Origin: Oikopleura dioica | Lineage: Eukaryota > Animalia > Chordata | Assembly (NCBI GenBank): GCA_907165135.1 | Contig: OU015570.1 | Coordinates: 248,001 to 312,000 of the forward strand | Reading direction: 5' to 3' | DNA length: 64,000 nt | In this document: positions 1 to 64,000 of the stretch, one piece after another | How the letters are laid out: every line of letters begins with the position of its first letter | Position numbering within the stretch: position 1 is the first letter of the stretch | Program-made: the position numbers and the translations under genes | The notes under the pieces: generated by a model | What the model was told of the DNA's origin: nothing | Seen by the model: the letters and a program-made list of their open reading frames with translations, nothing else | The model's database searches: none

Positions 1-2
1 AA

Positions 3-1100
3 AAGTACTTTTTTCGAAAGACAAACCAAGGCCTTGAGTTCGACCCCGCATTTGACGTTACTAACATCCAGGAAGCTGCCCAAAAGACTGCTCGAGCTGA
101 CCATAAGATTGATGTCGATAAAATAAATGAGATCATTGTTATGGACAACCTTGCCACAATTCTTGACCGAATTGACGAGTCTGAAAAACAAGAGGAGACC
201 AAGTACCGGCCACCACCCTCTGACTCTAAGCCATCTGGATCAACTCCACGAAATGGAAATGCTCAGCCCCGAGGAAGTGCTCAGCCGAAAAAGGAACCAA
301 CTAACGATCGCTCAAAATGATTTGGACAAGTGAAGATGAAGACCCCGAAATTTGACGCTCAACTTCCAGTTGAAAATTTTATTTCGAACCTGGAGCTCTA
401 CGGAAATTGCTCGAAGATTTGCGACGAAGATCTTATCAGTGTTGCCCTGTCCCAAATCCTGATGGAGGAAAGTGGAACTTCTCTCGTCGAAGCAATCACT
501 GGAGAAGAAAAACAAAACTGGAACAGCTTCAAGGGTAAGCTGGTTCAAGTTCTGGGAAAAGACAAAGAGCACTACAAGCACATGTATACATCGTTCCAAC
601 GAGGTCAGGAGACACAGCAAATGGCAGTCACAAAACTTCAAGCCTTCTTCAAGAAAGGATACGGAAAGCTCAATCTTGATGCTGCAGATGAATCAATTAT
701 CTGTGACCGATTTATCGAATGCCAAGAGCCAAGACTCGCTGAACTGCTCCGACGTGAAAAATCCTTGCTGACACTCCGAAATATCGCTCAACGTGCCATG
801 GAACTGGAGAGAAGCTTCTTCAAACGAGAAAATATCTTCGTCGCGTAAAGCACTTCAAATGCGAAGGAATCTGAAATGGCCCAAATCTGCTCTCAACTGA
901 AGGAAATTATCTTTGCTGCGAAGGAGGCAGCAAAGGAAAAGAAGAAAAAGGGAAGATCGAGAATCCCCATCAACAAGCTCCAAGGACACTGCATTTCATA
1001 CGTCCGAAATAACCGATGCCGATTTGGCGAAAAGTGCAAATACCTTCATGCGGAAGACGTACCAAAGGAAGTTGAGGAAATAATCAAAAAGGAGGCATGA
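3..1100 (+). pseudogene. gag: gag (capsid-like region plus C-terminal CCCH zinc finger), two in-frame stops
   Basis: One frame from 3 to 1100: KYFFRK...RSK*(TGA 318-320)FGQVKMKTPKFD...IFVA*(TAA 846-848)STSNAKESEMAQ...KEA*(TGA 1098-1100). Track ORFs 330..848 and 876..1100 lie in this frame. C-x8-C-x5-C-x3-H at 990-1049. Confidence 0.8.
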
Positions 1101-4100
1101 CTATCAAGAGTCATTGAAACGTGTGAATATGCTCACTTTGCACCGGCCTCGCTCAAATTTGTTAAGATTATGCTCAACGGACTTAAATTTCCCTGCCTTA
1201 TCGATAGTGGCGCAAGTAGAACATGTTTCCGCTCAGATGTTCTAGATCTATTACCGTCAACTATCAACAAACAAATTCCATCTACAATCATGCTCAAGTG
1301 TGCGAACTCAGAAGTCTTCAATGTTAAAATGCTCAGCTCCCCAATTGACGTCAAATTCGAAACAAGCTCTTCGCCACTAAGATTGAAGTTGGATCCGCTC
1401 ATCGTTCAAAATTTATCGTGCCCGATCATTTTGGGAATGGATGCTCTCAAGGGGATAACGATCGGAGAAAAATCAGTCACTTTATGCAATAAGAAAATTC
1501 CAACAATAGATCCGAACTCAACTGATTTGTTCTTAACTGGTCTTATTGAAATCGACAAGAATTCTGGTCGTGAGAAAGAAGATTACGAAGCTTTCTTGAA
1601 GAGGCGATCAGAACAAGCCCAGAAAATCAATTTTGTTCCAGCTATTGGTTCTTATGGTGCAACTGACTCGAGACAAAAAGCTCAACTTGACGAACTGATT
1701 CAAAAATATCGACTCAGCTTCAATATGGACTCCGATGATCTAGGACGTCTATTCGGCTATCGATATTCGCTCCCGCTCTATGACAAAACAAAATCTTCAC
1801 ATCAACCTCCACGGAAAATTGCAATTCACCTACTGCCACAAGTCAGAGAACAAATTTCCACATGGAAAAAGCTCAACGTTATCCAAGAAACGCAATCATC
1901 ATTTAACATTCCTTTGATAATTCTTCGAAAATCTGATTCTTCTATCAGAATCTCACTTGATGCGAGAATGGTGAATGAGTTATTGCAAAAAGATCGCTTT
2001 CCATTACCAAGCATGCAAAGTGTTTTCACCTCTATTGGAAAGAAACTCAGTGGTAAAGAATGTTTCATAAGTTCAGTGGATTTCTTTCGTGGCTATTGGC
2101 AAGTGCTCATTAACGAAAAAGATGCACACAAAATGGCATTTTCATACGAAAACCAGCATTACCAAACTAATAGAATGCTCTATGGTTCTTGCAATGCTCC
2201 TGCCTGTTTCTCAAGAATAATGAATAAGCTGATGAAACACGAATCAATTCTTCTTTATCTTGATGATTTGGTGATCATTGACAACAACTGGGAAGACCAC
2301 CTGAAGGCACTTGAATTCGTTTTCAAAACCTGCCTAGAACATGGACTCGTTCTTAGTGCCAAGAAATGTCAACTCGCTAGCACTGAACTTGACTTCCTTG
2401 GTCACAGAATAACGGCTGATGGAATCAAACCGCTCAGAAAGCATCTAGAAGCGATTGAAAAATTATCACCACCCCGAGATAAAGCTGAACTTAAGAGATA
2501 TCTTGGAATGGTTAACTTCAATGTGAAATTTCTAAAGCGTGGAAGTGAAATTTTGGCTCCACTTTACCGTCTAACATCGGCAAAAGTGAATTATGAATGG
2601 TCTGAGATTCACCAAAACGCCTTCGAAAAAGTCAAAGAAGAACTTCTAAAAGAGCCAACATTAGCGCATTTCAAACCTGGATGTCAACTTGTTCTCGTCA
2701 TAGACTCCTCTGGATATGCAGTTGGAGGAACACTGTACCAAGTTCATAACGATCAATTTGCCGCTCTTGGATATTTCAGCAAAGCTCTAACACGACCTGA
2801 TCTTAAACGTCCAAAGAGAGTCAAAGAGCTCTTTGCACTTTGCTGGGGAATACAGTTTTTCGAGTACTACTTGATAAATTGTGAATTCGACTGCTATGTT
2901 GACCATAAATCCTTGTTGTATCTGTTCCGAGAATCACGAAGAAGAAAATTGGACATAAAACTATGCAATGTTCACAACTATCTTCTTGCGTTCAACTTCA
3001 CGATCATTCACAAAAGCGGAACGAGCCCAGAAATGGCTTCTGCAGATTTCTTTAGCAGACTTCCAAAATCAAAAAGCTCTTACCTTGAGAAACTCTCGGA
3101 AGATTTTTTCGATGTCGACGAAACAATCCTTGCGTTGTCAACTTTGTCAACTGACAATGTCATCTTTTCGTACGAAAATCGATCATTCACTGCTAACGAA
3201 ATGGCTGGTGCTCAAAACGCCTGCTCTGTTACAAAGAACCTTATCGTCAAAGCCGAATTAAACAAGTCACAGAAAAGACTGATGCTCAAAAACAATGTCC
3301 TCTACTCGAATGATAGACTCGTTCTCCCAGGCAACATTGCCGATGAATTTATTTCATATTTGCATGTCATAACAGCTCACTCCGGAAGTCAACAGCTCCT
3401 TCAAATGCTCAAGAAATTTTTCATCAGCAATATCCAGCAAAAAGTTCGATCAATTACAAGCTCATGTGAAACATGCATCCGACTCAAGCCGCTCAAAGGA
3501 ATGCGACCTTCGCTCATAAAGGATCGCCAGTTCGCTCAACTACCCTTTGAGAAAGTTCACATCGACCTCGTCGATTATGGAAGACCTGACGCTTCAGGCA
3601 AACGCTACTTGCTCACTGTAGTGGATAGTTTAAGTGGCTACCTCGATGGAGAAAGTTTATCAAACAAATCGGACAATCTTGTTGCAAAAGCCCTCCTGCG
3701 AATAATACTTCGGCATGGAATATCACAGAATTGCATTTCCGATAACGGAAGAGAATTCGGACCAAAAACAAGAGAAATTCTCGACCGATTTGGAATACGA
3801 CATAGTACAACCAGCGCTTATAACAGTAAGTCGAACGGAAAATGTGAGAGAATCCATCGCGAGATCCATCAGAAGCTCAAGAACCAATTTGCAACAAATC
3901 GCTCCTGGTCCGAATTCTGGCCACTGGTTCAATACTTTCTTAACAACGCTCCAAAAGGAAGTCTTGATGGTCTTTCAAGTAATGAAATCGTATATGGGAG
4001 ACAATTTCATATTCCTCACTCACTGAAAGAGCCAATCATTGAGAATGTCCAGCCATTCACAAAAGCTCTGAATGAATATATGAAGAAACTCCACCCAGCA

Positions 4101-4622
4101 TTGCTCAACTTTCAAGTCCAACGATACCAATCGCTGCTCAAAAGGGACAGAAATGATTGTCCAGTTCTCCCGATTGGTATATCTGTTCTTTGTTGGAAAC
4201 CTGATCTGTACGCTGGTAAACTTGGAATTCACTGGTCTGGACCATACAAAATTCATCGACGACTTTCAAAAGATAGTTACATCGTCAAGTCCCCGCTCAC
4301 AAAAAAGGAATATCGGCGTAACATCAGTCTGATCCGCCCGCTCAATCATAAGACTGATAATGACAGTACGAAATATATTTGCAGCGATAATGCTCACACC
4401 GACTGCAAAGAAAAAGACGAGAAAGCTCCAATTCAAACTCGTAGCTCACAAAATGTTCAAAGGCATCGATCTGATCCGACCGATGAAGAAAAGACTGCTC
4501 AAGATCACAATCCCTGCTCTAAAAGTCCCCTTACTGTAGTCAATGATCAACTACTGCTCAATGGAAGTGGGAATGAGGATTCAAAATGGAAAGGCCGTCT
4601 TCGCTCAAGACGCCAAAAGTAA
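1101..4622 (+). CDS. pol: Pol polyprotein (protease, RT, RNase H, integrase), intact
   Basis: LIDSGAS protease; VDFFRGYWQV and YLDD RT; DSSGYAVGG RNase H; H..H..CETC, HIDLVD, SDNGREF, NGKCERIHRE integrase; WSGPY GPY/F motif. Open from 1101 in the gag frame; first ATG at 1170. Confidence 0.97.
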   Translation, partial: LSRVIETCEYAHFAPASLKFVKIMLNGLKFPCLIDSGASRTCFRSDVLDLLPSTINKQIPSTIMLKCANSEVFNVKMLSSPIDVKFETSSSPLRLKLDPLIVQNLSCPIILGMDALKGITIGEKSVTLCNKKIPTIDPNSTDLFLTGLIEIDKNSGREKEDYEAFLKRRSEQAQKINFVPAIGSYGATDSRQKAQLDELIQKYRLSFNMDSDDLGRLFGYRYSLPLYDKTKSSHQPPRKIAIHLLPQVREQISTWKKLNVIQETQSSFNIPLIILRKSDSSIRISLDARMVNELLQKDRFPLPSMQSVFTSIGKKLSGKECFISSVDFFRGYWQVLINEKDAHKMAFSYENQHYQTNRMLYGSCNAPACFSRIMNKLMKHESILLYLDDLVIIDNNWEDHLKALEFVFKTCLEHGLVLSAKKCQLASTELDFLGHRITADGIKPLRKHLEAIEKLSPPRDKAELKRYLGMVNFNVKFLKRGSEILAPLYRLTSAKVNYEWSEIHQNAFEKVKEELLKEPTLAHFKPGCQLVLVIDSSGYAVGGTLYQVHNDQFAALGYFSKALTRPDLKRPKRVKELFALCWGIQFFEYYLINCEFDCYVDHKSLLYLFRESRRRKLDIKLCNVHNYLLAFNFTIIHKSGTSPEMASADFFSRLPKSKSSYLEKLSEDFFDVDETILALSTLSTDNVIFSYENRSFTANEMAGAQNACSVTKNLIVKAELNKSQKRLMLKNNVLYSNDRLVLPGNIADEFISYLHVITAHSGSQQLLQMLKKFFISNIQQKVRSITSSCETCIRLKPLKGMRPSLIKDRQFAQLPFEKVHIDLVDYGRPDASGKRYLLTVVDSLSGYLDGESLSNKSDNLVAKALLRIILRHGISQNCISDNGREFGPKTREILDRFGIRHSTTSAYNSKSNGKCERIHREIHQKLKNQFATNRSWSEFWPLVQYFLNNAPKGSLDGLSSNEIVYGRQFHIPHSLKEPIIENVQPFTKALNEYMKKLHPALLNFQVQRYQSLLKRDRNDCPVLPIGISVLCWKPDLYAGKLGIHWSGPYKIHRRLSKDSYIVKSPLTKKEYRRNISLIRPLNHKTDNDSTKYICSDNAHTDCKEKDEKAPIQTRSSQNVQRHRSDPTDEEKTAQDHNPCSKSPLTVVNDQLLLNGSGNEDSKWKGRLRSRRQK

Positions 4623-4822
4623 TATGAGATGCTCTACTCATATTTTGCTCGAAAGTCGAATATTATGACGTATAAAAGCCCTGCTCAAAGGATATCCATG
4701 CTCAAACAAATGTTTACAACTTAAGCGATATGATGCACACTTGAAGAAGGGTCAAGCTCCGTTCCATCGCCCTGAAAGTTTAATGCAGGCCGCTGTGGAT
4801 TTTCGCTCGCATAAAATGGATT

Positions 4823-5483
4823 ATGTACAAGTTACTGGGCCCCTCTACTTGGACCACTATTCTTAACCTTGCGTCGGACTTCTCCAGATGTTGGCAATGT
4901 GTGCAGTTGCCGAATCACACAATATTCGAAAATGGATCTAAAATGGCATCATCCCAGCTCAATGGCACAATGCAAAGCCTTTTAAAAAAAAGGGGGAAGA
5001 GAAAAAGTGAAACTGCTCGCTCACTACGGAATTTCAATTTAAGTGCTCGCAAATTGAAACATGATACCAAAGAAGTGAAACTGCTCGATCACTTAGGGAT
5101 AACCAATTTCATTGCTCTTGAAATTGAAAAACGCTATGGTGAAAACTGCTCGATTCACCAAGGAAAATTTTGGCATTGTTAACGAGATCATTCGCGGAAA
5201 TCAAAATTTTGGAAGATTACAAATTATAATGAAGAAACTGGTCGAAAAATCTCCATGCCATTAAAGAAAGAGAGGAATTCGCTGTGTGACAATAATTGCA
5301 AAAGTAGAATTTCAAAATAAGATTCACAAGAAAAGAAAAACTGCATTTCACACTTTGTCACGTGACGCGCAGAAAAAAGCTGCAGGTGTGCGCGCAAAAC
5401 GGCGGAACAAACAAAAATCACCTGAAAAACTTGGAAAAAAAAATCTCATTCTTTCAGAAAAAGAAATGAGAGATGGCTTCTGA
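4823..5483 (+). pseudogene. Degenerate basic accessory ORF 3' of pol
   Basis: ORF 4823..5182 continues in frame past TAA (RDHSRKSKFWKIT...) and overlaps the K/R-rich ORF 5286..5483. No recognisable domain. Confidence 0.3.
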
Positions 5484-6303
5484 AAGAGGAGCAATTTATG
5501 AGAATTTCTTTTATTTTCAAAATGAAGATGTGAAGAAGCGATTCTTACAATTCTCGCTACCGTTTATATGTGGATATACGCTAAACCTCTACGAGTTGAG
5601 AAGAGAGTCTAAGACACACATTTTTCGAGATTATCTCCAGACAATATCGGATGTTTTGACAAAAATCACAGAAGCAAATCAGTATACATATCAGATTGAT
5701 AATCTGCATATGAGTGGAAACCTGGCTTCCGTAGAGACATTACTGGAGTGGTGCTTCAGAGCGCTGATTTTTCGATTTTCAAACGCAGAACAGGAAGAAA
5801 TTACACCAATAATCGTGGAAAATTTTGAAAAACAATTCTATGGAAGAAGACATCTCTGGATCGGAATGAAGCAAATAAATGAAGTGAACTTATCTGCTGC
5901 TATCAGAAAGGCTGAACTGCTTTTCTATGACCACTTGGAGAATGTCGGAATCAGAAGTTTTTCTTTCTGCGTTGCTGAAAAGCCAATGCAAACATCACAT
6001 CAGCAACCAATTTTCATCCCTCGAAACGAAGATTCCCAATACCCCCAACTTAAAAATAAAGACCTTCTCGACTTTCTTGTGACAAAAACTGTCAATGAAA
6101 ACAACCCGACTTCTCACAATTCGAGCCAGCAAATTCAGCGAAACCCAATCGATGAAATTTTCGGAAAAGCAAATAACGATTCACCACCTGGTTACGAAAG
6201 CTCCTCAAATGACAGCTCCTCTAGTGTATGCTCAACTGACGCCGACAATCTTGACAAAACATTGGAAAACAATGCTCTTTTTAAAAGGGGGAAGAATATA
6301 TAG
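5473..6303 (+). CDS. Accessory ORF of unknown function (276 aa), not env-like
   Basis: ATG-started open frame between pol and the PPT. No signal peptide or TM segment visible; low-complexity C-terminus containing PPGY. Confidence 0.6.
   Translation: MASERGAIYENFFYFQNEDVKKRFLQFSLPFICGYTLNLYELRRESKTHIFRDYLQTISDVLTKITEANQYTYQIDNLHMSGNLASVETLLEWCFRALIFRFSNAEQEEITPIIVENFEKQFYGRRHLWIGMKQINEVNLSAAIRKAELLFYDHLENVGIRSFSFCVAEKPMQTSHQQPIFIPRNEDSQYPQLKNKDLLDFLVTKTVNENNPTSHNSSQQIQRNPIDEIFGKANNDSPPGYESSSNDSSSSVCSTDADNLDKTLENNALFKRGKNI
6278..6299 (+). promoter_or_regulatory. Polypurine tract preceded by a T-run
   Basis: TTTTT-AAAAGGGGGAAGA immediately before the putative LTR. Confidence 0.65.
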
Positions 6304-6875
6304 TGGATCTCAGTGTGCAATACGCGCTGCGCACGGAATTCATAGTATTTCCTGCGCAAACAAACCCCTCCGCACGGACAGACTTCCCTGCGCACGGAGA
6401 GACTTCTCTGCGCGCGGACGAAACTATCTACGCCCGTAACAAAGAACGCTTGCTCCCTACGTAAAACCCCTTTCTCCCTGTGCACAAACTTCTTTACGCA
6501 CGTGATTATTCATTCTCCATACGGAACTCTCTTTCTTTCTCACGCAACTGTATCACTTCCGTGCGGACCAAGCTCTGTCCGTACGCACAGAAATATTATA
6601 TAAGTCGCTGCGCTCTGCACCTCCATCGTCACTTGAAATTACTCGCTCACTTGTAAAACTTGCTCTTTTTTTACAAAACAACGCTCACTATTTTATCCTG
6701 CTCGCGATAACAATAAACTACAAATTCATATCCAACTTATGTACATTGAGAAACACGTACAGATGGTCCTTTGACCGAAATCGATCTGCAATAAATTCCT
6801 TTAATTCTAATCTTTTATATATATAATTTTAAAAGAAAATAAACAATATTTCTAGACTCATGCTCATATCACTAT
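6300..6875 (+). repeat. Probable 3' LTR
   Basis: Follows the PPT; inverted termini ATAGTG...CACTAT; TATATAAG near 6596; AATAAA copies near 6712, 6790 and 6838. The 5' LTR is outside the window, so boundaries are unconfirmed. Confidence 0.55.
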
Positions 6876-6881
6876 TTGTGA

Positions 6882-6947
6882 GTTTATTGCAGTTTGCTTA
6901 ACGTTTTCGGTCGGTTGACCATCATCAGAGCTTGTTCCTTGATAAAC
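6882..6947 (-). ncRNA. Minimal type I hammerhead ribozyme (Penelope pLTR type)
   Basis: Minus strand: GCU-CUGAUGA-U-GGUC(AACC)GACC-GAAA-ACGUU-A-AGC. Core, stem II, palindromic stem III, UUA site and stem I GCU/AGC are all present. Confidence 0.75.
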
Positions 6948-7349
6948 TTGAAAATTCTTAAAGGAAAGCGTACCTTCTTTTGTAAGACTGCAAAACTGAT
7001 TTAAAAACCAAAAAAAACTTGTCCCAGACTAGTGTTCTAGAAAAATAAATAATAACTTTTTATGGTAATCGATCTTTTTATCAGAGGCTCCTTACCAGGT
7101 TCGAAAATGCCTCTGATCGGTAAAACAATTGAATACCCGCAGCGAGCTCGCGCCGCTTTTCACGAGCGCAGAACTTTTTCTTCTCTTCATCAAATTTCAT
7201 GAAAATATCAGATCTAGTCTAAATTTTTCTCCTCTTTGTTCTCCAATTCGATTTTTTTCATATCACAATTTTTGAATTCAGGGGGGAGAAAAAGTGACGC
7301 TCAACTTCAAAAAGAATCAGCTAATAAAATACTTGTCACTCGAAGTTAT

Positions 7350-7775
7350 TAACGACGGCACTGAAAATGTAACGTATGTAACGAATGTAACGAAAACAAC
7401 AAAAACATGTCTTCTTCTCGTTACATTTTCAGTAAAATTCTAGAGATTTTTTGTTTTTCTTATTTCACCCCCTTGAGTTTCCTACCATTTCACCCGCGGA
7501 GCGGGCGTTTTCACTGGATTTATCTCTAAGAGACAAACTAAATCAGATAATAAACCTTTTTTAATACTACTGTGGACTTTTTTTTTTTATTTATATGCTC
7601 TTTTAGGGGTGTTCTAATGTCATTTGAAATAATACTCCAGAATATCGCTTTTTGGAAAAAGTTTCTAGAATCAGCTGATTAACAACAACATGTCTCTGTC
7701 TTCGTTACATTTTCAGTAAATTCGTTACATTCGTTACATCCGTTACATTCGTAACATTTTCAGTGGCGACCGTTA
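7350..7775. mobile_element. MITE with CTGAAAATG + 9-bp (ATGTAACGA) subterminal repeats
   Basis: TIRs TAACGACGGCACTGAAAATG / CATTTTCAGTGGCGACCGTTA. Empty site in the inverted paralog near 13840; another copy at about 14907-15674. Confidence 0.75.
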
Positions 7776-8934
7776 TAAATACCCTCATCAAAAAGCGCAT
7801 TCAATTTTGACCAGGTCCAAGTTCGCGTGGTCTCTAAATATACCGTTTGTGACATAAATTGCTGAGTGACGGGGGTCCTTTCAGAAATCGGACTCTGATT
7901 GGCTAATTAGCGGAGAACAATAGGAATGAAATTTAGTCAGTCAGAAATGAGAATCATGGTAGCTTATATCTAGGGTCCACGCTCAAAAAATAAAACTTTT
8001 TAAATATTGCTTTTGAGGACTTTTCATCAATATAAAAGATGAAGATCTCGAAGAGCTGAGTAAAACAAGCTAAATATCAACCCGAAATGAAAAAAGGTTG
8101 AAGAATTATGAAGAAAAAACACCCAGAAAACCATAAAGAACGGCTCTTATAAAATTTTAATTAACACAGGCGAAATCGTAGCCCTTTTTTAACCCTAAAT
8201 CAACCAATTTATTTTTGGAGGATGAAGTTCTTTGTCAGCAATCCCACAAATTTGGCCCTAAAAAAGGAAAAATCAGCGGCGCGCAGCTCGCTCAGCGCGC
8301 GATGGCCTAGGGGCACCGCAAGGATGGCCACGTCGAAACTTCTTTAGAAATCTATTTTACAAAAAAGGATAATTACACTAATGAAATTAAATAAAATCTT
8401 AACTAGAAATCAAATAAATAAAATGATAAACTTTAAATAAAATTCTAAATTTTTTTTGTAAAATAAAAAATAAAAGAATTATTTCTTTATTTGTTGTAAA
8501 GACCATAAAGGCCGTCTCAGCCCCGTCTCTTGATTTTTGAATTTAAGGGGCTTGACGGCCCTTCGGGCCGTCTCAGCCCCGTCCCTTGATTTTTGAATTT
8601 AAGGGGCTTGACATAGGCTGGGAAAAGCCTGAGTTGATCATTCTCAGTTGCGTCCCAAACCCCACCCACCTCCATCTGATTTTAAAATATATTTTCTTCC
8701 TATTTTTAATTTTGTTATGGTTTTTACTTTATTTTTTTTAAGTTTAGTTTTTCGTCGTCAAATTATCTCAGGGCCCTGCCTTCGACTTTTTCTTCCAGCA
8801 GATTGTCTTCCACCAATGAGGTCCTCCAAGAGGTCCTCCGGTCTTAACCGACCAAAAGTGGCCAACATACAAAAAAACTGTTTTATAAATTGTTTTATGA
8901 AAAAAGCCCCAATATTGTCTTTTACGACATATGC

Positions 8935-10761
8935 GGTCAATCTTCGGGGTAGGGATCCCGAAGAATAGACGATTTTAAATACGCTCAATCTTCGGGGTAA
9001 AATCCCGAAGAGCTACCAATATAAAATGCAGTCAATCTTCGGGGTCTTGAAAATCCAGAGACGAAGAATAACCGATGCAAAATGCGGTGATTCTTCGGGG
9101 TCAAATGAGTGTTTTCGAGATCGGCGAGTGCTAAATTTCGCTGCCGCCTTATCGAAATTCTTATCATCCGCCCGCCTTATGAATGTTGCTATCAGCACCA
9201 GAGTTGGTAACATAGGTCATCCCCTTGTTACCAGGATAAACGTTGGCGAAAATCTGAATTTAGCAGGATAAACCCCAGGCAAACTTGCCCCCATATTAGC
9301 AGGATAAACTTTGGCAAAAGGGCTCATTGTTAGCAGGGTAAACTTTGGCACTCAATTAACAGGGTTGCGTGAATCATCAGCGCTCGCCCAGGGCGTGACG
9401 TAACTGTTAGCCCGAGGAGGACTCAACCTGCTGGAAGAAAATGCGAATGAAGCAAATCTGCTTGAAATACAAGTGAACAATTTTATGTTATTAATTTTAA
9501 TTTTAATATATAATTTTTTTAAATTAAAATGGGCCAAAAAATAAAATCCCTGTTCCTGTCTCTGTTCCTGTTGAAAGGATTCCGAGGCCATTCATTAGAT
9601 CAAGCGACTTCGGTGAAGTATAGCCCATATCATTATAGAATATAGGGACTAATATCTTATATATCTAATATTGGATATAATATCTGCATCATTGCTGACC
9701 TGAGGTCAAGTTGGGGTTACCTGGGATCACTCGGGATCAACTTTGGAGATTTTTCTTCTTGAAAGATGGTTAGAGTCCGAAAAGGGCCAGGTACGAGATC
9801 ACCCCGTTATCAATAGTCAAAATAAAGCTCAGCTTCTGAGCTTTCTAATACAGTATTAGTAATACTGTATAATGTGCCTACCAGAGTTTCAAATTTGCTG
9901 AGTTAAGTGAGCTGAGACTGCTCAGTGATTTTCAAAAGTGAACTGATCTCCTCAGCTCAGACGATAAATTATCGTCGATAATCATTCAGCTCAGCTCAAT
10001 GATTTCAACACAATTTTACTACTAAAATACAGTAAAAATAGCTCAACTCAGCTCACTCAGCTCAGCGAAAATAAAGCCAAATTTGCAATTCTGGTGCCTA
10101 CCCTCCTAAGCCCTAAAAATATAATTTAAAAATATGAATAAATATCAAAATTAAAATTAATAATGATAAAATCGTTAACTTGTATTAAATACTGAATTTA
10201 TAAATATATATTGAAATTTTCAAGCAGATTTTATGAAGATATTTTTCATTGGCATTTTCTTCCAGCAGGTTGAGTCCTCCTCGGGCTAACTGTTACGTCA
10301 CGCCCTGGGCGAGCGCTGATGATTCACGCTACCCTGTTAATTGAGTGCCAAAGTTTACCCTGCTAACAATGAGCCCTTTTGCCAAAGTTTATCCTGCTAA
10401 TATGGGGGCAAGTTTGCCTGGGGTTTATCCTGCTAAATTCAGATTTTCGCCAACGTTTATCCTGGTAACAAGGGGATGACCTATGTTACCAACTCTGGTG
10501 CTGATAGCAACATTCATAAGGCGGGCGGATGATAAGAATTTCGATAAGGCGGCAGCGAAATTTAGCACTCGCCGATCTCGAAAACACTCATTTGACCCCG
10601 AAGAATCACCGCATTTTGCATCGGTTATTCTTCGTCTCTGGATTTTCAAGACCCCGAAGATTGACTGCATTTTATATTGGTAGCTCTTCGGGATTTTACC
10701 CCGAAGATTGAGCGTATTTAAAATCGTCTATTCTTCGGGATCCCTACCCCGAAGATTGACC
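8935..10761. mobile_element. Foldback-type element, ~510-bp near-identical TIRs (8935-9445 / 10251-10761)
   Basis: Mirror coordinates sum to 19696; only two mismatches noticed; arms rich in CTTCGGG/CCCGAAG motifs. Explains the duplicated ORF-track entries. Confidence 0.9.
9882..10093. mobile_element. hAT-type MITE
   Basis: TIRs CAGAGTTTCAAATTTG / CAAATTTGCAATTCTG; perfect 8-bp TSD GTGCCTAC at 9874-9881 and 10094-10101. Related copy at 30286-30600. Confidence 0.85.
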
Positions 10762-12788
10762 ACGTATGACCGTCTTTTATTAAAAACGTCACCAAAAACG
10801 CTGTTTTTAAGCTTTCAAACCTTCAAAAAAGGGCTGAGATATCAATTGGCAGGATCGTGACCTATATCAATGGAAAGAGAATTTTGAGTTCTTTCAGAAA
10901 ATATAATAACCAAGAAAAAAGTGGGGTGTGGAGGGGGTCATGTGACCAAAAAACTAAAATTGGCCGTTTTTTGGCACTTCAAGGCCGATTTTAACCCCTT
11001 TCCGATTGAGATGAGAGGTTCATGTAATTGAACAAAATGTTCCTCATATACTAATTAATATTTATATTAGGTCGAAACATGTGATTTCACGTGTTTTTTC
11101 GACACGAATTTTTAAGCGTGGAGCCTAACCATAATTATATAAAATAAATGAACGATAGGTCTAAGGTAAAATATGGGTGAGGGTGGGGTTGGGGACAAAG
11201 CTGGACTTAATGAAATCAGCTAAGTAAAGGCCCCGGCCTAAGTCAAGCCCATTTAATTCAAATTTAAAAGCCAGGGATGGGGTTGAGACGGCCCGAAGGC
11301 TTTTAAATTCAAAAGCCATTTTGCTGACAATCGGAGGTGCGAGACTTGCATTGTAGCACCTCGAAAGCTCGAGAAATCTCAATTTTTTGTCTTTCATAGG
11401 ATAATTTCCTGAAATATATTTATAAATCGGTTGAGTTTTTCTGAAAAATTTAACATTTAGACCCTTGTCTATATTCCTAGGGCTTAGGTTGGGATAGATT
11501 CTTTTTTCTCGATTTTCTCGATTTCGTAAAATTTAGGCCATCCTCCAAAAAAAGTATTTTATTCTCGAATTAACAATACAAAATAATATATTTTTACAAT
11601 TTTTTATTTTAAAAAACACGCGATCTTGGGCGAAAAACCTGAAAATGGCAACAAGGGCAACATGGGCAACAAGGGCAACACGGGGCAACAAAGGCAACAA
11701 GGGCATCTAAAAAAACAGCTTCAAGTCTCCAAAACCTGAAAATGGCAACAAGGGCAACATTCCTTCGCTTAGAAAAACAACATCTTCTAGAGATGAAGGC
11801 GTGAAAGTAGAGAAAGTTGGCCTCCTGCAAACTTTCCTTATTTGGAAGTCGTAGGGTGAGCGCGGCGTAAAAGGAAAAATACCGCGCTAAGAACAATTTG
11901 AAATAAAAAAAGTTTTTATTTATATTAATTAAAAAAATACTCATATAAATTGAGTCTTTAAATAATGAAATAAATTTAAAATAAAAAACAAGTTTTAATT
12001 TGAATAAAATTATTATCTTTTTTTTTTGATAAATTATATTATGATTAAATCATAAATTATAATTTATAATTTCGGGCCGTCTCAGCCCCATCCCTGGCAA
12101 ATTTTAATTAAGGGGCTTGAGCGGAAGACCGAGCTAAACTCGAATTCATTTTAAAAAAGTCTGAAACACCCACTCCCTCGCCCGTAATTTACAAAAAACT
12201 GTAAATTTCGCCGATGTTTTGAACGCGGCGCGCTGCGCTCGATCACGCACGGGAGCGCGTGATAGAGGGTGGCCGCGCGAATTTGCGAAAATTTGAGAGC
12301 TAGATATAAAAGCTCTCTTAGTTTTTTCAAAAATTATAATAATTTGATAAAAATAAATAATTATAAAGACAAATTAAGGGTGAGGGTGAGGTTTTTAAAT
12401 AATTAAATAAAAACCATAAGAAAAATATAAACGGGTGTATGAAAATAAGTTGGAAAAAGGGAGTGGGAGGGGTTGGGGACTGAACCGGCCTATGTCAAGC
12501 CCCTTAATTAAAATTTGCCAGGGATGGGGCTGAGCGTTGATTGTTTCCTCCTTCAAATTTTGTGAAACAGTGAAGTTAGTTGTTTTTAAGTCGTCATTTG
12601 ATTTCGGAATGCCATTCGTTGCACAACAATATCATTTTATTTAACTTAATTCGTCTTTGCGGTGTGTTGCCCTCTTGAATTTCCCAGACTACGCCAAGTA
12701 GAACGCAGAAGAATTCATAAAAAACAATTCTAGAGACGCGCTTTTAAAAACAACAACAACTGCCAAATCAAAATCGGCGCAAGTGCTC

Positions 12789-12873
12789 AAAACCTGAAAA
12801 TGGCAACAAGGGCAACATGTTGCCTTTGTTGCTCTTGTTGCCTTTGTTGCCCTTGTTGCCATTTTCAGGTTTT
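12789..12873. mobile_element. 85-bp palindromic mini-MITE with GGCAACAAG repeats
   Basis: AAAACCTGAAAATGGCAACAAGGGCAAC ... GTTGCCCTTGTTGCCATTTTCAGGTTTT; related ends at 11635-11760. Confidence 0.7.
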
Positions 12874-13022
12874 ACCATCTTGGGTGATTTTGCATTTTTG
12901 CCTACTTTGCGGCCTCATTATTACTCAACCCTTTTATAATTTATTTTGGAAAAAGGGTCAAAATGCTTGTTGTTGTATTCGACTAAATGCGAAAAAGATC
13001 CCAATTATAATAGCAAACAACC

Positions 13023-13094
13023 GGTGAGATGGTGTAATGGTTAACACACCGCGCTACGTAGCTAGAGTCCTAGGTTCGATTCCTAGTCTTAACA
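13023..13094 (+). tRNA. tRNA-like cloverleaf in 5' LTR (non-decoding)
   Basis: D stem GTGT/ACAC; T arm CTAGG-TTCGATT-CCTAG; acceptor 6/7 paired; anticodon stem unpaired. Confidence 0.7.
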
Positions 13095-13424
13095 AAACAT
13101 TTTCATTCTTGTTGTGACGGGACCACAACAAATTGGTGGTAGCAATGGCAGGGTTGTCTGAGGCAGGGACACCCTGAGAACCATAAAAGCAAGTACAGTG
13201 TGGATTCAAAGGCAGGCGGGTAAAACTAGCGAAATTGGCAAAAAGCATGCCAAGCCCAAAAGCAGAGTGAAATAAAATCCTTAGAAAGGTAATGTCAACG
13301 CTAGGACACGGCCATAAGGTGAACCACACGCGGAAAGCATAGCATACCCAGAATAATTGGCATCTTGGGGGATGTTGTATTCGACTAAATGCGACAAAGA
13401 TCCCAATTATAATAGCAAACAACC

Positions 13425-13496
13425 GGTGAGATGGTGTAATGGTTAACACACCGCGCTACGTAGCTAGAGTCCTAGGTTCGATTCCTAGTCTTACCA
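13425..13496 (+). tRNA. tRNA-like cloverleaf in 3' LTR (non-decoding)
   Basis: 72 nt; 7/7 acceptor GGTGAGA/TCTTACC with discriminator A; perfect D and T arms; A and B boxes; TTTT at 13502-13505. Only 2 of 5 anticodon-stem pairs form. Confidence 0.78.
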
Positions 13497-14097
13497 AAAC
13501 ATTTTCATTCTTGTTGTGACGGGACCACAACATTGTTTATTACAGTTGTTTCACATATCTAATTTTGAGAATCATACGAGCATTATTTCGGGTAGCTATT
13601 TTTTGAGCGTGGACCCTACTTATATCCTGTCATAATGAGGGGATTAGTACAGTAACTCGGTGTGAAGCCGGTGTCGCGCAGCGTCGAGCGCGCCTATTCA
13701 GCCAAAATCATGCAGATTCCCCACCGCGCGAAGGGGGCTTCCTGATAAATCCCCTGATTACGATCTTATACAAATAAAAATCGAAGACAACGCGAACTTG
13801 GACCTGGTCAAAATTGAATGCGCTTTTTGATGAGGGTATATATAACTTCGAGTGACAAGTATTTTAGGAGCTGATTCCTTTTGAAGTTGAGCGTCACTTT
13901 TTCTCTCTCCTGAATTTAAAAATTATGATATGAAAAAAATCTCCAATTCAAATTGGAGAACAAAGAGGAGAAAAATTAAGACTAGATCTGATATTTTCAT
14001 GAAATTTGATGAAGGTAAGAAAAAGTTCTGCGCTCCTGAAAAGCGGCGCGAGCTCGCTTCGGGTGGTCCCTTAATCAACCAGGACTGTGTATTTAAT

Positions 14098-14900
14098 TTA
14101 GATTATATAAACTTGTTGATGCTGAATTTGTTTATTCAACGGAGGATTATGAAGACGAATCTGTAATTCTTCCATTTGTACTCTCTTTTTGTATGCTAAG
14201 TTTCGGTGTAAGACTGAAAACATTTTACTAGGATAGTCGAATCTAGATTTAAAATTGTTCTGTTCATATTCATCATTGAATCGAGTTTGGAAATTTCACA
14301 GTTCTCAGTATGAGAGAAAACTGCTGTTTGTTTGGACCTTTGTTGGTGGTCAATGATTCTAGATTTAAGGCATTCACTCTCACCGATTTAAACTGCGCCG
14401 CAGTGACATTCAAATCGGTAAACAGTATTAACAGCCATTTTATAATCAATCTTAGGTAACAGATTGGCAACAATTAAATAACGAATAGATACTGTCCTCA
14501 ATGCCGTGTGCAGATTGTAAGAAGGGAGAAAGGTTGAAATTGTTTTTCGCAATTCACTTGTTATTTTACTGACTCGTTGAGAAGTGAATGGAATGCATAT
14601 AGTAAAATTTCTTTCAGGAAACTTGCTTTTTTCGAGTTTCAAATCTTTTTTCTCAATTTTACCTTCTTTAATCACACTAGTTGCATCACGGATAGTTTCT
14701 AAAGGGTAACCTTGGGCATGATATTTCTCCTCAATTTCTTTTCGCTCTTCCTCCAGACATTCGGAGACATTCCCAGGGCAACCTCAAAAAAACTCTTTGC
14801 AATGTCATCTACCAATACAGCTTTATCTTCAGCATCTTTTCTTTCTTCATCTTGATTATCTTTTATAAATTCTGGGCCATTTTTCTTGACACAACCATGA
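14098..14900 (-). pseudogene. Penelope-like element remnant (RT C-terminus + GIY-YIG endonuclease)
   Basis: AQGYPLETI; TICIPFTSQRVS; VYRFECHCGAV*IGES...RIIDH; ends FSVLHRNLAYKKRVQMEELQIRLHNPPLNKQ...YII*. Contains a stop and a frameshift. Confidence 0.85.
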
Positions 14901-15126
14901 AAGAAAAACGACGGTACTGAAAATGTGACGAAAACAACAAAAACATGTCTTTTTCTCGTTACATTTTCAATAAAATTCTAGAGATTTTTTGTTTTACTTA
15001 TTTCACCCCTTGAGTTTCCTACCATTTCACCCGCGGAGCGGGTGTATTCACTGGATTTATCTCTAAGAAACAAACTTAATCAGAAAATAAACCTTTTTAA
15101 ATCCTATTGTGTACTTTTTTTACTTA

Positions 15127-15512
15127 CAGTTGGTTTCCTAATTTCCGGACTAATTTTGTCCCCTGGTTTCCAAAAAAATGTCCGGAAATTTGGGTCACCG
15201 GAAAAAGTTTTATGTCCCACCAAGTATTCTTAATAAAGCATTGCTACAGGGTCAATACAAAGAGATTATGAAAGAAAAACCACTTAATGACCTTAAGTTT
15301 TTACTCTTCTTCTTCAACCTCGCGAACAAGCTCAGCTTGCGCCCAAAAAGAAGTTAATTTAATCGTAAATTGATTCCTTTTTTAGAGAAAATAATCGCTA
15401 ATTAATACAACTTTGAAAAAAAGTCCGGAAATTTGGACAATGGTCGATTTTGTAGTGTCCCACTAAGATGCCTTAAAATCTGAAAAATGTCCGGAAATTT
15501 GGAAACCAACTG
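15127..15512. mobile_element. Tc1/mariner-type MITE nested in the 14907-15674 MITE
   Basis: TA-CAGTTGGTTTCC...GGAAACCAACTG-TA; absent from the paralog at about 7590. Confidence 0.85.
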
Positions 15513-15712
15513 TATTTGCCCTTTTACAGATGTTCTCACGTCGTATGAAATTTTTCATCTAAATATCGCTTTTTCGAAAAAGTTTCTAGAACCAGCTGAT
15601 GAACAACAACATGTCTCTGTTTTCGTTACATTTTCAGTGAACTCGTTACATTCGTTACATTTTCAGTGGCGACCAAGAAAAACGATAATTGAAAGTCATA
15701 TCTATTTGATAA

Positions 15713-15904
15713 ACTACTATCGTGGATCTTTTTTAGGGCGCCTGTGACTCATTAAAAAAAGAGGAAAGTCAAGGCCACGTTGCAGGCTCGCCTTTCCTCA
15801 TTTGATTTGAACTCGCACATCTAGAGAAAGTCTTCGTTGTGCGCGCTGGCTTTCCTTTTTTTTTATGAGTCAAAGGCGCCGTAAAAAAGATCCACGATGG
15901 TAGT
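15713..15904. mobile_element. MITE, ~40-bp TIRs
   Basis: ACTACTATCGTGGATCTTTTTTAGGGCGCC / GGCGCCGTAAAAAAGATCCACGATGGTAGT. Confidence 0.7.
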
Positions 15905-16368
15905 CTTCAAAAATTTTTTCGGTCCAAGAATCATGGATTTTTAAGGTTCAAGTCCCGAGAAATCATCAATTTACTGAACTTGTTCCAGTCTTTTTGTGAG
16001 CAAGGCTTTCAGGAGCGTCTACGGTAGACTCTACCAATCACTGATTGGCAATCAGCGCGCACCGGAAAACAGAAAATCGCCACAAGCATCGTGGATTGAA
16101 AAAACAACTCCCAAAAATTCATTTTTGACGATTGCAAGGTGCGCGAGTAAAAATTTTTGGCTGCCGGGACAAAACCCTGACACCCCCTCCGAGCCGAGCA
16201 ATCAACCTCACTTTCCTACTAGACCTCCCATTGCGGCGCTCAAGAGCCAACTACGCTCAATAACTCTCAAATGCCCTGCTCATCTTTTTCCTATGCGAAA
16301 GTCCTGCTAGAACAACTGATAACGCGGAATTTTCATTTCATTATTTTATTTCATGATCTTTTCATTTT

Positions 16369-18629
16369 TTATTCTACAGGAAAAGTTAAAACAGGCGGAA
16401 AGAAAACATTTGTCAGTGGAGTTCCAAGTTGTTTGGTGAGTGGAATGATATTTTCCTGGATAAAATCTTTCGGAGAATTATGAATGTAGATGATAATAAA
16501 TTGAACCCAATCGTATTTATCTCGGACTTCTTTCGCCCGAAAGTTAAAATCCTCGTTTTCAACGCTGAGTGAATTCTCAAATTTGAAATCAAAGATTTTG
16601 TCACTCGCGTTTGCGATAGAGTTCGAATTATTATCAAATAATTGTTTTAGTTTACTGTTAATCGATTCCGAATAATTGTTCGTTAAATTAAATTCCTGGC
16701 TACATAGATTTCCGTAAAGATTCCATCCATTGCGAGAAGAACTATTTACATAAGTAGCAATAAAATATTTAACAAATTGACGAAAACCAGGCTGAAATGA
16801 TTCAGAAAAGGTCAAAATGTAGTCGTTCAGAGCGGCAAAGAAATGGTCAAGATAAGAAGGATCAAGGAATGGCAGTCCTTTCATCAAATTAAAAAACTCG
16901 CGAACTTCCGGATTTTTTGAAGGGAGAAATTTCGTAAATTCTTTTAGCTTTTTTTTTAATGATTCCAGAAGATAGTAATAACATTGAGAAACAGTCCCAT
17001 CGAACTGTTTTTCAAAAGAATGTTTAACTCCCGGTTCAAAATCAGTAAGAAGAAAAGAAATTTGTAATGGGCGGTTGAATCTCAGTTGATATCTGTCTTT
17101 TAACAAGCAAAATAATTTATCATATAGTTCAATCTTGCGAGATTTCATAAAAGCGAAGATAATTGGATAAGCTCGACTTTTTTCAGGATCAGATTGACAC
17201 GGAAGGCGCGCTGACATAATATATAGTTGTTGAAAATCAAGATTTCGCACAGGAGTCCATGTCCCGTCTCCAAATACTGGTGAGAATTCTGGCATATGAT
17301 AATCTTTTCTAGAAGAGTGATTCATAAGATCAAGCTCATGCTCTAAATAAAAAACTGTCATATCCTCATTTTCTACTTGTAGAAAATCAACTTGCACATC
17401 TTTTTTAAGCTCTCGATCGAATATGAACATTTTTTTATTTAGCTCAGGAACTTGATCTTTCGCCACACTTTCTGTTGATCGCTGTATCGTTTTTTTAACA
17501 AGTTCCGAAATTTTCTTTTTATCATAGCCAATCTCATCATTGACTCGTCCTGTTGAAATAATTTTATTTATACCAGAAGTATTGAATACTTTCCGAGTCT
17601 GGTTTTGGTGTGAACTCCTTGCGATATCTTTATTGACACTTCGAAAAGACTGATTTATAATAGCAAGAGGCAGTTTCTCGCAAGAATGATTATTTTCAGC
17701 AGTAATAAGTTCATAATTTGATAGGTTATATCTATCAGAATACTCGAAATTGAATTTGTATCTTTTTCGCATTTGAATTTTGACTTCGGTTTCATTCTTA
17801 CGTTTTTTTGTTTCTTTGAGTTCGGTGATGATCATTTCTTCCTTCATGCATTTAACTTTGGCTTTGGCTTTACATTTCTTTTCTGAGCACTCAAGTAAAA
17901 TCATGGATGCAGAACTGGCGCTCTGAATGACGAGTTTTCGTCTGGTATTCTTTTCTCCATGCTGTATCCACCAAGCAACTCCGTTTCTTCGGTTCGATTC
18001 TGTAATTCCGATCAACTCTCCGCGTTCTTCAGAGCCTCTTATTTCATCAGTATCAAAAGTTTCAAGGGTCGTCACTTCCAACCTTTCGGGATCCCGAATG
18101 TTTCGGGATTTCCCGAATGTTTCGGGATTTGTCCCGAATCTTTCGGGATTTCCCGAATCTTTCGGGATCGCCCGAATCTTTCGGGAGTTTTGTTGAGGAT
18201 AACGTTAAAAAAAGTGGCATAAATGCCGAATTAGGGCATTTTACTAATCAAAAAGATCACTCTATCTGCCTTCGTCGACTTCGATGGTCTAAGAAGGCCA
18301 GACTTTTTATAAATGTTGAATTTGTAGTCAAAGAGAATGTGTGCGCTCCGCGTCTGTTTTATAGAGTAATTCATGAGTTATAGATCCATTTTTTCGAGTT
18401 AATTATTTTTTTTCCTTCGCGCCTCCATTTTCTCCAATAAAGATGTACTTTAACGTTACTGTTTGGGTTTAAATATTTTCTTGGACAAAAATTATTGAAA
18501 ATCATCCCCGAAAGGTTCGAAGACAAAAAGGCCCTTTTTTACTGCGAACGTTTCGGGAAATCCCGAAACATTCGGGATCCCGAAGGGTTGGAAGATTCAA
18601 CCAGTTTCAAGTTGTTTTTTCAAATCCAT
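16369..18629 (-). CDS. Mutator (MULE) transposase; true start at 18629, interrupted by a MITE
   Basis: N-terminal C-x4-C...HxC finger; FGDGTW (D), LTDFE (D), TNNYSESIN (E); CxxH reads CYYY. Removing 18067-18602 plus one TSD copy gives MDLKKQLETFDTDE in frame. The element's own TIRs were not found. Confidence 0.9.
18067..18602. mobile_element. MULE-type MITE, 536 bp
   Basis: Perfect 9-bp TSD AGTTTCAAG at 18058-18066 and 18603-18611; TIR core CTTCCAACC(T/C)TTCGGGATCCCGAA; partial second copy at about 24615-24786. Confidence 0.92.
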
Positions 18630-19471
18630 TTTTTGGATTTTTTAGAATGAGAGAAGAAAAGAAATGGTCCCGGCTTATATGCGAAATTTTCGCGAATCAG
18701 CCATTCTATTTTTAGGAATGAATATCCCAGTATCGAACTAGAAAGGCGGCAAAAAAACGTGACAACTCTTCGTCGAAGAGTCATCGAAAACGGCCGGCTT
18801 TGGTGGGAGAAAATTCATTCATCGGACAGATTACACTTCTATTTACGCGCCTCTTTAATTCGCAGCCTTATCGCCACTCCATTCGAAAATTCCAAATCCT
18901 CATTGTCTCCTCCATGATATCAGCAGAAAATTATCAATTCTAATTGCCCCTACCTTCGGTAACCCTAACTAACCCTAGCCTATCCCCCTCGGGTGAAACT
19001 GTTCTGTCATTTTGCGCGGTGCCCCCTAACACTAACCTTAAAATTAAGCCAATCATTAATTTATACTAATCATAGATAAAATTTGCTCATCCATCAGCAG
19101 AGTCTTTCAGAGGGAAGAGAGAAGCGAATTTGAATTGAGCGGCTCTTACAGCGAGACTATTGCTCGCGAGCGCTACTCTGCAAAGGCTGGTAGCGAGGTG
19201 CAGTATCTCGGCTGGCGGGGGGTGTCAGGGTTTTGTCCCGTTTCCCAAATTTTTGCAGACTTTGAATCCTCGTCAAAATTAACGTTAGTCCAGCATTTGA
19301 AATTTCCAAAATTTCAAAAACTTCACTCTTATCGAAAAAATCCGACGGCACTGAAAATGTCACGAATGTCACGAAATTGACCACTTATTTCGTGACATCG
19401 TCAGTAAAAGGGTTCGAAAAATTTGAGTTTTGCGTGCAGTAAGAGTTGGGCCCCGCCAACACAATGAGTTA

Positions 19472-19881
19472 CAGTTATTTATGGAATTTGTGGACATTTT
19501 TTGTCCCCTAGTTTTCTGAAAAATGTCCACAAATTTGATAAAGAGCCTCGAAAAAAATGTCCCAACGAACTTGTTTAAATTTTTTCCTAGAAAGAAAATT
19601 TGATGATTTTTCTCAAAAAATAATGAGAAAAAGAATACAAGATTGAATCTAAAGACGTAAATCTAGACAAAAATTAAGATTTTTGACGAAAAACAGTTCT
19701 TTGCAGGTAAAATTGGCTTCAATTACGAAAGTAAGACCATAAATTTAGAAGTAAAAGATATCAATTGAGAAAAAATGTCCACAAAGTTGATACCCTCTTT
19801 TTTTGAATATGTCCCAAGAAAACCCCTTATAATCTGAAAAATGTCCACAAATTTGATGTCCACAAATTCCATAAAAAACTG
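19472..19881. mobile_element. Tc1-type MITE family, copy A (others at 39893-40289, 47023-47758, 57889-58242)
   Basis: TA-CAGTT(A/T)TTTATGGAATTTGTGGACA ... TGTCCACAAATTCCATAA(A/T)AACTG-TA in four copies. Confidence 0.88.
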
Positions 19882-20583
19882 TATCTATGTTATGAGTTAA
19901 AATAATGGAAGTCAATTTTTCGAATTTCGTGACATTTTCAGCCAACTCGTGACATTCGTGACATTCGTAACAGTTTCAGTACCTGCCAAAAAATCACCCC
20001 TTTACATATCATTTTTACGAAAATGACATATAATTATCTAAAGATTTTTGCATTATTAGAATCGCCGTAAAAAATTCTCCAAGCTGATCGGGCTTGATAA
20101 GTATCAAGGCCCTTTTTCGGGTACCTAAAAATTTATGCGATATCCATTAATATGAAGCAAGTCTTATATGTAGCAGCGGTTTTTATGGGACGTAGTATGT
20201 GTAGCATGAAGCAGGGAATTTTTTTAGGGATGTTACACGTGAAGCATGGAGCAGCTACATATTGCTTAATTTGGAATTCTGTTCCTGTAACGACATACTC
20301 TAGACTGTCTAGGAGTCCCAAAATTTTGTTGTTTCTTATTTTTGATGAGTTTATATTCGCTGTTATGGCTTAACGTATTCGGCTCTCGTTAGTTATGACC
20401 TTTAGAGCCAGCATTGAAATTTTTACTTAATGCATAAATAACAATATGTATTTTACGGACGAATAAGACCAAAGACCGAGTTCTGTTCGCCTGGTTAGTC
20501 ACAAGACATAACCTGTGTGACTCTGCTAAATATAATATAATTAATATTCCAAAGGTTAAGCCGTCAAAGGTTGTCCGGGACAG

Positions 20584-20879
20584 ATGAGACATATTGCTAT
20601 GTCGGGAAATCCTATTGGAGAAGTTAATGCTGCTGAGAAGCATTGTGAGCCAGGCCAAGTTGTTATGTCTCCAAATGCTTGGGAACTTTGCAACAGAGAT
20701 ATATTTAAGGGTTATGAAGTTGGCTCTGGTCATTTTAAGTTTTTCAAAGTTGAATATCTAACAACGACTACCATTTGTCCTGTCAATGTTGTACCGAGAA
20801 ACCGCGATTGGCAATTAGAGACAGTAAAAACTGATGACGAGTTTAACAGAATTGCTTGCCTTATAAAAAGAGACTCAAA
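20584..20879 (+). CDS. ADCY10: Soluble adenylyl cyclase-like exon (end of C1 and linker)
   Basis: RHIAMSGNPIGEVNAAEKHCEPGQVVMSPNAWELCNR resembles sAC ..VILSPNCWQLCDR (recalled human sequence); AG before 20584. Confidence 0.7.
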
Positions 20880-23677
20880 GATTGATTTCTATTTCAACCC
20901 TATGTCGCATAGGCTATGCATTCGTTGTATCGGCTGATTCTTCGGCTAGACCGAAGAATTGATGCTTTCAATAACACTGATTCTTCGGCTAATTGAGAAT
21001 CGTCTTGAACCGAAGCATAAATGATAAAATTGAAAGTGATTCTTCGGCAAATTTTCTAGAATCTATTGTCAAAATTTTTTCGATAAATCTTTGATTGTAA
21101 CCTATGAGTCAAAAGATATTTTCTATTGATGAAATTAAAAAACTTTTTGCAGGAAAAAAATTGATATACAGTTAACTCGCACAATTTGGCCCCGCACAAT
21201 TCGGCCCTTTTTTCGAATTCCGCTAAAACGTTAGAAACTCGCACAATTTGGCCCCCCTGCCCTCTTCATCAAACTAAAAATAGAACAAAAGTTTTATTTT
21301 ATAGATATTTATTGTTTCAAAAAAGACAGAATTGAAGACTGCTTTGTTTTCTTCTGGGTTTTGATTAACTGACAGTTAATCAACCGGGGCTTAGGGGATC
21401 CCCCCTGATTTGGCCAACTTTGAGTTAGAACTACTTTTTTTGGGCTTAGCTATCTTAGAAGTGAGGAGATTTTTTTAAAGCCCATTTCTTCATAAGCAAT
21501 CACTTGTATGGAAATCTAATTTGAAAAGGCGAATCATCTCTAAAAAAAGCCGTTAAGGCATTGATAGTCGCGAAACCCTAGTTTTGGGCCATTTTCAAAA
21601 TCGACTTTTTTCCCTCTGATATATTTCCCCGATCTTAATCTTAAAACCTTCCTTGTGCCCGAAACTACAATCTCTCGTACAGGCATCTGATTATGTCAAG
21701 GATTGAAGATTTTTTCTTTACGAAAACTTTATCGACTTATTTTGGCCACTATATATGCCACTATATAGATGCTGTCTACATATCATGTCAAATCTCGTCC
21801 GGCAACGCCCTGCAACGAAAATGCGGGCGATTTGAAAATTTCCGTTTTGGCCGAAAATCGCCTTTCTTTTGAAAAATATAATAAATAATGTTAAAAATGA
21901 ATAGAAGGGGCCGTCTCAGCCCCGTTCCTTGATTTTTAAATTTAAGGGGCTTGAGATCGGCGTTGGACTCTGAGGTGATCAATCTCAAGTTTTTCCTTTT
22001 TTTATGGTTTCTATCCAAATTTTTTATAATTTAAATTTCTTTATTTGCGGATTTATTATCTTGCTTCGACTTTTTTTCGACTCGAAAAAATCATTTTTGA
22101 GCTTTTTAAATGATAGTCTAGGTTTTCTCAGGCATAATTTTGCAAAAAATCGATTTGTCGACCCCTATACGGTATAGGCTATACCCTTAATTTTTCGAAA
22201 ATTTTTTTTGATTTTTTTCTTGATTAGGACCTCAGAAATATATCCACAAAATTTCATCCCTCCAGGTTAAGTGCAAAAAAAGTCCATTTTCCCACTGGCG
22301 CAACCCCCGATATATCCCTTTTTTGGGCTGAAGAGAAAGCCCGGAAAATTCTGATAAGAATAGTCGAAATAACGCCCAAAATTAGGAGATTATGAGGTCA
22401 CACGTGACTTGTGAAGACAAATAAAAGGGCCATTTTGGGCAAACTTTGAGCCACTTTTTAGATGCCTTTCCGTTGGAATTAATTGGCATGAAATAGCTCA
22501 AATGAAAGCTTATGAAAAACTCAAAGTTCATCTTCAAGATTTTTTAATCTAGCAGAATTTTTTTTAAGAGTGGTTTCTGCTCAGAATTTTTCACTCTTTC
22601 GTTACTTATACGGTATAACCTCTAAAATAAAATTTGAGCCTCAAGGATGTAAGACGGCCCGGTTTTGCGGTCAATGCTTGGGACAGTTCGTAAATCTCAC
22701 GATAGATTCCTAAGGAGCGAATAGTTGCAATCGAATTTTTGCGAGTTGAGCTGCGATGAGAAGGCACTGAATCACGATCGCCTCGTTTTCTTTGTGACTA
22801 AGCATGGTGAGCAGTAATGGTCGGGAGTTCTGTTGGATGGCGGTCGGTTACTTCCGGCCAATTTCCGGTGTCATTAGATGACTTCCGGTTCATTTCCGGT
22901 TCAATTCCGGTGACTTCCGGTTCGTTTCCGGTTCAGCTCTAGATCATTGCTATAAGTGTGCATCCATTTATATACCTTACAAGAGCATTACTGAGCTAAT
23001 GCTCACTTGAAACAGCGCCACCTGGTCCATGCTCTCGTGCCCCATCAAGTGTTGGCTCTCGCGCCCCACCTAGTGTCGGCTCTCCTAGTGGTGACACACT
23101 AGCGCTACCTATGGTAAGCACAAAACTTGAGATCTCATCCTGATTCATCAGTGAATGAGAATCGACTTCATTCGATGAAAGTCCAAGAACGTTCTTGATG
23201 CCCTTAGTCACTATGACTCACGATAACGAAGAATGACATCATTTGGAGAATCTACTCGAATATTCCATAGCTGTTCTAAGAAGCTTGAAGATTCATAATG
23301 GGTTCGGAACTCAGTGTGCCTCGGGCTGCGCGGAGGCGGACGATTTTCGCTCGACTCTGCGCCTGGCGCAAATTTCCACATTCAGTGTGCTGCCACCTCG
23401 GCGAAAAGCCGCTTTGCATTTTTATGATCGAGCGCCAAATACATAGAGAAAACTCCATCTACTGTGTCTTCACTGATTTTATTCTAGAGTTGTCGTAGCA
23501 GGAATTCGTAGCAACGAGGCACAGAAAGAACATGGCCTCATCGTTGACCATAGTCGTACCCTTGGACAGTAGCTTCTCAAGAGTTACTGGCCAAGGATAC
23601 TCTCGGACTCCGTTGAGAACCCAGTAACTGGTGTGCAGAAGAGCCGAGTGCTCGAATTTCCCTCTACGATCACTCGG

Positions 23678-23946
23678 GGTGTAGGGCGGCTACGTTCGAA
23701 ATTTCGAACGCCGTTCGAGATTTTTCGAACGCCGTTCGAAAAATTTCTGAAATTGCTTATAAAAATGAGCTTGTATGCGCTCCGCGCCTGATTTGTAAGA
23801 AAACTCCTTCATAATGATGCCAACTTCATCTACTTACACGATGACATTGATTTAAGCTCATTCTTAGGTCAAGATTTTTCGGAAATTTCGAACGCCGTTC
23901 GAAAAATGGGCCCAAAACCGATTTCGAACGGGGCCGCCCGCCACCC
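23678..23946. mobile_element. MULE-like MITE with TTCGAACG repeats
   Basis: TIRs GG(G)TGTAGGGCGGC / GCCGCCCGCCACCC; TSD ATCACTCG(G), 8-9 bp. Confidence 0.8.
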
Positions 23947-25533
23947 ATCACTCGGTATTGTATTTTCTATGTTTATTTTTACTTTTCGTTAATTTTTTTT
24001 TTATAATATTTTTACGTTAACTCTGTCGGTCAAGGTATGAGCCGAGCGGCGCGACTTCGCCCCTCGTCATAATTTTCTCAGTTCTAGCTCCCAGCCCTTA
24101 TTATCACGCGGTCTAGGGGGATGGTCCTGGGCGGCCAATGAGAACACCGTTTTCGAGGCAACGGATGCTTCCAAGGTCGAAAACATAATAACATGTCCGC
24201 AGTAACGGACTTTGCGCACAATCTCCTGTGAACCTGTTGATGAGAACGACAACAGTTGATCGCGGTTGTAGATCAAGTCAGTGTTACGGAATCCGGACAA
24301 GCCGTTGCGCACTAGACTTAGGCTAGCCCCATATCAGATTTTTCAAATTTTATTTTCGCGCATTTTCAACGAAAGATTTTCGTTGTAAGATTCCGAAAGG
24401 TTTCTTATCCCAAGTTTTTATCAAGCCTTGATAGTGTAGCACTCCTAGAATCTCCATCTTGCAGCAATGACTACGACAATGGAGGAACTAAAAGCCAAGA
24501 TTCTTGTGGCTCAGACTAAACTCGTTACCTACACTGATCGCCCTGCCACCACGGATGCCCAGGTTCAGGCCAAAGCTGACCTAGAAAAGGAATGCCAAAG
24601 CTGAACTCGTTCAACTAAATAAAGATGTACTTTGACGTTACTGTTTGGCTAAAAATATTTTCTGGGATAGAAACTATTGAAAATCATCCCCGAAAGGTTC
24701 GAAGACAAAAAAGGGCCTTTTTTACTGCGAACGTTTCGGGAAATCCCGAAAGATTCGGGATCCCGAAAGGTTGGAAGATTCAACCCTAGATTCCGTTACT
24801 TTAGGACACAAGCAGCGGGGCCCTGTGGCCGGAGTCACTTAGATTTGAGTGTTTTTGAAAGAATTAATCAACGAAGTTAGGGTAAGTGGGCTAGAGAAAA
24901 ATTATCTCAGCGAGCCGCGCGCAGCGAGCTACCACACCGCGCTTCACCAAAAGCCTTATCATTATTATAAAATTGAAAATAAAATTGATTTACTTTCATG
25001 ATCACCCAACTTCGACTTGCTCTCTCTCCTCTGTTTGGGCCGAGTCTGAATCCATAGTTGTGAACAAGGTCACCCAACTTTTGTTTGATCCATTTATTGA
25101 CCATCTGATCAGCTGGCTAAAATAATAAATTATTAGTCGTGAGGTATTCCTTGATGTTCGCGTTTTTCTGGATCTCATCTCTTATCAGATTTACCTACTT
25201 TTATCGAGATTAGCAACCTTTTTTGAGTTCAAATTCAAAAAACTTAATGACAACAAAATGCTCTATTCTTAATCAGAAACAAGGATTCATTTGATAAGAA
25301 AACCACCAAAAAGCATAACCATCATGGATGACAATGAGCTCAAATTAGCTTAAATTTATGCTTATGAATCACTAAACTCACTGAACCGGTTTTTACCGGT
25401 AGAACGTCATCATAGCTCACGTTTATCAAAAAATGTAAATCTTGAATTTTTGTATCTGACGATTTCAGTCAACTTTGAGGCATCAGATACTACTGATAGC
25501 ATCAAGGTTATGGGTAGGGTTAGTTAGGGTTAC

Positions 25534-26916
25534 TGAAGCTGGCAGTTACAGCGGTGAATCCTCGATTGGGAAGGACGCGCTGAATCCTCGATTGGGAAGC
25601 GGCAGCGCATATAGCAAGCCAATCTCTAGAGAAGTGCGGTGCGGACCGAATCCTCGATTGGGAAGCGGCAAGTCAAAGTGACCTTCCCAATCGAGGATTC
25701 ACCACTGTAATGGCAGCTGCCAACCGACTGCCACTTCGAAAGATATTAATTTCTTTCTAAAATTTTTTTCTAGAACCACAAAAAACAACGCAAATGATTC
25801 AAATTCGCGCCCTTGTATTTTCAATTTTTTAATCAGAAGAGACATTTAAATCTCAGATATTGTCTCTTTTATGTTTTACTTATGAATAAGACTGTTTTGA
25901 ACTTAGTTTGACTTAAATAATTTTTAAAATAATATCGAAATCGGCAGTATTTGTAGGGTGGCCTTTTTTCAAAATATTGATCCTTGACCTCTAAAGTACC
26001 ATCACCGTTCATTTCAAGTCATTTGGTCACTTGAGTCAAAAGCTCATATTTTTGCGGCCACCCTAAGTATTTGGCAGTCGACTGGCAGCTGCCGATTTTG
26101 GCAGTCACTTGGCAGTGGCAGTTGCAATTTAAAATAGGCTGGCAGTCACTTGGCAGTGGCACTCGCCATTCAAAAATGTTGTCAGTCGCTTGGCAGTGGC
26201 AGTCGCCATTTTCTTTCAGATTTCGAACTCTGCTCTTGAATATCTCACCCGGTGGTAAGGCACTTCTGATCAGCTTCTAATCACTTTAGTGCTATTTTTC
26301 TCGTCAAAAAACACCCAAAAATGGTGTCAAAGAGACTCATTTCGAAAGATCGGCTAGTTCAGTTTTTCAAAGCTTGTCTTTATGCATATGTCCGGCAAGT
26401 TTTGTTAGATTCGGCCGGAGAACCTGGAAACTAGAAAAAGGCGCGGGAATCGTTACCATCAATACCACCGAAGGATTTGATTTTCTGTATGACAATACTT
26501 GGAAGTCCAATCGGAACCTCACGTCGACTGTTTTCTCGAGTTCCAATATGAGTCCTTAGCTTCTCCAACTCATGATCGACGGCACTATCTTCAAGTCCTT
26601 CGTAAAACTGACTCCGTCAGTACTGAGCCTAAGTAGGACGAAGGTCGTTGTTGTATACGACTCTTTGACTTCTTCGAAAGTTTAAATTTCCTCGCACGCA
26701 TAATTATGGCGCATCGTAACGGTTTGAATTTTACGCTCGCTCTCTGTACCGTTTCAGGTTTCGACAAGTCAGTCGTCGAAATCGGACAACGCGGTAAGTC
26801 ACGCCCAGAACATTTAGAACGTCACGTGCAAACGTAACGTTGGAACTAACATTTAGAATTTAGATTTCCGCCCGACTCGACCAGCAGCAGAAGACGACAA
26901 CGAAGATAATTCCACT
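25534..26916 (+). repeat. Left arm of near-perfect inverted duplication
   Basis: Reverse complement of 31471-32854; about three differences noticed in 1.38 kb. Confidence 0.95.
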
Positions 26917-26980
26917 ATTCATTCTGCCCCGAGAATATTAATAAACCTAACTTAAAGACGAATTAGTCCCACGTTTCTTG

Positions 26981-26994
26981 TGGTGACTGAAGCG
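26981..26994 (+). promoter_or_regulatory. Primer-binding site TGGTGACTGAAGCG
   Basis: TGG-initiated tract downstream of AATAAA (26939-26945) and 145 bp upstream of the gag ATG; same 12-mer as the PBS of the 34862-37119 element. Confidence 0.6.
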
Positions 26995-27125
26995 CTTTTA
27001 AGCGGGCTTACGTTTCCGAAGTATTATCGGAAATCGCGTATTCTCCACATTTAGCTCTCAAGAGAGTGACATTATTAAGTCCTCTTTGAGTAAAAACATT
27101 TAGCGACGTGCCCATTTAAAGCACA

Positions 27126-28570
27126 ATGTCGAACAACCCATCTAGTATGATTGATGCTAAGGCTAACGCCCGAAGCTACGAACCGTACCGCAACCTCAGC
27201 GATTCGCAGAAACCGCCGAAGTTGTGCACGGATATTCCCCGGCAATGACGAAAATCATCTATGAAGCATGGCTGGCTCATTTTGACAGCTACGTTTCGAA
27301 GCGAATTCTAGCCAGAAGCCCAAAAAACCCATACGCTCAATTCAGCATCGATTTACCGTGCCTCTGGGATACACCCTCAGGCAGAGACATGCCGAATTGG
27401 ACGGGCTCGTGCGGTATCCCGAGCACCTTGAATGAGTTTTTGAATTGGAAGGCCACCTTTCCGAAAAGGTGCAGAGGCAAAGGCATGATTGAGTTCATCG
27501 GAGTCGATGACGACCTCAAGGACGGAGTTCTCATTTACGAAGGACCCATCGACTTGGAGGGAAGACCAGAAGGACAAAACCAAATTAATAAAGTCTTCAT
27601 TAACTTCTTCTTCCCAGGTCTGTCCAATTTTGAAAACTGGAACGAAGAAGCGAACCTCAGGTTTGCGAGGGAAGCCGTACGCAGGGCCGGGGAGACTTTC
27701 ATCACCCATTGCCGCCCGGATCACAAGAACGCAGTGAGACGATGGCAACTGGCATCAGTCAGAGCTTATGTCGACAAGCTCATTGAAGACCTGGAAGGCC
27801 CTAGCAAGAAGCCGGAATTCTTCAGGTGGTTCGCGCTGCTTCGAATGATGGCGAACAAGGAATACGCAGCCTTTACGGTCAAGAGCAAGATCGATTTGGC
27901 CCGCCCGGTCATGAGGAACAACCTGGGCGACTATTCCCGCGAAGCGGTCTCCATCGGCTACAGCTTCGAAAGGGCGGACTTCAACGAAGCCGAAGGATGG
28001 ACGCCGTTGATGGAACTTACAGCTTTCTTGAGTGGAATTCTTCCCAACTCAGAGAAGGACCTCGTGGCCATTCTGGAGTCGTTGGCGACCAGGGTTGACA
28101 AGGACAACGAATCGATCGATTTGAAGACGGTCCTCGAAAACCAACAATTCATCCTTGGGAAGTTCGAGAGGAACGCCAGAGATGACCTGCTCAACATTTG
28201 CCACGAGAAGTGGGAGTTGAGCTATGTTTGCGACCCCGAGAACCCCATGCGAGCCTATCAGGATGTGGTCGACCAGGAGGCCAAAGCCGTCAAAGAGGCT
28301 GATAAGAAGGAAAAGCCCAAGTTCAACAAATGGGCTCCGGAACGCAGGGACAAGAAGAAGCCCCCGGAATACCAAGCCAACGCCGTCTACTCTCGAAGCG
28401 ATCTGATCGTTGACGCGAACACTGGCAAGGTGTTTGCGGAGGTGAAAGAGCTCAAAATGTCCCAACAGGAGCTCGGCAGGGTGGACCAAGACAAGATCCG
28501 CTGGATGTCGAGAGGCAGATTCAGCCGACAAGTCAAGGCCAAGGTCGCGATGGCCAAGAAGGACTTGTAG
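27126..28570 (+). CDS. gag: gag-like ORF of second Ty3/gypsy element (probable 5' frameshift)
   Basis: 448-aa open frame from 27224 with ATG at 27126 in another frame; lies after a PBS and before an in-frame protease. No motif-level gag proof. Confidence 0.65.
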
Positions 28571-29839
28571 TCGAGATCGTGGGGCCCGAAACTACTTCCG
28601 GGCAAAAAGTTTAAGGCGGTTGCTTTGGAAGAAGTTAAGCGCGAGCTCGACAACATCCAACGAGTTATCAGAAACGAAGCAGGAGGTTGGCATTTAGCCC
28701 AAGAAGACGACAACAACGAGAAGACCGACAGCGACGAAGAGGAGATCACAGCCACGTCTGGAGAAGCAACCTCATCGTCTGAAGAAGGTTTGTCCGATGA
28801 ATTTGTTAAGGGGAATAACCGCATTTTTAGACTCTTAAGAGACATCCGCTCGGCAAAAGAAGAACATGCGGTCTTCAAAAAATACGATAAAAGAAATGTT
28901 TACCTTAAATTCGACTACATATCTGTTGTAGAAAACAATTCGGCTAGTAAAATTGAAACTAGGAATACTTACACTTTGGTTTCTGATACAGGAGCGAAAA
29001 CGACCCTAATTAATTGCAGGTTTTTGAAACAACTAGAGGAAAATAAATGCTCGGTTCGCAGAGAATCATGTATGCGAATAGGTTCAACGGCAGGCGGAGG
29101 GAAACTTAGGTTGTTGCCTTTTGCAGTGTCGTTTTCGTTATTTTTGGGAGCTTTGAACATTAAATCAGTGGACGCAGCCGTCCACGAAGGAAAGGACGAT
29201 AACTGGATCCTGCTTGGTGTGAGAGACTGGCAACCGAACGGTATCGAATTCAAAGCCGTCGATGGAGAAACCAAGATCGTGATCAACGATCAGCCTTTGG
29301 AGGATTATTGGACGTTTGTGAATCATGTGGAAGTGGAGGACCAAGAGTGGTCGGCCTTGAGCAGAGAATTTAATAAGATTGTCACGGAGTCTTTAGTCGC
29401 AGAAGTGAGCATCAGGTCAGAAATCGACCCAAATGACGAATTAGCCTCAATATTCTTCGATATGAAACCCACTGACAAAATAAATCCAGACGTCATGTGT
29501 GAATTTTGGAGGAAAATCGAGCAAATTCACGAGGAAAACAACAAAATCAACACAGTTGATGAGGTGATTATTGATGAATTCGGGGAAATTCTGGATTTGA
29601 ACGATCTCGAAGACAAAAATTCCTCAGGAAAATAAAAACTGCTCTTGAAGTATTTTGTCGATTTCTCGAAGACTCAGGGCGTAGTACCAGATGATCAATT
29701 CATCGTCCACGGTGAGATCAAAGCAAACCCGACAGGCAAGTTCGCTGATAAATCTTTCGAGAGATGGTCTCCTGAAGTCCAAGAACTAGTTATTAATAAA
29801 CTCAACAATGAGCCTGCAGAAAGAATTTTAAAGCCGTGA
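28571..29839 (+). pseudogene. pol: Truncated pol: acidic linker, aspartic protease, pre-RT region
   Basis: Same frame as gag after TAG; LVSDTGAKTTLIN and ILLGVRD protease motifs; TAA at 29633-29635 then in frame to 29839. RT and IN absent; cut by a CAGGGG-starting insertion at 29841. Confidence 0.8.
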
Positions 29840-31470
29840 GCAGGGGTGGATATTTTGATATCAAATCATTATTTCAACCGTTTTTGATTTGAAATTTCAA
29901 AAGATAAGCTTTTTCAACTCATTTTCGCAATTGCAAATTCATTTCAAATGATAATGGCGCGGAGCCTTTTTGAAATTTTCAACTGGTTCATTTTGCATTT
30001 TGCGAAAGGGTTTCAAATCTGGACAGATTTTTCAATCTTTTTCATTTTTCAAATCAATTTCAAATTGCTGAGCCTTGGAGGACACTAGAGGACACAATGT
30101 GTTGAAGAGGTATAAAAAGTGAAGTTGGACTCATAAATTATAGAAAATAGGAAAATTTTCTTCAAAGGTACCAATTTTTGGTCGGCTTCTCGAATTTTGT
30201 ACCACCTCCTTGACCCCCGGGACAAGGAATTCTCGCGCTCACAATTACCGTCATAGCCTGGGCTACACACTAAGACATGTGGTGCCAGAGTTGCAAATTT
30301 GCGTAGCGGAGATAGCGGAGCTGACGGCTCCGCTACGGGAAAACAGTTTTCGCTCAGCTACTGTGAAGAAAATTCTTACCAGCTCCGCTACGGCCAAAAA
30401 ATTTTTGCCAGCTCCGATTAGCTAAACTTTCCTCTCAGCTCCGCTATCTAAGCTTAGCTACTGATATTAAAATTAAGGCCCTTTTCTGTGTGAAAAAAGG
30501 CCCTTATCTGTGTAAAATAAATCCTCAGTCAGTGTAAATCACGTCCCTGGCCTTTTCAGCTATTTCGGCTTAGCTACGCTTAATTAAATTTGCAAGTCTG
30601 TACCTACAGTAACCCTAAATATCCCTAGCCTATCCCCCTCGGGTAAGTTTCTTCCGTCATTTTGCCCAGTGCCCGCTCAGTGTTTGAAAAATGGTCGAAA
30701 CTAAGATGAGCGAGTGAGCGCGAGCAGAGCCCCCTAAAATTATTCTGTCAGTGAGCGAGCGCGAGCGAAGGTTCACCGATTTTAACGTGAGTGAGCGAGC
30801 AGAAGCTCCAAAATTTTTCATGAGTGAGCGAGCAAGAGCGCTCACTCGTGATGATTTAACACTGAAATTTTCATGGCCCCAAAGATTTTAAGCTGAGCAG
30901 AACTGATCATGTACGAAAAAATTGAGCTGAGCTGAGCTGTGTAGATCAGATCAGATCATTTTTAGAAATCACTGAGATGAGCTGAGCTCCGTTTGCCCAA
31001 CTTGGGGAAACAGCGACTTCGGCAAACGGACACCAATCCAGAAATACAGAAAATTCAAAATGTCTTACCTGGGTTTACTAGTCCCAGGTCGTCGAATTCT
31101 GTTTCCTGGAAATAATGTTTTGCTTACAGAATTTTGAGAATTTCAAACTGATGAGGAGATCCGACGAGAAATCCGATATAAATACCCTACAAAAATCCGA
31201 TAAATGCCCTTATAAAAACCCGATTTTATAGAGTCGCCGAAGTTTCAGCGTTGGGTTATTGTAGGGTAGGCAGAATCCAATATAAACCCGACAAAAACGT
31301 CGGTTTTCAATCCGGTGTCGGATGGGACGTGTGACATGTCGATTCTAGGGCAGTGTTTGAAAAAATGGCCAAAACTCTCGTGAGTGAGTGAGCGCGAGCA
31401 GAGGCCCCCAGATTTTTAACATGAGTGAGCGAGCGCGAGTAGACCCTTTTGATTTTTTCATGAGCGAGCG

Positions 31471-32854
31471 AGTGGAATTATCTTCGTTGTCGTCTTCTGC
31501 TGCTGGTCGAGTCGGGCGGAAATCTAAATTCTAAATGTTAGTTCCAACGTTACGTTTGCACGTGACGTTCTAAATGTTCTGGGCGTGACTTACCGCGTTG
31601 TCCGATTTCGACGACTGACTTGTCGAAACCTGAAACGGTACAGAGAGCGAGCGTAAAATTCAAACCGTTACGATGCGCCATAATTATGCGTGCGAGGAAA
31701 TTTAAACTTTCGAAGAAGTCAAAGAGTCGTATACAACAACGACCTTCGTCCTACTTAGGCTCAGTACTGACGGAGTCAGTTTTACGAAGGACTTGAAGAT
31801 AGTGCCGTCGATCATGAGTTGGAGAAGCTAAGGACTCATATTGGAACTCGAGAAAACAGTCGACGTGAGGTTCCGATTGGACTTCCAAGTATTGTCATAC
31901 AGAAAATCAAATCCTTCGGTGGTATTGATGGTAACGATTCCCGCGCCTTTTTCTAGTTTCCAGGTTCTCCGGCCGAATCTAACAAAACTTGCCGGACATA
32001 TGCATAAAGACAAGCTTTGAAAAACTGAACTAGCCGATCTTTCGAAATGAGTCTCTTTGACACCATTTTTGGGTGTTTTTTGACGAGAAAAATAGCACTA
32101 AAGTGATTAGAAGCTGATCAGAAGTGCCTTACCACCGGGTGAGATATTCAAGAGCAGAGTTCGAAATCTGAAAGAAAATGGCGACTGCCACTGCCAAGCG
32201 ACTGACAACATTTTTTGAATGGCGAGTGCCACTGCCAAGTGACTGCCAGCCTATTTTAAATTGCAACTGCCACTGCCAAGTGACTGCCAAAATCGGCAGC
32301 TGCCAGTCGACTGCCAAATACTTAGGGTGGCCGCAAAAATATGAGCTTTTGACTCAAGTGACCAAATGACTTGAAATGAACGGTGATGGTACTTTAGAGG
32401 TCAAGGATCAATATTTTGAAAAAAGGCCACCCTACAAATACTGCCGATTTCGATATTATTTTAAAAATTATTTAAGTCAAACTAAGTTCAAAACAGTCTT
32501 ATTCATAAGTAAAACATAAAAGAGACAATATCTGAGATTTAAATGTCTCTTCTGATTAAAAAATTGAAAATACAAGGGCGCGAATTTGAATCATTTGCCT
32601 TGTTTTTTGTGGTTCTAGAAAAAAATTTTAGAAAGAAATTAATATCTTTCGAAGTGGCAGTCGGTTGGCAGCTGCCATTACAGTGGTGAATCCTCGATTG
32701 GGAAGGTCACTTTGACTTGCCGCTTCCCAATCGAGGATTCGGTCCGCACCGCACTTCTCTAGAGATTGGCTTGCTATATGCGCTGCCGCTTCCCAATCGA
32801 GGATTCAGCGCGTCCTTCCCAATCGAGGATTCACCACTGTAACTGCCAGCTTCA
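31471..32854 (-). repeat. Right arm of inverted duplication
   Basis: Mirror of 25534-26916 (coordinate sums 58387/58388). Confidence 0.95.
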
Positions 32855-34160
32855 AGTGACAGTCGTGGCAGTACTGCCAACAAATTTCGAACTCTGTTCA
32901 AGAGTACCCTTGGAAGAAAGCTAAGGGTCGATTCTATCAACACACCGAAAAATTCAAGATTTCACTTTCAAGGGGTCGAATGTGATAAATATTTCGGCAG
33001 GCAGCCGAATGGAATATACAAATAAGACTCGTTTTTAGGAAAAATATTTGGGTACGAGCCGAAACAAAAACAGTATTTGATGTCTTTTGAGGAGATTATC
33101 ATCCTGATTTGCGCTGGTAAGTGCATTCAATGAGTGTGCCTTATCAATTTTCACCTAAAAATCTCGAGTTATTTTCTGTTCTCATACTCAGAAACTCATC
33201 TCTGGCTTCATTCTTCATTTCGCAAAAATAAAGGAAGCCGATGAATCATCGGCGATGATAAAAAATTGAAATCGTAGTATCTGCTTTAATTAAGGTTAGG
33301 GTTAGGGGCACCTGCAAAAGTGACGGAACAAATTATCCGAGGGGGATAGGCTAGGGTTAGTTAGGGTTACTAAAGGTAACCCTAAGTAACCCTTGACTAG
33401 ACCCCGGCATCTTAGGACCTAAGGGGCGAAGCCCCGTGGTCAGGGAACTTGGATTCCTCGATTTCTGTCATCTTGCTCGCTTTTTTGCCGAAATCTTATT
33501 GCTAGAAACGACCTTAAAAGTGAAAAAGATTTCGGTAGCCTGCCGTAATATTTTTGTGAAAAAAGTGAAAAAGTTTCGGCTGTTACCGAAATATTAATCA
33601 GAAAATAAGCTCACCATATTTCGGTAGTTTTACCGAAACATTTTTCCATACTACCGTTCTACCGGTAAAAACCGGTTCAGTGAGTTAATCGATTCATAAG
33701 CTTAAATTTAAGTTAATTTGAGCTCATTGTCATCCATGTTGGTTATGCTTTTTGGTGGTTCTCTTATCAAATGAATTCTTGTTTCTGATTAAGAATAGAG
33801 GAGCGGTTGAGCATTTTGTTGTCATTCTGTTTTTTGAATTTGAACTCAAAAAGGTTGCTAATCTCGATGAGAGTAGGTCAATCTGATAAGAGATGAGATC
33901 CAGAAAAACGCGAACATCAAGAAATACCTCACGACTAATAATCTCTCACTTCTGCGGCAGTGAATTCGCATCGCTTCGCTTTCGCTCTTTGTAAATTCAA
34001 TTCGCTTCGCTTTCGCTTTTTATGAAAAATTTTCGGGAAAATTTTGCTCAAAATAAATCGTTCTAAGAGTTGAATATTTTTTATTTTTATTTATAAATAA
34101 GAATGTGCACAACATCCTCAGAATTGCAATAATTGCCCTTTATTTTTCAAAAATAGTAAG

Positions 34161-34307
34161 GAAATCAATAAAGCTAGAAAGTTATATAAGAAAATATATT
34201 AGTTCAACTGTCCAGGCGAAAATCGACGATAGGCAAAAACTAGATTATCTTTCCGAGATAAGAAAAGCTTTCCAATCTTTTTGTAAAATAAATAGTGGAC
34301 ATCAAGG
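34161..34307 (+). CDS. ADCY10: Soluble adenylyl cyclase-like exon (start of C2)
   Basis: LESYIRKYISSTVQAKIDDRQKLDYLSEIR resembles sAC LQKYVMESILKQID...YLSELR. Boundaries approximate. Confidence 0.7.
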
Positions 34308-34498
34308 GTATGAAGAAATTTGACAATGTGCAATGACTTATTGCGTGTGAGCCAATGAGTTACTGCATCTAAAGATTGAATTTTGGGGTAAAATTTTCCC
34401 CCGGAAAATCGGGCGGCCACGGTACAAAAGTGAAATTTGTACCGGCGGTACAAAATTTAATAATACTGCCAAATACTGCCGATTTCGATATTATTTAA

Positions 34499-34631
34499 CC
34501 CGTTAACAGGGCAGTAGGCTTTTGCCTACGCAAGAGCCCGTCGGTGATTGATTCAAATCATGAACCCGCACACGCGATTGGTTACTCATTTCCACGCGTG
34601 GAGATTAAATCTCCACGGGGCTGTTAACGGG
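34499..34631. mobile_element. piggyBac-type MITE
   Basis: TTAA-CCCGTTAACAG...CTGTTAACGGG-TTAA. Confidence 0.85.
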
Positions 34632-34861
34632 TTAAAATATTATACAGTCGTGGCAGAACTGCCAACAAATTTCGAACTCTGCGGTTCGGGAACGCAGCAC
34701 TTACAAAGGGTGCGGAAACTCCTCACACCACTTAACTAAAGCCTTTAGCATTAACTTCTTCCAGAAATATAGGTATGTGCTTTTTAAAATTTGCTATAAT
34801 CCCGGAAATATGGCCCTAAAAAGGCAGAAATTAGCGACGCGCAGCTCGCTCAGCGCGCGAT

Positions 34862-37119
34862 TGTAGGGCTCGAACAAGTCGAACCCTTATGGTTAAAAAG
34901 TATGAACTCTCTTTTAATTTGATAATTTGGTTTATTGCGAATATTCCGAATCTTGTCCCGCTTCTCGAGAGTCAGTTGGAGCACAGCTTATAAGGTGGTC
35001 GTAAATGGTAGTGCATAGAGACGCCCCTGGTGACCAGAGGATTGTGGATCGACTTATCGAACCCCACAATTCTCGGGCCTCCGGGGACATCCGGTCAATG
35101 GACGGTAAAGTGGCCCATGTGAGAGAAAATAAGTTGGATCGAAAAAGTTTTTAATCCATCTCTTCTGGCGGCACAAGCGGTCGTCGTTTTTTTTAGGTTT
35201 AAATAATCATATATGTGCATTTAAGGGAATGTCAGATCTGCATCATGACTGAGAATGATTATGAATTCAGTTTGTCAAAAGCGCGATAACACAGCTTGAT
35301 CGATGAACGCCAGTTAGAAAAGGAGTTATGGTGCGCGCTTTCTCTCTTGAGCTCACGCTTTGCCATAAAAGCTAAAGGACATGAATTAAAATAAAGATTT
35401 TGCTATGGAGCAAATGATGGACACGCTAGGACAAATAGAAATAAGAAAAGTGAGAATGAAATAAGCTATTGAATAAGATATAATAAATAAGACTTATGAT
35501 AAGAAAACAAAAGACTTGAGAGAAATGAAAAATATAAGCAGTAATAATTGACTTCTTTGGATTTCTTGGCGTTTTGCGGCGGACTGATAACACTAGGCTA
35601 CGATGAGTTGTACCTCGCATATTCTTGGTATCATCCAGTGAAGTAGTTTTGTTTCCTTCATTCCTTCTTTCTGCTCCTGAGATTGTTAGGAATGAGGCTC
35701 CGCTTCGCAGCGTTTCGGCTTGCGTGTGCGTCGAAACTCATCTTTCCGAACCCGGCCGGGGTTTTTCTTCGAATCTTCCTGATTTTCTGGTGACTTCCTC
35801 CAATTTTTGCTCATTAGGTCCCCTGCTGCATTATCTTTCCAATATTCTCTCAAAGAGCAGCATCATGTTTTGCTTTTTTCCGTTTCATCTCTTCTCTTCT
35901 TTCCATCACATATCGTATTCATCTCATCTTATCAATTGAGCCAATTCATTATTTTGAGTCAGAATCGTAAGTCACATACGAGTTCGAATCATCTTCCGAG
36001 TCGGTGTCACTTGAGGCATATGAGTAGCAGTCAGTGCAGCTAGACGAGTACTCATCATCAAAAGATCTCGATGATGATGATTCGCTCTCGTACATCCGGG
36101 AGACTAGAGATTCGAGCGCGTTGGTAAAGTCGTCGATGTTCTCGGTAGCGTCGTACTCGTCGTCTCTTAATCTGTTCCAGATGTCTAAAGCATCACCATT
36201 CGTTTTGTTCATGGACATAAAAATGGCTGCATCAGGTTTCAGGTTGTAGGTGTTTTTGAAAACCTCGATTTTTCTGACGAATCGTTGAACAGAGATCAGG
36301 TCCTCTTCTTCTGTACAGTTGTAGGGACGATGCCATGTCGGAGCGAATTCCAAGTGTTCTCTTTCGTATTTCGTAAGATCCATGTTTTCCCCTCTCTGGT
36401 AAGATCTGTTCCGTTGATGGTTGGTTTCGGTTTATCACCGAGAAGCTGCTGCGTATGCACGGTGGTAATTATCACAATTATCCAAAAGGTTAATTGGTGC
36501 ATATCAGCGGATGAATCTTACGGGGTAATTACGCTGTTAATTTGATGGTTGTTCGCTGACGGTGACCGCAAATTGCGTCGTTGATCTTTGGACGGTGAAG
36601 TTTACGGAGTTTTTTCTTTGGATAAGAAGGGTGTTTATCCAACAGGCGAATCGAGTTTCCAAGTCTCTGTGATGGTGTCCGTGTAGGTATGCCAATCGCG
36701 GGGTCGTTGGGTGTGTATTGAAGGTGTTTTTGTGTTCTGGCTAAGATTGATGCGGTTCGGTGATGTGTTTTGTTGGTGAGTTTTGCGTGGTGTTGTTGTG
36801 CTGCAGTTATAGTCTGTTATTTTCGACGTCTCTAGTGTAGAAGTGTTGTGTTGGCTGTGGTGGATGGCTCTCTCTTCGACCGGAGCGTCAGCTCGACACT
36901 TCAGTCACCATTTGTAGGGCTCGAACAAGTCGAACCCTTATGGTTAAAAAGTATGAACTCTCTTTTAATTTGATAATTTGGTTTATTGCGAATATTCCGA
37001 ATCTTGTCCCGCTTCTCGAGAGTCAGTTGGAGCACAGCTTATAAGGTGGTCGTAAATGGTAGTGCATAGAGACGCCCCTGGTGACCAGAGGATTGTGGAT
37101 CGACTTATCGAACCCCACA
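34862..37119 (-). mobile_element. Young non-autonomous LTR element, 2258 bp, gag-like ORF only
   Basis: Apparently identical 207-bp LTRs (34862-35068, 36913-37119), TG...CA ends, TSD CGAT, minus-strand PBS TGGTGACTGAAG (36910-36899), TATA and AATAAA on the minus strand; empty-site paralog at about 8295. Confidence 0.95.
35949..36383 (-). CDS. Gag capsid-like ORF (144 aa) with Ser/Asp-rich tail
   Basis: SVQRFVRKIEVF...GDALDIWNRL resembles retrotransposon gag; position inside an LTR element supports the call. Confidence 0.55.
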   Translation of the reverse strand: MDLTKYEREHLEFAPTWHRPYNCTEEEDLISVQRFVRKIEVFKNTYNLKPDAAIFMSMNKTNGDALDIWNRLRDDEYDATENIDDFTNALESLVSRMYESESSSSRSFDDEYSSSCTDCYSYASSDTDSEDDSNSYVTYDSDSK

Positions 37120-38221
37120 CGATGGCCTAGGGGCACCGCAAGGGTGGCAACGTTCAAACTTCTTCGGAAATTAATTATTTTTCAAATTTCCTTAATTAAG
37201 AAACAAAAATCAAAAAATGATAATAAAAATAAAAAAATAACTATAAAAAACTTAAGAAAAACTAATTTTTAAATAAAATCACATATTAAAGGAATGATTT
37301 AAAACATTATTTATTATTTGTAAAAACCATAATTTAAGAAAATAAGTGAATAATAAGCCTAACTTAGAATACGGGTGAGGGTGGGGGTGGGGACATGGCT
37401 GAGACAAATAAAGAAAGGTGAAAGCCCCGGCCTATGTCAAGCCCATTTAAAATTAAAAGCCAGGGACGGGGCTGAGACGGCCCGAAGGGCGGTCAATACT
37501 GAAAATGGCACGAATGGCACGGATGGCACAAACTCACTGAAAATGGCCCGAAAACAGAGACACATTTTTTTGCGAATTTACCTTGAGGAATATTATGAAT
37601 TAAACTTGGGAATTAACGGATTTAGTTGTAACGATAATTATTTAACAACTTGAAAAGTTTTTTCTGAAAATGGCACGACGAAAAGACCTGTTTTCGGGCG
37701 ATTCGTGCCATTCGTGACATTCGTGCCATTCGTGCCATTTTCAGTACTGTCGCGAAGGGCCGTCTAGCCCACTTAAAATTAAAAGCCAGGGACGGGGCTG
37801 AGACGGCCCGAAGGGCCGTCAAGCCCATTGAAAATTAAAAGGCAGGGACGGGGCTGAGACGGCCCGAAAGGCCGTCAAGCCCATTTTAAATTAAAAGCTA
37901 GGGACGGCCCGAAGATTTTAAACTTTCCTAAAATGGTCATTTTGTGCCAGACTTGCATTGTAGCATCTTATCTTTTGGCTTTTATAGGAAATGGATAATT
38001 TCCTGAAATAAATTAATAAATTAGTTATTTTGAAAAATTAATAATTTAGACCCTTTTTCATATTTCTAGGGCTTTTGTTTAAAAAGATTCTCAATATTTA
38101 TGATTTTAGAGCCATTTTATGAGGGTTACTTGAGTTAGCAAAAGCGCCAGACAGCGCTCTGGTCTGTTTTCTTTGTGAACACCCTTGGAGCGCCTGAGGC
38201 ATCGCGCCGCGCGCTCTTTAA

Positions 38222-38704
38222 CCCGTTGCCGAGCGCTCCGCTACATTGGCTTGCCGCTCGCGTAGCATCCTCAATGCTACGACTTTGAGCGCTATTTTCT
38301 CCCACTTCCACTTATTTTTTATGGAAATTTTTTCTCGGCATTATTTATCGAAGCCTCATCTATTACATTCTTATTATTTCTCACAAGTTAACTGGATCTA
38401 AAAACCGAAAATAGGGAAAGAAGAAGGGTTTCTTCAGCGGCGCCATTGTTCAAGTCTAGAGAAAAAGACAATGGCGCGCCGCAGAACAATAGAAAAGAAG
38501 CGCCGCGAGGGCTGACTTCCTTTTTCTTTCTTATTTTCTAGGGACAAATAAATATTATTATATAATTTGAAAGCGGCAGACCTATTCAGAAAAGGCTGAA
38601 ATTTCCTAAAATCAAAAATTTTTTGAAATCGGCATATTTGATCACGAGATATTTAGCTTGAAAGGCGCTTGTAGCATCCTGAATGCTACGCGCTCGGCAA
38701 CGGG
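38222..38704. mobile_element. piggyBac-type MITE
   Basis: TTAA-CCCGTTGCCGAGCGC...GCGCTCGGCAACGGG-TTAA. A further family member with one TTAA lies at 41224-41526. Confidence 0.85.
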
Positions 38705-39530
38705 TTAAAAATAGCTCATAATTTACCATAAAATGTCAATTTCGTAAAATTGAGGCCATCCTCCAAAAAAGGATTTCAGTTTCGAATTAAGAAGACAAAA
38801 TAACATATTTTTAACATTCTTAATTTTAAAAAACGGGCCATCTTGGGTGATTTTGAATTTTTACCCACTTTGCGCCCTCATAGTTTCTCAACCCTTTTAT
38901 AGATTTTTTTGGTTAAAGTGTCAAAATGCTTGTTTTTTATAGTTGTCTAGCATATCTTATTTTGAGAATTATACGAGCATTATTTCGGGTAGCTATTTTT
39001 TGAGCGTGGACCCTAATCATATTTGCTCAAGGCCTCAACCGTCTTACACGGAAGTTGCTCTGAGCTCGGGCTAGATGTAGCCTGGGGCGCACTGGTTATA
39101 TCGCCGAATGTCGCCGAATGTCGCTGAATGTCGCCGAATGTCGCCGAATGTCGCCACTTATTTTCAAATAATAGGGATTATGAAAGAAAATTGTTTTTTT
39201 GCCTAAATTTTCAAAACAAACTTGTTTTAGAAACGAAAAACGCGGAAATAGTAGAATGCGCGGCAAAAGAAGGGCAAAAGAACATTCGGCGACATTCGGC
39301 GACATTCGGCGACATTCAGCGACATTCGGCGACATTCGGCGACATGTAGCCTCCTTGGGAGTAAGCACTCGTCGGTGGGGCCCTTGCATCCTCTAAGCTC
39401 TGTTGGAGACCTTGCCGTTAAAGTTTGACCTCAACTCAAAGAGGCCCTTCGAAGTTAAAGTCATGTTTAAGCTTTAAATAGGCAGTGCACTATTCTTTTT
39501 ATAAATCTCGTATTTGATCTCAAGGAACAG

Positions 39531-39645
39531 CGACGCGATTACACAGAGCAACTCGGTAAAACCTTGCAGAATGCTTTTGAAATTGTTGATGAAAGTTTAA
39601 GATCATTTGGCGGGGAAATCAATAAACTTTTTATGTTTGACAAAG
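39531..39645 (+). CDS. ADCY10: Soluble adenylyl cyclase-like exon (C2, DK motif)
   Basis: LQNAFEIVDESLRSFGGEINKLFMFDK resembles sAC IQDAY...FQGQINKVFMFDK. Confidence 0.8.
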
Positions 39646-41805
39646 ACATGATTCTACAATCGCACAAATCGAGTTACCAAGTATTGAAACAATCCTTACG
39701 CACTGTTCCGGATTATTTTTTCAATAAAAATTGCAAAATTTTGGGAATTAAGCGTATTTTCACTTTAAGAAATTTTGGCCATATTTTTGCTCGACAAAAA
39801 TCTTTGTCTAAAATAACGGTAAACACCGACAACAGTTGGTTTCTATTTTCCGGGCAAATAATGTCCCCTCGTTTCCAAAAAATTTCCATATACAGTTTTT
39901 ATGGAATTTTTGGACATCAAATTTTTGGACATTTTTGCTATTATAAGGGGTTTTCTTGGGACACTTTTCAAAAGTGCCCGTATCAAATTTTGACATTTTC
40001 TGCGCCTAATTTTCAAATTTTCTGTTTATTTTTTTGCCAGATATGACGTTTTTCTTATTAAAAATCTTACTTTTTCTTTGAGAAAGATAAGATTGAAGGT
40101 TTATCTCGTACCCCTAAAACATTTTTTGTCTTAAGAAGAAGGATTAAACAAAGAATGATTGGGATTTTCCTCAAAAAAAATTTTTAAGCGATTTGGATGG
40201 GACATTTTTTTGGCCGCGTGTATCAAATTTTTGGACATTTTTGCGAAAATCTTGGGACAAAAAATGTCCAAAAATTCCATAATTTACTGTACAGTGAAAA
40301 CCAATTTTAAGGCCGATTTTCGGATGACAGCGAATTTCAAAAGTGGCCTAAAAATGGATATTTTTGTCTCGAGTTGGATGACAAAGAATTTTTTCATTCT
40401 TTGGAAAAAATGATGAATGAGGGTTATAGGCTATGCGTGACGATCAGAACTACCGAGAGCGACAAATTTCACGACGGAGCGCGTAATACATTGGGGCATT
40501 TGCGCGTCTTTTTCTTGCCCCGATCTTTTGCTCTTTTGGCGCGCGAATTGCGCCACGTGGGAATGGATCCTCCTCGAAGAACAACAACAACTCCCCGTCT
40601 AGAAACATTTTCCACAATTCCTTTCTCTCAAGAATTCGCCGAGGAAACTTTTTCTTTCTTCAATTCTTCTTACATTTGATTTATTTAAATAAAAATTAAT
40701 AAACTAAATAATAATAATATGCTAAAAATAAAAAATCTTAAAATTAAAAAATATATATTCAAGACTTGTAATCAAAACCATAATATGGTTGTAAATATTT
40801 TCAATTTGAATTTTATAAACAATGGGTGTGGGTGGGGTTGGGAACGTTACTGAGATTGATCACCTCGGAGTTCTTAGCCATCATCGAGCCCCTTTAATTT
40901 AAAAATCATGGAACGGGGCTGAGACGGCCCGAACAACATCTTTCAATCACTGGTTTTCCAGGAAGGCCGGTCTTCCACCTGAAAAAGTCCTCCAGGGGTC
41001 CTTCAAGAGTCACATGATCAAGATTATTCGTAATGATTATCTGTTTATAATATAGATCAATTTATCTAAAATAGTCTTTGTTAGACCTATCTTCCATCAA
41101 TTGGGTCTTCCACCAGATAAGGGTCCTCCATCAGGCATGGGAAAATACTAGAATGCGCGCAAAACAGGCAAAATCCCCGGCCGGCCTCACAGACTCCGTC
41201 GTGAAGTTTGTCGCTCTCGGTACCCCTATGCGTGACGCGGATGCATTCAGTGCATCCGACCCATCTAGAACAATTTTTTGCTTTTTTTGCCAATTTTAGA
41301 AGAAAAACAGCCTCAATTCGCTGTTGTAAGTGTCTAAGAGACCGAAATACCCGCTTCTTCGGCTTCGAAACAGGCTCGAAGTTACGTAACATGCATCAAA
41401 ATAGCTGTTCTCGAGACGAAAAGATTCATATTCTTTTTAAATTTTTGAATTCGGGCAAAATTTGAGAGAGAAATGGTCAGAAATCAATAAGCGGATGCAC
41501 TGAGTGCATCTGCGTCACGCATAGGGTTAAGGTACCTCATCTGGCCGAGGTCCCAAAAATTTTTAACGAAGATTGTTCTCCAGAGAATTTGCTTCAATTT
41601 GATATACATATTGCTTATATAACTGCCAGGTACTAAAAAGAGGGTCTTTAAAAACAGGTACCAAATACAAAAGAGTAATGCGGTGCGAAATTTTCATTTT
41701 TCGTAAGCTTCAATTTGCGCCCTTATCCTCCCCAAGATCTTCATCCAGTCAAAAGTTATTGATACCAAACCTAAAAAACGCGTCTTATTCAAGAATTCTC
41801 ACCTA

Positions 41806-42574
41806 CAGTCGTTACGCACAACTCCGGACATTTTACTTCAGCAAAAGGGCAAAATGTCCGGAATTGTGCGGATTCTAGATGGAAAAAATTTTTGTTTTCA
41901 AAATGCTTGTTTTAAATTCAAAACGTAAAATGTCAAGAAAAAGCAGAGAAAACGGCCAGGATTTACCCGTGTCGATGCAGAATTCCAGCAAAGGCAGTTT
42001 TACTGTAGATTGAATCTGGCGCCAGATACAAGGAAGTCAGAAAACATTACCAGAAGAAAGAACAGAAATAGCTGGCTAGATCATCATTCTACGACTGGAA
42101 AAATAAAGCAGATGAGATTCTTGCTGCTGGAAAGATTGCGAACCGTTGCCGACCAGACTACAAGCAGAGTGACATTCGAAAAGAGTACATTCGGAGAAAT
42201 ATAAAGACAAGGAAGAAATAACGTCAATGTCTTTCCATCCAGACCGAATAATCAAGTCGTACAATTTGAAAATTACACAGTCAGTTAGGACGATGGTCTT
42301 TCTTCGGGGAGATGAAAATGGAACTGGCTCGGCTAATGATTTCCTCGGACTGGATTTTGCGCAACTTGATCTTGGAGATGATCGCGAGCAAGTCGATGAA
42401 CAACGAGAAGAAGCCATTGTAATTGCACCTCAACAGAAGCCAGAAAAGCCGAAAAAACAAGCAAGCATTCTTAGTTATTTTGCAAGAAAATGATCGATTA
42501 AAATAAAAATTTCAGTTAAAATTTTTTGTCGAATTGTCCGGAGTTGTGCGTTCCGGAATTGTGCGTAACGACTG
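41806..42574 (+). mobile_element. Internally deleted pogo/Tc1-like element with coding remnant
   Basis: TA-CAGTCGTTACGCACAACTCCGG...CCGGAATTGTGCGTAACGACTG-TA; internal frame CCWKDC...*HSKRVH...QASILSYFARK*. Confidence 0.8.
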
Positions 42575-43785
42575 TATATAAAGGGGTTATCCATTTTAAA
42601 AGGCCCCAACTTAAAAGGGACTTTTGCGTAAATTTGGCAGATTTTGTCATCCTAAAATTCCAACTTAAGGCTGAAACCCTTGTTTTGGCATCTTCAAAAA
42701 CCCGACTTCCAAAACGGAAAGACCTTAATTCGTCAAACTCGTCAGACTCGTCATACTCGTCAGACTCGTCAAACTCGTCAGACTTGTTTTGATTTAAAAA
42801 TTATTTTGATTGCAATAAAGCAAAACTTCGATCCCTAGTTTCTAGAGAAAATATCAATATCAGCATCAAAAAATCAACACTGTCACAAAATTATCATAAC
42901 CTGAATTCGTCAAACTCGGCAGACTGGTCAAACGGTATGACTAGGCTTTACGGACTAAAATTTGGCCATTTTTTCTAGCTTAATAAGGGGGTTAGATTTT
43001 CAGGGTTTCAATACCTGAAATACATTAAGGATGTTCCAAGGAACAAAAAAATGTATTACAGCAAAATCATCAAGTCACGTGATCGGTGATAACACTGATA
43101 CGGCCTAATTCTTCGGCTTGAAGGCCGAAGGATTGATGCGTGTAAGAACACTGATTTTTCGGCGAAAACCGAAGAATAAGTGATAAAAAATGCACTGATT
43201 CTTCGGCTAAGGAAAATTTATCCACAGATTCCTCTGCCCCTTACCACGGGGCGCCGCCCCTTTGATCCTTAAATGCCGGGGTCTAGTCTATGGTTACTAA
43301 GGGTTACCTTTGGTAACCCTAACTAACCCTAGCCTATTCCCCTCGGGTAAGTTTGTTCTGTCATTTTGCCCAGTGCCCCCTAACCCTAACCTCAAATTAT
43401 ACAAAGTACTTATTGCTAAAAATGAGTTTTTCTCTAGAAAATGTCTTCGTTGCATAAGTAAGTGCATAAGTTGCGGTAAGTTATGACTCATAGATTTCAA
43501 TTAGCAAAAGATTTTTGATAATGGATTCTAGAAAATTTGCCGAAGAATCGCTATCAATTTAATAATTAATCCTTCGGTTCAAGGGAATTCTCAATATGGC
43601 GAAGAATCAGTGTTATTGAAAGCATCAATTCTTCGGTCTTGCCGAAGAATCAACCCATAGCACGACGTGATCGCGCTCAAATTTGCCCTGAAAGTGCTGA
43701 AAATGGGCCATTTTTAGTTTTCACGTGATTTGGCCACCTACGAGACTCACTATTATTAAAAATTATATATTTATAAAAAGAGTTC

Positions 43786-43853
43786 GTTTATTGCAGGCTT
43801 AACGTTTTCGGAACAGAAATTCCATCATCAGAGCCAGTTGCTTGTATAAAAAC
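43786..43853 (-). ncRNA. Minimal type I hammerhead ribozyme, second variant
   Basis: Minus strand: GGCU-CUGAUGA-U-GGAA(UUUCUG)UUCC-GAAA-ACGUU-A-AGCC, about 190 nt downstream of a Penelope ORF stop. Confidence 0.8.
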
Positions 43854-44026
43854 TTGACGATCTTTAATGAAAGGAGAGACTGACCTTGTCTTGTAGAAAA
43901 GTGAACTGATAAAAACCGAATAACAACCTCATCCCTTAACTAGTTCTGAGAATGACTTAAATCCCAAAATTTAAAAATATAAAATCAGAGGCTCCAACTG
44001 CCTTCGAAACTTGCCTCTGAACGGTA

Positions 44027-44215
44027 TCACAAAATATAGATTTTACGATGATTAACCTGTTTATTTAAACAAGGATCTTTTAGCACGATTTCGAGACCCT
44101 CGACTTGTTTTCTTTGATCATAGGGAAGATTTTTATGTAATATCGAAAAATGTGAGCTGATTAAATCGCGATTCTGGATTATTTTGCGTATATTTCTTTA
44201 TATTTTAATGATTTT
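44027..44215 (-). pseudogene. Penelope GIY-YIG C-terminal fragment
   Basis: HFSILHKNLPYDQRKQVEGLEIVLKDPCLNKQVNHRKIYIL*, homologous to the end of the 14-kb remnant. Confidence 0.8.
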
Positions 44216-44747
44216 TAAAGGAAACCGCGAGAAACCGCCATCGAACCAGCTGGTTAATGGCGGTTAACCGCGGTTAAATGAGTTAAAGCTTGGAAAGGGA
44301 TCGGTGAGAAACACAGTTGCTTAATTATCTGGCAACCTTTTATTTTTGATTGTTGGTTTATTTGTTAGAGCTTTCGGCTTTCGCCATCGTCAGTAACTAG
44401 TCAAGTTAAATACAGTTAGATCTTAAAATACACACCTTGTGAGTGCTGAGAAATAGTTTTTAACACTGATGAAGTTTTGACAGAAAAAGAACAACAAATG
44501 GAATCGTCTAGAGAATTTTGAAAGAATTTGAACAGCAAAAATATTCTTGAGCGGGTGATTGTTTTTGCTTTTAGGGCTCAAGAGTAGGTGGGTTAGAAGG
44601 CTGAGACTCTCAGCTTTCAGAAGAGCCCAAAAATCTATGACGAGTTTGACGAGTCTGCCGAGTTTGACCAATTAAGGTCCAACCTCCGAAACCGAAGGTA
44701 TCATCAAGGTCCCTGTTAAATAATTGCATGAAGAATCAACTAATCAG

Positions 44748-44860
44748 GTTGCACATTCTTAGCCGCTTTTGGACTTCCCGGTAAAAAATGAGAGAGAAGC
44801 TGCTTTCGCTCTCCAGTGCGCATCACTTATGAGTAAAACAATGTTATGGATGAAAAATAA
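44748..44860 (+). CDS. ADCY10: Soluble adenylyl cyclase-like exon with a 1-bp indel in an A run
   Basis: After CAG: (G)CTFLAAFGLPGK/NEREAAFALQCA, resembling sAC GCSFLCVFGFPG...ALECA. The A6 run at about 44783-44788 shifts the frame. Confidence 0.75.
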
Positions 44861-46785
44861 AGGTTTTTAAGAGGGTTGCAATTATTTTGATCTCGTTGAT
44901 ATTGTGTGGACAAGAATTCAGCCAAAACCTGATTTCCTGTCTCCGAGTCAGAACTCGTCTAGAACTTCGAATTGTGATACTCTCGACCAGAATTTGGATA
45001 AAAATATTTAAAAAACTTCACCTGAAAGCGAGAGCACTGACTATGGTCTGAACGGCTGAGCCAAAAAGAACAAAATTAAGGGTAGAACCAGGGCTGTCGG
45101 TTTAGAGTCCTTTCAAATTACTCGCGACTTTTTTTCGGGTAACCGCAAGTTTTTACGCGTTTTTACGCTTTACAATAATTACTCAGGCTGCCTTTTATTA
45201 AGTAAAAATATTTTTGTGAAGTTAATAATTTAATATTGTGATATTCTGGCCTGAAAGTTTCTCTAAAAATTCACTGTTTTCTTGTGCTGGTAGTTTTTAT
45301 TCTAGCACTTTGTTATGAATCGCCGTGAGAAAGCTAGGCGCGCTCTGATCGGTTAAAAACAAAGCAGCATCTGGAGGCCCTCTTTAAACGGAAGAATGAT
45401 TATTCTTATGAAACCAGACAGAATTTTTTAGAATAATTGAAAAAATCCAAAAACTGCTTCAAAATTCAACCCCTCTTTTTGGTCTAATGCCCCTCTCAAG
45501 GTGCAAATTGACCTGCAAAAGTATCTATCCACGCAGTTTGTTAGCTAGAAGAGCTTCCCAACCTCGATCCCCTGATCTCAGGGGATCATAATGTGGCTCG
45601 CATAAAAGAGCACAAAAAGTTCTTCCTAAAGAATCCTCAACATTTTTGGTGGCAAGATCACATGAGCCGCTAGAGGGAATTCAAATGTCCAAAATGGCCC
45701 TTTTTGCAACGTATTTTGGACTAAGTAGCCCTGGATTTTTACCTCAATTTTAGCTAGTTTTGGGTCCTTATAAAGCCTCTAGCGTCTCCTGTAAAGACGG
45801 CACCAAGAATTTTTTAACTAAGCTACTTGAACAAAAGACCTCTCTTTCTAGCCTAACAAGAAGATGTTACCATAAGGAGATCAAGCTCGGCAAGCTTTTC
45901 TAGCTTTTCGAGGGTCTGTTACCCGCGATCACGTGATCCGATCAAAAATTTTCAATTAGAATTTTTTCAATTGGGCTAAATAAACACTACTACAAAGTTT
46001 CGGGCGTTTCCATCAACGGGTACTTCAGGTTGATTTTTTGATCGTCGGCTCTACAAATGGCGCATTCAGTTTTTACAATTTATACTTGGTTCGTGCGAGA
46101 AATTTCTGAGAAGACCCTCCGCCTTTCATTTTTGATTCCCATGATTCAGTCACTTGCTCCAGAAATAAAAAATTTAGCGTCATCAAACTTAGTTGGAGAA
46201 TCACCCAACTTACGGGTGTCCCCAACGATCGGATCTGACTCATCTGAGTGTTCTTATTCGGTTGACCAAACAATTCTTTGTGAATTATGAGAAGCTGATT
46301 CTAAAGCTTCTTTCAGAAATTTTGTTGGAATTTTGTTAAAAGCATCACTTTATATATTGCATATTTAAATATGCATGCGATATAAATTTGGAAATATGTC
46401 AAGATTAATGCAAAGAAAAGTGTTTCAGCAACAATATTCTTTTCATAATTTCAAATTTGAACGAGTAGATCTCGAGAAAACGATCTCAAAGTTGTCCGAG
46501 ATTACAGGAGTCTACCTTCTTTGAAGAAGCGGGAGGGGATTAAAAATTATAAATTATTTTATTATAATTATAATATTATTATTTATTATAATTTATAATT
46601 TACAAAATCGGTCAAGATAAATGCAGAGAGAAGTGTCCAAATAATACTGTTCTTACTGATTCTTCGAGTAAAAACTGTCTGATTAGTAGAAAAATGAACT
46701 CAAAGTTGATCATGTTTCAAAAAATCGTTGGGGACACCCTTAAGGCCACTTTTCGAATTAGCTGTCATCCAAAAAGTGGCCTTAA

Positions 46786-49033
46786 GGCTAGGGTGGTCAA
46801 TTAGGCCCAAAGCAAGGCTCATAAACTCTGGACTTGTGAATGCCAGAGTACCCCATAAATTACTCGGGTATCATCTTTCACCATGCCGAGTTTCAACAAG
46901 ATAGGATTCATAGGGAAAAAGTTGATTTTTTGTAAATTCACCCTACCCATAATAGCTTTTAAGGATATACCCGATAAAATTGAACTTTTATATCGCCGAA
47001 ATGCTACGTAGGATCATTTATACAGTTTTTATGGAATTTGTGGACATCAAATTTGTGTACATTTTTAGGGAAAGCCCTTGTAATGTAGCGAATGTCCCCA
47101 ATGTCCCGAATGTCCCCGATTTTTTACTTTTTTGGTCTTTTGAAAAAAATTTATCACATGGAAAAACAGAAATTTTTCAAAACAATTTTGTTCTAGAGAC
47201 GAGTTTTTGCCAAATTCTATGAGTTTTCTACCACAAATTGCGCGGAGCGCTACCTTATTTTTGACTTTTTGTCAAAACAATGGCGTTCTAGAGAGAAAAA
47301 GCTGTTGTTGAGTTCTTGTTTTCCAGTGTTTTTGTAAGAATTGACGGGGACATTCGGAACATTCGGGACATTCGGGACATTCGGGGACATTCGGGACATT
47401 CGGGGACATTCGGGGACATTCGCTACATAGTCAGTGTCTACCTTTTTTAGATTTTAAGGGGTTTTCTTGGGACACATGAAAAAGAGAGGGTATCAAATGT
47501 GTGGACATTTTTATCAATAAAAATCTTGCAAAGAGCTGTTTTTCGTCAGAAATATTAATTTTTTAAAGATTTACGTCTCAAGCTTCCTTCTTGTGTTCTT
47601 TTTCTTATTATTTTTTGAAAAAATCATCAATTTTTCCTTCTCAAAAAATAATTTAAGCAAGATTGTTAGGGAATTTTTTCGGGGCTCTGTATCAAATTTG
47701 TGGACATTTTTCAGAAAACTAGGGGACAAAAAATGTCCACAAATTCCATAAATAACTGTATTTCAAAAGCAATTCTACGTTAACATGTACGTTGAACTCA
47801 AATCTGGTACTTCTTTACATTTTCTTATTTGAATTTTTCTCTTTAGAGCGATTTCAAATCTTACTCTCTCGATTACTCGAAATTTTTGTATAAATCGGGC
47901 GAGATTTTTAGATGGATGAGTTCTTTGGACCCTTATCTACAATTTTGATGGTTTACTTTTCGTTAATTCCGAAGGAGACCGATTCTAGAGCCATTTCACT
48001 GAGGGCTACTCAACGCGTAAAAGCTCTACAAAGCGGCGCGCTGGGAGCTCACTCACTCGACTCCTCTTTTCCGAGAGAAAGTCCGTGGTTGAGCGCACCG
48101 CCCTGATTGGTAGTACGCGGAAAAACGCGCAGAGAAGAAAAACAAAGGTATGAAAGAAGAGAACACTAGAATGAAAATTCGATCGAGTTTAAGAATTTGA
48201 TCCCATCACTTTTGTGGCTTAGCATCATTGCAATACAGAATACGGTTCAATTTTAGCGATTAAGTGGAAAAATTTCGAGAAATCGAGAGAGTTCGTTTTC
48301 AAATCGCTCTAGAGAGGAAAATTCTAACGAAAATTTCTAAAAAGTACAAGAATTTAATTAAACGCACAATTTTAAGTAAGATTGCTTTTGAAATAAAAAT
48401 GATCCGTATTTAGGCGCTATGAAAGTTCAATTTTATCGGGTATATCCTTAATAAAGATCTTTCTTAGATCTTCTGAATTACAGAAGCTAATTCCGTAATC
48501 CCAAGGAAAAAGCCACTTCCGGCGGCTTCAAATTTGGCATCGCGGCTAAAATCGCGAAAATAGCCCATCTTCAGGGGTCCAAAACTCCAAAGTTTACACA
48601 ATGGTCCTATCAACTCTAACTCTTTTTAGGTTTCCTAGACCGTAATCTCAAAATTTACAGAATTTTTTTATTTGATAACTTTTTCTTAAAAATTTTTTCA
48701 ATAAACCAAGGTACCTATATTTGACTATTCATTCCTATAAATTGCCCTTCGGGCAAAGCCCAGACGCCCTCAGCCCTACCCTTAATGAATGTGCTGAATG
48801 TAAGCTTTCTAAAAATGAATCATGTGAAGCTATTGTTAAGGGTAAAAATTTCATAATATTGGGTTCACTTTCAAAATATACTTATTTTCTGCACTTTTAG
48901 TCGCAATTTCCCGGAGATCGAGTTGAGATAGCGAAAAAGTGAATGCGGAGTTTTTTGCTCAAAATTTCCTGAGGAATCCAAAAATGCGGGTCAAAAAGAA
49001 TCTCAGACTTGCTCAAAATCGACCACCCTAGCC
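46786..49033. mobile_element. Kolobok-type (TTAA, GG..CC) non-autonomous element with nested MITEs
   Basis: TTAA-GGCTAGGGTGGTC...GACCACCCTAGCC-TTAA. Confidence 0.75.
47069..47442. mobile_element. MITE with ATGTCCC(C)GA repeats nested in Tc1-type MITE copy C
   Basis: Absent from the paralog at 57889; flanks ATTTTTAG / TTTTTTAG; inner TIR ATGTAGCGAATGTCCCC. Confidence 0.8.
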
Positions 49034-49139
49034 TTAAGTTAGGGTTTCACTGTAAAGTTTACAGTGTAAACATCTCGCAAAATTCATTCAATAAAATACC
49101 GGACACCTTAGAAAAATATACAATAACATCCATATTAAG

Positions 49140-49287
49140 ACAAGGAACCTACCAAGCTTAGAAAAGGTATCCATTGGTGTCACAACAGGATCTGTGTACG
49201 TTGGTGTCGTTGGACACGAGAAGTGGCGTCATGAATATTCTTTTCTCGGACCTAAGGTTAACATGGCGGCAAGAATAATGATGGCAG
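49140..49287 (+). CDS. ADCY10: Soluble adenylyl cyclase-like exon (C2 catalytic N/R motif)
   Basis: VSIGVTTGSVYVGVVGHEKWRHEYSFLGPKVNMAARIMM is a class III cyclase signature closest to recalled sAC VSIGVASG...RHEYTVIGQKVNLAARMM. Boundaries approximate. Confidence 0.88.
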
Positions 49288-50781
49288 GATATTCAGTAAA
49301 GGATTAAATATAATGTTGTAATACATATTATTAAACAAATGTCTAGGGCCCTACGGTAAGACTCTAACCCGACCAAAAATAACCTACATGGTCGAAAATG
49401 ATTGGGAAAATATGGGCACCGAGCCACCGACCCATCTGTTTAAATTTGGGCAAAATCTAAAGGTCGACTCTGTCCTTGTTCGTGTACCCTGACAAAATCC
49501 CGTTATTCGAAGTTTCCTTCAATTCAAGAAGTTTCCTTCAATTCAAGCGCAAAGCGCACACTCATTCAATGGTTTTGATTTTGAATTTTTGTAACGCCGT
49601 TACAATTTCGACTACTTGTAACGTAGCAAGGCAGAGCGACTTTGACAATCGCTAGGCAAGGCAAGACAAGGTATATATGACTTAGGCAGAAAAAGGCATA
49701 AAATTGAGAAAACTAAATTGCGGGAAAATAATAATATAGGCTCCTCGCTTAAAAATTCGGGTCGAAAAAACCTCCGATATTGCCGGTTTTCACCTTCTAT
49801 TCTTAGAGTGAACTCCGGGGAACATTTTTGTCAATTACGACTTTATCGTAGCTCCTCCCCAAAAAGGTTGAAAATGCCATCAAAATGCCGAAAATGGCCA
49901 ATTTCAGAAATCAAGTGATTTTGCCACCTACGAGATTCATTTTTAAAAATTGTTTTGTATGATTCGAAAGTGCATAAAATTCTCTTTCGAATAAAAGGGG
50001 TCTTGTTTTTGCAAAATGATATCTAAACCATTTTTTGAGGGTTGAGCATACTGAAAAACAGTGTTTTTCACATTGAATAAATCGAATTAAAAGATTGCCA
50101 GATAATCAAGCAACTGTGTTTCTCAACGTTCCCTTTCCAAGCTTTAACTCATTTTACCGCGGTTAATTACAGCTCTTATATAGAAATGTGCCAAGACTAA
50201 GGGTCTTACTTTAGTACCGTGGTTTTCCATCTTAAGAGCGTTTTTCGGATGACAAGCCTCGCTCAAATCGCTTATAAGTTGGAAAATTTTCAATGAAGGT
50301 AGGATGTCAGTGGGATTTTCCATTTTTTCATTGAAAAAATTGTTTTTCGAGATCAGATCATTGTTCCAGAATTGGGCTCGAGCGCATTTCGTGATTCTGA
50401 GTTCATTCGGTAGTAAGGAAAAATGTTTCGGTAAAACTACCGAAATATGGTGAGCTTATTTTTTGATTAATATTTCGGTAACAGCCGAAACTTTCTTTCA
50501 TTTTTACCCCCTTTTTGAGCAAAAATGTTTCGGCAGGCTACCGAAATCTTTCTCACTTTTTAGTCGGTATCAAGCAAAAACATTTCGGCAAAAAAGCGTT
50601 GACGATCATATAATCTCATCGATGCTTTTGGAAGAAAATTATCATTATGATATTATCTAATTGCCCCTACCTCGGGGCTTCGCCCCTTCGGGCCTAAGAT
50701 GCCGGGGTCTAGTCTACGGTTTCTTAGGGTTACCTTCAGTAACCCTTACTTACCCTAGCCTATCCCCCTCGGGTAAGTTTG

Positions 50782-51330
50782 GGGTGCGCGTCGATCGCTA
50801 CGGTTTCGGGGTTTTGCGTCGATCCCTACGATGCGTCGATCGCTACGGTTGCGTCGATCCCTACGGTTAAAAATGACTCATGCCTAGGAAGGAAAGATAG
50901 GGTCTGCAACTTGTCTGCACGTGAACAAAAAATACTTCTCAAAGACATCTTTATGTGAATAGTTAATTGAATTTTCTTGTAACTCTAACGGTTTTTCGTC
51001 GAAGGGTTGGTATGCTCTTTATAATTTCGGGAAATATTTTGCTAAAATTTGTCATTTTTCTGGCAAAAACCCTAAAAAGGCAAAAATAAATTAAGCAAAA
51101 ATCAATTCTTTAAAATCACTTCTCATCAAAGAGCCAATAAAGTATAAACAGACGATCACTCAACAAAGAAAAGCTGTAACCCATTAGATATTTAATGATA
51201 AGTTGCAGACCCTATCTTTCCTTCCTAGGCATGAGTCATTTTTAACCGTAGGGATCGACGCAACCGTAGCGATCGACGCATCGTAGGGATCGACGCAAAA
51301 CCCCGAAACCGTAGCGATCGACGCGCACCC
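50782..51330. mobile_element. MULE-type MITE, ~130-bp TIRs
   Basis: Perfect 9-bp TSD GTAAGTTTG; TIR GGGTGCGCGTCGATCGCTACGG; splits a dispersed repeat that is intact at about 43245-43395. Confidence 0.92.
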
Positions 51331-52655
51331 GTAAGTTTGTTCCGTCATTTTTGCTGGTGCACCCTAACCCAAACCTTTATTTTAACAAATACTACGATTT
51401 TAATTTATAACTATCGGGTTCCACCATTTTTCCTAAATAAAGCCCGAAAAATGATCTTCTTCTACAGTGGGTTGCGCAGGTACTGCACCCCCAAAGAGCG
51501 GGTAGAGGGTGCAGCAGTCACGCAATCACTTTGAGCAAGTCTAGAAAGAAACAATAGAAAAAGTGCGGGCGAAGGGTGCAGCAACGCCGCAATCACAAAG
51601 GGTGCATTACCTGCGCAACCCACTCTCATATGAGAACATAAAATTACTCGAGATTTTTGAGGTGAAAACTCATCAGAAGCCAAACTCATTCAATGCACAT
51701 ACTAGGGCTCATCAGGATGAGAATGGCGAAACCTGCCGAAACATTATTGCTCAAAAGACATTAAATTCTGATTTTTGTTTCGGCTCGTACCGAAATATTT
51801 TTCCTAAAAACGTGTCTTATTTGTAAGATTCTTTCGGCTGCCTGCCGAAATATTTATTACATTTGACCCCTTGAAAGTGATTTATATTTCGGTCGCTTTT
51901 ACCGAAACATTTTTCTATACTACGGTTCATTCATTCCTCAAAATTTAATTCCACTGCAAAGATGGCAGGAAACGGGAAAAAAATTCACATTTCCTTGGCA
52001 GAGAAGAAAAAATATGGGCAGATTCTAGTGAAGGCGCCAAAACGAAAAGATGGTAGGAAGACTGTGATGGAGCTTTATCGAAAGAAGAATGATGGAGGAA
52101 GATCTGATCGAGCATTTCCTGGCGCTTCAAATTGATGAAACACAAGCCGCGACCCCGAGGGAGATTGAAGAAGAGCCTCAAGTTCAAGTGACAGAGAGCA
52201 CCGACACTGCAAACCTTTGACTTCGAAATGTCCAGAAAAGCAGTCAAAGATTACAGATATTTTTAATAAATGATTCACTGTGAGTCTAAAAATTTTTTGA
52301 CTTTGAATAAAAATCTTGAAAACGGTCTTAAGTTGGAATTTTGCAGATGACATCATTTTCACAATATACGCAAAAACGCTCTTAAGTCGGGCGCTCTTAA
52401 GATGGAAAACCACGGTATTCGAGCAAAAGTCTAGAAAATCGTGCGTTTTCGGGAAACACTGACGCCGGCCGCCCCCGGCCGCCCTGACTGACGCTGGCCG
52501 GTCCATCTTTTAAAAATTTTTTAATTAATTTTATCAATGTTAAATGAATTTTTATTGTATAAAAACATATTTTTAGGGTTATCTTACCAAAGTTTGACCA
52601 TTACCTCCTCGCTTAAAAATCGCACGATTTTTTATAGCCCGATTTTCAGGGTTTT

Positions 52656-52823
52656 TGAGGAGCGATCTTGTCAGTCGCTCGCTCGGAATATCTCGCCCAA
52701 AAGGCCGATTGTGATCACTGTGAAGTAGTGTAGTGGTAACACATCCCAACCGCGGGGCGGAAATCTCTGGTTCGATCCCAGACTTCATCTAATCCTTTTT
52801 CGCCCATAGTCTCAAACCTTACA
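52656..52823 (+). mobile_element. Solo-LTR-like insert (TG..CA, 168 bp) containing a tRNA-like cloverleaf
   Basis: Absent from the paralog near 43000 (GATTTTCAGGGTTT|CAATACCTG); GTTT duplicated on both sides. Confidence 0.65.
52719..52790 (+). tRNA. tRNA-like cloverleaf (Val-like D arm), anticodon arm broken
   Basis: TAGTGTAGTGGTAACAC D arm; TCTGG-TTCGATC-CCAGA T arm; 6/7 acceptor pairs; TTTTT at 52796-52800. Confidence 0.7.
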
Positions 52824-53789
52824 GTTTCAATACCTGGAATACATTAAGGATGTTCCAAGGAACAAAAAATGTATTACAGCAGAATCATCAAGTCACGTGA
52901 TCGTGCTCAAATTTGCCCTGAAAGTGCTGAAAATGGGCCATTTTCAGTTTTCACGTGATTTGGCCACCTACGAGGCTCACTATTATTAAAAATTATATAT
53001 TTATAGAAAGACGGCAAAATTCTCTTTCGATTGATAAGGGTTTCATTCTTGCAAAATAATATCTCAACCCTTTTTCGAGGGTTGAAGTCATTGAAAAGTG
53101 GTATTTTTCGACTTTTTCTAATAATTCTTCTTAATTATTTTTAAAACTTTAAAAACCATAATAAAGCCTAAAACTATGATAATTTCGATTTTTTAAAAAA
53201 TAGGTGTGGGTGGGGTTGGGGAAAAAGCTGAGATTAATCGACTCAGAGTGCCTACGCCTTTGTCAAGCTCCTTAAAAATCAAGGAACGGGGCTGAGACGG
53301 CCCGAAGGCATCAAACCAGCTAGTAAATGGCGGTGTACCGCGGTAAAATGAGTTTCAGCTTGGAAAGAGATCGTTGAGAAACACAGTTGCTTAATTATCT
53401 GGCAATCTTTAAATTTTATTTATTAAATTTGAAAAACACTGGTTTTCAGTATGCTCAACCCTCAAAAAAGGGATGAGATATCATTTTGCAAAAACAAGAC
53501 CTTTTTATTCGTAAGAGAATTTTATGCACTTTCAAATCATACAAAAAAATTTCTAAAAATGAATCTCGTAGGTGGCGAAATCACGTGATTTATGAAATTG
53601 GCCATTTTTCGCCATTTTGAGGGCATTTTCAACCCTTTTGGGGAGGAGCTACGATAGAGTCTAATTGACAAAAATATTCCCCGAAGTTCACTCTATAAGA
53701 ATAGAAGGTGAAAACCGGCAATATCGGAGGTTTTTTAATCGGAGGAATTTTTAAGCAAGGAGCCTATGAGACATAATATTTGGGCATTT

Positions 53790-55241
53790 CGCATAGAGTT
53801 TATAGAAGATGTTGGGTTTATTAGATTATAAAAATTTCCATTCTGGCGAAATATGGTGGCAAAAACAGGATTGTTCCAAAAAGTGACTCTAAATTAGAAT
53901 TTGTGGAATCCGGCTTTTGTTAAAAACGACACTAAATCGGGTACCTGAGGTATATATTGCTGAAAATTACCATCTGCTTCGCTGAAAATGTCATCAACTC
54001 AGAAAATGGAATTGTTGCCGTTCAAAATAAGAAAGAAACTACATTCTTAATCTCATCAGAAATATCAATTAATGAGACATTTACATTTACTCCGACGAGT
54101 TTGAAGTAACCAACCTGGGAAAAATGCACGAAAAGTAACGTTAACATCAAAGAAATGACTCGCGAATTGGCTTATTACCTTATTCATGAATGGATTTCTA
54201 CTTCAAGAACTTCAGAATTTCGTGAGGATAAAGTTACAATCGCCAACAAAAGGATTAATATTCCACACCATCAAAAACAGGTCGAAATCTTGTCATCTTC
54301 GATCATCTTTCCTGATGGACAATCAATAAGGAATGAATTGCTGGAAATTCGTTTTCAAGAATGTAACGAACAACTCAATAAACATGAATTGATGTTCCAT
54401 GGTGAAGCCAGATTCAACTCAATCCTCATTCTCGCGGATAATTTTGATGAAGAAAATGTTCGTTTTCACGACAATGTTAAACTGAAGAAGCTCAATACTT
54501 ATCAGCAAAACAACTTGAAAATAGTTTATTTCGAACTTGAGGAATATTCTGAAACCGCTGTTGTGTCGATAAGCTTTGGTTGAAAATCGATTGAAATCAA
54601 GCCTTCAAAATTTGCCAAAGAGTCTTGCATCAAATTTATAATTAGATGAAAGAAGGAAACGAATACCAAATTTTGGAAACTCAATATTTCCAAGCCTAGG
54701 AGCTTCGCGCTCACTTGCGACAATACAGAAAATCTTGACAAACACTTACCACGACGATCAGACGAGATGGCAACCATTACCGCAAAATTTAACTCTACAT
54801 GACTTCTTCGACAAAATCATGTCTGAAAATAATGTTCGACTTAAGAAATTATTTCCTGAAGGTTCATGTTCTTCAGAAGAAACTGCTATTGAGTTGCAAG
54901 CAAATTCAGAATTCAAAATCAAAAAATGTAGAAATTCTACGCAAAATTGCATTTTGCGGACTGCAAATATACTGAGATTTTGTTGAATTTTCGCGCAAAA
55001 TGCGCTTTGCGCGCAATTTTGCGGAAATTTTTGGGGCTGATTTTGCGCTGTTTTGCGCTGCAGAATGAAAAATCCTGCATTTTGCGCTGTTTTGCGGATT
55101 TTGCGCTGCGAATGTACATCCCTGCAAGCAATGGTTCAGCTTAAAATTCCACTTTATACAATCGGCATTAAAATCGACGTATCACAGGAAACTGCAAATG
55201 GCTTTCTAGTCACCATGGAGTGTTTCGATTTGACCATGTGA
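53790..55241 (+). pseudogene. Two decayed ORFs of unknown function upstream of env-like gene
   Basis: Frame of 54155..54583 extends upstream past a stop (ICFAENVINSENG...); a second frame at about 54640-55241 is split by a MITE at about 54930-55130. Confidence 0.35.
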
Positions 55242-55818
55242 TGTCATTATATAGACTAAGAGTTTATCAAATTCGAATAAATAAAGACCTATTGGACACC
55301 TACAAAATTAATGAGCCTACACAACCTCGACAGCCACCTTATACAGTCGACTGCGGGAATTACGAGCCTTTTTAACAGGAATAACGCGAAATACTCGTAA
55401 TTCCGGCAGTCCCGAAAATTTGCCCATTTTCTCTCGATTTGCCATGTGATAAGAAAAAGATTGTCGACCTTCGTACAAGAGTTCGGCCAATAAAACGGTC
55501 TCTAGAAGGCGGTTGAGGCGATGTGTCATATATGGGCCATATAATATGGCACATTGTGGTTCGGGTTCGGGATAAGGCTCAGGTTCGATTTATAAAATAG
55601 CCTCTAGAGGGCAGTAAAGTCGATGTGCCTTTACATTATGGTAGGCATTAACAGTGTGGTAAATGCACAATGTGGTAGGGGGTGAAATTCCGGTTTGTGG
55701 TCGTTAGGTTAAACAGCCAAAGATTAAATTTTAATCATTAAAAAAGTCCAGTCAATCATTTTTTAACCAAAAAATAAAAAAGTAGTCGAGTCGCCCTTGT
55801 TATCAAAATTTTCGGATT

Positions 55819-57397
55819 TTGGTCAAAATACTCGTAATTCTTGCACTCGTTATTCTCGCAGTCAACTGTATCGTGAAATGTCGTACCAATATTTACGATT
55901 ATATCGATGTTAATTCCAAAGGACCTGATGAATTCTTCAGCAAGGATCCAAATGAATCCTACTTCTTATTATGGGACATAAAATTAGACATAGAAAATTG
56001 CGAAACATTCAACAAATTTTTATCAGAAAATGGATCAACCAGCTTTAAAACTTCTTTCTGGGAAAAACCAAAACATCGATCTGCAAGGCAAGCTGGTGAA
56101 CTGATTTTACCCGTTATTGCTGGACTTTCTGGTGCATTTATTTCTCATGAGATTGAAAAAGAAACTCAAAAATCAAAAATGGATTCTCTGATGCAAAAAA
56201 TCGACTACTCTAAACTTGCGACTTCAAGACTGACAAACATTGTGAACGATGAACTTGCCGAAATTGAGATAAACTTCTCGAAATTCGAGAAACAACTCAA
56301 TTTGAAAACGAAAAATCTGTGCTCGAAAATATCTGATCTTTCGACAACAATTCTTCTGGAACTGACCAAAGAAGCTAATGAAAATTATGAAGCAGATACT
56401 CTCCTTTTCATATCGGAAGGAAATCACAATCTTGAAAGTTCGCTTTTCGGAAAATCTTAACTGAAAATTTGTTCTCAAATCAATGGTCGAAATTCAAGTG
56501 GTTGTTTGGATAACTTATGTCTGTCAAAATAAAAGCTAGTAAGCATTGTCCCAAAAGACACCGACTGCGCTACTGCAGTTGGCATAACATCGAAAATAAT
56601 TTTCTTCTTCAAAATTATTTTCTATTGCTGCACCAATTGAAAAAAGAAAATAACATCTTTTCTATAAAATCCATGAAGTACCTTGAAATTTTATCGTTAA
56701 AGGAAACATTGTCCATAACGTCGATTCCTGTCAGCATTTTTAAGATACAGGATTCCGATTTTGCCACCCTTCAAATCTATTTTCATCAAAAATGGGCAAA
56801 CAATGTACAACAGAAGCTCTTTGCAGCAAAAATGTGTCGTCCTGCGAATCAAGCATTATCTATACTCATCAACCATGTTTTATACAACAATTTGATGGGC
56901 TTATTGGTATAAGCACTTTTGTTCGCGCTGAAGTAAGTCCACTTGATCTTAATGGAAATTCAAATGGTATACATATCAAACCTGAAACGGTTTATTTTAT
57001 TCACCAATCAGAGGAGAGTAAGTCTGTAACTTGCTCAGATTACACAGTAATTCTGTATGGAAGTTCAAACTCTTATCAAATCAAGGTTTTCCGTTCATCT
57101 TAACAGTCAATGAAACTCGAATCAAAATTCATGACAGAATCGGATTTCGAGGAGGTATCAAACGATCTACAATTGACGAAATATTATCACTCTCAAGATT
57201 TCGACGAAATAAAAACACACTGGAAAAAATTGTTGCTCCGGAAAAATTACAACCTGGTTCTCGAAACTCAAGAATTTAGGTATATTACGATTTTTGATGT
57301 TTTTCTCTGGATTATTGCTGGAATTATTACAAATGTTGCTTGCACGAAGTGTCTGCGGAAGATTCGACAGAAACGAAAGAATACCGAAATTTCCTAG
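55819..57397 (+). pseudogene. env: Class I fusion (env/F-like) glycoprotein, decayed
   Basis: Hydrophobic signal peptide; KHRSAR furin-type site followed by QAGELILPVIAGLSGAFIS fusion peptide; heptad-like helix; Cys-rich middle; TM FLWIIAGIITNVA plus basic tail. One frameshift near 56600, several stops, TTG in place of ATG. Confidence 0.85.
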
Positions 57398-58828
57398 AAG
57401 TCTCTTACATAAATGTCTTATATTTACGCAAAAAGAAGATCCAAAAATGATTTATGACATTCAATCTCAACTTCATGCTTGGTTATAATTAGGGACTATC
57501 ACTTCTCGTTAGACGAGATTTTTGGGCGTCGGGGACTCGCAGTAGCAAAGCTTATTGGTACTGGGAGTACCAATTTCGGCTTTTCGAATGATATTTTAAT
57601 AAGATTTTTCAGTCGGAACAATAGTAGGCGGGTAAATACCGTGATTATCATTTCTGAGTGACTATTCTTGTCCGCCTACGCTCGTCATTTTAATATTTTC
57701 GCATGGGAAAAATGTTATAACGAAAAATTGTCAATGTTAATTGACGGAGCGAAGGCGGACATAGTAGTCATCTAGAAATGATAATCGCGTTAGAAGAGTA
57801 GCCTGTCCGAATCATTAAGTTTCTTACCACAGAACCTGCGGAGCGGGCGTTCCTGGATGATTAAAAGTTTGCTTTGCCAGAATTGGTACAGTTTTTATGG
57901 AATTTGTGGACATCAAATTTGTGGACATTTTTAGATTTTGAGGGGTTTTCTTGGGACACATGAAAAAGAGAGGGTATCAAATTTGTGGACATTTTTGTCA
58001 ATAAAAATCTTGCAAAGAGCTGTTTTTCGTCAGAAATATTAATTTTTTAAAGATTTACGTCTCAAGCTTCCTTCTTGTGTTCTTTTTCTTATTATTTTTT
58101 GAAAAAATCATCAATTTTTCCTTCTCAAAAAATAATTTAAGCAAGATTGTTAGGGAATTTTTTCGGGGCTCTGTATCAAATTTGTGGACATTTTTCAGAA
58201 AACTAGGGGACAAAAAATGTCCACAAATTCCATAAATAACTGTACTTGGAGTAACAAATTGGTACTGGCAGATAAACAACCAGAAGCTCCTCCCGGCTAT
58301 ACAGAATCAGAATCATCAGCAGCTTATACTCTTCAACAGCTGATCAATCATAACTTCCATTAAAAAGAAGGAAAGATGTTTATTAGTGTTACGATCTTGC
58401 GAGCGCTCTTCCTTGCAAAAACAGGCGCTGAGCCCATTTCTCACTCGTAGCTATTTTCAAACGATCTTCTATCTTACCGACGCGACAGAATCTTCCAACT
58501 GCACCAAATACACGAAGCTAAAAATATATAAGTCACTAAAAACGTTAAAAATCTCATCCGCACGAAGTAAAACAGAATATAAAGACTCTGCTCTTAGTTC
58601 AAAACACTCTTCTATTTTTCGTCTCGCGTCACAAATATACTCATACTATTACAAACAAACCCGTCTAGAGATTTTCTGCATTTATCGTGATCATAACTCT
58701 AACAGATTCTTCCGGCATCCTTCGTGTGCGTGTATTTTAGGTTTTTTCGGCGAATGAAATTGCCCGTTTAACGTGTTACTTTCTTTAGAATTGTCGAAAC
58801 AGACAAGATTCTTATTAATCTTATGAAG

Positions 58829-58915
58829 GTATGGTAAACTGCGATTCGTTAACAATGAAATGCTCAAATCTTTCTCGTGATTATTTTATCCCACAACCAT
58901 TTAAAGGACTGGTCG
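58829..58915 (+). CDS. ADCY10: Soluble adenylyl cyclase-like exon (after C2)
   Basis: GMVNCDSLTMKCSNLSRDYFIPQPFKGL resembles sAC GIVTCDSVTYNGSNLPAYFF...KGV; AG at 58827-58828. Confidence 0.65.
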
Positions 58916-60819
58916 AAATCATAACTTTAAACTCGTTGAGGAACCTTTGAAGCTGGAAAACGCGCAGGATTTCCAGCCGAGCAAATAGGATGCAAGAGTC
59001 CGCCGACATGTGCCAACTCCTGCAGAGACAGCTCTTTGGGCACAATCGGACGTTGAATTGGGTAATTCTTCGGCAAGACCGAAATTTTGATGCTTTCAAT
59101 CACACTTCTTCTTCGGCTTATTGAGAATTGCCTTGAACCGAAGGATAAATGATTAAATTGACAGTTATTCTTCGGCAAACTCTAGAGAAAAACTCATTTT
59201 AGCAATAAGTTCTATCTATAATTTGAGTTGAGTGTTAGAGCCTCTAACTTAGAGGGCACTGGACAAAGTGATAGAACAAACACACCCGAGGGAGATAGGC
59301 TAGGGTCAGTTAGGGTTATCTTCGGTGGAAAATTTCAATTTTCATAACCAGGGCGCCCAAAAGCTCACTCCTTAAAAAGTAGGGAAATCGGGGGAGGCCG
59401 GCCTCCGAAATTATTCTGTTGACAGAACCATTCCGTTTGACAGAACTATTCTCTTTTAATAAGTGCCCCTTATGGGTAACTGCGGCGGTAAAAATTTAAA
59501 GAGAGTGTCAAAAAGCATGATACTCTCTGAAAAACAGGCGCGAAGCGCACACCCATTCTTTGATTTTACTTAAACAGAATAGTTCTGTTTTCTACAGAAT
59601 GGTTCTGTCAACAGAATTATAACGAAGCCCCGCCGGTTGAGGGGAGAGGTTGATTCCTTAAAGCGCCAGGAAATGCTCGTCGAACTCATCTTCCTCTTGC
59701 TTCTCCAAAACACCCTCGGCAATGTCGTAATCTCCAGAATTATCAAAGTCTTTGTTGTAATCATCTTTTTGATAAGTCTAGTGTTCACTCGTGAATCATG
59801 AGTCATGATTGCTTGAAGAGTTCTTGGTTCATGCTCTTAAACACGTCATTTGACGGTTTTTTTCTACATAATGGTCTGTGATTTTGTTTTCGTATTTTTA
59901 CCATTGATGATGGTTTTTCCAGCAGGAAAGTTCCGGGTATGTTAAAGTTAAGGGTGTCAACAACGATTGGAATCGGGTCAATGTCATAGGTATGTCTAGG
60001 GTACACGCTCAAAAAATAAAACTTTTTAAATGTTGCTCTTGTGGTGTTTTCATCAATATAAAAGATGTAGATCTCGAAGAATTGATAAAAAAGCTAAATT
60101 ACAACCCAATATGGAATTGATTTGCTGATGGTTCGAACTATATTCTGTGAAAAATAAAAGGAATCGAACCAGCCAGAAGCTAGGGCAATCATGAAGAGCA
60201 CGAAGAATACGACACAAGCAACCGTCAGTGGTCAACCGCAGTGGTCTCATGCTTCGATCAAATTCAAAAGGTCAGTAAGGAAAGTTTCTTTCTTGATGAT
60301 GTCTTTTTCGTGCTGGTTTGACGGATCTTCTAATCGCTCAATCTTCTTCTTCATTATCGAAATTCTCCTCATTCGAAGATCTGATTCAATTTTCTCAGAT
60401 GGAATGTGATCTTGCTCAGATCTGACCCTATCAATTATAGAGTTTCCCTCATTCGGTGGTACTTCCCGAGTGACTCCGTCACAGTCGATGCTTGCACCTT
60501 CAACAGTAAGTAGTGTCGGTACCATTGCCGGGACAGTTTCTACCACACGGCCAAGTTTGTTCGCCGAAGTACTGTGAAATTCAGTCAGACGATTGCTCGA
60601 CCAAACTGTCAATCCTTGAGGCAAATTCAGACTGATACAGAAGGGTCCTGGGGTGTAGGGCGGCTAAGTTACAAGAAGTTAAAATTTTAACGGCGTTACA
60701 AAAATTCAAAATCAAAATCATTGAATGAGTGTGCGCTTCGCGCTAGAATTGAAGGAAACTACTTCTTGGTATACCTTATTGCTTATTCTGTCCAAAATAG
60801 TAAGAATTACGGTATTTAA

Positions 60820-61535
60820 GGGTAGAACATGAAATCGGCGCCCCGCCGTGCCCTACTTTTCAGAATGCCCTAAAATCGGAACGGATAAAGTTTTTCAAAA
60901 GTTTTTCGGATTTCAGATCATCAAAGCCTTCACTCACACATCAAAAATGAGCAGAATCGTCAAACGATAAATCGGAGAAAATGACATGAGTTGGTTAAAC
61001 TCTATCTCCTCTCGCAATTCTTATCCGATTTTTTCAAATTTAGATAAATCGAAAGTGCTCCGTTAGACCTAAAATTTCGTAGTCTCAGAATTAATTTTGA
61101 AGGCTTTATGGAATATTATATGAGCTTTTGAAATGAGAGCTGCACCGTCGTGAGACGCGCAGCGTGAGAGAAGAAGCGGCGCGGCGTGAAAGCACTTGTT
61201 TTCAGAAGCCGTCTGGAATTTTAGGAAGCTTCAAAATTAATTCTGAGACTACGAAATTTTAGGTCTAACGGAGCACTTTCGATTTATCTAAATTTGAAAA
61301 AATCGGATAAGAATTGCGAGAGGAGATAGAGTTTAACCAACTCATGTCATTTTCTCCGATTTATCGTTTGACGATTCTGCTCATTTTTGATGTGTGAGTG
61401 AAGGCTTTGATGATCTGAAATCCGAAGAAACTTTTGAAAAACTTTATCCGTTCCGATTTTAGGGCATTCTGAAAAGTAGGGCACGGCGGGGCGCTGGGCG
61501 AGCGAGGCGCCCCGCGCCGATTTCATGTTCTACCC
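60820..61535. mobile_element. Kolobok-type MITE with ~330-bp TIRs
   Basis: TTAA-GGGTAGAACATGAAATCGGCG...CGCCGATTTCATGTTCTACCC-TTAA. Confidence 0.88.
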
Positions 61536-61539
61536 TTAA

Positions 61540-62292
61540 GGGTAATCCTATACATCGGCGCGGCGCTGCTCGCTCGATCCGCGCTCCGCCAGAACCTATT
61601 TTTCACTAGGCCATAAAATCCGAATGGAATAAGATTTTTCAAAATTCAAAAAGATTCTCTATCCATAAATTCTCTTCTGTTTCTCTAGCAAAAATGAAAC
61701 AAATCGGCAACGAGGAACCATCTGAAAACCGCCGGTTTCCTTCATAAGACATTTTCCGCCATATTTCTCATTCAAATTTCACAAAAATCAGATGGTCTTG
61801 TAGAGGATCGTCTGTTCTACAATTCCTCTGTCTTAGATTTTCTTTTACGCTCTCGAAAACTTTATATGGTCATTTGAAAAGAGCGTTATTCTTCCTCGCG
61901 CCTCTTTGCTTCCTATTTCTCACGGCGCGCTCGCGCAGAAAAATAGCGCTCTCTTCAAACTATCATAGAGAATTTTCGAGAGCGCAAAAAGAAAATCTAA
62001 GACAGAGGAATTGTAGAACAGACGATCCTCTACAAGACCATCTGATTTTCGTGAAATTTGGATGAGAAATGTGGCGGGAAATGTCTGTTAGAGGAAACCG
62101 GCAGTTTTCAGATGGTTCCTGGTTGCCGATTTCTTATATTTTTGCTAGAGTAATAGAAGAAACTTTCAGCATTCAGAATCTTTTGAATTTTGAAAAATCT
62201 CACTCCGTTCAGATTTTATGGCCTTGTGAGAAATAGGTTCTGGCGGAGCGCGGATGGAGCGAGCAGCGCCGCGCCGATGTATAGGATTACCC
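61540..62292. mobile_element. Second Kolobok-type MITE sharing the TTAA at 61536-61539
   Basis: TTAA-GGGTAATCCTATACATCGGCGCGGCGC...GCGCCGCGCCGATGTATAGGATTACCC-TTAA. Confidence 0.88.
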
Positions 62293-62612
62293 TTAAAATA
62301 ATTTTTATTGCAAAAACAATCTGAATTTTTGTAACGGCGTTACAAAATTGTAACGTAGCCGCTCGTCCCCCGTCCTTTGTAATCAGAAGATCTACAGAAC
62401 ATTTGAGCTGATCGCGAATTATGTGCCAACAGACTCGAAAGAGATCTTAAATTCTCATTTACCACCATTGACACTTCACCAAATTTGCAGATCGTGTATC
62501 TGCGATACATTTCCTCACGGCAGTCTACTTCAAACAGGTGTTTTTCACTCATACCAATGTAGCTCGGTAATGATGACAGTACTTGAAGTGTTCCTAGATT
62601 CTTTGATTGGTA

Positions 62613-62814
62613 CAGTGGTATGGTCGGTTTCCGCACCCCTACGATTTTTAAAATTACACAGTTTATTTCAAAAAACTCTATTTATTGTATTTTTCCCGAA
62701 TAGAAAATGACATGAAAATTATATTACTTGAAACAGAAATCGAATATCATATCTAAAGAAAAAGATATGAATTAAAGGCGAAAACTAGGGGTTCGGAAAC
62801 CGCTCATACCACTG
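62613..62814. mobile_element. Tc1-type MITE inside env remnant
   Basis: TA-CAGTGGTATG..CGGTTTCCG...CGGAAACCG..CATACCACTG-TA; its removal restores the env frame. Confidence 0.85.
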
Positions 62815-64000
62815 TAAGGAAACTCTAGTAATCGCTTTCCAACGAAATCATCAACATACTTTGGCACTTGAATTCGGATGTCAATCTAAATCTGATCATC
62901 TAGAATATGTACACGTCTCATTGAACAGCTGAAGGAATCCAATATTTCCGTCGATGCACATGCCTGCTTTTGTTGGATTCAGCGCCAGGCACGCATGTTT
63001 AAGCAGCTTCCGATGACTTCCTCCAGGCAAATTCCCTTGACTGCACTGTCGGACGGCGTCCTCAATTCGGTCTCGCAAATCAGAGTATCCGAGCCGAATT
63101 TCCAACAGTCGCAGCTCGTTTACTGACTCCTGATTTGCGAGGCATAATTGGTCCTTAAACACGGATATTTCGGAGTAAGTCGCCTTGATCGCAGTGTCCA
63201 TCTAAGATTCATCAATCATCTTGCGCGCCAATTCCTGAATCTTTGAATCTTCAGTGGTCTCCAGGTTTCTGACCTCTGTGTTGATTGATCCAGGACCGAG
63301 GGCTCCCATGGCTCCAATATTGGAGCCATGAGAGGTCTCTGCGGCCACGTGAATGCCATTCATCAAAACAGAATCTTGTTTGAGTGTCTTTCAGAGTCGG
63401 ATCATTGTAGGCACTGGCGGCCTTGTTGATAATATCTGACGCGACAGAAAGCTGGACTCCATACTTACAATCAAATCTACTGCAGCCAGTCGCTGACTCT
63501 TATCATTGCACGAGTTCTCCCATACCTTCATCCACTGGAGATCCATTTTCCACGCACACACAATATTCATGTTATTGTGTCGAACTCCTGGGCTCAGATA
63601 ATATGCAATCGTTGGAGCAGGTGTCGGCGTGGTGGTTTACGTCGTAGTGGTGGTCGACGGCAGAGTAGTTGTCTTGATTTTCCTTTTGATCGTTGTACTC
63701 GAGCGTTTCGTCGATGTCGGACTTTTTGTTGGCAGAGTCGTCTGGGAACCTTGGCGCGAAATAATTTCAACAAAGTCCTCAGCCATCAATGAGGATTAAA
63801 GTCGACGGTTTGAGTGCCGTAGTTTCCCGGGATATTCATCCGACGCGCTTGATTACTGTCAGGAACGGGATCTTGTGACGGGTGTGCTTGTCCTCTTGGC
63901 TCAGAGACTAGTCTACTTCTTCTCGTTGGCTTGTTTGTCGTCTGGGTTGTTGTCGTTGTTGGCTTGGTTGGTCGGCTCCCTGTGCCAATTGTGGAACTCT

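Follow-up and report, generated by a model that had tools for sequence, protein, structure and literature searches.

A probable Helenus-type mini LTR retrotransposon with tRNA-like sequences in both LTRs

The 562-bp element at positions 12971-13532 of the window, the 64,000-nucleotide stretch of DNA that was analysed, most likely belongs to the TRIMs of Helenus type (TRIMp3), mini LTR retrotransposons which encode no protein and bear a tRNA-derived sequence in their LTRs, where it probably provides an internal Pol III promoter. The probability of this reading is put at roughly 0.8. The Helenus class was named by Kojima in 2024 ("Helenus and Ajax...", PMC10886601) and is defined as TRIMs of less than 1000 bp with a tRNA-derived sequence inside their LTRs, while TRIMp3 is the collective name for Helenus, Ajax and Cassandra (PMC10886601). 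Helenus comprises more than 200 families, whose hosts are fungi, a single plant and animals of six phyla, and is considered to be probably polyphyletic (PMC10886601).

Architecture and insertion site

The element is delimited by two direct repeats of 160 nt which constitute its 5' LTR (12971-13130) and 3' LTR (13373-13532), and all of its parts are given on the forward strand. The two LTRs (direct repeat family D1) are spaced 402 bp apart, agree at 158 of 160 positions (98.75%) and match each other with an E value of 3e-78 in a BLAST search within the window. The two mismatches, 12993/13395 and 13092/13494, both oppose an A to a C. Each LTR begins with TGTTGT and ends with ACAACA and is of the TG..CA type. 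A leader of 52 nt (12971-13022), which includes the AT-rich palindrome ATTATAAT at 13004-13011, is followed in the 5' LTR by a 72-nt tRNA-like sequence (13023-13094) and a TTTT (13100-13103), and in the 3' LTR the corresponding tRNA-like sequence and TTTT are located at 13425-13496 and 13502-13505, respectively. The LTRs enclose a non-coding internal region of 242 bp (13131-13372), in which the primer-binding site TGGTGGTAGCA (13134-13144) starts 3 nt past the 5' LTR and the polypurine tract GGGGGA (13367-13372) directly adjoins the 3' LTR. The composition of this core is biased towards A and G (88 A, 68 G, 46 C and 40 T), TTT is absent from it, and BLAST detects no similarity to it elsewhere in the window. 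Its sole open frame runs antisense and would encode 131 aa, for which exact look-up, a word-indexed search and a full HMMER search returned no homolog, and the same three protein searches yielded nothing when the frame was used as a handle for other copies of the element. With a length below 1000 bp, two LTRs and no coding capacity, the element is a non-autonomous LTR element.

The element is flanked by a TTGT on either side (12967-12970 and 13533-13536), and both flanks are parts of one dispersed repeat of which a second copy is present on the same strand at 38838-39022. This paralogous copy has no insertion, is 88% identical over 185 bp and contains only one TTGT, and its alignment continues unbroken across the insertion point, so that the boundaries of the insertion and the 4-bp target-site duplication are fixed to the base. 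The 4-bp duplication shows, together with the exactness of the empty site, that the element entered this site by integrase-type integration, and the 98.75% identity of the LTRs shows that it did so recently. Since the tRNA-like sequence is present in both LTRs, it was already within the LTR of the RNA that was copied. The original prediction had described a complete TRIM with 160-bp LTRs, TG..CA ends, a 4-bp duplication, a primer-binding site, a polypurine tract and a 242-bp non-coding core, together with an empty-site paralog, all of which were found.

The repeat into which the element inserted belongs to a family of inverted pairs of short tandem arrays with units of 9-41 bp. The window is packed with such pairs, for instance 11647-11705/12818-12860, 39101-39155/39282-39345, 50814-50868/51244-51298 and 26098-26210/32176-32290, and they resemble the subterminal repeats of MITE-like DNA transposons. 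A direct repeat of another sort is formed by 47444-47776 and 57928-58260, two copies of approximately 330 nt which lie 10.5 kb apart and are 99% identical over 300 nt. This pair was considered as LTRs and rejected, as TG..CA ends are absent.

The tRNA-like sequences and the distribution of T runs

Each LTR gives a single match to the Rfam tRNA family RF00005, and both matches exceed its gathering score of 29, the 72-nt sequence in the 5' LTR scoring 38.3 bits and that in the 3' LTR 47.1 bits. The LTR repeat structure and the tRNA matches are well past chance expectation. When arranged in the standard cloverleaf layout, the acceptor stem forms all seven pairs in the 3' LTR and six of seven in the 5' LTR, where the A at 13092 disrupts the G2-C71 pair and leaves a G2.A71 mismatch. 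The D stem (4/4) and the T stem (5/5) are intact and the anticodon stem retains only two of its five pairs. This is mirrored by the predicted fold of the 3' LTR copy, which retains the acceptor, D and T arms and has no anticodon arm. A perfect 10-nt palindrome, GCTACGTAGC, occupies the expected position of the anticodon stem-loop in both LTRs (13053-13062 and 13455-13464); it was considered as a dimerisation signal and discarded, because the window contains such palindromes at a rate of about two per kb. ARAGORN makes no tRNA call across the entire window, which fits the broken anticodon arm, and by its stem pairing, its predicted fold and the ARAGORN result the sequence does not qualify as a functional tRNA gene. 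The cloverleaf that had been predicted for each LTR, with its acceptor, D and T arms, A and B boxes and downstream TTTT, is thus borne out, as is the destruction of its anticodon stem.

No position of the B box GGTTCGATTCC (13073-13083) departs from the consensus. The textbook A box consensus is TRGCNNAGTGG, and the A box TGGTGTAATGG (13030-13040) agrees with it at 9 of 11 positions. Judged from its sequence, this part of the LTR is derived from a tRNA, has retained the promoter boxes and does not decode. A third tRNA-like sequence is present on the forward strand at 52719-52790, which scores 36.7 bits against the Rfam tRNA model, has a mismatch in the first acceptor pair and occurs only once in the window. 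It probably represents a tRNA pseudogene or the head of a SINE. Its likeness to the LTR sequences is merely generic tRNA similarity, and it was dismissed as a relative of them.

The sense strand of the element contains T runs of three or more at two places only, the TTTT at 13100-13103 and that at 13502-13505, each of which begins 6 nt past the end of its tRNA-like sequence. In contrast, the same strand contains eight A runs of at least four. Among 12,722 window segments of 398 nt, taken from either strand, none is free of TTT and only 3% are free of TTTT. The low T content (20%) explains part of the missing T runs, and mononucleotide shuffling of the segment gives p = 0.047 for the lack of TTT. 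A strand-specific lack of Pol III terminators, as is seen in SINEs, is indirect evidence that fits what may be expected of a Pol III template.

The LTR and the core were both used to search the window with BLAST, and no additional copy of the family was detected. A 20-mer from the anticodon region has no match in metagenome, viral or prokaryote genome collections. A pattern combining the D arm and the B box retrieved 41 loci from metagenomes, of which 40 are called by ARAGORN, all as ordinary tRNAs, for the most part of the His and Gly types, and outside the tRNA part none of the 41 resembles the LTR. A tRNA-like repeat of eukaryotic appearance is common to two contigs of metagenome ERZ1740055 (L019:119-191 and L039:2352-2422), where it is preceded by a conserved leader of some 30 nt and followed by a T run, and L039 has a second copy 4.4 kb away; this repeat is a different tRNA-derived family which is unrelated to the element in the window.

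It is conceivable, if unlikely, that the tRNA-like sequence is a mere passenger in a TRIM driven by Pol II, having landed as a tRNA pseudogene or SINE in one parental LTR and then been copied to both without any role in transcription. The proposed origin of Helenus is itself a SINE insertion into an LTR (PMC10886601), which implies that a neutral early stage of this kind must exist. The near-perfect arms could merely reflect a recent capture, and the element is known from a single copy. The promoter required by such an element would have to fit into the leader, where the AT-rich motif ATTATAAT speaks for it and the length of just 52 nt upstream of the tRNA-like sequence speaks against it, leaving little space for a Pol II promoter. 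AATAAA is likewise absent from the LTR. A passenger would also sit poorly with a sense strand that is free of T runs except right after each tRNA-like sequence, and with a layout that recurs independently in more than 200 described families.

Primer binding and proposed mode of propagation

For the primer, a shorter alternative of 8 nt, TGGTAGCA, would match the 3' end of the metazoan initiator tRNA. The site as a whole, TGGTGGTAGCA, is one base off the sites complementary to tRNA-Leu-AAG, TGGTGGCAGC, which are found in Gypsy-130_CGi, Gypsy-57_CaAu and Helenus-2_TheEle (Kojima Fig. S2, PMC10886601). The differing T would face G70 of the tRNA, where a G.U pair would keep a pairing of 10 nt. The primer ends that would fit the site are a tRNA-Leu ending in ...TGCTACCA-CCA or, with the G.U pair, one ending in ...TGCTGCCA-CCA.

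For a Helenus-type TRIM with this anatomy it is proposed that TFIIIC would recognise both the A box and the B box in the 5' LTR and that Pol III would start just upstream of 13023. Some of the transcripts may pass the TTTT at 13100, a candidate weak Pol III terminator, and this read-through is assumed for the production of full-length RNA. Such an RNA would cross the primer-binding site, the core without T runs and the purine tract and would end where the 3' LTR has its TTTT (13502), giving a length of about 485 nt. Under this scheme R would roughly correspond to the tRNA-like sequence plus its trailer, U3 to the 52-nt leader and U5 to the last 27 nt of the LTR. A host tRNA, for which a 3' end of the tRNA-Leu type is the best fit, would prime reverse transcription, and a Ty3/gypsy element that makes 4-bp duplications would supply reverse transcriptase and integrase in trans. 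The tRNA-like sequence would play no decoding part. What counts against this mechanism is that most Pol III transcripts from the 5' LTR would meet the TTTT after about 80 nt, and it is this proximity to the start that makes read-through necessary for the full-length RNA.

A partner that could act in this way is not apparent in the sequences covered, as no autonomous element which shares the primer-binding site, the LTR ends or internal sequence is present in the window or in two related gypsy contigs (L042 and L043). The 8-mers of the primer-binding site are absent from both contigs, and the window has only one further instance of such an 8-mer, TGGTGGTA on the minus strand at 62467, which is unrelated.

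The TRIM does share the window with gypsy pol genes and with a second young LTR element that has a 4-bp duplication. A Ty3/gypsy pol gene with reverse transcriptase, RNase H and integrase domains extends over 1170-4622 on the forward strand and is accompanied by a possible gag (330-848) and a further open reading frame (5473-6303), with the 5' end of the element located beyond the start of the window. The closest named relatives of this pol are from Oikopleura dioica (49-50% identity at the amino acid level), the next named ones are at about 25%, and marine-metagenome proteins reach 73-74%. These relationships suggest a marine animal as the host, for which another appendicularian tunicate is a possibility at about even odds. 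No link to the TRIM by primer site or LTR was found for this pol element. The second small LTR element (34858-37123, 2.26 kb) has LTRs of 207 nt that are 100% identical (34862-35068 and 36913-37119), TG..CA ends and a 4-bp duplication, CGAT; no primer site of the TGG type is found directly past its 5' LTR, and its frame of 160 aa has no Pfam match. The youth of this element and its CGAT duplication indicate that integrases which duplicate 4 bp have recently been active here. A fragment of another LTR retrotransposon is probably represented by 27167-29632 on the forward strand, where there are two consecutive open frames, the second of which matches a retroviral-type aspartyl protease. On the minus strand, an open frame of 611 codons (16372-18204; 570 aa when counted from a TTG) has no Pfam family and no homolog in a collection of 5.8 billion proteins, and ten further open frames of the window have no Pfam match.

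A more elaborate scheme holds that the product of the LTR gene is processed to a tRNA-like RNA with a CCA tail and serves a separate function, such as priming the reverse transcription of the element. It extends the idea of the original prediction that the acceptor, D and T arms persist for RNase P/Z and CCA processing, which finds no support in the single copy at hand. The scheme draws on the intact acceptor, D and T arms of the 3' LTR copy and on the complementarity between the 3' end of the tRNA-like sequence plus CCA (TACCACCA) and TGGTGGTA at 13134-13141. This complementarity extends over 8 nt, of which three are the TGG that is obligatory for any tRNA primer, and the same site is paired over 10 nt, with one G.U, by a 3' end of the tRNA-Leu-AAG type, the use of which is documented for both Gypsy and Helenus (PMC10886601). 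Kojima sought complementarity of this kind in Helenus and found none (PMC10886601), and a cut by RNase Z at the 5' LTR copy would sever the genomic RNA that serves as the template. The scheme is very improbable. Much the same applies to its fullest form, a far-fetched one, in which the element would be the first Helenus outside the lineages of Kojima, possibly from an appendicularian tunicate, and the CCA-tailed LTR RNA would anneal to the primer-binding site of its own element, which would explain why three arms have been kept. If this were true, the element would supply both its own promoter and its own primer.

A local tandem duplication of a segment with a tRNA pseudogene, which would account for two direct repeats 402 bp apart, is for practical purposes refuted by the empty site at 38838-39022, against which the 562-bp unit and one TTGT stand out as a clean insertion, and is further opposed by the TG..CA ends and by a primer-binding site and purine tract placed exactly at the inner LTR borders.

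Relation to Helenus and to other known systems

The assignment to Helenus rests on the tRNA-derived sequence in the LTRs, the primer-binding site after the 5' LTR, the polypurine tract before the 3' LTR and the 4-bp duplication. Animal Helenus make 4-bp duplications and have primer sites complementary to the 3' ends of tRNAs; these sites are common only to Gypsy elements, which are the proposed movers (PMC10886601). Their LTRs have TGT...ACA ends and a leader that precedes the tRNA-like sequence, after which a T run comes within a few nucleotides and 20-40 nt remain to the end, and their internal regions open with 0-3 nt followed by TGG... and close in a G-rich purine run, for which 3' ends such as ...gggggaggaa and ...gggggagta are given (PMC10886601). 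The LTR and internal region of the element in the window agree point for point with this published layout, including the TG..CA ends, the 4-bp duplication, the tRNA-complementary primer site, the G-rich purine tract and, in each LTR, a B box with GGTTC and a T run behind the tRNA-like sequence, and like the published members it has no functional tRNA. Its dimensions also lie within the published ranges, the total being 562 bp (311-1263), the LTR 160 bp (104-323) and the internal region 242 bp (43-621). A difference lies in the A box. Most Helenus have the A box motif TRGCY (box A TRGCY..YGG) and a box B with GGTTC (PMC10886601), whereas the box A of this single element reads TGGTG...TGG, which keeps TRG and YGG and lacks CY.

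Ten k-mers of 10-14 nt drawn from the LTR ends, D arm, T arm, anticodon region and primer site have no match in the consensus file of Kojima when searched as exact words in lines wrapped at 70 nt, which makes this a weak test, and only two generic 8-mers of the element occur there within unrelated fungal LTRs. No family listed by Kojima has the dimensions 160/242/562. Set apart in this way by exact k-mers and dimensions, it is to be regarded as a new and separate family of the already described Helenus/TRIMp3 kind, and its host lineage is probably absent from the Helenus list of Kojima. The original prediction knew of no described example, which is mistaken, since Kojima 2024 describes the class with more than 200 families, the same LTR layout and the 4-bp duplication (PMC10886601). 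Its proposal of a tRNA-based counterpart to the plant element Cassandra was well founded, as tRNA-derived sequences with Pol III boxes are present in both LTRs of a TRIM.

Cassandra is a plant TRIM whose LTRs contain a Pol III promoter and terminator derived from 5S rRNA (Kalendar et al. 2008, as summarised in PMC10886601). Like Cassandra, the element is a TRIM with a small-RNA gene, an internal Pol III promoter (in a putative role here) and a terminator in the LTRs, and in both cases the 5' LTR copy is the presumed start of transcription and the 3' LTR copy its presumed end. They differ in that Cassandra uses 5S rRNA, occurs in plants and has been shown experimentally to be transcribed by Pol III, whereas the present element uses a tRNA and is a candidate for such transcription. 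Among TRIMp3, Pol III transcription has been validated for Cassandra only and not for Helenus (PMC10886601). With tRNA-derived SINEs (SINE2) the element shares its small size, a head that resembles a tRNA and contains A and B boxes, the decay of the anticodon arm and a sense strand in which T runs are avoided. However, SINEs are without LTRs, primer site and purine tract, and they are moved by LINE enzymes through target-primed reverse transcription, which leaves variable and longer duplications. Plant retrozymes are similar in being non-autonomous, non-coding LTR elements with a small structured RNA motif in each LTR, but their motif is a self-cleaving hammerhead ribozyme that yields circular RNA, and Rfam finds no match to a ribozyme family in the element described here.

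This family does not open a new category of element. It adds to a class named only in 2024 a very young and well-resolved insertion, of which the ends, the duplication and the empty site are all found in the same window. Elements of the Helenus type inflate tRNA gene predictions and should therefore be masked as repeats. A copy as young as this one would be suited to showing that the tRNA-like sequence of the LTR drives transcription by Pol III, the demonstration that is still missing for Helenus.

Follow-up and report, generated by a model that had tools for sequence, protein, structure and literature searches.

Does a MITE lodged in the coding sequence of a transposase gene of Oikopleura dioica act as an intron, removed through splice sites carried in its own termini, or does it simply interrupt the gene? 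The locus lies in a window of 64 kb (the whole stretch of DNA that we analysed, with positions counted from its first letter), and the initial annotation favored the former, in the shape of an introner-like element that had landed in a transposase of its own superfamily, where splicing could gate activity. We found much of the anatomy behind that proposal to be real. The locus as a whole is nevertheless probably an ordinary nested insertion, in which a Mutator-type MITE recently inserted in an apparently single-copy MULE gene, and what is new here is the filled/empty polymorphism of this MITE along with a His-to-Tyr change in the transposase.

A Mutator-type transposase gene interrupted after nine codons

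The interrupted gene is on the minus strand and leaves an open frame of 570 aa (16369..18081), the first 15 nt of which are MITE sequence, while removal of the element plus one TSD yields an insert-free ORF of 571 aa that runs from the ATG at 18629 and starts MDLKKQLETFDTDE. Evaluating the 570-aa frame against the Pfam MULE profile gave 16 bits (E 0.017), below the 27.6-bit cut-off, and an exhaustive HMMER search with the transposase revealed 208 relatives, those bearing PF10551 being found at E-values of 1e-10 to 1e-20. When nine better-scoring relatives were scanned with Pfam, PF10551 lay above the cut-off over the matching region in seven, three of which also possessed a FLYWCH finger. ESM Atlas features placed the protein in MULE clusters (0.96, with 203 shared features), the DDE triad (D272, D347 and E472) fell in conserved alignment columns, and the AlphaFold model had a confident core at residues ~215-555 (pLDDT 80-97) that matched ZSWIM1/3, FAR1-related proteins, IS256-family transposases and K. 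lactis alpha3, all members of the Mutator superfamily. Because the HMMER relatives, ESM features, DDE alignment and fold agree, we assign the host gene to the Mutator-type transposases. The gene is apparently single-copy, with contigs over the ORF at a depth of 78-80 in DNA run X29. In its C(2)H motif, here CYYY, the His kept by 11 of 11 aligned relatives is replaced by Tyr370 (codon 16972..16974, minus strand), and this transposase copy, although its DDE residues are intact, may be catalytically impaired.

The first nine codons, MDLKKQLET (18603..18629, minus strand, with the ATG at 18627-18629), lie on one side of the element and the rest of the gene on the other. The gene strand reads ATG GAT TTG AAA AAA CAA CTT GAA ACT, then GGTTGAATCTTCCAACCC, and at the far junction, after 536 bases, it reads ...GGTTGGAAGTGACGACC, then CTTGAAACT TTT GAT ACT. 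Relatives reveal how the uninterrupted gene begins: the closest, P0003 (64% identical), reads MALAEKFKT-FDSDEIRGS, with MNFQGELNK-LDSAEIRGS in P0002 and MNFEEELEK-LDSARLRGS in P0016. In all three, which come from short marine-metagenome contigs, nine residues precede the conserved block just as in MDLKKQLET-FDTDEIRGS, and none has an insert. The contigs that encode P0003 (L001 and L002) are uninterrupted at the insertion point and keep as TATATAAG the TATAAG box that stands ~45 nt upstream of the ATG in the window (18674..18679, minus strand). Because the relatives share the leader length and the upstream box and lack the insert, the ATG at 18629 is the ancestral start and the element lies inside coding sequence. 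Relatives, fold and start-codon alignment thus uphold the claim that a MITE sits nine codons into a Mutator transposase.

Contigs L001 and L002 (ENA marine metagenome) are of separate interest as a relative of the transposase element, with 70-75% DNA identity and the same promoter and start. They represent an internal-deletion derivative, in which the coding sequence jumps out of frame from ~residue 95 to ~residue 367 in the numbering of the window protein.

Anatomy of the element and its family

The element, here MITE-A, spans 536 bp (18067-18602, minus strand in the gene sense), is non-coding and runs in the gene sense from 5' GGTTGAATCTTCCAACC to GGTTGGAAGTGACGACC 3'. It is flanked by a perfect 9-bp TSD, AGTTTCAAG on the plus strand, of which the copy at 18603-18611 encodes codons 7-9 (LET) and the other lies at 18058-18066. 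Its TIR sequence is CTTCCAACCYTTCGGGATCCCGAA, and the two arms are 50 nt each, that on the gene-sense 5' side (18545..18594) being 92% complementary to, and pairing with, that on the 3' side (18075..18124). Five subterminal palindromic units, CCCGAAWNWTTCGGG, are spaced at 19-21 nt over 18093..18185, and a sixth lies at 18562-18576; with a seventh in a partial copy (24745-24759), the unit CCCGAAnnnTTCGGG has 7 matches in the window vs 0.13 expected, and these palindromes are likely to be transposase-binding repeats. All ORFs of the element are spurious (≤89 aa). A scan of MITE-A against Rfam for a structured RNA gene returned sub-threshold hairpin matches only, and this candidate was rejected.

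These features, namely TIRs, a 9-bp TSD (the Mutator length being 9 bp, range 8-11), short length, lack of coding capacity and multiple copies, are those of a Mutator-type MITE. The existence of a 536-bp MITE with a perfect 9-bp TSD, as first annotated, is therefore secure: the coordinates and 50-nt TIRs hold, an empty-site contig agrees with them, the TSD and mobility of the element are far beyond chance, and that DNA contig is an independent confirmation.

MITE-A belongs to a multi-copy family, as its depth in X29 is 700-3100 vs ~80 over the transposase gene. The window holds a partial copy with one terminus (24618..24785, plus strand), 93% identical over 168 nt, which ends ...GGAAGATTCAACC and so in the same GGTTGAAT terminus as the full copy; within the window it sits outside any recognisable gene. 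Past that terminus and 168 nt, the interior of this copy (24467-24785) is swapped for unrelated sequence that includes a 45-codon ORF (MTTTMEELKAKILVAQTKL...). Searches of metagenomes for further copies, by TIR and by paired subterminal repeats, gave 0 matches, and an autonomous MULE sharing MITE-A termini was not found within the 64-kb window. Comparing MITE-A with the flanks of the transposase gene and with other coding elements in the window revealed no similarity, and its origin as a deletion derivative of the host transposon was rejected, the two having no common sequence. The claim that the MITE landed in a transposase of its own superfamily therefore survives in part: a genuine MITE with a Mutator-length TSD does lie inside a MULE gene, but, as MITE-A has no sequence in common with the gene flanks, TSD length is the single feature that joins the two as kin.

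The insertion is polymorphic

Among the Logan contigs from DNA run X29 that aligned on 15700-19700 was one that joins 18057 to 18603, skipping 545 letters with 9 ambiguous letters that correspond to the TSD, and that is thus an exact empty site, although the contig has just 21 letters on its shorter side. Its depth was 40.8, where contigs over the transposase ORF stood at 78-80 and haplotype-specific ones at 44-45. Because the empty site is present at about half the local depth, the MITE-A insertion is recent and polymorphic, most simply explained if it is heterozygous, or present at half frequency, in a gene that is apparently single-copy. A retro-copied spliced form was considered as the source of this contig and rejected, as the skip measures 545 nt and falls at the TSD, whereas a spliced form would miss 527 nt between the proposed sites.

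A probable ordinary nested insertion

Taken together, these observations point, as our favored and probable explanation, to a real but ordinary nested insertion. A member of the multi-copy MITE-A family would have inserted between codons 9 and 10 of the MULE transposase gene, and the insertion is still segregating, as the same DNA sample contains filled and exact pre-insertion alleles. Without splicing, translation would end at MDLKKQLETG*, where an in-frame TGA (18597..18599, minus strand) follows the first codon of the element, so full-length transposase is most likely produced in small amounts or not at all from the filled allele. Mutator elements prefer the 5' ends of transcribed genes, as Mu does in maize, and an insertion ~30 nt into the coding region, near the promoter, would fit that preference. 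The GT..AG pair would be a by-product of the TIR sequence (GGT...CTTCC) rather than an evolved splice module. The downstream ORF could likewise be intact without splicing, because the insertion is young and the gene of a host transposon is under no host-level selection.

The neighbourhood is consistent with this nested insertion, being transposon-dense and gene-poor; other nested MITEs are present, and among the ORFs of the window none has a Pfam match outside transposons. An unspliced, disruptive insertion is fully expected here, because the target is a TE gene in a region without cellular genes, other MITEs are nested nearby and an intact allele is extant. Were a MITE found in an essential host exon, its persistence would itself argue for splicing, but that argument falls away in a TE gene. 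An intact empty allele coexists with the filled one, so that finding the insertion need not mean that splicing makes it tolerable.

The nested insertion provides a clean example of a MITE that arrived very recently in a genome commonly called transposon-poor, and, because both alleles are visible, it shows that Mutator-type transposition was recently active in this Oikopleura lineage. Filled/empty heterozygotes also represent a natural experiment on whether a permissive spliceosome removes a fresh, poorly signalled MITE, the step that a transposon-origin model of rapid intron gain in Oikopleura needs, and an unspliced outcome would mean that exonic MITEs are not automatically rescued.

Possible splicing of the element as an intron

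The best surviving of the other explanations is the one first proposed, that MITE-A is removed as a 527-nt GT-AG intron to give a 577-aa transposase with VTTLET after residue 9, an introner-like arrangement in which splicing would tune output; we consider it unlikely, the evidence as a whole weighing against a self-masking intron and against splicing as a gate. Its arithmetic is correct. On the gene strand the element starts G|GTTGAAT and its far end reads GGAAG|TGACGACC, which would set a GT donor at 18600..18601 (minus strand, CTG|GTTGAA), the sole GT able to bypass the stop, and an AG acceptor at 18075..18076 (minus strand, GGTTGGAAG|TGA). Removing 18601..18075 takes out 527 nt, leaves an 18-nt footprint and gives MDLKKQLETVTTLETFDTDE... 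with a 577-aa ORF, all exactly as annotated. The element boundaries of MITE-A are GG...CC and the proposed splice sites GT...AG.

The initial annotation also held that a symmetric TIR offers GT and AG at the same offsets in either orientation. As far as the offsets go this is so, since GGT and CTTCC are present at all three MITE-A termini seen (both ends of the full copy and one of the partial copy), and because they are kept at both ends the 1+8 splice offsets are valid in either orientation of MITE-A, making the 18-nt in-frame footprint a real property of the termini. The symmetry itself stops short of the tips, where the outermost 8 nt agree at 4/8 positions (GGTTGAAT vs GGTCGTCA). The related claim, that TIR pairing would juxtapose the splice sites, fared similarly: the predicted transcript fold (TIR stem of ~55 bp, MFE -199.3 kcal/mol, z = -10.3) does bring both sites together, but both lie inside that long predicted duplex and would be sequestered by the same stem.

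Splicing of MITE-A would find a favorable setting in its protein and its host. The AlphaFold model gives residues 1-28 a pLDDT of about 25, and because this N-terminal tail is predicted to be disordered, a six-residue insert would probably be tolerated. Splicing in O. dioica is reported to be permissive, with 11-12% non-GT/AG introns and rapid intron gain (PMC8008620, PMC4122922), and among larvaceans the annotation's appeal to known transposon-derived introns is borne out by Fritillaria, which has MITE-derived introns (PMC11282704, PMC13326754).

Against this stand the signals themselves, which we scored by consensus matching, as the window lacks recognisable non-transposon genes from which to build a local intron model. 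Measured against CAG|GTAAGT, the donor matches at 4/9 positions (-3, -1, +1 and +2) and at none from +3 to +6, while the acceptor is AAG|T without a pyrimidine tract, the 20 nt upstream being 35% pyrimidine. The intron would also be long, its 527 nt exceeding tenfold the O. dioica median of 49 nt (PMC8008620). That the frame is restored counts for little in favor of splicing, as the prior is ~1 in 3: 8 of 44 AGs yield a frame of >500 aa when paired with the single usable GT, a random symmetric terminus would have GT in its first 6 nt, CT in its first 15 nt and a multiple of three, all together, in ~5.5% of cases, and, once G[ACG] donors, likewise in use in O. dioica, are counted, there are 21 G[TACG]..AG pairs that restore an ORF of >500 aa. 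The argument from survivorship is likewise removed by a polymorphic insertion in a TE gene, and the family evidence comes from one full copy and one partial copy, the latter outside any recognisable gene.

Transcript searches weighed on neither side. Bulk oligo-dT RNA runs (X4-X6) had 0 reads at 90% likeness over 15700-19700, which may reflect another lineage or a silent locus, and next to no words of the stretch were present in 18 RNA contig runs. Word-indexed protein searches that might have revealed the product of a spliced mRNA gave no match, either for the complete ORF or for its first 144 residues.

Somewhat more doubtful still is the larger claim that would follow, namely that MITE-A represents, in a chordate, a canonical GT-AG introner with the same 18-nt footprint either way, an intron gain caught while segregating, on which transposase output would depend through splicing. 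Were it spliced, it would still be one more case of known transposon-derived introns, with the segregating allele as its special feature.

Other possible routes to rescue, and possible RNA silencing

The filled allele might also be rescued otherwise, either by another cryptic G[TACG]..AG pair or by a transcription start inside the TIR that reads out into the gene, giving a truncated protein from Met60, though we regard this as improbable. The 21 donor/acceptor pairs that restore an ORF of >500 aa leave room for the first route, but the alternative acceptors are likewise without a pyrimidine tract. Outward-reading promoters are known in Mu TIRs, as in Mu-suppressible maize alleles (hcf106::Mu1), and a read-out transcript would be translated from Met60, the first ATG met after the MITE end. 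Such a product may not work, because it would be missing residues 1-59, a part that relatives conserve (FDxDEIRGS..., NGVAWWIQ).

Least probable as an explanation of the locus is RNA silencing, by which transcription through the 50-nt TIR hairpin would yield dsRNA and small RNAs against the MITE-A family and the transcript, much as maize Mu killer is a hairpin-based silencer of Mu: the predicted stem and the position of the element directly downstream of a conserved TATA-containing promoter would suit it, but the hairpin is MITE sequence, so that the transposase of another copy would not be targeted, and silencing is in any case compatible with, and not exclusive of, the nested insertion that we prefer.

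Other repeats in the window

Several other repeats surround the transposase gene or recur across the window. A very high-copy repeat, with a word depth in X29 of 23,494 vs about 80, occurs in the transposase 5' leader (18916-19049) and in two other elements, at 33325-33445 and at 50670-50781 / 51340-51400. Its sequence, ...GGTTAGGGTTAGGGGCACC...GGGGGATAGGCTAGGGTTAGTTAGGGTTAC..., resembles a telomere repeat and carries a palindrome at its center; the copy in the transposase leader is without the second half, and GGGGCAATTAGA comes after the repeat in three loci and in metagenome contig L001.

A second MITE (50782-51330), with 141-nt TIRs (97%) and the TSD GTAAGTTTG, is nested in a non-autonomous element of ~950 bp (inside 50410-51923) that has subterminal inverted repeats of CCGAAAC type. 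That splicing of this MITE would also give a multiple of three, which the initial annotation had pointed out, is meaningless, as the element lies in repeat DNA and not in a coding exon. A third MITE-like family, with the TIR CTGAAAATGTCACGAATGTCACG and a length of 640-740 bp, has one copy on either side of the transposase gene, at 14907-15647 and 19347-19983; the two are similarly oriented and some 4.0-4.4 kb from each other.

The transposase gene is also bracketed by a 48-nt inverted repeat (81%), the core of which, CGGGACAAAACCCTGACACCCCC, is unique to 16151-16198 and 19207-19254. This repeat, internal or degraded, may be what is left of the TIRs of the host element itself; no TSD was found beside it, and a search for the host MULE termini as 20-nt TIRs with a 9-bp TSD revealed nothing convincing. 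Just downstream of the transposase gene lies a small hairpin element (15713-15904) with 48-nt arms that are 92% complementary and 96 nt apart.

Comparison with known systems

The idea that splicing decides on active transposase has its model in the Drosophila P-element, where germline-specific splicing of the third intron gates the transposase. The likeness to MITE-A is one of idea, as the P-element intron is integral and regulated and MITE-A is foreign and on one allele. Closer in kind are exonic insertions in maize: Purugganan and Wessler, in a 1992 paper cited in PMC4158355, are said to have described Ds, dSpm and Mu insertions spliced from maize transcripts. As in those cases, which gave leaky alleles, cryptic sites in the termini of MITE-A could remove most of an exonic insertion and leave a small in-frame footprint, but splicing in maize was demonstrated by cDNA, and for MITE-A it is a possibility raised by the sequence.

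Introners, which are transposon-derived introns, are described in algae (Micromonas, Aureococcus) and many other eukaryotes (Huff 2016, Gozashti 2022, PMC9860276; PMC11282704), with Oikopleura not mentioned in PMC9860276. MITE-A resembles them as a short DNA transposon with TIRs and a TSD, with GT and AG in its termini and with a short in-frame footprint either way. Introners, in contrast, possess hundreds to thousands of spliced copies in unrelated genes, with good splice sites often completed by the TSD, whereas MITE-A has one exonic copy seen, weak signals and a TE gene as host, its likeness to introners being read from its letters.

Within the same animal class, the MITE-derived introns of Fritillaria borealis are described as non-canonical (Henriet 2019, as relayed in PMC11282704; PMC13326754). 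According to these accounts paired TIRs draw the intron ends close to each other there, as they might in MITE-A, and intron positions are lineage-specific. The same accounts describe introns that are mostly AG-AC or AG-AT, served by a Fritillaria-specific modified U2AF/snRNA system and fixed in host genes. The intron proposed in Oikopleura has GT-AG and not AG-AC or AG-AT ends, and it sits on a polymorphic allele.

The closest likeness is to nested insertions of Mutator-type MITEs. MITE-A departs from the usual case in that no autonomous partner with matching TIRs was found in the window and the target MULE is of a different family. It agrees with that case in its TIRs, its 9-bp TSD, its non-coding and multi-copy nature, the empty allele, its position near the 5' end of a gene, its TE-dense surroundings and the presence of nested MITEs nearby, such as that at 50782-51330.

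Follow-up and report, generated by a model that had tools for sequence, protein, structure and literature searches.

The stretch of Oikopleura dioica DNA analysed here (positions 248,001 to 312,000 of contig OU015570.1, assembly GCA_907165135.1; 64,000 nucleotides, hereafter the window) carries a short insert with a tRNA-like sequence inside it, and this locus raises two questions: what kind of element the insert belongs to, and what its tRNA-like part is for. Our answer to the first is that the insert is very probably a solo LTR of a protein-less Helenus-type TRIM family, here called F2, in which each LTR contains a tRNA-like Pol III unit. As to the second, the element may supply its own primer for reverse transcription; we put forward this proposal, to which we give an even chance, because of the complementarity and covariation described below.

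The insert comprises 169 nt and is missing from a paralogous repeat copy elsewhere in the window (Table 1). At the filled site the junctions read cagg-GTTT-insert-GTTT-caatacc, and at the empty paralog cagg-GTTT-caatacc. The 3′ flank (52824-52903) is 96% identical to the paralog (43005-43085), and the 5′ flank resembles it over about 30 nt only, with an indel. The original prediction had described a 168-bp insertion starting at 52656, judged against an empty paralog near 43000, with GTTT duplicated on either side. The insertion itself stands and the filled and empty junctions confirm the duplication, while the length has to be changed to 169 nt and the start to 52655. Likewise, the predicted layout of 63 nt, tRNA and 33 nt becomes 64/72/33 nt for the 5′ part, the tRNA-like part and the 3′ part, so that only the first figure changes. 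Of the predicted TG...CA ends the CA holds, whereas the solo copy begins T-TGAGG and thus lacks one G, the second base, of the TGTGAGG that opens the full-copy LTR.

Table 1. The F2 insert, its parts, its empty counterpart and a comparison element, in window coordinates.
Feature	Position	Strand	Evidence
TSD GTTT, 5′ copy	52651..52654	+	single GTTT in empty paralog, doubled around insert
Solo LTR, 169 nt, very probably of Helenus-type TRIM family F2	52655..52823	+	97-99% identity to both full-copy LTRs; all-LTR alignment
U3-like LTR 5′ part, 64 nt	52655..52718	+	69% identity between subfamilies A and B; 70-nt relative (84%) at G000:C2:11687124
tRNA-like Pol III unit	52719..52790	+	A box in D arm, B box GGTTCGATCCC; Rfam; fold
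T5 run, Pol III terminator-like	52796..52800	+	TTTTT, 5 nt past tRNA-like 3′ end
U5-like LTR end, ...CCTTACA	52801..52823	+	same end adjoins PBS region in full copy
TSD GTTT, 3′ copy	52824..52827	+	junction comparison with empty paralog
Empty target site, paralogous repeat copy	43005..43008	+	single GTTT; flank alignment
Full Helenus-type element F1, comparison element	12971..13532	+	PBS TGGTGGTA fits own tRNA-like 3′ end; TSD TTGT

The paralog has an insert of its own (43086-43664, about 580 bp) that does not occur in the 52.9-kb copy. Its inverted ends are rich in ...GAAGAAT.../...ATTCTTC..., a telomere-like stretch of CCCTAA lies inside it, and it probably represents a further small transposon of the non-autonomous kind.

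Elsewhere in the 64.28-Mb genome, sequence like the insert occurs in two more copies (99% and 97% identity, E 1e-74 to 1e-79), and this recurrence shows that the match is not due to chance. Both copies lie in direct orientation, 612 bp apart (G000:C3:1578219-1578386 and 1578831-1578995), as the LTRs (167 and 170 nt) of a full F2 element of 779 bp (G000:C3:1578217-1578995). The search for paired direct copies with a primer-binding site (PBS), which had been suggested as a check, was therefore successful. The full element consists of an LTR (TGTGAGG...CCTTACA), AAT, a block TGGAGATGACAGAGGTCAACG, a core of about 440 nt, the PPT TTTGGGGGA and the second LTR. Its PBS, TGGAGATGA, starts 3 nt past the 5′ LTR (...TTACA, AAT, PBS), and the G-rich PPT (GGGGGA) directly adjoins the TGTGAGG of the 3′ LTR. 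The TA microsatellite around the element would agree with a TATA duplication, and target site duplications are 4 bp long throughout: GTTT in the window, TATA at the full F2 copy, GCTA in two metagenome contigs (L090/L091), GTAC in a family called F3 and TTGT in F1. F2 is represented in the assembly by one full copy and one solo LTR only. All copies of F1 and F2 and several copies of F3 lie on the 2.9-Mb piece C3, which includes the window and which probably corresponds to the Y-specific, repeat-rich region of the Okinawa assembly. Apart from these copies, a stretch of 70 nt on another piece (G000:C2:11687124-11687193; L004:1491-1570) is 84% identical to the U3-like part of F2. Lacking a tRNA-like part, it passes into unrelated sequence and may represent either a tRNA-less relative or the origin of this LTR segment.

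No relative of the F2 core was found elsewhere in the genome or in phage records, so that an autonomous partner was not found. The longest ORF of the core has no Pfam match, there is no ATG-started ORF of more than 47 aa on the element strand, and the reading frame is not kept between F2 subfamilies because of indels. Copying and integration would have to be provided in trans by the reverse transcriptase and integrase of an LTR retrotransposon; the 4-bp duplications and TG..CA ends make a Ty3/gypsy element of the Tor type the likely partner. F2 has been mobile, as shown by the empty site, the 4-bp duplications and polymorphic metagenome copies. A diverged F2 subfamily is present in contigs of one marine metagenome sample, in which L089 contains a full F2-type copy with a truncated 5′ end, and a single LTR insertion with GCTA on either side is apparently split between L090 and L091. 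Both the PBS and the PPT are kept in this subfamily. Identity between subfamilies A and B is 69% in the U3-like part and 73% in the core, and rises to 88% in the post-tRNA part and 93% in the tRNA-like part; the PBS block is identical in 21 of 21 nt. Moreover, all five changes in the tRNA-like part are in the anticodon arm and none in the other 55 nt.

This kind of element is already known. Kojima (2024) described Helenus as TRIMs with a tRNA-like sequence in their LTRs, a PBS, a PPT and, in animals, 4-bp duplications (PMC10886601), and F2 has the same structure: it is short, has two LTRs with a tRNA-like part, no coding capacity, PBS and PPT, and 4-bp duplications. The original prediction of a class of tRNA-bearing LTRs that comprises several families was thus correct, but this class has been published as Helenus/TRIMp3 (PMC10886601). 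The Oikopleura elements share with it the short, protein-less organization with A/B-box tRNA-derived sequence in each LTR, as well as solo LTRs, tandem arrays and the occurrence of several families in one genome. The hosts listed there do not include tunicates, and the words Oikopleura, tunicate and Ciona are absent from the text (PMC10886601). Two features set the Oikopleura families apart. First, a run of four to five T follows right after the tRNA-like part. Second, animal Helenus use host tRNAs, with PBS matches including Lys, Leu and His (PMC10886601), whereas the PBS in Oikopleura fits the 3′ end of the element's own tRNA-like sequence with CCA added.

The tRNA-like unit of the solo LTR matches positions 1-71 of the Rfam tRNA model RF00005 with 36.7 bits (gathering score 29), and that in the 3′ LTR of the full copy with 45.6 bits. 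ARAGORN, which as a control calls every genuine host tRNA fetched, makes no tRNA call on the window unit. Acceptor, D and T arms are present, and the anticodon arm has 3 bp and a 12-nt loop. The 72-nt cloverleaf followed by TTTTT, the Val-like D arm and the broken anticodon arm that had been predicted are all borne out, the D arm being identical to host tRNA-Val(AAC/CAC) genes over 13 nt. In contrast, neither the acceptor stem nor the discriminator is related to tRNA-Val, and BLAST with the whole unit found no similar host tRNA. The 5-bp anticodon stem, 7-nt loop and consistent identity of a functional tRNA gene are absent. In the 3′ LTR of the full copy all 7 bp of the acceptor stem are paired (GGTGAAG with CTTCATC, discriminator T); a G1>T change weakens this stem in the solo copy. 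MFE folding z-scores of the unit are not significant, which is usual for tRNAs.

The PBS of F2 is a perfect complement, over 9 nt, of the element's own tRNA-like 3′ end plus CCA. The sequence TGG-A-GATGAAG had been predicted for it: the nine contiguous matches were found as expected, and the site then continues as TGGAGATGA-C-AG, so that 11 Watson-Crick pairs form only if one C is bulged. The conserved block after the 9 nt has no continuous complement to the tRNA-like RNA. A bipartite PBS, in which CAGAGG would pair with the T-stem, is a chance event of about 5% and is not claimed here. Among 16 sampled host tRNAs, at most 5 nt pair with the F2 PBS, compared with 9 for the tRNA-like RNA. Only 63 of 3446 candidates of a genome-wide Rfam tRNA search were scored, covering few isotypes, and the host tRNA set was therefore probed by 3′-end pattern. 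Genome scans for a canonical T-loop followed by ...TCATCT or ...CATCT at tRNA spacing returned no canonical host tRNA; the hits were the three LTRs of F2 and sequences which neither ARAGORN nor Rfam takes as tRNA. The end of host tRNA-Ala(UGC), CATCTCCA, matches 8 nt of the PBS, but its added CCA would be left unpaired, which makes it unsuitable for priming. Complementarity of the PBS to a host tRNA, a reported, non-defining property of Helenus, was thus not found for F2 among the sampled tRNAs and the patterns scanned.

Several other candidates were discarded. When other elements with the 15-nt F2 PBS were sought, the only exact match proved to be F2 itself. The many sites with one or two mismatches (TGGAGATGAAAGAGG/C), arranged as inverted pairs with a spacing of about 500 bp, are the arms of an unrelated palindromic repeat and none is accompanied by a tRNA; GTTCGAGCCCTCCGTTCATCT (two copies), a candidate primer tRNA, sits in non-tRNA sequence; and G000:C2:11003792, retrieved with a junction pattern (B box followed by CAAATTGG), had no Rfam tRNA match and was dropped. 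The palindromic repeat is MITE-like, about 500 bp long, and is found at G000:C3:2034298-2034821 (L008:990-1515) and in more than 20 other places. Its inverted arms carry TGGAGATGAAAGAGG/C and are the source of most PBS near-matches; it contains no tRNA.

The same relation between PBS and tRNA-like end recurs in two further families. In F1, the acceptor 3′ strand TCTTACC with discriminator A faces the PBS TGGTGGTA with 8 contiguous pairs; a second, overlapping reading, TGGTAGCA, would presumably fit the 3′ end of the initiator tRNA. In F3 (read at G000:C3:9507-10047), the acceptor 3′ strand CTTCTTC with discriminator A faces TGGTGAAGA with 9 contiguous pairs, and the PBS core is followed by C-AG as in F2. 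F3 has roughly 30 copies; at least 13 full ones are nearly identical, and solo LTRs as well as a tandem array also occur. A genome pattern scan for canonical tRNA ends ...CTTCA found them all within F3 LTRs and in no host tRNA. Common to the families are CAG.GG... just past the variable PBS core and a PPT TTGGGGGA followed by TGT. As F2 and F3 have homologous LTRs (58% identity), they can be compared position by position: acceptor positions 3 (T/A) and 70 (A/T) change jointly with PBS position 7 (T/A), and discriminator 73 (T/A) shifts with PBS position 4 (A/T). In comparison with F1, positions 71, 70 and 69 shift with PBS positions 6, 7 and 8. Compensating changes are therefore seen at at least five positions across the three families.

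Further copies of these families also occur. Four F3 LTRs in one orientation, spaced by about 365 bp, form an array of the type LTR-core-LTR-core at G000:C1:2724497-2725618; Cassandra and other TRIMs are known to form such tandem arrays. In a third LTR fragment of the F1 type (G000:C3:1449080-1449230; L119:380-530), the tRNA-like part scores 33.1 bits, has two broken acceptor pairs and is followed by TTTTT. Neither a partner LTR nor a recognisable PBS was found for this fragment, which is adjoined by a MITE (about 330 bp) whose inverted ends read GGGCGCCCAGGTTCACAA.

What the complementarity means depends on how a second reading is weighed, to which we assign somewhat less than an even chance. 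According to this reading, the insert is a Helenus solo LTR as well, but the tRNA-like unit is only a Pol III promoter or structural module, as in the TRIMp3 model, and a host RNA primes. That the PBS fits the element's own end would then be a by-product, either of a U5-PBS stem in the genomic RNA or of ancestral inheritance. In line with this, Kojima, who covered more than 200 Helenus families, found none with a PBS complementary to the tRNA-like sequence of its own LTR (PMC10886601, section 3.6). Furthermore, only 9 nt pair in F2, three of them being the universal TGG, and 5-6 bp are encoded once the CCA is disregarded. Sense-strand runs of at least four T occur, in the four elements examined, only 5 nt downstream of the tRNA-like parts, and their absence from the rest of the element would fit Pol III read-through, although by shuffling the lack of TTTT from the cores did not reach significance. 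However, in F1, F2 and F3 alike the complementarity begins at the base right after TGG, that is, with the discriminator, which is predicted by a CCA-tailed primer and not by a stem within the genomic RNA. The compensating changes across families and the outcome of the pattern scans, which yielded no canonical host tRNA fitting F2 or F3, also argue against a by-product. Moreover, the A and B boxes sit in the D and T arms, so that a promoter role alone fails to explain why both acceptor strands are invariant between subfamilies. The reading in which the unit serves as primer, in which PBS and acceptor stem co-evolve family by family and the PBS fits no host tRNA, in our view stands at even chances.

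If the unit is a primer, the following course of events can be envisaged. With its A and B boxes, a paired 7-bp acceptor stem and a run of four to five T 5 nt downstream, the LTR unit would act as a self-contained Pol III gene, whose transcript would end at the T-run. RNase P and RNase Z would trim the tRNA-like transcript and CCA would be added; the tRNA-like mascRNA is processed in this way by RNase P, RNase Z and CCA addition in spite of a poor anticodon arm. The CCA-tailed 3′ end could then anneal to the PBS of the genomic RNA of its own family and serve as a private primer for minus-strand synthesis by a reverse transcriptase supplied, together with the integrase, by Tor. Read-through of the weak T-run may also yield the genomic RNA, which would end at the same run in the 3′ LTR.

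Much less probable is that the insert is a copy of a tRNA-derived SINE (SINE2) moved by a LINE, a possibility we regard as very remote. Such SINEs share with F2 the small size and a tRNA-like Pol III part that contains A and B boxes and is followed by a T-run, and Kojima indeed proposed that Helenus arose when a tRNA-derived SINE inserted into an LTR (PMC10886601). In F2, however, 64 nt precede the tRNA-like part and the LTR has TG..CA ends. Variable target site duplications and tails, which had been named as the marks of a SINE, were not observed: the duplications are fixed at 4 bp, and there is no A-rich or simple-repeat tail. Furthermore, the F2 LTRs occur as a pair with PBS and PPT, and LINEs are reported to be almost absent from the Okinawa Oikopleura dioica assembly OKI2018_I69 (PMC8008620). 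Finally, the D arm and the missing ARAGORN call might suggest a pseudogene left by decay of a host tRNA-Val gene, or a cloverleaf that arose by chance in an unrelated repeat. Both are next to impossible, as the entire 169-nt unit recurs as the LTRs of a structured element and its acceptor stem is unrelated to Val yet fully paired in the full copy.

The window contains other repeats that resemble LTR elements. A 320-nt direct repeat (47444-47763 and 57928-58247; 98.75% identity, 10.5 kb apart) spans the solo LTR. Its second copy is followed by ...GTAACA, AAT and TGGTACTGGCAG, in the style of the junction of LTR end, AAT and TGG in the Helenus families; no ORF of at least 150 aa was found downstream of either copy. 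The apparent LTR pairs at 7.4 and 14.9 kb (7360-7770 and 14920-15670) are MITE-like copies with inverted ends cactgaaaatgtaacg...cgttacattttcagtg and not LTRs, the second one with a further insert of about 390 bp.

Among known systems, the plant TRIM Cassandra is similar in that each LTR contains a Pol III module with promoter and terminator, whose 5S RNA is described, in a passage of the Helenus paper, as independently transcribed (PMC10886601). Cassandra differs in that this module is a 5S rRNA sequence, not tRNA-like, and in its occurrence in plants. The Cassandra 5S RNA is not known to act as a primer. In Tf1/sushi-type elements, the primer is reportedly the first 11 nt of the genomic RNA, which fold back and are cut by RNase H (work by Levin from 1995-96). 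As proposed here for the Oikopleura elements, an RNA encoded by the element replaces the host tRNA as primer. However, Tf1 uses its own 5′ end, whereas in Oikopleura the primer would be a separate, tRNA-like Pol III transcript which needs CCA. In text searches of the literature, no account was found of a tRNA-like primer encoded by an LTR.

Taken as a solo LTR, the insert is nothing unusual; with it, Helenus gains a tunicate host and a second low-copy family. For genome annotation it is relevant that these LTR units pass the Rfam tRNA threshold. ARAGORN calls F3 LTR units tRNA-His with anticodon ATG (L129:222-293, L129:595-667, L130-L132), and about 30 F3 copies called tRNA-His(AUG) can inflate tRNA counts. 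According to the textbook view, LTR retroelements borrow a tRNA of the host or, as Tf1 does, fold back their own 5′ end. If the proposal made here is true, F2 would belong to the first LTR retroelements found with a dedicated tRNA-like primer of their own encoding. This could free such an element from the host tRNA supply and from host small RNAs directed against tRNA-type primer-binding sites. Moreover, if confirmed, the hitherto unexplained tRNA-like module of Helenus would gain a function, and these elements of Oikopleura would represent a parasite of a parasite that brings its own primer, in a small and experimentally tractable system.
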